From an uncultured virus (IMG/VR IMGVR_UViG_2061766007_001950) (Duplodnaviria; Heunggongvirae; Uroviricota; Caudoviricetes), in IMG/VR virus record IMGVR_UViG_2061766007_001950: DNA of 34,200 nucleotides; one strand, written 5' to 3'. Shown here piece after piece: positions 1 to 34,200 of the stretch. The notes under the pieces were generated by a model. That model was not told the DNA's origin. It saw only the letters and a program-made list of their open reading frames with translations, and did no database searches. Each line of letters begins with the position of its first letter. Within the stretch, counting starts at the first letter, position 1. The position numbers were made by a program, and so were the translations under genes.

Positions 1-51
1 ACTGCGCTGGACACCTTCTTCGTAGGCGACACGGAGCTCATGAACTACGTG
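1..51 (+). CDS. Probable fragment of the phage P4/D5-family primase-helicase
   Basis: Frame 1 reads TALDTFFVGDTELMNYV, resembling the segment before the SF3 helicase domain; followed by a long gap. Confidence 0.55.
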
Positions 52-676
52 NNNNNNNNNNNNNNNNNNNNNNNNNNNNNNNNNNNNNNNNNNNNNNNNN
101 NNNNNNNNNNNNNNNNNNNNNNNNNNNNNNNNNNNNNNNNNNNNNNNNNNNNNNNNNNNNNNNNNNNNNNNNNNNNNNNNNNNNNNNNNNNNNNNNNNNN
201 NNNNNNNNNNNNNNNNNNNNNNNNNNNNNNNNNNNNNNNNNNNNNNNNNNNNNNNNNNNNNNNNNNNNNNNNNNNNNNNNNNNNNNNNNNNNNNNNNNNN
301 NNNNNNNNNNNNNNNNNNNNNNNNNNNNNNNNNNNNNNNNNNNNNNNNNNNNNNNNNNNNNNNNNNNNNNNNNNNNNNNNNNNNNNNNNNNNNNNNNNNN
401 NNNNNNNNNNNNNNNNNNNNNNNNNNNNNNNNNNNNNNNNNNNNNNNNNNNNNNNNNNNNNNNNNNNNNNNNNNNNNNNNNNNNNNNNNNNNNNNNNNNN
501 NNNNNNNNNNNNNNNNNNNNNNNNNNNNNNNNNNNNNNNNNNNNNNNNNNNNNNNNNNNNNNNNNNNNNNNNNNNNNNNNNNNNNNNNNNNNNNNNNNNN
601 NNNNNNNNNNNNNNNNNNNNNNNNNNNNNNNNNNNNNNNNNNNNNNNNNNNNNNNNNNNNNNNNNNNNNNNNNNNT

Positions 677-1005
677 GATGCAGTAAAGAAACGCGGCGGT
701 CTGGCTCCCAAGTTTGTAAGCCCGGGCTTGGACGGCATGCCTGATCGTATCGTACTGATGCCGGGCGGACGGCTGGCCTTTGTGGAGGTCAAGGCTCCGG
801 GAAAGAAACCAAGACCGCTGCAGGAAGCCAGACACAAAAAACTACGCGAGCTTGGCTTTTCCGTTTACACCCTTGATGACAAAGACCAGATCGGAGGAAT
901 CCTTGATGAANNNNNNNNNNACTGCGTGAGCTTGGCTTTACCGTTTACACCCTTGATGACAAAGACCAGATCGGAGGAATCCTTGATGAAATATGTACCA
1001 CATGA
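677..1005 (+). CDS. VRR-NUC domain nuclease (two overlapping fragments; N-terminus MLEKSIEKKL is at 3028-3059)
   Basis: KFVSPGLDGMPDRIVL...FVEVKAPGKKPRPLQ PD-(D/E)xK motif; stop TGA at 1003-1005 overlaps the SNF2 start. Confidence 0.9.
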
Positions 1006-4000
1006 TTATCAGCAGTATGCAACCGAATATATCAAATCCCACCCGGTTGCTGCCGTGCTGCTGGATATGGGCTTAGGCAAGACGGCTATCAGCCTGACCG
1101 CACTTCTTGACCTGCTGTTCGACAGCTTCGAGGCTCACCGCATACTGGTGATCGCACCTCTTAGGGTAGCACGGGACACGTGGCCTGCAGAAATTGAGAA
1201 ATGGGATCACCTGAACATGCTGACCTACTCCGTCGCTGTCGGCACCGAGAAAGACCGGAAGGCTGCCCTGATGCGAGATGCAGATATCTATATCATCAAC
1301 CGGGAGAACGTCCAGTGGCTGGTCGAGCAAAGCGGTATCCCGTTCACCTTCGATACGGTCATTGTGGATGAGCTCTCATCATTTAAGAACCACCAGTCAA
1401 AACGCTTCAAGGCTCTGATGAAGGTGCGGCCACGGATCAAGCGGATNNNNNNNNNNTGACAGCTTCGAAGCTCACCGCATACTGGTGATCGCACCTCTTA
1501 GGGTAGCACGGGACACATGGCCTGCGGAGATCGAAAAATGGGATCACCTGAGCATGCTGACCTATTCCGTCGCTGTCGGTTCCGAGAAAGACCGGAAGAC
1601 TGCCCTGATGCGAGATGCGGATATCTATATCATCAACCGCGAGAATGTCCAGTGGCTGGTCGAGCAAAGCGGCATCCCGTTCACCTTCGATACGGTCATT
1701 GTGGATGAGCTCTCCTCCTTTAAGAACCACCAATCAAAACGCTTTAAGGCTCTGATGAAGGTGCGGCCACGGATCAAGCGGATCGTCGGTTTGACCGGCA
1801 CCCCTTCCGCGAACGGTCTGATGGATCTCTGGGCAGAGTTTAAGGTGCTGGATATGGGGCAGCGGCTCGGGCGCTTTATCGGAATGTACCGTAACAACTA
1901 TTTCAGACCGGACAAGCGCAACGGCCAGATCATCTACTCATACAAACTCCTGCCCGGTGCGGATAAGGCGATCTATAAACAGATCTCTGACATCACCATT
2001 TCCATGAAGGCAACCGATCATCTGAAGATGCCGGAGCTTGTGATGAACACGCACACCGTGGAGCTTTCCGATGATGAGCGTGAGCACTACGACGAACTGA
2101 AGCAGACACTGGTGCTGCAGCTTCCGGAGAAGGAAATCACAGTGGCCAACGCNNNNNNNNNNGAAACCGGTGCTGGTGGCCTACTGGTTCAAGCACGATC
2201 TTGAGCGCATCAANNNNNNNNNNGAACATGTCCGCCGACACCCTGACCGTGGGCTGCAAGCGGAATGTCAAACCGGAACTGGCTGAGGCCAAGGGCAAGC
2301 GCCTTCTGATCGCATCCGAGCTTGAGGAAGGCATGCGCCTTTCCACTTCCAACGTGAAGCAGCTCTGCTCCACCGACGAGATCTATGCGGAGAAAAAATA
2401 CAAAGACCCCTTCTCCTATGTCCCGACGCACACGCTGGTGCTCTATACCAATCACCTGCCGAAGGTGGGAGCGCTTGATGCCGGTACGTGGAGAAGGCTG
2501 ATCGTGATCCCATTCAATGCCGTCATTGAGGGAAACAGCGACATCAAGAATTACGCCGACTACCTGTATAAGAAATGCGGNNNNNNNNNNNNNNNNNNNN
2601 NNNNNNNNNNNNNNNNNNNNNNNNNNNNNNNNNNNNNNNNNNNNNNNNNNNNNNNNNNNNNNNNNCTCACAGTTTCTGGATGAGCGCTGCGAGCTGGATC
2701 AGAGCTATACGACCAAGTCCGGTGAGTTTTATAACGAATACCGCAGCTACTGCATGCAGGTCGGAGAGTATATCCGCAGCACGACGGATTTCTATACAGC
2801 ACTGGATCAGGCTGGCTTTGAGAAAAAGCGTACCAAGACCGGAGTTATGGTCTTCGGAGTCCGCTTAAAGTCTGATTTCATGAAGGATTAGGACTAATGG
2901 TGTAGGTCGATGAAGCTCTTTTCTACAACTACTCTTAGAGCCTAAAAAACAGCCTATAAGAAAAGTTAGCGATATGACCTTAATCGACCTGCACCACCGT
3001 TTAATTCACTGATGAAAGGAAGGCACAATGCTTGAAAAATCAATCGAAAAGAAACTGGCNNNNNNNNNNAATCAGCCTGACCGCACTTCTTGATCTGCTG
3101 TTCGATAGCTTCGAGGCTCACCGCATACTGGTAATTGCGCCTCTTAGGGTAGCACGTGACACGTGGCCTGCGGAGATCGAGAAATGGGATCACCTGAGCA
3201 TGCTGACCTACTCCGTCGCTGTCGGTTCCGAGAAAGACAGGAAGGCAGCCCTGATGCGTGATGCGGATATCTATATCATTAACCGCGAGAATGTCCAGTG
3301 GCTGGTCGAGCAAAGCGGCATCCCCTTCACCTTCGATACGGTCATTGTGGATGAGCTCTCATCATTTAAGAACCANNNNNNNNNNNNNNNNNNNNNNNNN
3401 NNNNNNNNNTGTCGGTTTGACCGGCACCCCTTCCGCAAATGGTCTGATGGATCTCTGGGCAGAGTTTAAGGTGCTGGATATGGGACAGCGGCTTGGACGC
3501 TTTATCGGGATGTACCGTAACAACTACTTCAGGCCGGACAAGCGTAACGGCCAGATCATCTACTCCTACAAGCTCCTGCCCGGTGCTGACAAGGCGATTT
3601 ATAAACAGATCTCCGACATCACTATTTCCATGAAGGCGACCGACCATCTGAAGATGCCGGAGCTCGTGATGAATACGCACACAGTGGAGCTTTCCGATGA
3701 TGAGCGTGAGCACTACGACGAGCTGAAACAGACACTGGTGCTGCAGCTTCCGGAGAAGGAAATCACAGTGGCCAACGCCGCAGCCCTCACCGGGAAGCTC
3801 CTGCAGATGGCCAACGGTGCGATCTATGACGATGACGGCGACCACATCCATATCCATGACCGGAAGCTGGATGCACTGGAAGATTTGATCGAAGGTGCCA
3901 ACGGCAAACCGGTGCTGGTGGCCTACTGGTTCAAGCACGATCTTGAGCGCATCAAGTCCCGGTTCAAGGTCAGGGAGATAAAATCATCTTCCGACATCCG

Positions 4001-4423
4001 CGAATGGAATGCAGGAAAGATCCCGGTTGCTGTGATCCACCCTGCCTCAGCCGGGCACGGACTCAACCTGCAGACTGGAGGCTCCACCCTTATCTGGTTC
4101 GGCCTCACGTGGTCGCTGGAACTGTANNNNNNNNNNCATCTGGTTCGGGCTTACGTGGTCGCTGGAACTGTACCAGCAGACCAACGCCCGTCTTTGGAGA
4201 CAGGGACAGCAGGACACCGTCGTGATCCACCACATCATTACGGANNNNNNNNNNTCAGCAGACCAATGCCCGTCTGTGGAGACAGGGACAGCAGGACACC
4301 GTCGTGATCCACCACATCATTACGGATGATACGGTCGATGGCCGGGTGCTGAAAGCCCTGCAGTCAAAAGAGAAAATACAGGACAGCCTGATCGCTGCGG
4401 TCAAGGCGGAGCTGTCCAAGTGA
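986..4423 (+). CDS. SNF2-family (DExx) phage helicase, redundant fragments interleaved with the primase pieces
   Basis: ATG 986 MKYVPHDYQ; motif I LDMGLGKT; motif II VDELS; motif III LTGTP; SAGHGLNLQ; QTNARLWRQGQ; stop 4421-4423. Confidence 0.92.
2224..2891 (+). CDS. P4/D5-family phage primase-helicase, C-terminal part
   Basis: ELAEAKGKRLLIASELEEG (Walker B region), LVLYTNHLPKV, GTWRRLIVIPF, and a C-terminal tail ending VRLKSDFMKD* at 2891. Confidence 0.88.
2898..2996. repeat. Long imperfect inverted repeat downstream of the primase (candidate replication origin)
   Basis: TGGTGTAGGTCGATGAAG (2898-2915) versus CTTAATCGACCTGCACCA (2979-2996), 16/18 complementary; inner arms AACTACTCTTAGAG and CTATAAGAAAAGTT; AT-rich centre. 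Confidence 0.6.
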
Positions 4424-4487
4424 CAACCACAGCAAACAAAGGTCAATCAGAGTCAACCCGAGGACGTTACAAATCGGAGGTGAGACT

Positions 4488-4673
4488 TTGAACCCATACG
4501 AGAATCTGGCGAATGCCATCGTGCTGCAGGCCGTGAAGGATTACCGGCTGACTGACGACGAGGCAGAGCTCGCCGAGATCGAGCGCTTCTTCCGCTCCGA
4601 CTGGTTTGGTGTTCTGACGGACGTTGATCCGGAGTATCTCATCAGAAGGCTGCGGAAGGAGAAAGATAAATGA
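4488..4673 (+). CDS. Small conserved phage hypothetical protein (61 aa)
   Basis: GGAGG RBS, TTG start, MNPYENLANAIVLQAVKDYR...IERFFRSDWF; ATGA overlap with the next gene. Confidence 0.8.
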   Translation: MNPYENLANAIVLQAVKDYRLTDDEAELAEIERFFRSDWFGVLTDVDPEYLIRRLRKEKDK

Positions 4674-5425
4674 CAGCAAAAGAATATTTATCACAGGCAC
4701 GGACACTGGACATGCGTATCAAGTCCAAGCTCCAGCAGATTGAATCACTGAACGATCTGGCTACCTCCTGCACCACTGTCTACAGCGACATGCCGAGAAA
4801 CCCGAATCGCGGCGGCTCCAAAGTAGAACGCGCGGTGCTTAAGATCATCGAGGTCGAGGACAGCTTAAAGCGTGACGTGGAGGATCTGGTGGAATTGAAG
4901 AAAGAGATCATGCACACAATTCATTCCGTGTCCGACGTCGAACTGCAAACCCTGCTGGAGAAGCGGTACCTCTGCTTCCTCTCGTGGGAGAAGATTGCGG
5001 TCGACATGCATTACAGCATCCAGCATATCTTCCGGATGCACGATCAGGCACTTTCTAAAGTTTCTGCCATCATGAGNNNNNNNNNNCTGAAGAAGGAGAT
5101 AATGCACACGATCCATTCCGTGTCCGACGTCGAACTGCAAACCCTGCTGGAGAAGCGGTACCTCTGCTTCCTCTCGTGGGAGAAGATTGCGGTCGATATG
5201 CATTACAGCATCCAGCACATCTTCCGGATGCACGATCAGGCACTTTCTAAAGTTTCTGCCATCATGAGNNNNNNNNNNAAAGGTAGAACGTGCGGTGCTT
5301 AAGATCATCGAGGTCGAGGACAGCTTAAAGCGTGACGTTGAGGATCTGGTGGAACTGAAAAAAGAGATCATGCAGACGATCCATTCCGTGTCCGACGTCG
5401 AACTGCAAACCCTGCTGGAGAAGCG
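4670..5425 (+). CDS. RinA/ArpU/DUF1492-like late transcriptional activator with sigma70 region-4-type HTH (main copy 4670-5076, plus redundant fragments)
   Basis: MTAKEYLSQA start; LLEKRYLCFLSWEKIAVDMHYSIQHIFRMHDQAL HTH; typical position just before HNH/terS. Confidence 0.82.
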
Positions 5426-5435
5426 NNNNNNNNNN

Positions 5436-5482
5436 AGTAAATGAGAGTGAATGAGAGTTTCCTTTTATGATATTGTTATGAT
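5436..5482 (+). promoter_or_regulatory. Putative late promoter: 10-bp-period ATGAGAGT repeats plus extended -10
   Basis: AGTAA-ATGAGAGTGA-ATGAGAGT at 5436-5458; TG-T-TATGAT at 5474-5482; no clear -35. Confidence 0.55.
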
Positions 5483-5504
5483 GGACAAGATGAAACAACG
5501 GACG

Positions 5505-5540
5505 AGCCTTGCAGGACGTAAACCCTGCAGGGCTTTTCTT
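5505..5540 (+). terminator. Intrinsic terminator-like hairpin upstream of HNH
   Basis: AGCCTTGCAGG, 8-nt loop, CCTGCAGGGCT, then TTTCTT. Confidence 0.65.
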
Positions 5541-5620
5541 ATGAACGGAGGTGACGCAAGGTGCCAAGNNNNNNNNNNAAAACCCTGCAGGGCTTTTCTT
5601 ATGAACGGAGGTGACGCAAG

Positions 5621-5989
5621 GTGCCAAGGAAACCAAAGCGTCCCTGCTCCTTCCCCGGCTGTCCCAACCTGACAGACGGACGCTTCTGTCCGGAGCACGA
5701 ACGGCAGGAGCAACGACGCTACGAGAAGTACGACCGCGACAAGACTTCCAAGCGAAGGTACGGTCGTGCTTGGAAACGAATCCGCGACCGTTATATTCAT
5801 GCCCACCCTCTCTGCGAGCGATGCCTTACGGAAGGACGGTACGTAAAGGCTGAACAGGTGCACCACATCAGACCGCTGTCCGAAGGCGGCAGTCATAATG
5901 ATGAGAACCTGATGAGTCTATGCACGGCCTGCCATGCGAAGATCCATGCCGAAAGAGGCGACCGCTGGAACACCCACTCCGATGGGTAG
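5621..5989 (+). CDS. HNH endonuclease (HK97 gp74-like terminase cofactor); second partial copy at 6084-6245
   Basis: GGAGG RBS, GTG start; CxxPGC, HPLCERC, VHHIRPL...NLMSLCTACHAKIH. Confidence 0.93.
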   Translation: MPRKPKRPCSFPGCPNLTDGRFCPEHERQEQRRYEKYDRDKTSKRRYGRAWKRIRDRYIHAHPLCERCLTEGRYVKAEQVHHIRPLSEGGSHNDENLMSLCTACHAKIHAERGDRWNTHSDG

Positions 5990-6073
5990 GGGCGGTCTGA
6001 ATCTCTACAGCACATGCTCCGCAGAACGGGCGTGGGGTCACGTGTGCGCGTGCGCGGTTTCAAACGGGGAATA
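5983..6073. other. Probable cos/packaging initiation region
   Basis: GC-rich non-coding stretch between HNH and terS, the usual cos location in HNH-containing HK97-like phages. Positional inference only. Confidence 0.45.
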
Positions 6074-6283
6074 NNNNNNNNNNGCGGAAGGACGGTACGT
6101 AAAGGCTGAGCAGGTGCACCACATCAAACCGCTGTCCGAAGGAGGCAGCCATAATGATGAGAACCTGATGAGTTTATGTACGGCATGCCATGCAAAGATC
6201 CATGCCGAGAGAGGCGACCGCTGGCACACCCACTCCGATGGGTAGGGNNNNNNNNNNTACCCCAGAAATGTGAGGTGATTATC

Positions 6284-7256
6284 ATGGCTAAGGACGGTAC
6301 CAACCGTGGCGGTGCCCGGATGGGTGCCGGAGCCAAAAAGAAGCCCTTGGTCGACAAGATCAATGAAGGCAATCCGGGCAAGAGAACGCTGACTGTCATC
6401 GACTTCGATTCGCACGCAGCCGATTTGGAAGGTCAACCGATGCCCAAGCCGTCAAAGCTCCTGTCTGCGAAACAAAAAGATGGGAAAAAGCTGCAGGCGG
6501 CAGCAATCTACAAAATTACATGGGAGTGGCTGCATGAACGCGGCTGCTCCTCTTTNNNNNNNNNNTTGTCTGCAAAACAGAAGGACGGGAAAAAGCTGCA
6601 GGCGGCAGCGATCTACAAAATTACATGGGAGTGGCTGCATGAGCGCGGCTGCTCCTCTTTAGTTTCCCCTCAGCTACTTGAGCGCTATGCCATGAGCTGT
6701 GCAAGGTGGATTCAATGCGAAGAGGCCGTGACGGAGTTTGGTTTCCTTGCCAAGCACCCCACCACGGGAAACGCGATCCAGAGTCCATACGTTGCGATGG
6801 GACAGAACTATATGAGCCAGACCAATCGGCTCTGGATGGAGATCTACCAGATCGTGAAAGAAAATTGTGCCTCGGAGTATACCGGCACCAACCCACAGGA
6901 TGATGTGATGGAACGGCTGCTCAGGGCGAGGCGCGGAGAAATNNNNNNNNNNTGGCTTCCTTGCCAAGCACCCCACCACGGGAAACGCGATCCAGAGTCC
7001 ATATGTTGCAATGGGACAGAACTACATGAGCCAGACTAACCGGCTCTGGATGGAAATCTACCAGATCGTGAAAGAAAATTGCGCCTCGGAGTACACCGGC
7101 ATGAGTCCGCAGGATGATGTGATGGAACGGCTGCTCAGGGCGAGGCGCGGAGAAANNNNNNNNNNTGGCACCAATCCGCAGGATGATGTGATGGAACGGC
7201 TGCTCAGGGCGAGGCGCGGAGAAANNNNNNNNNNAGCGAGGCGCGGAGAAATGTAA
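6284..7256 (+). CDS. terS: Terminase small subunit (P27-family-like), composite of fragments
   Basis: MAKDGTNRGGARMGAGAKKK...GNPGKR; LLERYAMSCARWIQCE; GNAIQSPYV; ends DDVMERLLRARRGEM*. Confidence 0.88.
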
Positions 7257-7267
7257 GAATCGGAGGA

Positions 7268-8755
7268 ATGATTATGTTTGAAAAAGTGAATCCGGCTCAC
7301 CCGGACAAAGTGGCTGACCGCATCGCCGGTGCCCTCGTGGATCTGGCCTATGAAAAAGAAGCTGATCCGAGGATCGCTGTCGAAGTCCTGATCGGTCACG
7401 GAACCTGCCACATCATTGCTGAGACATCAGTTAGTATCTCCCCTGATGAGGCAGCTGTAATCGTAAGCCGCATCGCAGGTAGCCTTGCTGTCGATTACTG
7501 TGAGGTGCCGCAGGATCAGCACCTGTCGGATAACCAGAAGAACGGCATCCGCTGCGGTGACAACGGAATCTTCAAAGGCGTCCCTGTAACAGATGAGCAG
7601 AAAGCCCTGTCGAAGATCGCAAGGGATCTGTATGAGAAATATGGCTGTGACGGCAAATACATTANNNNNNNNNNCGCTGATCCGAAGATCGCCGTTGAAG
7701 TCCTGATCGGCCACGGAACCTGCCACATCATCGCTGAGACATCGGTTAGTATCTCCCCCGATGAGGTGGCAGCGATCGTAAGCCGCATCGCAGGTAGCCT
7801 TACTGTCGATTACCGCGAAGTGCCGCAGGATCAGCACCTGTCGGATAACCAGAAAGACGGCATCCGCTGTGGTGACAACGGGATCTTCAAAGGCGTCCCG
7901 GTAACAGACGAGCAGAAAACCTTGTCGAAGATCGCAAGGGATCTGTATCAGAAATATGGCTGTGACGGCAAATACATCATTGATGAAGCAAGGCTGATCA
8001 TCTGCCAGAGCAATGCTGCCTCGGATGAGATTGCAGCCACATACCCCACTGCCGAGATCAATCCCCTCGGGGACTGGACTGGCGGTACGGACGTGGACTC
8101 CGGCGCTACCAACAGGAAACTCGGATCAGATATGGCTGACTCCGTGACTGGCGGCGGCCTGCACGGAAAAGACCTGTCCAAAGCAGATGTCAGTGTGAAC
8201 ATCTACGCGTGGCTCAAAGCGCAGGAAATCGGACAGCCGGTCACCCTTTGCTGTGCCATCGGGGATGAGTCCGTTGATGNNNNNNNNNNTTGCACGGAAA
8301 GGATCTATCCAAAGCAGATGTCAGTGTAAACATCTACGCATGGCTCAAAGCGCAGGANNNNNNNNNNCGGGGACTGGACTGGCGGCACGGACGTAGACTC
8401 CGGCGCTACCAACAGAAAACTCGGATCAGATATGGCCGACTCCGTGACTGGCGGCGGCCTGCACGGAAAGGATCTGTCCAAAGCAGATGTCAGTGTAAAC
8501 ATCTACGCATGGCTCAAAGCGCAGGAAACCGGACAGCCGGTCACCCTTTGCTGTGCCATCGGAGATGAGTCCGTTGATGGTATTCCGTATATCGACATAG
8601 TAGAAACAGCGAGNNNNNNNNNNCTCACCCTTTGCTGTGCCATCGGAGATGAGTTCGTTGATGGAATTCCGTATATCGACATAGTAGAAACAGCGAGAAA
8701 CTTCATCCGCGATATTGGCGGATTCGAGAAGTTCGCTGAGTGGGGTCTCGTATGA
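7268..8755 (+). CDS. metK: Shortened S-adenosylmethionine synthetase (MetK)-like protein, about 260 aa once redundant fragments are merged
   Basis: EKVNPAHPDKVAD, CGDNG, DGK, GGTDVDSGATNRK and GGGLHGKDLSKAD match the MetK signatures GHPDK, GAGDQG, D(G/A)K, GG..D.G.TGRK and GGGAFSGKD.SKVD. Confidence 0.85.
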
Positions 8756-11645
8756 ATATAGAAAAGAAAAATGTGAAAGACTTACTCCCGGCTGACTACA
8801 ATCCCCGTAAGGATCTGCAGCCCGGAGATCCAGAATATGAAAAGCTGAAACGCTCCATCGAGCAGTTTGGCTATGTGGAGCCGGTCATATGGAATAAACA
8901 GACCGGACGTGTGGTCGGCGGTCACCAGCGCTTGAAGGTGCTCATCGATTCCGGCATTACCGAGGTTGATGTCGTTGTCGTTGATATGAACACAGAAAAA
9001 GAAAAAGCGCTCAACATCGCCCTGAACAAAATCAGCGGCGAATGGGATACGGACAAACTGGCTCTTGTGATCGCAGATCTNNNNNNNNNNTTCCGGCATT
9101 ACCGAGGTCGATGTTGTTGTCGTCGATATGAACACGGAAAAAGAAAAAGCGCTCAACATCGCCCTGAACAAGATCAGCGGCGAATGGGATACGGACAAGC
9201 TGGCTCTTGTGATTGCAGATCTGCAGGGTGCTGACTTTGATGTCTCCCTCACCGGCTTTGAGCCGGAGGAGCTGGACGACTTATTCCGTGACGATGTAAA
9301 AGACGGAGTCAAGGAGGACGACTTTGATGTTGAGGCTGAGCTTCAAAAGCCGGTCTTCTCAAAAGCTGGCGACCTGTGGATGCTCGGCGAGCACCGCCTN
9401 NNNNNNNNNTGGTTTTGATCCGGAGGAACTGGACGACTTGTTCCGTGACGATGTAAAAGGTGGCGTTAAGGAGGACGACTTTGATGTCGAGGCTGAGCTG
9501 AGGAAGCCGGTCTTCTCCAAAGCTGGCGACCTTTGGATGCTCGGCGAGCACCGCCTGCTTTGCGGCGACTCCACCAAGCCGGANNNNNNNNNNCGGTTTT
9601 GATCCGGAGGAACTGGACGACCTGTTCCGTGACGATGTAAAAGATGGCGTTAAGGAGGACGACTTTGATGTCGAGGCTGAGCTTCAAAAGCCGGTCTTCT
9701 CCAAAGCTGGCGACCTGTGGATGCTTGGCGANNNNNNNNNNGACAGACCCTCCGTACAACGTGAACTACAAAGGCACTGCCGGGAAGATCAAAAATGACA
9801 AGATGGCTGAGGATCAGTTTGAGCAGTTCCTGCTCGCTGCCTATAGCCAGATGTATGAGAGCATGACGGACGATGCCAGCATCTACGTCTTCCACTCCGA
9901 CTCCCACGGTCTTGCCTTCCGTAANNNNNNNNNNCTTCTGCGGCGACTCCACCAAATCGGAAACCTATGAGCTTTTGATGAACGGAAAGCACGCGCAGCT
10001 GGTCGTGACAGACCCTCCGTACAACGTGGACTACAAAGGTACTGCTGGAAAGATCAAAAACGACAAGATGGCCGAGGATCAGTTTGAGCAGTTCCTGCTC
10101 GCTGCCTACAGCCAAATGTATGAGAGCATGACGGACGACGCCAGCATCTACGTCTTCCATTCCGACTCCCACGGTCTTGCCTTCCGTAAGGCCTTTGAGG
10201 AGGCAGGCTTCTATCTTTCCGGATGCTGCATCTGGAAAAAGCAGTCGCTGGTGCTCGGAAGAAGCCCGTACCANNNNNNNNNNCGAACGGAAAGAAGGCA
10301 CAGCTGGTCGTGACTGATCCTCCGTACAACGTGGACTACAAAGGCACCGCCGGAAAGATCAAGAATGACAAGATGGCCGAGGATCAGTTTGAGCAGTTCC
10401 TGCTCGCTGCCTACAGCCAAATGTATGAGAGCATGACAGACGACGCCAGCATCTACGTCTTCCACTCCGACTCCCACGGTCTTGCCTTCCGTAANNNNNN
10501 NNNNAACTGATCCTCCCTACAACGTAGACTACAAAGGCACTGCCGGAAAGATCAAAAACGACAAGATGTCCGAGGATCAGTTTGAGCAGTTCCTGCTCGC
10601 TGCCTACAGCCAAATGTATNNNNNNNNNNNNNNNNNNNNNNNNNNNNNNNNNNNNNNNNNNNNNNNNNNNNNNNNGAAGCAGTCGCTGGTGCTCGGAAGA
10701 AGCCCGTACCAGTGGCAGCACGAACCGGTGCTCTTTGGCTGGAAGAAGAAAGGCAAACATCAGTGGTATACCGGAAGAAAGGAATCCACGATCTGGGAGT
10801 TTGATAAGCCGAAAAAGAANNNNNNNNNNGCATCAGTGGTATACCGGAAGAAAAGAATCCACGATCTGGGAATTTGATAAGCCGAAGAAGAACGCAGATC
10901 ACCCGACCATGAAGCCGGTGGCTCTTGTGGCCTACCCGATTATGAACTCAACTATGACCGGATGCCTTGTGCTTGATCCGTTCGGCGGCTCCGGCAGCAC
11001 ACTCATTGCCTGTGAGCAGACCGGGCGCATCTGTTATACCGTTGAGCTTGATGAAAAGTTCTGTGATGTGATCGTAAAACGCTATATCGATCAGGTCAGA
11101 TCGGCTGAGGGAGTTACCGTCTTAAGGGACGGTCTCACCTACCGTTTTGATGAGATCGATACAGGTGAAAATTCTCCTGAAAANNNNNNNNNNGGTTGCA
11201 CTTGTTGCTTATCCGATCATGAACTCAACCATGACCGGCTGCCTTGTGCTTGATCCATTCGGCGGCTCCGGCAGCACACTCATTGCCTGCGAGCAGACCG
11301 GGCGTACCTGTTACACTGTTGAGCTTGATGAAAAGTTCTGTGATGTGATCGTAAAACGCTATATNNNNNNNNNNTGTGGCTCTTGTGGCCTACCCTATCA
11401 TGAATTCGACTATGACCGGCTGCCTTGTACTTGATCCATTTGGCGGCTCCGGCAGTACACTCATTGCCTGTGAGCAGACCGGGCGCACCTGTTACACGGT
11501 TGAGCTTGATGAAAAGTTCTGTGATGTGATCGTAAAACGCTATATCGATCAGGTCAGATCAGCAGAGGGAGTTACCGTCTTAAGGGACGGTCTCACCTAC
11601 CGTTTTGACGAGATCGATACAGGTGAAAATTCTCCTGAAAAATAG
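8752..11645 (+). CDS. ParB/Srx-domain amino (N6A/N4C) DNA methyltransferase, beta-class motif order; composite of many fragments
   Basis: N-terminal YNPRK...VGGHQR (ParB-like); DPPY catalytic motif; HPTMKP; LDPFGGSGSTL SAM-binding motif; ATGA overlap with the metK-like gene. Confidence 0.92.
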
Positions 11646-11676
11646 CACAGATATATCGANNNNNNNNNNCATAAAA

Positions 11677-11716
11677 GACTTGCTATTACTGGCTTTTAGA
11701 GTGATATATGTACTAC
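11677..11716 (+). promoter_or_regulatory. Array repeat motif copy 1 (GACTTGCTAT-N10-TAGAG...TACC)
   Basis: GACTTGCTAT TACTGGCTTT TAGAGTGATATATGTACTACC, followed by GGAGG and ATG 11751. Confidence 0.75.
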
Positions 11717-11750
11717 CGAAAAAGCACAGAAAGCAAAGGAGGATTCAAAA

Positions 11751-12727
11751 ATGATCGTACATTACAGAGTAAACGGAAAAGAAAGAAAAAGGCTGGCCGA
11801 GGTCATCGCCAAGGAAATCGGAGTCGATGCCATTTATCAGGGTGCACCGACCTTTTCCTACCAGATGGACTACTTCACGGTCGACCGCGAAGGCGCTCTG
11901 GTCTTTGACGACGAGAACTACAGCGACGAGGTCGAGAGAGTTTTCAACGCCATCGCCGACGCAGGCTTCACCCCGGATGAGGGCGAGGAATACGAAGGCA
12001 CCGGGCTTGCGATCCAGATGCCGATGATGACCGGCGATGAGATTTCCAGACTGGAAGCCCTGATCGAGTCCAAGGAAAGCCTGATCAAGAAAGCCATCGG
12101 CGCGGACAGCCTCGCAGTTGGCGAGAAGGACGGCAAGCTCGACTTCCCTTGGTTCAAGGCCGACGCGGAGCCGGACGAGATCATCGCCTACACCCACTTC
12201 GTTACAGCCCTCTGCCGGACAGCGAAGGAAGCCACACGCATCACCGGGAAAGACAAGCCGGTCGAGAATGAGAAGTACGCCTTCCGCTGCTTCCTTCTCC
12301 GGATCGGATTCATCGGGGATGAATACAAGGTAAGCCGCAAGATCCTGCTCAAGAACTTCTCCGGAAGCTCCGCATGGAAAAGCGGCGCACCGNNNNNNNN
12401 NNAAAGGCCATCGGAACAGACAGCCTCGTAGTTGGCGAGAAAGACGGCAAGCTCGACTTCCCTTGGTTCAAGGCAGACACAACCCCGGAAGAGATCAAGG
12501 CCTACATGGATTTCGTGACAGCCCTCTGCCGCATGGCAAAGGAAGCCAAGCGCGTCACTGGGAAAGACAAGCCGGTCGAGAATGAGAAGTACGCATTCCG
12601 CTGCTTCCTCCTCCGTCTCGGATTCATTGGCGACGATTATAAGCAGAGCCGAAAGATCCTGCTGCAGAACTTCTCCGGAAGCTCCGCATGGAAAAGCGGC
12701 ACACCGACAAAGGAGGTGCAGGCATGA
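11751..12727 (+). CDS. Phage 'virulence-related protein'-type hypothetical (two alleles tiled; third fragment at 12949-13114)
   Basis: GKERKRLAEVI...YQGAPTFSY...LDFPWF...ENEKYAFRCFLLRIGFIGDEYK..RKILLKNFSGSSAW; family recognised from memory, function unknown. Confidence 0.75.
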
Positions 12728-13110
12728 GGATGATCAGACCAGAACAACTAAGGCACCTACGTGAGACCTACCCTGCCGGTACACGCGTCGAGCTCATCCA
12801 GATGGATGATGTTCAGGCACCNNNNNNNNNNATTCAGGCACCGCCTGCCGGTACCTGCGGAACGGTGACCGGAATCGATGATACCGGAAGCCTGATGGTG
12901 CGCTGGGATAACGGCTCCGGCCTGAATGTGATCTTCGGNNNNNNNNNNAAAAGACAAGCCGGTCGAGAATGAGAAGTACGCCTTCCGCTGCTTCCTCCTC
13001 CGGATCGGATTCATCGGTGATGAATACAAGGTCAGCCGCAAGCTCCTGCTCAAGAACTTCTCCGGAAGCTCCGCATGGAAAAGCGGCGCACCGGCAAAGG
13101 AGGTGCAGGC

Positions 13111-13344
13111 ATGAGGATGATCAGACCAGAACAGCTGAGGCATCTGCGTGAGACCTACCCTGCCGGAACACGCGTCGAGCTCATCCAGATGGATGACGTT
13201 CAGGCACCGCCTGCCGGTACCTGCGGCACGGTAACCGGAATTGATGATACTGGCAGCCTGATGGTGCGCTGGGATAACGGTTCCGGCCTGAATGTGATCT
13301 TCGGAGTTGATGTGGTCAGAAAGGTGGTGGACGCGAATGACTAA
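13111..13344 (+). CDS. DUF4314-like small SH3-type protein (other copies at 12724-12938, 13381-13516, 13767-13902)
   Basis: [59 protein letters not shown]-coupled to the upstream gene. Confidence 0.8.
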   Translation: MRMIRPEQLRHLRETYPAGTRVELIQMDDVQAPPAGTCGTVTGIDDTGSLMVRWDNGSGLNVIFGVDVVRKVVDAND

Positions 13345-13508
13345 CCTGATCCGCGAGCAGATCCTCGCCGNNNNNNNNNNGCCTGCCGGTACCTGCGGCA
13401 CGGTAACCGGGATTGATGATACCGGAAGCCTGATGGTGCGCTGGGATAACGGCTCCGGCCTAAATGTGATCTTCGGAGTTGATGTCGTCAGGAAGGTGGT
13501 GGACGCGA

Positions 13509-13685
13509 ATGACTAATCTGATCCGCGAGCAGATCCTCGCCGTCCGGGATACCGGCCTTACCAACATGTTTGATATCCCGGCAGTCCAGAGGATCGCCTT
13601 TGACCTCGGTTACTACGAGCTGGTTGACTGGCTCACAGACCACCGAAAAGAGTATGTAAATTTCATCATGACGGGTGAGGAATAA
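13509..13685 (+). CDS. DUF5049-like small protein (second copy ends at 14071)
   Basis: MTNLIREQILAVRDTGLTNMFDIPAVQRIAFDLGYYELVDWL..HRKEYVNFIMTGEE*. Confidence 0.8.
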   Translation: MTNLIREQILAVRDTGLTNMFDIPAVQRIAFDLGYYELVDWLTDHRKEYVNFIMTGEE

Positions 13686-13693
13686 GCCCTCCT

Positions 13694-13723
13694 CCAAGGG
13701 AGCCAGCAGGCTCTTTTGGTCGT
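13694..13723 (+). repeat. Hairpin plus TCGT at the end of array unit 1 (identical copy at 14080-14109)
   Basis: CCAAGGGAGCC-AGCA-GGCTCTTTTGG, an 11-bp stem with two G-U pairs, followed by TCGT. Confidence 0.7.
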
Positions 13724-14138
13724 TAAAAAAGATGTGAAAATATAGCAGAAATGACTNNNNNNNNNNACCTGCAGGTACCTGTGGCACGGTAACCGGAATC
13801 GATGATACCGGAAGCCTGATGGTACGCTGGGATAACGGCTCCGGCCTGAATGTGATCTACGGAGTCGATGTGGTCAGAAAGGTGGTGGATGCGAATGACT
13901 AACATGATCCGCGAGCAGATCCTCGCCGTCCGGGACACCGGCCTTACCAACATGTTTGATGTCCCGGCAGTCCAGAGGATCGCCTTTGACCTCGGGTATT
14001 ACGAACTGGTGGACTGGCTTACAGACCACAAAAAAGAGTATGCAAACTTCATCATGACGGGCGAGGAATAGACCTCAAACCAAGGGAGCCAGCAGGCTCT
14101 TTTGGTCGTTAAAAAAGATGTGAAATTATAGCAGAAAT

Positions 14139-14179
14139 GACTTGCTATATCCTCCGAGTAGAGCGAATATACACATACC
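14139..14179 (+). promoter_or_regulatory. Array repeat motif copy 2
   Basis: GACTTGCTAT ATCCTCCGAG TAGAGCGAATATACACATACC AAAAG, then GGAGG and ATG 14203. Confidence 0.75.
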
Positions 14180-14202
14180 AAAAGACAAGGAGGAAAGCGA
14201 AA

Positions 14203-14564
14203 ATGACAATCAACGAAGGAACCAGAAAATTCAGACTGCCAAACCCAACCACCCCGGAAGACCTCGAATGCCGCTGGAGCAAGCTCCTGAACTTCGGNNN
14301 NNNNNNNCCAGAAAATACAGACTGCCAAACCCGACCACCCCGGAAGACCTCGAATGCCGCTGGAGCAAGCTCCTGAACTTCGGAGACAAGGTGATCATCG
14401 CCGGATACTACTACAACGGCAAAGGCCAGCCTTCCTACTTCGGAGCAGTTTACGAGCATCTGGATGACGACATGACCTGCGAAGGAACGATCGGCCTAAG
14501 AGCAGTCAGCGAGGTTGAGTTTGAAGACGACGGGCACGCGATGGCATGGGCGATGCAGCAGTAA
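14203..14564 (+). CDS. Small acidic hypothetical protein (about 95 aa merged)
   Basis: GGAGG RBS; MTINEGTRKFRLPNPTTPEDLECRWSKLLNFGDKVIIAGYYY...EFEDDGHAMAWAMQQ*. Confidence 0.8.
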
Positions 14565-14577
14565 GGAGGCAAAAATC

Positions 14578-15111
14578 ATGATGAAGACAAACAACGCATA
14601 CTTTGAAAACCTGAGACAGATCGCAGAAAAATGGGAACAGGAAAAGGCCGAGCGCAAAGAGCGCAAAGCCCAGATCCTCGATACCTACGGATGGGACTCG
14701 GAGGAGCTCAAGGCTTGGCACGAAGAGGATCAGGCAGCCACCTACCCGATTCCGCAGGGAACCTGTAAAGCCTACCGCGCATTTCTGGGCACGCTGGAAC
14801 ATGGCGAGGATGAGATCGAAATGAACGACTTCCTCTGGNNNNNNNNNNACACGATGGAGCATGGCGAGGATGAGATCGAAATGAACGACTTCCTCTGGGA
14901 TCGTGAGGTCGACGACTTTGTGGACGCCCTCCGGAAAGCCGGATTCGACAGTTTCATCTACACCAACCAGAGCACGGCGGTGATGGAAAACCTCCACGGC
15001 TTTGCCAAGGCAGGCTGCACCATGACCGGCCTGACGACGATCACAAGGCGCGAGCGTCGCTTCGGAGAATACAGGGATGAGGAGATCCTCGGCATCCATT
15101 TCGACCTGTAA
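14578..15111 (+). CDS. Hypothetical protein (about 160 aa merged; allele fragments at 15692-15826 and 16024-16105)
   Basis: GGAGG RBS; MMKTNNAYFENL...DFLWDREVDDFVDALRKAGFDSFIYTNQSTAVMENLHGFAKAGC...EILGIHFDL*. Confidence 0.8.
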   Translation: MMKTNNAYFENLRQIAEKWEQEKAERKERKAQILDTYGWDSEELKAWHEEDQAATYPIPQGTCKAYRAFLGTLEHGEDEIEMNDFLWXXXXTMEHGEDEIEMNDFLWDREVDDFVDALRKAGFDSFIYTNQSTAVMENLHGFAKAGCTMTGLTTITRRERRFGEYRDEEILGIHFDL

Positions 15112-15137
15112 AAAAACTTCGAAAATGTAGAAAATAT

Positions 15138-15179
15138 GACTTGCTATTATCTCCGTTTAGAGTGATATATGTACATACC
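15138..15179 (+). promoter_or_regulatory. Array repeat motif copy 3
   Basis: GACTTGCTAT TATCTCCGTT TAGAGTGATATATGTACATACC AAAAG, then GGAGG and ATG 15213. Confidence 0.75.
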
Positions 15180-15212
15180 AAAAGAGAACCACACAAAACG
15201 GAGGTAAACAAA

Positions 15213-15618
15213 ATGAGAAACGCATACGAACTGAGAAACCACTTTTTCCTTGAAGACTACAACACAGCGATCACCAGAGAAGACTTCGAGACCTTCTTCA
15301 CTAAGACAAAGGAAAAGGTCACCTTCACCTTTAACGGCTGGGACGGCAAGAGCTACGACGGTGAGAGCCGCACAGCAACGGTCTACCGCACTACCATCGA
15401 GGGATTCGAGGATGTCAGGCTGATCAAGGTCGGCAAAGGCCTCCACTACATCGAAGAGGACACNNNNNNNNNNCACCATCGAGGGATTCGAAGAGGTCAG
15501 GCTGATCAAGGTTGGCAAAGGCCTCCACTACATCGAAGAGGACACCGAGGTGCTGGAGAAGGCCACAGGAGAATACCACAAAAGAGCAAGCTGGCTGGTA
15601 GACGTCAGGAGGAAGTAA
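15213..15618 (+). CDS. Hypothetical protein (about 110 aa merged), apparently present in only some variants
   Basis: MRNAYELRNHFFLEDY...FTFNGWDGKSYDGESR...LEKATGEYHKRASWLVDVRRK*. Confidence 0.8.
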
Positions 15619-15642
15619 GAACGAGGCAAAGTAAACACGCCA

Positions 15643-15673
15643 GAGAGCAGCCCGGATGGGGCTGTATCTCGTA
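15643..15673 (+). repeat. Hairpin plus TCGT at the end of the array (further copies near 16130, 16214 and 16966)
   Basis: GAGA-GCAGCCC-loop-GGGCTGT-A-TCTC-GTA; the loop varies (GGATG/GGCTG/GGACG) while the stem is invariant. Confidence 0.7.
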
Positions 15674-15836
15674 CAGGGAAGNNNNNNNNNNTTTTACAAA
15701 CACACTGGAACATGGTGAAGATGAGATTGAGATGAACGACTTCCTCTGGGATCGCGAAGTTGACGACTTTGTGGACGCCCTTCGGAAGGCCGGATTCGAT
15801 AGCTTCATCTACACCAACCAGAGCACNNNNNNNNNN

Positions 15837-16013
15837 GTTGAATAAATTCTTGAGAATCTACTATGCAAGAGTGATGGAGGTGTATAATTGCTAAACGAGT
15901 AAAAGTGGTATGTACCGACTAGGTTGGCAAAGGGCCAGCCTTTTTGTAGTACAACGAATACAGAAGAGAAACCTGCTAGCAAATTCAAATTAGCACTTGA
16001 ATTTTGTTAGCAG
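15837..16013 (+). mobile_element. IS110-family element fragment: transposase C-terminus (15838-15894) and structured right end
   Basis: Translates LNKFLRIYYARVMEVYNC*, matching the NKFLRIYY.RV C-terminal motif I recognise from Firmicutes IS110 transposases; more AT-rich than its flanks; hairpins at 15921-15941 and 15973-16013. Confidence 0.7.
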
Positions 16014-16251
16014 NNNNNNNNNNCCTGACAACAATCACAAGGCGCGAGCGCCGCTTCGGAGAATACCGGGACGAAGAGATTCTTGGCATTCACTTCACAC
16101 TGTAAAGCATAACAAAACTGAGAACATCAGAGAGCAGCCCGGCTGGGGCTGTATCTCGTACAGGGAAGTCGCACATGGCGGCTATTTTTTATGNNNNNNN
16201 NNNGAAACACGCCAGAGAGCAGCCCGGACGGGGCTGTATCTCGTACAGGGA

Positions 16252-16276
16252 AGTCGCACATGGCGGCTATTTTTTA
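16252..16276 (+). terminator. Intrinsic terminator-like hairpin directly before terL (also near 16167 and 17003)
   Basis: AGTCGC-ACATG-GCGGCT-ATTTTTT. Confidence 0.6.
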
Positions 16277-16299
16277 TGCTCTTTTGGAGGTGATGACCT

Positions 16300-19200
16300 A
16301 TCAGAAAACTTGAAAATTATACACCGACGCACTTCATGGCAGAGGATTCCTACTATGACGAGTACGCCGCTGACTTTGCTGTTGCCTTTATCGAGAGCCT
16401 TCAGCACACCAAGGGTGAATGGTATAAGAAGCCCTTTGAACTGATCGACTGGCAGGAGCAGATCGTGCGAGACGTATTCGGAACACTGAAGCCAAACGGC
16501 TACCGGCAGTTTACGACGGCCTACGTCGAGATCCCGAAGAAGATGGGCAAATCCGAGCTTGCTGCCGCCATCGCGCTGTACCTTACCTGCGCGGACGGTG
16601 AACAGCGAGCNNNNNNNNNNTCTTCAGCACACCAAGGGTGAATGGTATAAAAAGCCCTTTGAACTGATCGANNNNNNNNNNCGAGATCCCGAAGAAGATG
16701 GGAAAGTCCGAGCTTGCTGCTGCCATCGCGCTGTACCTTACCTGCGCGGACGGCGAACAGCGAGCCGAGGTCTATGGCTGTGCCGCTGATGTCAATCAGG
16801 CCAAGATTGTATTTGATGTGGCTGTGGATATGGTGATGCTCTGCCCTGCTCTCGAACGNNNNNNNNNNAGAGGTGCTGGAGAAAGCCACCGGAGAATACC
16901 ACAAGAGAGCAAGCTGGCTGGTAGACGTCAAGAGGAAGTAAGAACAAGGCAAACGAAACACGCCAGAGAGCAGCCCGGATGGGGCTGTATCTCGTACAGG
17001 GAAGTCGCACATGGCGGCTATTTTTTATGCCTTTTTGGAGGTGATGACCTATCAGAAAACTGGAAAATTATACACCAACGCACTTCATGGCTGAGGATTC
17101 CTATTACGACGAATACGCCGCCGACTTTGCTGTTGCCTTTATTGAGAGCCTTCAGCACACCAAGGGTGAATGGTATAAAAAGCCCTTTGAACTNNNNNNN
17201 NNNNNNNNNNNNNNNNNNNNNNNNNNNNNNNNNNNNNNNNNNNNNNNNNNNNNNNNNNNNNNNNNNNNNNNNNNNNNNNNNNNNNNNNNNNNNNNNNNNN
17301 NNNNNNNNNNNNNNNNNNNNNNNNNNNNNNNNNNNNNNNNNNNTGAGGTCTATGGCTGCGCTGCCGATGTCAATCAGGCCAAGATCGTATTTGATGTGGC
17401 TGTGGATATNNNNNNNNNNNNNNNNNNNNNNNNNNNNNNNNNNNNNNNNNAAACAAGTCCACACGTACCATCGTATATAATCCGACCAACAGCAAATACA
17501 AAGTCCTGTCAGCGGATGTAGCCAACAAGCACGGTTTCAATACCCACGGAGTGATCTTTGACGAACTTCATACACAGCCGAACAGGAAGCTATATGATGT
17601 CATGACCAAAGGCAGCGGCGATGCGAGAAAGCAGCCGCTTTTCTTTTTGATCACAACTGCAGGTGACAACACCAACTCCATCTGCTGGGAGGTGCACCAG
17701 AAAGCGCTGGATATCCTTGAAGGCCGCAAGATTGACAAGACCTTCTATCCGGTGATNNNNNNNNNNAATTGACAAGACCTTCTATCCGGTGATCTACGGC
17801 GCTTCCGAGGATGAAGANNNNNNNNNNNNNNNNNNNNNNNNNNNNNNNNNNNNNNNNNNNNNNNNNNNNNNNNNNNNNNNNNNNNNNNNNNNNNNNNNNN
17901 NNNNNNNNNNNNNNNNNNNNNNNNNNNNNNNNNNNNNNNNNNNNNNNNNNNTGGCGGCCTTGACCTCTCCTCCACTACGGACATCACGGCCTTCGTGCTG
18001 GTCTTCCCTCCAGAGGACGAGGACGATAAGTTTGCCGTGCTCCCGTACTTCTGGGTGCCGGAGGATACGCTGGACATCCGTGTGCGGCGAGACCACGTCC
18101 CTTACGATCTGTGGGAGAAGCAAGGCTATCTCTTNNNNNNNNNNATACTTCTGGGTGCCGGAGGATACGCTGGATATCCGTGTGCGGCGAGACCACGTCC
18201 CTTATGACCTGTGGGAGAAGCAGGGCTATCTCTTCACGACGGACGGCAACGTCGTCCACTACGGCTTCATCGAGCAGTTCATCGAACACCTCGGTGAGCG
18301 CTTCAATATCCGGGAGATCGCGTTTGACCGCTGGGGAGCTGTCCAGATGGTGCAGAATCTTGAAGGCATGGGCTTCACAGTCGTGCCGTTCGGTCAGGGC
18401 TTTAAGGATATGAGCCCACCTACCAAGGANNNNNNNNNNTAAAGATATGAGCCCACCTACCAAAGAGCTCATGAAGCTGACGCTGGAACAAAAAATCGCG
18501 CACGGCGGCCACCCGGTGCTCCGCTGGATGATGGACAACATNNNNNNNNNNTCCCATGCCTTCGAGATTCTGCACCATCTGGACAGCTCCCCAGCGGTCA
18601 AATGCAATCTCCCGGATATTGAAGCGCTCACCGAGATGTTCGATGAATTGCTCAATGAAGCCGTAGTGGACGACGTTGCCGTCCGTCGTGAAGAGATAGC
18701 CTTGCTTCTCCCACAGATCGTAAGGGACGTGGTCNNNNNNNNNNCGAGGTCTACGGCTGTGCTGCCGATGTCAATCAGGCCAAGATCGTATTTGATGTAG
18801 CTGTGGATATGGTGATGCTCTGCCCGGCTCTCGAACGGCACGTTACCATCAACAAGTCCACACGTACCATTGTCTACAATCCGACCAACAGCAAATACAA
18901 AGTCCTGTCGGCGGATGTGGCCAACAAGCACGGTTTCAATACCCACGGAGTGATCTTCGATGAGCTCCATACACAACCGAACAGGAAGCTATATGATGTC
19001 ATGACCAAGGGCAGCGGCGATGCAAGAAAGCAGCCGCTTTTCTTTTTGATCACGACTGCCGGGGACAACACCAATTCCATCTGCTGGGAGGTGCACCAGA
19101 AGGCACTGGATATCCTTGAAGGCCGCAAGATCGACAAGACCTTCTATCCGGTGATCTACGGCGCTTCCGAAGATGAAGACTGGACTGATCCCAAGGTCTG

Positions 19201-20328
19201 GGAAAAAGCCAACCCGTCTCTGGGCATCACGGTGGATATCGAGAAAGTACAGGAGGCCTGCGACTCTGCCAAACAGAATCCCGGCGAAGAGAATGCCTTC
19301 CGGCAGCTCCGCCTCAATCAGTGGGTGAAGCAGTCCGTCCGCTGGATGCCAATGGACAAGTGGGATAAATGNNNNNNNNNNGACTGATCCTAAGGTCTGG
19401 GAAAAAGCGAATCCATCTCTGGGCATTACGGTGGATATCGAGAAGGTACAGGAAGCCTGCGACTCTGCCAAGCAGAATCCCGGCGAAGAAAACGCCTTCC
19501 GGCAGCTCCGCCTTAATCAATGGGTGAAGCAGTCTGTCCGCTGGATGCCAATGGACAAGTGGGATAAATGTGCCTTCCCGGTTGATGAAAAAATGCTGGA
19601 AGGCCGGGTCTGCTACGGCGGCCTTGACCTCTCCTCCACTACGGATATCACGGCCTTCGTGCTGGTCTTCCCTCCGGAAGACGAGGACGATAAGTTTGCC
19701 GTGCTCCCATACTTCTGGGTGCCGGAGGACACGCTGGACATCCGTGTTCGGCGAGACCACGTCCCTTACGATCTGTGGGAGAAGCAAGGCTATCTCTTCA
19801 CGACTGACGGCAACGTCGTCCACTACGGCTTCATCGAGCAGTTCATCGAACATCTCGGTGAGCGCTTCAATATCCGGGAGATCGCATTCGACCGCTGGGG
19901 AGCTGTCCAGATGGTACAGAATCTTGAAGGCATGGGCTTCACGGTCGTGCCGTTCGGTCAGGGCTTTAAAGATATGAGTCCACCCACCAAGGAGCTCATG
20001 AAGCTGACGCTGGAACGGAAAATCGCGCACGGCGGCCACCCGGTGCTCCGCTGGATGATGGACAACANNNNNNNNNNACAGAAAATCGCGCACGGTGGCC
20101 ACCCGGTGCTCCGCTGGATGATGGACAACATCTTCATCCGAACCGACCCGGCTGGCAACATTAAAGCAGATAAGGAAAAATCCACAGAAAAGATCGACGG
20201 TGCCATCGCCACCATCATGGCGCTGGATCGTGCGATCCGCTGTGGTAACGATACGGGTGCATCGGTCTATGACAGCCGAGGCATCCTTTTCATTTGNNNN
20301 NNNNNNTCGAGGCATCCTTTTCATTTGA
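16300..20328 (+). CDS. terL: Terminase large subunit (composite; probable ATC start at 16300, first ATG at 16336)
   Basis: LIDWQ; Walker A EIPKKMGKS; Walker B VIFDELH; ITTAG; GGLDLS nuclease motif; EKIDG; stop 20326-20328. Confidence 0.95.
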
Positions 20329-20339
20329 GGAGGTATCAG

Positions 20340-22416
20340 ATGAGTTTTTTATCAAGCATTTTCAGATCAAGGGATAAGCCAACGGACTCCACCTCCGGCA
20401 GCGCCTACCGCTTCTTCCTTGGCGGCACCACCTCCGGGAAGACGGTCACGGAACGCTCCGCCATGCAGATGACAGCAGTCTACTCCTGTGTACGCATCCT
20501 GTCAGAGGCNNNNNNNNNNTGCCATGCAGATGACAGCAGTCTACTCCTGTGTCCGCATCCTGTCAGAGGCAATCGCCGGTCTGCCGCTTCATCTGTACAA
20601 GTACAACGAGAAAGGCGGCAAGGAAAAAGCGCTGGATCATCCACTGTATTTCCTGCTCCATGATGAGCCGAATCCGGAAATGACATCCTTCATCTTCCGG
20701 GAAACGCTCATGACGCACCTGCTCCTCTGGGGCAATGCCTATGCGCAGGTGATCCGGAACGGTCGCGGCGAGGTCGTCGGGCTTTACCCCCTCATGCCAA
20801 ACCGCATGACGGTCGACCGGGACGAGCACGGAAAGCTCTATTACAGCTATCAGGTATCAAACGAGGATGCTCCGACCATGAAGACAGGAACCGTGATCCT
20901 GCAGCCAAGCGATGTGCTCCACATACCCGGCCTCGGGTTTGACGGGCTCGTGGGCTACTCCCCGATTGCTATGGCCAAGAATGCCATCGGCCTTGCCATC
21001 GCAACCGAGGAGTATGGCGCTAAGTTCTTCTCNNNNNNNNNNTGTGATCCTGCAGCCAAGCGATGTGCTCCACATACCCGGTCTTGGGTTTGACGGGCTC
21101 GTGGGCTATTCTCCGATTGCTATGGCCAAGAATGCTATCGGCCTTGCCATCGCAACTGAGGAGTATGGCGCTAAGTTCTTCTCAAACGGTGCGACTCCGG
21201 GAGGCCTATTGGAGTATCCGGGTACGGTGAAAGACCCCGACCGGGTGCGTGAGAGCTGGAACAAGGGCTTCTCCGGAAGCCAGAATGCCGGGAAGGTCGC
21301 AATTTTGGAAGAAGGCATGAAATACACGCCGATCTCCATCGCACCAGAGCANNNNNNNNNNCGCCGGGAAGGTAGCGATTTTGGAAGAAGGCATGAAATA
21401 CACGCCGATCTCCATCGCACCGGAGCAGGCGCAATTTTTGGAAACACGGAAATTTCAGATCAATGAAATCGCTCGNNNNNNNNNNTAAGTTCTTCTCAAA
21501 CGGTGCAACTCCGGGAGGCCTATTGGAGTATCCGGGTACGGTGAAAGACCCCGACCGGGTGCGCGAGAGCTGGAACAAGGGCTTCTCCGGAAGCCAGAAT
21601 GCCGGGAAGGTCGCGATTTTGGAAGANNNNNNNNNNTATTATCCGCTCCCTCCTCTCTCCGGATGAGAAAGCTCACTACTTTGTCAAGTTCAATGTCGAC
21701 GGCCTCCTTCGCGGTGATTANNNNNNNNNNGCCCATCTCCATAGCACCGGAGCAGGCGCAGTTCCTCGAAACACGAAAATTCCAAATCAATGAAATCGCT
21801 CGAATTTTCCGCATTCCCCCTCACATGATCGGGGATCTGGAGAAGTCGAGCTTTTCTAATATTGAGCAGCAATCGCTGGAGTTTGTGAAATACACCCTCG
21901 ACCCGTGGGTGGCCAGATGGGAGCAGGCCATTATCCGCTCCCTCCTGACTCCGGACGAGAAGGCTCACTACTTCGTCAAGTTCAATGTCGACGGCCTCCT
22001 TCGCGGCGATTACCAAAGCCGCATGAACGGCTATGCCACTGCAAGGCAGAACGGCTGGATGAGCGCCAACGACATCCGGGAGCTTGAAAACCTTGACCGC
22101 ATNNNNNNNNNNGAGCCGCATGAACGGCTACGCTACCGCAAGGCAGAACGGCTGGATGAGCGCCAACGACATCAGAGAGCTTGAGAACCTTGACCGCATC
22201 CCTGCCGAGCTCGGCGGTGATCTATATCTCATCAACGGAAACATGACCAAGCTCGAAGATGCGGGTATTTTTGCGGCCTCGTCTGCCGCTGGAAAGGAGG
22301 AAGAATCCAATGAAGACGAAGAAGTTCTGGAACTGGAAAAACAGAACGGCAGTGAATCAGGAAACGCAGGAACCGGTGACAGAAAGGACGCTGTTCCTGA
22401 ATGGCACCATCGCTGA
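20340..22416 (+). CDS. HK97-family portal protein (composite)
   Basis: AVYSCVRILSE, EPNPEMT, LLWGNAYA, DGLVGYSPI, FLETRKFQINEIARIFRIPP, SFSNIEQ, NDIRELENL. Confidence 0.95.
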
Positions 22417-23547
22417 AGAAAGCTGGTTTGACGATGATGTCACACCGGAGCTTTTCAGGGAGGAATTAAACTCCGGCAGTGGTGACATCACGGTCTGGAT
22501 CAACTCTCCGGGCGGNNNNNNNNNNGCTGGAGGATGCAGGTATATTCGCGGCCTCGTCTGCCGCAGGAAAGGAGGAAGAATCCGATGAAGACGAAGAAGT
22601 TCTGGAACTGGAAGACCCGGACAGCAGTGAATCAGGAGACGCAGGAGCCGGTGACCGAGCGGACGCTGTTCCTAAGCGGCACCATCGCGGAGGAAAGCTG
22701 GTTTGACGATGACGTCACCCCTCAGCTGTTCCGCGACGAGCTGAACGCAGGCTCCGGTGACATTACGGTCTGGATCAACTCTCCGGGCGGTGACTGNNNN
22801 NNNNNNCATCATCAACAGCTACGAGATCAAGACCGGTCTGTCCCGTGCCAAGCTCTCACACCTCATGGATGCAGAGACTTGGATGGACGCCAACAAAGCT
22901 GTGGAGCTTGGGTTNNNNNNNNNNTGTGGCCGCAGCACAGATCTACAACATGCTGATGGATTACAAGGGCGGCGTNNNNNNNNNNCGACTGCGTGGCCGC
23001 AGCACAGATCTACAACATGCTGATGGATTACAAAGGCGGCGTCACTGTGAAGATCGACGGCATTGCAGCCTCTGCTGCCTCCGTCATTGCGATGGCAGGC
23101 ACTAAGGTGCTCATGTCCCCGGTCTCCATGATGATGATCCACAACCCGGCGACCATTGCCTTCGGTGACCACACCGAAATGGAAAAAGCAATGGCCATGC
23201 TGGATGAAGTCAAAGAGTCGATCATCAACAGCTATGAGATCAAGACCGGCCTATCCCGTGCCAAGCTCTCACACCTTATGGATGCAGAGACTTGGATGGA
23301 CGCCAACAAAGCTGTGGAGCTTGGGTTTGCGGACGACATCTTAAGGCGTGCTGAAGATGCGCCGGAGGATGCGGCCAGCCCTGCTGAAGCGCTGCTGTTC
23401 TCACGTAAGGCGGTCAACGCTGCCCTCGTGAACAAGCTGGAAGCCAAATATCACATACCGAAAAGGGAGCCGGAAGTTCCCGAAGAAACCGGTCGCTCCG
23501 TCGATGACATCATCGAGCGACTCGACACTATCTCAAAATTCATGTAA
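22310..23547 (+). CDS. ClpP-like (S14) head maturation protease (composite)
   Basis: WINSPGGD, DGIAASAASVIAMAG (Ser), MMIHNP (His), ETWMDANKAVELGFAD (Asp). Confidence 0.93.
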
Positions 23548-23565
23548 TGAAGGAGGATTTATACC

Positions 23566-25338
23566 ATGACTATTTTAGAACTGATGCAGAAAAGAAATCA
23601 GGCACTGGCGGCGGCTCGCGATTTTGCTGAGTCCCACAGAACAGACAAGGGAACCCTCTCCGACGAGGATTCCGCAACCTACGACAAGATGGAGAAGGAA
23701 ATCATGGACATGAGCCGTGAAATCTCCAGAATGCAGAGACAGGAAGCAATGGAGCATGAGCTCTCCCAGCCGGTCAACTCCCCGATCACGGGCAGACCTT
23801 ATCAGCCTGCCAATGAACCGGAAAAGAAAACCGGTCGTGCCTCCGATGAGTACAGGAAAGGCATGCTGCAGGCTCTGCGCACCAACTTCCGTCAGATCAG
23901 CAATGTTCTGCAGGAAGGTATCGACGAGAATGGCGGCTACCTCGTACCGGAGGAATACGACCACAGGCTCATCGATGTCCTGAATGAAGAGAACATCATG
24001 AGAAAGCTGGGTACCACGATTACAACCAGTGGCCAGCACAAAATCAATATCGCAGCAACAAAGCCTGCTGCGGCATGGATCGAGGAAGGTGAAGCACTGA
24101 CTTTCGGTGATGCGACCTTCGACCAGATCATGCTGGATGCCTACAAGCTCCANNNNNNNNNNTGAGAACGGCGGCTACCTCGTCCCGGAGGAATATGACC
24201 ACAGGCTCATCGACGTCCTGAATGAAGAGAACATCATGAGAAAGCTGGGTACCACGATCACAACCAGCGGCCAGCACAAGATCAACATCGCAGCGACCAA
24301 GCCTGCTGCGGCATGGATCGAGGAAGGCGAAGCGCTGACCTTCGGTGATGCGACCTTCGATCAGATCATGCTGGATGCCTACAAGCTCCACGTAGCAATC
24401 AAGGTCACCGAGGAACTGCTCTACGACAANNNNNNNNNNCGCCTACAAGCTCCACGTAGCGATCAAGGTCACCGAGGAATTGCTCTACGACAATGCCTTC
24501 CAGCTGGAGAACTACATCATCAACCAGTTCGGTATCGCTCTGGCCAACGCCGAAGAAGATGCCTTCCTGAACGGTGATGGCTCCGGTAAGCCTCTGGGCA
24601 TCTTTGCCGACAACGGCGGTGCGCAGGCAACTACGATCACTGCGAAGAACACGGTCGAATCCGACGACATCATCAATCTGGTGTATGCCCTGAAGCGTCC
24701 GTATCGTAANNNNNNNNNNATCACTGCGAAAAATACGGTCGAGTCCGACGACATCATCAATCTGGTGTATGCCCTGAAGCGTCCGTATCGTAANNNNNNN
24801 NNNGTCACCGCAAAAACAACCGTCGAGTCCGATGACATCATCAATCTGGTGTATGCCCTGAAGCGTCCGTATCGCAAGAACGCGAAGTTCATCCTGAACG
24901 ATCAGACCATCGCATCCATCAGAAAGCTCAAGGACGAGAACGGCCAGTATATGTGGCAGCCTGCCCTTGTTGCCGGAGAGCCTGACAGACTGCTCGGCTA
25001 TGAGTGCCTCACTTCCCCGTTCGCACCTGTTGCAGCTGCCGGTAAGCCGTTCATCGCGTTCGGCGACTTCAAGTACTACAACATCGGCGACCGTGGTACC
25101 AGAAGTTTNNNNNNNNNNTGCACCTGTTGCAGCAGCTGGTAAGCCGTTCATCGCATTTGGCGACTTCAAGTACTACAACATCGGCGACCGTGGTACCAGA
25201 AGTTTTCAGGAACTCAAGGAGCTCTTTGCCGGAAACGGCATGATCGGATATGTCGCAAAGGAAAGAGTCGACGGCAAGCTGATCCTTCCGGAGGCCGTGC
25301 AGCTCCTGAAGCTGAAGGGTACTTCTTCTGGCAACTGA
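23566..25338 (+). CDS. HK97-fold major capsid protein with N-terminal coiled-coil delta domain (composite)
   Basis: GGYLVPEE, WIEEG, VTEELLYD, FLNGDGSGKPLG, LKDENGQY.W, IAFGDF, ERVDGK. Confidence 0.95.
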
Positions 25339-25347
25339 TCATAACAT

Positions 25348-25380
25348 GGGCGGTGCTGCACTTCGCGGCATCGCCCTTTC
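25348..25380 (+). terminator. Hairpin after the capsid gene
   Basis: GGGCGGTGCTGC-ACTTC-GCGGCATCGCCC-TTTC (short U tract). Confidence 0.6.
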
Positions 25381-25398
25381 AGAAATGAGGTGAAACGT

Positions 25399-25677
25399 AT
25401 GCTGGTAACACTTGCAGAGGCAAAGGAATATCTCCGGGTGGATCATGATGACGAGAATACCCTGATCGAGCACCTGATCACTACAGCGCAGAAGCTATGC
25501 ATGGATATCGTGCGGATTGATGATGAGGAGGTCTTTGAGAGCGACTTTCGGGAAGCCCGGATCGCCATCCTCTACTCCATCGGGTACCTGTATGAACACC
25601 GGGAGGAAGCCGACCACCACCAGCTTACCATGACGCTTCGCTCACTTCTGTTCGGTATGCGGAAGGAGGCCTTCTGA
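25399..25677 (+). CDS. Head-tail connector (gp6-like)
   Basis: VTLAEAKEYLRVDHDDEN.LI...AILYSIGYLYEHRE. Confidence 0.9.
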   Translation: MLVTLAEAKEYLRVDHDDENTLIEHLITTAQKLCMDIVRIDDEEVFESDFREARIAILYSIGYLYEHREEADHHQLTMTLRSLLFGMRKEAF

Positions 25678-26077
25678 TGAAGATTGGATTACTGAACGTC
25701 CGGATCACCATCGAGAAGAATCAGGTCGCAACAGATAAGTACGGCAACCACAAAAACACATGGGTACCCTACTATAGCTGCTATGCGACTGCAAGCTCCG
25801 AGTCTCCGAAGGAAGAAACAGANNNNNNNNNNGCACCGGGAGGAAGCCGACCATCACCAGCTTACCATGACGCTTCGCTCACTTCTGTTCGGTATGCGGA
25901 AGGAGGCCTTCTGATGAAGATTGGATTACTGAACGTCCGGATCGCCATCGAGAAAAATCAGGTCGTAACAGATAAGTACGGCAACCATAAAAACACATGG
26001 GTACCCTACTATAGCTGCTATGCGACCGCAAGCTCCGAGTCTCCGAAGGAAGAAACAGACGCAGGCCGGATCGTGGA
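25677..26077 (+). CDS. Head closure/head-tail adaptor protein, N-terminal part (two fragments)
   Basis: MKIGLLNVRITIEKN...DKYGNHKNTW..YYSCYA; position after the connector gene. Confidence 0.8.
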
Positions 26078-26087
26078 NNNNNNNNNN

Positions 26088-26253
26088 TACAGAAGTCCAT
26101 ATAGAGCTCTACACCGACGAAAAGAACCCGGAGGTGGAAGCGCTCGTCGAGACCGTGCTTGATGCGCACGGTATTTTTTATGACAAAACGGAGGTCTGGA
26201 TTGACTCCGAGAAACTGTATGAGGTTCTTTATTCATTCGAAACGGAGGATTAA
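26088..26253 (+). CDS. Tail terminator/completion protein, C-terminal fragment
   Basis: IELYTDEKNPEVE..VE.VLD.HGIFYDKTEVWIDSEKLYEVLYSFE; directly before the major tail gene. Confidence 0.7.
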
Positions 26254-26256
26254 GAC

Positions 26257-27278
26257 ATGGGTAATAAAGTCAAATACAATCTGAAAAACGTTCANNNNNN
26301 NNNNCACGGAAGTCCATATAGAGCTCTACACCGACGAAAAGAACCCGGAGGTGGAGGCGCTCGTCGAGACCGTGCTTGATGCGCACGGTATTTTTTATGA
26401 CAAAACNNNNNNNNNNNNNNNNNNNNNNNNNNNNNNNNNNNNNNNNNNNNNNNNNNNNNNNNNNNNNNNNNNNNNNNNNNNNNNNNNNNNNNNNNNNNNN
26501 NNNNNNNNNNNNNNNNNNNNNNNNNCTCCTACGGCACACCGAAGGCGATCCCCGGCGCTGTTTCCATCGCGCTGGANNNNNNNNNNAGATGGTGTGAAGT
26601 CCTTTTCCTACGGTACACCGAAGGCGATCCCCGGCGCTGTTTCCATCGCGCTGGATGCCGAGGGTGAAACCAGCCCGTTCTATGCTGACGGTATTGTATA
26701 TTTCCGCTCTGTGACCAACAACGGCTACTCCGGCGACCTTGAGATGGCGCTGGTACCNNNNNNNNNNTTCCTACGGCACACCGAAAGCGATCCCCGGCGC
26801 TGTTTCCATCGCGCTGGACGCTGAGGGTGAAACCAGCCCGTTCTATGCTGACGGCATTGTGTATTTCCGTTCTGTGACCAACAACGGATACTCCGGCGAC
26901 CTTGAGATGGCGCTGGTACCGGAATGGTTCAGGACAGAGATCCTGCAGGAGGAGCTGGACTCCAACGGCGTACTTGTCGAGAAGAACACCAACGCGGAAA
27001 GCGTGAAGTTCGCTCTGCTCTTCGAGTTTGACGGCGACGTCAATGCGATCCGCCACGTGCTGTACAACTGCAGTTCTTCCCGTCCGTCCATCGAGTCGGA
27101 AACCAAGGAAGATACCATCGAGCCGGGCACGGAGAAGCTCTCCATCACTGCCGACCCGAGAGCTGACGGCCTCGTGAAAGCGCGTACCGGCGATGGAACC
27201 GATCAGGCAACCTATGACAACTGGTACCAGTCGGTGTATATCTCTGCTGCAGCAACACAGGAGGAGAACAATGATTGA
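26257..27278 (+). CDS. Major tail protein (phi13-family-like), composite
   Basis: MGNKVKYNLKNVH, PGAVSIAL, FYADGIVY, NNGYSGDLE, FALLFEFDGD, RHVLYNCSSSRP. Confidence 0.92.
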
Positions 27279-27391
27279 GAAAACAATTGATATCTGCGGC
27301 ANNNNNNNNNNTGATGGAACCGATCAGGCGACCTATGACAACTGGTACCAGTCGGTATATATCTCTGCTGCGGCAACACAGGAGGAGAACA

Positions 27392-27766
27392 ATGATTGAG
27401 AAAACAATTGATATCTGCGGCAAAGAGGTGAAGTTTAGGTCTTCAGCGACCATCCCTCGCCTCTACCGCATCAAGTTCAAAAGAGACATCTTCAAAGACC
27501 TGACCAAGCTGGAGAAGGCATACAGCAAAAAGGCCAAGGATGATGACGATCTGGAAATCGATGATCTGGAGATCTTCGAAAACGTCGCCTACATCATGGC
27601 CTTTCATGCTGATCCGTCCATTCCGAAAACCATCGACGAATGGCTGGATCAGTTTGATATGTTCTCCATCTATCAGGTGCTCCCGGAGATCCTGACGCTC
27701 TGGGGTGAAAACCTGATCACGGATGTTGAAGCAAAAAAAGGATTAGCAGAAGTGAGCGGGAAATGA
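27392..27766 (+). CDS. Tail assembly chaperone (gpG-like); second allele at 27779-28049
   Basis: MIEKTIDICGKEVKFRSSATIPRLYR...EWLDQF.MFSIYQVLPEIL.LW...EAKK; lies between major tail and tape measure. Confidence 0.88.
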   Translation: MIEKTIDICGKEVKFRSSATIPRLYRIKFKRDIFKDLTKLEKAYSKKAKDDDDLEIDDLEIFENVAYIMAFHADPSIPKTIDEWLDQFDMFSIYQVLPEILTLWGENLITDVEAKKGLAEVSGK

Positions 27767-28015
27767 CCNNNNNNNNNNGGACCTGGCAAAGCTTGAGAAG
27801 GCATACAGCAAGAAGGCAAAGGATGGTGAGGACATCGAGATCGATGACCTTGAGATCTTCGAGAACGTGGCCTATATCATGGCTTTCCATGCTGATCCTT
27901 CCATCCCGAAGACCATCGATGAATGGCTCGACCAGTTTGAGATGTTCTCCATCTACCAGGTACTCCCGGAGATCCTTGAACTGTGGGGATCGAACATGAT
28001 GACGGACATCGAAGC

Positions 28016-28210
28016 AAAAAAAGGATTGGCAGAAGTGAGCGGGAGATGACCACGCCGCTGTTCCTTCTGCGATGTATGGAAATAGGGATATCGGTATCAG
28101 ACCTTGATCTTCTGACCGTAGGTCTGGTACTGGATATCTGGACAGAGAAAACAAATGACGGCGTGAAATACGCCCGCGTGGCAACACAGGAAGATTTCGA
28201 TAAGTTCTAA
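28016..28210 (+). CDS. gpT-like extension reached by -1 frameshift at A AAA AAA
   Basis: The -1 frame is open from the slippery site: KKRIGRSEREMTTPLFLLRC...QEDFDKF*. Confidence 0.8.
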   Translation, partial: KKRIGRSEREMTTPLFLLRCMEIGISVSDLDLLTVGLVLDIWTEKTNDGVKYARVATQEDFDKF

Positions 28211-28390
28211 GGCATCTCTTTTGAGGTNNNNNNNNNNCTGCGTAGAAATTGGGATATCAGTATCAGACCTCGATCTTCTGACCGTAGGTCTGGTACTGGA
28301 TATCTGGACAGAGAAAACAAACGATGGCGTGAAATACAGGCAGCTTGCTACACAGGAAGATTTCGATCGATTTTAAGGAGGTGAAGACCG

Positions 28391-31300
28391 GTGGCAAACA
28401 GAATCAAAGGCATTACTGTCGAGATTGGCGGCGATACTACTGGTCTCGACAAGGCACTAAAAGGCGTCAACAACTCCATACGTACCACGCAGTCGAGCCT
28501 CCGCGACGTGAACAGGCTCTTAAAGCTCGACCCGAAAAACACCACCCTCCTCTCCCAGAAGCAGAAGCTGCTGAAGGACTCCATCGGTGCGACCAAGGAN
28601 NNNNNNNNNCTAAAAGGCGTCAACAACTCCATACGTACCACGCAGTCGAGCCTCCGCGATGTGAACAGGCTCTTAAAGCTCGACCCGAAAAACACCACCC
28701 TTCTCTCCCAGAAGCAGAAGCTGCTGAAGGACTCCATCGGTGCGACCAAGGAAAAGCTGGAAGGACTGAAGGAAGCCCAGAAGCAGGCAAAGGAGCAGCT
28801 GGAACGCGGCGAGCTCGGGCAGGATAAATACGATGCCCTGCAGCGCGAGATCGTAGAGACAGAGAACGAGCTGAAGCGTTTGGAAAAGGAAGCCGCCTCC
28901 TGTGAATCCAAGCTGGATAAGATGGCGGAGGTCGGATCTAAAATGCAAAAGGCTGGTGACTCCATCACGGGTGCCGGTAAGAAACTCCTGCCGGTGTCCG
29001 GTGCTGTCGCAGGGCTCGGTGCAATCTCCGTAAAGACCGCTGCCGACTTTGACAGTTCCATGAGCAAGGTGGCTGCCGTATCCGGTGCGACCGGCGAGGA
29101 CTTTGATAAGCTCCGTGCCAAAGCCCGTGAGATGGGTGCCAAAACCAAGTTCTCTGCATCGGAAGCAGCTGACGCCATGAACTATATGGCGATGGCCGGT
29201 TGGAAGACCGAAGACATGCTTTCCGGTGTGGAGGGCATCATGAACCTTGCCGCTGCATCCGGAGAGGATCTGGCGACCACATCGGACATCGTAACAGATG
29301 CGCTGACGGCATTCGGCCTTTCTGCGGAGGACTCCGGCCACTTTGCCGATGTCCTTGCTGCAGCATCGTCCAATGCGAATACGAATGTGTCCATGCTCGG
29401 CGAGTCCTTCAAATATGCAGCTCCGGTTGCAGGCTCCCTCGGGATATCGGCTGAGGATACATCCATCGCGCTGGGACTGATGGCAAATGCCGGTATCAAG
29501 GCATCACAGTCAGGTACGGCTCTTAGGACTGGCCTTACAAACCTTGCCAAGCCTACCAAGCAGATGCAATCCTTCATGGATAAATACAACATTTCCCTTG
29601 TGGAGAACGAGGACGGCTCCATCAATCTCCGGGAGACCATGATCTCCCTGCGTGACAAGATGGGCGGCCTTTCGGAATCCGAGCAGGCAGCTGCGGCATC
29701 GGCCATCTTCGGTAAAAACTCGATGGCAGGCTGGCTTGCCATTATCAACGCCTCCGACAAGGACTTTGATAAGCTGACCGGTGCAATCGATAACTGTGAT
29801 GGCACGGCTCTTTCTATGGCCGAAACCATGCAGGACAACCTCATGGGACAGATCACGATCTTAAAGAGCCAGTTGCAGGAGCTCGCTATCTCCTTCGGTG
29901 ATGCACTGATGCCGATGATCCGGAGAGTCGTGTCCGCGATACAGGGCTTTGTCGATAAGCTCAATAACATGAGCGAAGGACAGCGCCGGGCNNNNNNNNN
30001 NNNNNNNNNNNNNNNNNNNNNNNNNNNNNNNNNNNNNNNNNNNNNNNNNNNNNNNNNNNNNNNNNNNNNNNNNNNNNNNNNNNNNNNAGCGGTCAGCAAA
30101 GCCGGAGGCATGACGAGCATCCTGTCTAAGGCGATCGGCTTCCTGACATCCCCTATTGGCATTGTGATCGCGATTGTGGCAGTCCTCGTGGCTGCCTTTA
30201 TTCATCTTTGGCGTACTAACGAGAAGTTCCGAAACTCCATGATCAAGATCTGGAACGGGATCAAGAACACCATCGGGAAGTTTGTCACTGAGGTCAAGTC
30301 GCGGTTTGACAGCCTTGGTATCGACTTTGGAAAGATTGCCGCTACCATGAAAAAGATCTGGGAGGGCTTCTGCCAGATCCTTGCTCCGATTTTTGAGGGA
30401 ACATTCAAGATCATCGCTGCCGTTCTGAAAACGGTGCTGGATGTAATCATCGGCGTGCTCGATATCTTTATCGGCATCTTCACAGGTGACTGGAAGAAGG
30501 TCTGGCAGGGAGTGAAACGAATCTTCTCCGCCGTATGNNNNNNNNNNTCTGAAAACGGTGCTGGATGTGATCATCGGCGTGCTCGATATCTTTATCGGCA
30601 TCTTCACCGGCGACTGGAAGAAGGTATGGCAGGGAGTGAAACGAATCTTCTCCGCCGTATGGACTGGGATTAAGAGNNNNNNNNNNACTGGATGTGATCA
30701 TCGGCGTGCTCGATATCTTTATCGGCATCTTCACCGGTGACTGGAAGAAGGTCTGGCAGGGTGTGAAACGAATCTTCTCCGCCGTATGGACTGGGATTAA
30801 GAGCGTTCTCTCNNNNNNNNNNATATGGACTGGGATTAAGAGCGTTCTCTCTGCAGCCCTGAATACGATAAAGAATGTGACGAATACCGTGCTGAGCTGG
30901 TTTGGCACCAACTGGAAGAAGATCTGGAATGGGATCAAGAGCTTTACTTCAGGCCTTTGGAATGGTCTCAAGTCACTGGCAGCTAAAGTGTTCAATGGAA
31001 TAAAGACCGCGATACTNNNNNNNNNNCACATCAGGCCTTTGGAACGGACTCAAGTCACTGGCAGCTAAAGTGTTCAATGGAATAAAGACTGCAATACTGA
31101 CGCCGATCCGGGCAGTGAAAAGCGGCCTCTCGTCCCTCTGGAACGGGATCAAGAGCACCGCTTCTTCTGTATGGAGAAGCATCAAATCCACGGCCAGCTC
31201 TATCTGGAACAGCATCAAGACTGCCGTNNNNNNNNNNGCAGTATCAAGACTGCCGTAACCTCGCCTGTGCAGGCAATCAAATCCACGCTTTCNNNNNNNN

Positions 31301-32166
31301 NNCTCTTCTGTCTGGAGGAGCATCAAATCCACGGCCAGCTCTATCTGGAGCAGCATCAAGACTGCCGTAACCTCGCCTGTGCAGGCAATCAAATCCACGC
31401 NNNNNNNNNNATGGAACGGAATCAAGAGCACCGCTTCTTCTGTATGGAGGAGCATCAAATCCACGGCCAGCTCTATCTGGAACAGCATCAAGACTGCCGT
31501 AACCTCGCCTGTGCAGGCAATCAAATCCACGCTTTCATCTGCGTGGGGCAGCATTAAGTCTGCAGCGAGCTCGGCGTGGTCAAATATCAAGAATGCTATG
31601 ATCTCACCGATCAATTCTGCAAAGTCTACGATCAGCGGAATCATCAGCAAGATCAAAGGCTTCTTCCCTCTTTCCATCGGCAGGATCTTTAGCAACCTGA
31701 AGCTGCCGCATATCAGTGTGTCTGGTGGTAAGGCGCCATTCGGCATCGGTGGCAANNNNNNNNNNAGCTCGGCATGGTCAAATATCAAGAGCGCCATGAT
31801 CTCGCCGATCAACTCCGCGAAGTCTACGATCAGCGGAATCATCAGTAAGATCAAGGGCTTCTTCCCTCTGTCCATCGGCAGGATCTTCAGCAACCTGAAG
31901 CTGCCGCATATCAGTGTGTCCGGTGGTAAGGCACCGTTCGGCATCGGAGGCAAAGGCTCCCTGCCTTCCTTCAGTGTCAGCTGGTANNNNNNNNNNGGGC
32001 TCCCTGCCTTCCTTCAGTGTCAGCTGGTATGCAAAGGCTATGGAAAAAGGAATGATCCTGAACAGCCCGACGATCTTTGGCATGAAGAACGGATCGCTGC
32101 TTGGCGGCGGTGAAGTCGGATCGGAAACAGTGGTCGGAACGGACTCGCTGATGAATATGATCACAT
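28391..32166 (+). CDS. Tape measure protein (TP901-type core), composite, 3' end in gap
   Basis: MANRIKGITVEIGGDTT; FSASEAADAM.YMAMAGW; LAAASGEDL; hydrophobic segments; 11-residue W..IK repeats; GGEVGSE near the C-terminus. Confidence 0.95.
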
Positions 32167-32287
32167 NNNNNNNNNNNNNNNNNNNNNNNNNNNNNNNNNN
32201 NNNNNNNNNNNNNNNNNNNNNNNNNNNNNNNNNNNNNNNNNNNNNNNNNNNNNNNNNNNNNNNNNNNNNNNNNNNNNNNNNNNNNNN

Positions 32288-34200
32288 AGACTCCTATGAG
32301 TTTGGCGTTTATGCCTGCATCGGAAGCTATACCAATGTCACAAGGGCTGATGGCGTTGATGCCTACACGGTAACGCCACGCATGAAATCCGATGCTCCCG
32401 TCTGGCAAGGCGGTCAGGTTCCGCATGCTCCCGGGAACGTATCTGTGAACGCAACAGCCATCAGCGGCACCGTGAAGGTAATCTGGGACTGGACATGGCG
32501 AGAGGCACAGAGCGCTGTCATCTCATGGGCTGATCATGAGGATGCATGGGAAAGCACCTCCGAGCCGGAGACCTATACGATCAATAACACCCATGCCGGT
32601 GAATGGAACGTNNNNNNNNNNCGCAACAGCCATAAGCGGCACTGTGAAGGTGGTCTGGGACTGGACATGGCGCGAGGCACAATGCGCGGTCATCTCATGG
32701 GCTGATCATGAGGATGCATGGGAAAGCACCGCTGAGCCGGAGACCTATACGATCAATAACACCCATGCCGGTGAATGGAACGTGTCCGGCCTTGAGACCG
32801 GCAAGAGATGGTACTTCAGGGTAAGGCTCGTCAAGGGCTATGGAGATAACGGTGTGTACGGTGCATGGTCTGCACCTGCCATGATCGACCTGTCGTCGGC
32901 TCCAAGCGTACCTACCCTTACACTATCCAAGGGTGTAATCACTGCCGATGGAAGCCTCTCCGCTTTCTGGTCATATGTATCCGGTGATGGAACCGGGCAG
33001 GCTTATGCGGAGATCTGTGAGGCAACAATCACAGGTGAAGGCGTCCAGCATGGCGATATTATTGCCAGCACTCAGACTGCCCAGCATATCACCCTGTATG
33101 CAGAAAAGCTCGGCTGGGCTTCCGGCGAGAGCCACTATTTATGTGTCAGAGTCGTATCCGGCTCCGGTCGTGTCTCTGACGAATGGTCTGATCCGGTACC
33201 AGTCATCATCGCAGAAGAGCTGACAGCTGTTATCGAAAGCACAAGCCTCGTGGGACAGGAAATCGTCGTCGATGACAATTCCAGAACGGTGATGGCGCTT
33301 ACCGCGCTGCCTCTTACGGCAGCCATTACCGGCGCAGGAACAGGTGGCACGACTACCCTCGTCATTGAACGGGCGGAGGACTATCACATTGACAGGCCGG
33401 ATGAGCAGGACTTCAACGGCTTTGAAGGAGAAACGATCCTACTGTTCTCACAGACAGGCGAAGCTCCGATCACAATACGCCGGGAGGATCTGATCGGAAA
33501 CCTTGACGACGGAGCTCAATACCGCCTGCTGGCGACCGTGCAGGACAGTCTCGGTCAGAGCAGCACAGCAAGCATCGACTTCGAAGTGCACTGGTCACAT
33601 CAGGCTGTGATCCCGGAAGGAACCGCATCCATCTCAGGGACGGTCGCATTCATCACTCCGATTGCACCGGAAGGCTTCATGGAGGGAGACACCTGTGATA
33701 TCTACAGGCTCTCAGCTGACAGGCCGGAGCTCATTGTGTCCGGCGGAGACTTTGGTGTGACCTACGTCGACCCTTACCCTGCCATTGGTGAGTTTGGAGG
33801 CCACCGGATCGTTTATCGTACTGCTGATGGTGATTACATCACAGCGGAGAACGAGATCGCATGGCTGGATATCACGGCTGAGGACGGCGATGCCCTAAAT
33901 ATCGTCTATTCCCTGATCGACTTCGAGGGCGAACAGATCGAGTTTTACTATGATGTCACCCACTCCAACACGTGGGAGAAGGACTTCAAGGAAACGAGAT
34001 ACCTTGGCGGCTCCGTTACCGGTGACTGGAACAAGGCCATCGGCAGGACGGCATCCTTAAAGGGCTCAACGGTAACCATCAAGGATCAGGACACGATGCG
34101 NNNNNNNNNNTCCAGACAAGGAAGCCACGGTCGGCATCATCCCAGCCGGACAGACGCAGGTCGCTGTGCAGTGTCCGGACTGGTCTTCCGAGGAATCCTA
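32288..34200 (+). CDS. Large fibronectin type III-containing tail protein, partial
   Basis: Long frame from 32623 towards 34100 containing WNVSGLETGKRWYFRVRLV...GAWS (FN3 signature). The last fragment (34111-34200) ends CPDWSSEES and appears to belong upstream of DSYEFGV at 32289. Confidence 0.78.

Follow-up and report, generated by a model that had tools for sequence, protein, structure and literature searches.

The repeats that stand between a methyltransferase (MTase) gene and terL in the uncultured virus scaffold IMGVR_UViG_2061766007_001950 are probably copies of a conserved promoter cassette, which belongs to a family of gut Clostridia prophages and heads swappable accessory units as well as the integrase gene. 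The exact pattern GACTTGCTAT-N10-TAGAGYGA occurs three times in the window, by which we mean the whole stretch of 34,200 nucleotides analyzed, always on the + strand (11677, 14139, and 15138); the chance expectation is 0.01, and three matches were reached by 0 of 100 shuffles. Downstream of every copy come, in turn, an AT-rich box, TACC, a leader rich in A, GGAGG, and ATG (at 11751, 14203, and 15213), bearing out the initial annotation, which had placed the same motif with the same spacing ahead of units at these starts. The copies heading units 1, 2, and 3 span 11673-11722 (profile E 6.7e-14, in a piece similar to contig C17 of genome G001), 14135-14184 (also found by profile, in a piece 100% identical to viral contig L285), and 15134-15184 (profile E 8.4e-16). 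There is no further match in the window at up to 3 mismatches, and a profile search of the 55.6-kb contig C17 returned no copy beyond the three. The 3.2-Mb genome G001 holds six matches at ≤2 mismatches, all within two prophage loci, with 0 in controls.

Two haplotypes in one scaffold

The window is no single continuous genome but a scaffold in which pieces of two or more phage haplotypes are interleaved. It consists of 102 short pieces split by 101 runs of N, with 12 N10 gaps falling within 11670-16290. Adjoining pieces in this interval overlap, by self-comparison, as 85-98% variants, and pieces are identical to G001:C17 at 95-99.6% or to L285 at 99-100%. As a consequence of this interleaving, gene parts are present two to four times, and what had been described as one 4.6-kb array at 11670-16290 is in fact pieces of two haplotypes strung together, the true length being about 2.6 kb (13267-15873 in the relative L009). 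Motif copies 1 and 3 lie on one haplotype and copy 2 (14139) on the other. Redundant variant pieces at 12403-12938 (+ strand, self-overlaps of 85-94%) represent assembly redundancy and no extra genes; they include the 3' end of ORF1 with the 5' part of the DUF4314 gene from the L285-like haplotype (12403-12821, + strand, 99.8% to L285) and a third variant piece recognized by self-overlap (12832-12938, + strand). Pieces of the other haplotype, at 15692-16193 (15692-15826 and 16024-16193, + strand, 100% to L285), carry an allele free of unit 3, in which the end of the DUF7698 gene directly joins the pre-terL hairpins; a search with the orphan 177-bp piece between them (15837-16013) gave no match.

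Interleaving raises the question of whether the motif repeats are themselves an assembly artefact of concatenated variant contigs, a reading to which we attach practically no credence. Haplotype pieces are indeed interleaved in the window, and many gene parts are duplicated thereby, but the uninterrupted G001:C17 and many independent assemblies contain the three copies too, with the identical set of three distinct spacers. In that clean relative all three motifs occur together, 1205 and 852 bp apart, and the region reads MTase, [motif·ORF1·DUF4314·DUF5049·hairpin], [motif·Nmad4·DUF7698], [motif·ORF6], double hairpin, terL. An artefact is thus ruled out for the motif copies and holds true only of the duplicated gene pieces.

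Position and distribution of the motif in relatives

The motif was used to fetch 222 non-redundant loci; the search pattern fixes 16 positions, and conservation at those positions in these loci is therefore by construction. A set of loci fetched by terL alone and a profile anchored on block 1 were designed to escape part of this bias. Among motif-fetched loci with multiple copies, 72 of 75 carry all copies on one strand, and 283 of 327 copies have a ribosome-binding site (RBS), start codon, and ORF behind them, the median distance being 72 nt (5-95%: 59-88); genes in relatives were called with a crude, purpose-made ORF caller that covered a single strand. In the 160 loci selected through terL alone there are 188 copies upstream of terL and on its strand, with 0 in terL, 0 downstream (654 kb), and 0 on the opposite strand. 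At least one copy is present in 79 of the 105 such loci that have at least 3 kb upstream, and a properly spaced RBS, start, and ORF follow 158 of the 188 copies, compared to 492 of 3,760 random positions. In this set the distance from the previous stop codon to the motif has a median of 43.5 nt, and 250-1000 nt separate the last copy from terL. Between phages whose flanking genes share 65-78% identity, the motif region shares 80-92%.

The initial annotation had raised the prospect of the motif being equally common upstream of ordinary host genes; in four whole genomes the cassette precedes none of them and is found in prophages only. Five distal copies, in four prophages, precede Resolvase+Recombinase+Zn_ribbon_recom genes, and six more precede genes of family f22, of which the two members scanned are both serine recombinases. 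The remark that no recombinase is visible in the window is correct, and related prophages have large serine integrases headed by the same motif.

Promoter-like anatomy

The profile anchored on block 1 alone, built from 109 distinct instances, has a sigma-A-type layout, with an A/T-rich stretch, T(T/G)G(C/A)TA as the -35 box, a spacer of 17 nt, and a -10 box (G/T)A(A/T)TAT holding the invariant G-14 and A-11 (G+23 and A+26 of the profile, each in 108/109). Also conserved are A+37 (89/109), A at -5 (95/109), and T at -2 (88/109), and the expected +1 is a conserved A, behind which come an A-rich leader of ~35 nt, the strong RBS GGAGG, and the start codon. Variants such as GACTGGMTAT-N10-TGACGGTAATAT and TTGATA-N17-TAATAT preserve the spacing. 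Each box agrees with the consensus at only 3-4 of 6 positions, and a simple sigma-70 consensus scan called 0 of the 3 window copies. Strong conservation also extends beyond the classical boxes, to GAC at -38 to -36 and AGAG at -18 to -15. The boxes co-vary by lineage, with 78 loci having class I only, 15 class II only, and 1 both; the -10 register of T-type copies is ambiguous.

Accessory units and their hairpins

The array lies, as had been claimed, between terS (~6275-7154) and terL (from 16336), an interval that also holds a SAM-synthetase-like gene and a ParB-MTase. All unit genes are on the + strand. Unit 1 opens with ORF1, which is interrupted after codons 1-214 (11751-12392) by the N10 gap that begins at 12393 (98.6% by tblastn across residues 1-214). 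The clean copy of ORF1 encodes 220 aa, with PHROG 2443 as its sole family match and none in Pfam; phage amidoligases share its C-terminal tail, which is 40% identical to the amidoligase. The 3' end of ORF1 (to ~13114), the DUF4314 gene (13111-13344; Pfam E 2.3e-29 on the clean copy), and the start of the DUF5049 gene follow at 12949-13370 (tblastn 100%), and the DUF5049 gene at 13509-13685 is the last in the unit (tblastn 98.3%; Pfam E 1.1e-30). Unit 2 comprises an Nmad4-domain gene of 91 aa (14203-14564, N10 gap 14298-14307; Pfam E 7.3e-22 on the clean copy) and a DUF7698 gene of 157 aa (14579-15111, N10 gap 14839-14848; Pfam E 4.3e-14), both also located by tblastn. The sole gene of unit 3 is ORF6, of 107 aa (15213-15618, N10 gap 15464-15473; tblastn), which has no match in Pfam, PHROG, or NCBIfam. 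Five of the six products are acidic (pI 4.5-4.9), in keeping with the description of small, often acidic ORFs. The initial annotation proposed the ORFs as candidates for anti-defence or host-modulating genes; DUF4314, DUF5049, Nmad4, and DUF7698 are families with no assigned function, and their genes neighbour methyltransferase, SAM-synthetase, and amidoligase genes.

Unit content is not fixed across relatives. Strings of units vary from one relative to another, with different genes behind their own cassette copy, and unit 3 is a 446-bp presence/absence polymorphism between L009 and L285, both alleles of which are in the window. The picture of promoter-ORF-hairpin modules holds insofar as units are co-directional, motif headed, and variable in content, but only some of them end in a hairpin.

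The "hairpin-TCGT" ends described at 13694-13723 and 15643-15673 are both instances of a single conserved structured element: clean copies of both fold, and both are matched by a single hairpin+CTCGT covariance model, R1. The element closing unit 1 (13677-13738, + strand, stem 13694-13723) and its second-haplotype copy (14063-14124) score E 3.6e-4 and 1.2e-3 with R1, whose training rows included the L009 equivalent of this hairpin. The clean copy folds at -19.6 kcal/mol (z -2.7), and there is no U-run 3' of the stem. The first copy of the pre-terL element (15626-15687, + strand) shows inner-helix covariation and is repeated in variant pieces at 16113-16174, 16198-16259, and 16949-17010, with R1 E values of 1.3e-5 to 7.4e-5 across copies. 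The inner helix is 90.5% paired, with double changes at 4 of 5 pairs and a covariation score of 0.300 versus 0.148 in shuffles, matched by 0 of 500 shuffles. All 89 R1 matches are on the + strand and upstream of terL, and internal hairpin copies have the motif ~15-70 nt further on.

At 16252-16278 (+ strand), a second pre-terL hairpin followed by ATTTTTTAT is predicted by terminator scan and fold to be an intrinsic terminator, standing ~25-60 nt before terL; a hairpin and T-run are found ahead of terL in 98 of 119 distinct relatives. The 5' end of terL occupies 16300-16610 (+ strand; Pfam TerL_ATPase and TerL_nuclease on the clean copy). Its first ATG is at 16336, but translation may begin at ATC 16300, to judge by an upstream extension of 12 codons whose peptide is conserved; relatives have ATG, TTG, ATA, ATC, or ATT at that place.

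Alternative readings of the cassette

Both promoter activity and the protein that would read the cassette we infer from its anatomy. Conservation outside the boxes and the co-varying boxes mean that a dedicated phage factor, and not sigma A alone, could read the site. That such a factor (alternative sigma-like protein, activator, or repressor) does so, the cassette being inactive with host sigma A alone and serving as operator/promoter of a phage regulon of integrase and accessory units, is a tentative alternative with an appreciable minority chance of being right. It would account for the invariant positions outside the -35 and -10 boxes, for boxes that change jointly with spacing held and in classes nearly exclusive per phage, for occurrence in prophages and never before host genes of the four whole genomes, for the same cassette being kept across hosts of different families, and for an imperfect palindrome, TACACAAT-N12-16-ATTGTGTA, upstream of many copies. 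However, sigma A itself makes contact with G-14, A-11, T-G at -35/-33, and the 17-nt spacer, the variants intergrade and do not form two clean classes, the class pattern may merely mirror common descent, and no candidate reader was identified. Less plausible by far is a late promoter driving the packaging genes under an Ltr-type activator, here a 141-aa DUF1492-like protein whose gene lies upstream of HNH. According to Quiles-Puchalt et al. 2013 (PMC3753634), Ltr (RinA/ArpU/LtrA-C) promoters are likewise a promoter type peculiar to phages, situated in the packaging region of phages of Firmicutes, with a DUF1492-like (LtrB-type) protein encoded nearby, and superfamily members activate late operons in Gram-positive phages; a DUF1492-like/PHROG 36 regulator gene lies 3.2 kb upstream, and the last copy is close to terL. 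Yet the Ltr-dependent promoters described in that study (PMC3753634) stand upstream of terS with phage-specific repeats, whereas our cassette is missing before HNH/terS, heads accessory units and also integrase genes, which are not late genes, and is followed by an intrinsic terminator between units and terL. DNA after the Ltr-like gene, read by eye, bears no resemblance to the motif.

The initial annotation had units exchanged by recombination at the repeats. In a form modeled on the promoter-early stem-loop (PeSL) cassettes of T4-type phages, cassette and hairpin would supply short homologies for unit excision, insertion, and swapping, which is compatible with a promoter role and which we consider possible but rather doubtful. 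Each alternative unit brings its own cassette copy, the cassette is better conserved than neighbouring genes, and metagenome contigs branch exactly at it. Between relatives at least 88% identical, homology ends pile up at the cassette edges: left blocks end at -100 to -60 (13) or +60 to +100 (15) and right blocks begin at -100 to 0 (22), with ~1.7 expected per bin. Breakpoints lie within 100 nt of 36 of 101 motif sites versus 95 of 389 ordinary gene starts (odds ratio 1.7, p 0.03, from observations that are not independent). Nevertheless, this excess over ordinary gene boundaries is small, few breakpoints fall in the core (0 to +60; 2 left, 1 right), where HSP extension blurs both readings, and the motif is involved in 1 of 18 clean indels. 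The unit 3-free allele from that indel has no motif at its junction, an outcome that motif-by-motif crossover cannot yield. Variable parts of the copies are barely more alike within than between genomes (0.42 versus 0.33, 0.48 versus 0.42, and 0.42 versus 0.41), homogenisation of copies within a genome was not found, and there is no general stem-loop beside the motif, most copies having no preceding hairpin. That the motif is an integron-like attC or pseudo-att site of the family's serine recombinase, in a true gene-cassette system, is very hard to credit, although the motif stands immediately upstream of large serine recombinase genes in related prophages and units are gained and lost. It stands on the 5' side of each ORF, with constant spacing to RBS and start codon, is without dyad symmetry on direct reading, remains intact beside the integrase gene in integrated prophages, where attP would be split, and is absent from the junction of the single clean unit indel.

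Relation to known systems and proposed role

PeSL cassettes (Arbiol et al. 2010, PMC2839356; Comeau et al. 2014, PMC4122927) and morons are the closest known analogues of the promoter cassette. In these studies, promoter and terminator activity and mini-circles of PeSLs are experimentally demonstrated (PMC2839356; PMC4122927). Likenesses to that account are a repeated regulatory motif, with ~100 bp conserved, in a plastic genome part right before small genes of unknown function, a promoter that arrives with each gene alongside variable gene content, and terminator-type hairpins shielding late virion genes. The PeSL phages described there are lytic T4-like myoviruses, whereas the cassette phages are temperate, HK97-like, and from Clostridia; cassette boxes deviate from the sigma-70 consensus, and there is no stem-loop in every element. 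Our cassette, a predicted promoter, also heads the integrase gene, and the single clean indel is not flanked by two elements.

Morons, in work from 2000 by Juhala et al. and Hendrix et al., are reportedly unrelated one-off insertions with their own promoter and terminator. Unit 3 is similar in being an extra promoter-and-gene block, between features adjacent in a near-identical relative, inserted before the terminator and beside late genes. In contrast, all units here, in hundreds of relatives, share one conserved putative promoter cassette, from which they may be expressed in the prophage, and one dedicated slot. Mycobacteriophages carry conserved oriented repeats of their own, the start-associated sequences of cluster K and the stoperators of cluster A; these too are short, oriented, and at a fixed distance before many genes of one lineage, but they differ in sequence, hosts, and placement, and no homology is claimed.

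We propose that a promoter cassette of ~50 nt (~100 nt with flanks) is carried by a widespread family of temperate phages that infect gut Clostridia, whose packaging and head module is HK97-like and whose gene set is of Heliusvirales type. Each copy would act as a coding-strand promoter in the short gap behind the preceding gene and drive a small accessory operon, or unit, in the slot between MTase and terL, with the conserved hairpin+CTCGT element closing some units. Given the hairpin element and intrinsic terminator just before terL, the units would be insulated from the late packaging genes, and the same cassette before the large serine integrase gene would place them in a transcription class apart from the late operon, with expression that is, judging by context only, most likely early or at the time of lysogeny. 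In evolution the units act as modules, unit 3 (cassette plus ORF6) being carried by one window haplotype only.

Repeated motif and the mixed-haplotype window

Exactly three copies of the motif GACTTGCTAT-N10-TAGAGYGA are present in the window, at 11677, 14139, and 15138, always on the plus strand, and each copy is followed by an AT-rich box, TACC, an A-rich leader, GGAGG, and ATG, just as the initial annotation had described. By chance, 0.01 copies would be expected in the window, and there are no further matches at up to three mismatches. The 34.2-kb window contains 101 runs of N, mostly exactly 10 long, which divide it into 102 pieces, six of exactly 51 nt. Between 10.8 and 17.3 kb, overlapping neighbor pieces are variants of one another with 76 to 100% identity, such as 12090-12392 and 12404-12706 (85.5%) or 13382-13756 and 13768-14142 (91.8%). 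By mapping every piece on clean relatives, we could distinguish two or more haplotypes, one resembling G001:C17, a 55.6-kb uninterrupted contig of the nearest genome (95 to 99.6% identity), and one 99 to 100% identical to the viral contig L285, so the scaffold lines up alternative alleles one after another. The array interval holds 12 N10 gaps, with parts of ORF1, DUF4314, DUF5049, DUF7698, and the pre-terL hairpin repeated two to four times. The nearest genome has 52% of the window's sampled words in common with it.

Three copies with identical three spacers are also present in G001:C17, spaced 1205 and 852 bp apart, compared to 2462 and 999 bp in the window. As the copies recur in an uninterrupted contig, the repeats of the proposed array are real, and its length alone is a scaffolding artefact. 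Every gene in the window is fragmented or partly duplicated, with terL, for example, spread over 16336-20294 instead of the usual ~1.6 kb. An orphan 177-bp piece (15837-16013) lies between two pieces of the L285-like haplotype and carries a terminator-like hairpin (15921-15941) with a T-run; it has no matches in the nearest genome, the virus record G002, phage records, or ~440 fetched loci. Six public runs recorded as RNA cover about half of the stretch, and the four that were aligned consist of short contigs from mixed strains. One contig from an RNA run, X5, joined positions 14448 and 15332 of the clean contig, which would skip unit 2, and was rejected (depth of 2, 24 letters on one side). 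In practical terms, short-read assemblies break and mis-join at the cassette, which is a repeat, and arrays seen in scaffolds therefore need checking against uninterrupted contigs.

Gene order in the clean contig

In the clean contig, an SNF2 helicase is followed by a small gene, a 141-amino-acid (aa) DUF1492-like regulator, HNH, terS (Terminase_4), a SAM-synthetase-like gene, and a ParB-N6/N4 methyltransferase. Unit 1 then consists of the motif, ORF1, DUF4314, DUF5049, and a hairpin; unit 2 of the motif, Nmad4, and DUF7698; and unit 3 of the motif and ORF6. Two hairpins, terL, a portal gene (assigned solely from its position after terL and from clustering), and a protease follow. Farther upstream are a PD-(D/E)XK nuclease, an Enc34-type SSB, a family-A DNA polymerase, a D5-type primase-helicase, and a VRR-NUC gene. 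A second related prophage piece of the nearest genome (G001:C77, locus L010, 1-6238) has four cassette-led units in the same pre-terL slot. There, a C5-methyltransferase precedes a unit with ORF1-like and DUF4314 genes; one with amidoligase, gamma-glutamyl cyclotransferase, and Zn-ribbon genes; one with Nmad4; and a 57-aa ORF behind a degenerate motif, followed by hairpins and terL.

Five of the six unit proteins are acidic, in keeping with the original description. ORF1 has no match in a PDB sequence search, and cluster look-ups for ORF6 and ORF1 returned only viral clusters that are unnamed or named "amidoligase." The company of two methyltransferases, a SAM-synthetase-like protein, amidoligase, cyclotransferase, and the Nmad domain suggests a putative role for the unit genes in DNA or protein modification, which would fit counter-defence. 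ORF1 (13349-14011 of the clean contig, L009) is the commonest first gene behind the cassette. It shares with the phage amidoligase (L010, 1441-2391) only a C-terminal tail of ~73 residues (40% identity; E value of 3e-16), and its N-terminal part differs.

Distribution of the cassette

All six motif matches at up to two mismatches in the 3.2-Mb nearest genome are confined to the two prophage pieces, with none in a reversed control, so the motif is not equally common before host genes, a point that the initial annotation had raised. A 78-copy profile found no copies in the 55.6-kb contig beyond the known ones. Pattern scans returned at least 140 stretches in a viral collection and at least 136 in a species-genome collection, or at least 222 loci after overlap removal; because the pattern fixes 16 positions, some lone matches in unrelated organisms must be due to chance. 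Among the matches listed, 75 loci have two to five copies, all on the same strand in 72 of the 75, with a median spacing of 1065 bp, and a ribosome binding site (RBS), start codon, and ORF follow 283 of 327 copies (median, 72 nt). Named hosts among the matches listed are mostly Clostridia (Lachnospiraceae, Oscillospiraceae, Ihubacter, Alterileibacterium, Anaeromassilibacillus, and Gudongella), with some Negativicutes. Isolates with two to four copies include Anaeromassilibacillus senegalensis An867, Alterileibacterium massiliense Marseille-P3115T, and Ihubacter sp. rT4E-8.

In a sample chosen independently of the motif, 160 loci fetched by terL protein alone (71 to 100% identity), the profile identifies 188 copies, all 5' of terL and on the terL strand; terL itself, the 654 kb downstream of it, and the opposite strand have no copy. 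Of the 105 loci whose upstream sequence reaches 3 kb or more, 16 carry one copy, 44 two, 18 three, and 1 four, and the remaining 26 carry none. A properly spaced RBS, start, and ORF follow 158 of the 188 copies, compared to 492 of 3760 positions drawn at random from these loci, and the median distance from the preceding stop codon to the motif is 43.5 nt. The motif region is 80 to 92% identical between phages with neighboring genes that are 65 to 78% identical. Rfam gave no family match and only two chance-level rows at E values up to 1.

The pre-terL cluster is the main cassette site, not the sole one. Several records carry one or two additional copies on the same strand, 13 to 32 kb from this cluster. 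Five distal copies, in four prophages, lie directly before genes encoding Resolvase, Recombinase, and Zn_ribbon_recom domains, and six further motif copies precede members of family f22; both f22 members scanned have the same three domains. In three whole genomes (1.5 to 2.9 Mb), exact and one-mismatch matches all fall within single 19- to 34-kb regions that include the pre-terL cluster, and two-mismatch matches elsewhere in those genomes look chance-like, with controls giving zero to two per genome.

Anatomy and variant forms

We built a profile of 109 distinct instances, for which the sole anchors were the first box, ACT[TG]G[ACT]TAT, and a downstream start. With the A of ACT as position 0, G at +23 and A at +26 are each present in 108 instances, and A at +42 and at +43 in 102 each. 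Also prominent are T, A, G, and A at +19 to +22 (80 to 85 each), A at +37 (89), C at +38 and +39 (78 and 80), A at -5 (95), and T at -2 (88). Read as a sigma-70-family promoter, the cassette would have a -35 box of T(T/G)G(C/A)TA, a 17-nt spacer, G-14, and a -10 box of (G/T)A(A/T)TAT with the key A-11; transcription would start at the conserved A, ~7 nt past the ATAT box, giving a leader of ~35 nt. G-14 and A-11 are contacts of sigma, and both are near-invariant in the 109-instance profile, in which the DNA upstream of the cassette is A/T rich. A simple consensus scan called no copy, as each box fits only three or four of six consensus positions. The conserved bases GAC, ahead of the -35 box, and AGAG, at -18 to -15, lie outside both boxes and may leave room for an extra reader.

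Most loci that seemed to lack the motif have a variant, GACTGG(C/A)TAT-N10-TGACGGTAATAT, in the same places and with the same spacing. The first form alone is found in 78 loci, the second alone in 15, both in 1, and neither in 11. Several of these last loci contain intermediates, ACTGGATAT-N10-CAGAGGTAATAT and GACTTGATAT-N10-TAGAGGTAATAT, and hence the forms grade into one another; a division into two clean promoter classes was dropped for this reason. In a comparison by eye, the Firmicutes LexA box, the Spo0A box, and sigma-D/sigma-28, sigma-H, ECF-type, and SPO1 late promoters were dropped, as none fits both motif types in spacing and key bases.

An imperfect palindrome, TACACAAT-N12-16-ATTGTGTA(G/C)TATAT, precedes many motif copies, lying 25 to 90 nt upstream in relatives L286, L287, L354, L361, L396, and L398, and is a possible candidate operator. 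The window copies retain the right half only, for example ATGTAGAAAATAT before motif 3.

Hairpins and terminators

The two hairpins of the initial annotation exist, and the covariance model identifies both as copies of one conserved element. An alignment of 40 elements, with the unit 1 hairpin of the clean contig among them, shows an inner helix paired at 90.5%, with both-side changes in four of five pairs and a covariation score of 0.300 versus 0.148 in shuffles, none of 500 of which attains 0.300. Slid controls score lower, and pairing of the outer helix in that register is weak (63.8%). The model gives 89 matches at an E value of ≤0.01 in 1.24 Mb from 100 sources, the 40 training rows being included by construction. 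All 89 are on the terL strand, upstream of terL, and most are the pre-terL copy; in ~10 loci, the element also occurs at the end of an internal unit, in most cases with a motif ~15 to 70 nt downstream. In 82 of 128 loci, the last 190 nt before terL include a CTCGT directly after a hairpin. The fold of the clean copy has no U-run after the stem of this hairpin-TCGT element. The second pre-terL hairpin, AGTCGC..GCGGCT followed by ATTTTTTAT, has the stem-loop and U-run of an intrinsic (Rho-independent) terminator, and 98 of 119 distinct relatives have a hairpin followed by a T-run.

On average, the 70 nt before the motif fold less stably than random windows (-12.7 versus -15.2 kcal/mol), with 15% versus 29% reaching ≤-18 kcal/mol. 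A promoter-ORF-hairpin plan, as had been proposed, thus fits some of the units, but not all. The leaders of the window's phage are unstructured in folds.

Variation and possible exchange of units

The question of whether gene content is fixed across relatives can be answered in the negative, as content varies widely behind the cassettes while a rough order is kept. ORF1-type and DUF4314 genes come first, then DUF5049, DUF6809, or others, then amidoligase, cyclotransferase, and Zn-ribbon genes, and last DUF7698, DUF7678, Nmad4, ORF6, or others, with the slot adjoining terL the most variable. Across 214 motif copies from 116 loci, the first gene is of the ORF1/amidoligase type in 87, a singleton in 23, DUF7698 in 19, Nmad4 in 9, ORF6-like in 6, a serine recombinase in 6, DUF7678 in 4, and family f21 in 4; no ORF was called in 31, and other small families make up the remainder.

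Among relatives at least 88% identical, there are 183 candidate replacement or indel events, and their unique ends pile up at the cassette edges, with 13 left ends at -100 to -60, 15 at +60 to +100, and 22 right starts at -100 to 0, compared to an expectation of ~1.7 per bin. Ordinary gene starts also attract breakpoints, one lying within 100 nt of 36 of 101 motif sites and of 95 of 389 other gene starts. Crossing-over at the repeats may have occurred, since alignments extend through the conserved core regardless of the true crossover point. The motif is involved in only one of 18 clean indels, that of unit 3. This indel of 446 bp (26 nt, motif, leader, ORF6, and ~20 nt) is present in the clean contig and absent from L285, which has an identical terL (100%) and a junction of 22 nt from the DUF7698 stop to the pre-terL hairpin, with no motif left. 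The variability of units in the earlier proposal is thus upheld, but crossing-over at the repeats finds no support in these indels. Copies show no sign of concerted evolution, their variable parts being hardly more alike within than between genomes.

The units are real evolutionary modules. Both unit 3 alleles, with and without, are inside the window scaffold, and polymorphism of a unit within one sample shows that the slot is evolving now. A cassette lies between DUF7698 and DUF7678 in some relatives and is missing from the pair in another (L349 versus L352, L353, and L393), indicating that cassettes can be gained or lost independently of the gene.

Proposed separation from the late genes

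Three features point to a putative transcription class distinct from the late operon: the integrase and the accessory units stand behind the cassette; HNH, terS, and structural genes have none before them; and a terminator separates the cassette from terL. Neither the window nor the 55.6-kb clean contig has a motif copy upstream of HNH or terS. This class would most simply be expressed early or during lysogeny, a timing that we infer. A candidate late activator, by family, is the 141-aa DUF1492-like protein, which falls just below the Pfam cut-off (21.4 bits versus 21.5), matches PHROG 36 (E value of 3.5e-27) and PHROG 248 (1.5e-11), and has no match in NCBIfam. Targets of the Ltr type lie before terS in the systems described in PMC3753634. 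By eye, the region from the DUF1492-like gene to HNH and terS has no likeness to the motif. The phage thus has a cognate Ltr gene, but the cassette is not upstream of terS at the head of the packaging operon, as an Ltr late promoter would be.

Several features near the late genes deserve mention in their own right. The gap between the DUF1492-like gene and HNH (L009, 10070-10175; window, ~5080-5620) contains a direct repeat of TTATGAT, twice, with a hairpin, T-run, and RBS downstream, and is a candidate for a late-activator binding region. The 100-nt HNH-terS spacer (L009, 10543-10642; window, ~5990-6275) is unusually G+C rich with short GC repeats; in HNH-associated packaging systems, a cos site is expected near this spacer. 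The apparent start of terL is 12 codons 5' of the first ATG (window, 16300-16338; relatives L285 to L443), and a peptide, (M)RKLKKY..F(M)A, is conserved after GGAGG in relatives. Among phages, the codon at this position is ATG, TTG, ATA, ATC, or ATT (in the window, ATC at 16300), a variety suggestive of a non-AUG start for terL. In L290, L295, L312, L341, and others, 40 to 90 nt before terL, a terminator hairpin sits between a -35-like TTGAAG or TTGTAA and a -10-like TATTTT, 17 to 18 nt apart, a candidate PeSL-like late promoter of terL. The -35-like box is poor in the window's phage (16230-16280).

Comparison with described systems

Several described arrangements resemble the cassette in part. 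In integrons, an imperfect inverted-repeat attC lies 3' of a promoterless ORF, and IntI, attI, and Pc are adjacent. The motif, in contrast, is 5' of ORFs, with constant spacing to the start codon, and, as read from the sequences, has no dyad symmetry; the recombinases of relatives are serine rather than tyrosine enzymes and 13 to 32 kb distant, and the window has no integrase, as noted initially. A moron is an extra gene between features that adjoin in a relative, with its own promoter and terminator, expressed from the repressed prophage. Unit 3 is moron-like in sitting between the DUF7698 stop and the pre-terL hairpin, which adjoin (22 nt) in L285, and in having a putative promoter; unlike a moron, it uses the shared pre-terL hairpins rather than a terminator of its own, and one cassette common to all units and to hundreds of phages goes beyond the concept.

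The closest described system is PeSL of T4-type phages, a different type from those here, as portrayed in PMC2839356 and PMC4122927. Shared with PeSL are a conserved motif bearing a promoter (putative here), placement in plastic regions, and terminator hairpins shielding late genes. PeSL elements lie in plastic regions, immediately before nonessential or unknown genes; here, 188 of 188 copies are in the variable pre-terL gap, and the genes behind them are DUF, Nmad4, amidoligase type, or without a family. PeSL has a strong sigma-70-consensus early promoter with AT-rich upstream DNA; the putative promoter here has A/T-rich upstream DNA and boxes that fit three or four of six consensus positions. 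PeSL also forms mini-circles by recombination of neighboring elements. Neither the stem-loop in each element nor the indels bounded by two elements that leave one chimeric element is seen here, and the lone motif indel leaves none.

Significance for a widespread gut phage lineage

The marker set listed for Candidatus Heliusvirales in PMC11283538 (de Jonge et al. 2024) comprises TerL, portal, major capsid protein, head protease, DNA polymerase I, helicase, nuclease, and two unknown proteins, and the same paper mentions common methyltransferase and SAM-synthetase genes. Pfam matches in the clean contig and relatives include TerL, Clp protease, Phage_capsid, DNA_pol_A, SNF2 and D5 helicases, and PD-(D/E)XK nuclease. 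The phages probably belong to, or resemble, the Heliusvirales type, among the most widespread lineages of the human and animal gut. A near search of phage records with the window gave four weak partial matches only (77%), the nearest records being "NatCom" phages (77% over 6% of the query). The word "promoter" does not occur in the main text of PMC11283538. We found no description of the cassette in the literature, the papers listed for the 9-mer string being unrelated, and no literature on DUF4314 and DUF5049 together with phage.

It is conceivable, though we consider it rather unlikely, that the cassette defines a dedicated phage regulon, in which a coevolving phage factor would read both boxes and jointly switch on the serine integrase and an exchangeable slot for DNA-modification or counter-defence genes, apart from the late genes, with cassette and hairpin also serving as portable unit junctions between phages. 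If true, temperate phages of Gram-positive gut bacteria would have a cassette system resembling PeSL, and the cassette would provide a sequence tag for accessory genes that are expressed early or in lysogeny throughout one of the commonest lineages of gut phages. The sequence of the cassette is preserved almost unchanged in phages whose hosts belong to several bacterial families. As it marks exactly the integrase and the swappable accessory slot, it offers a simple handle for listing such genes in thousands of genomes, for asking when the marked genes are expressed, and for seeking the protein that reads the cassette.
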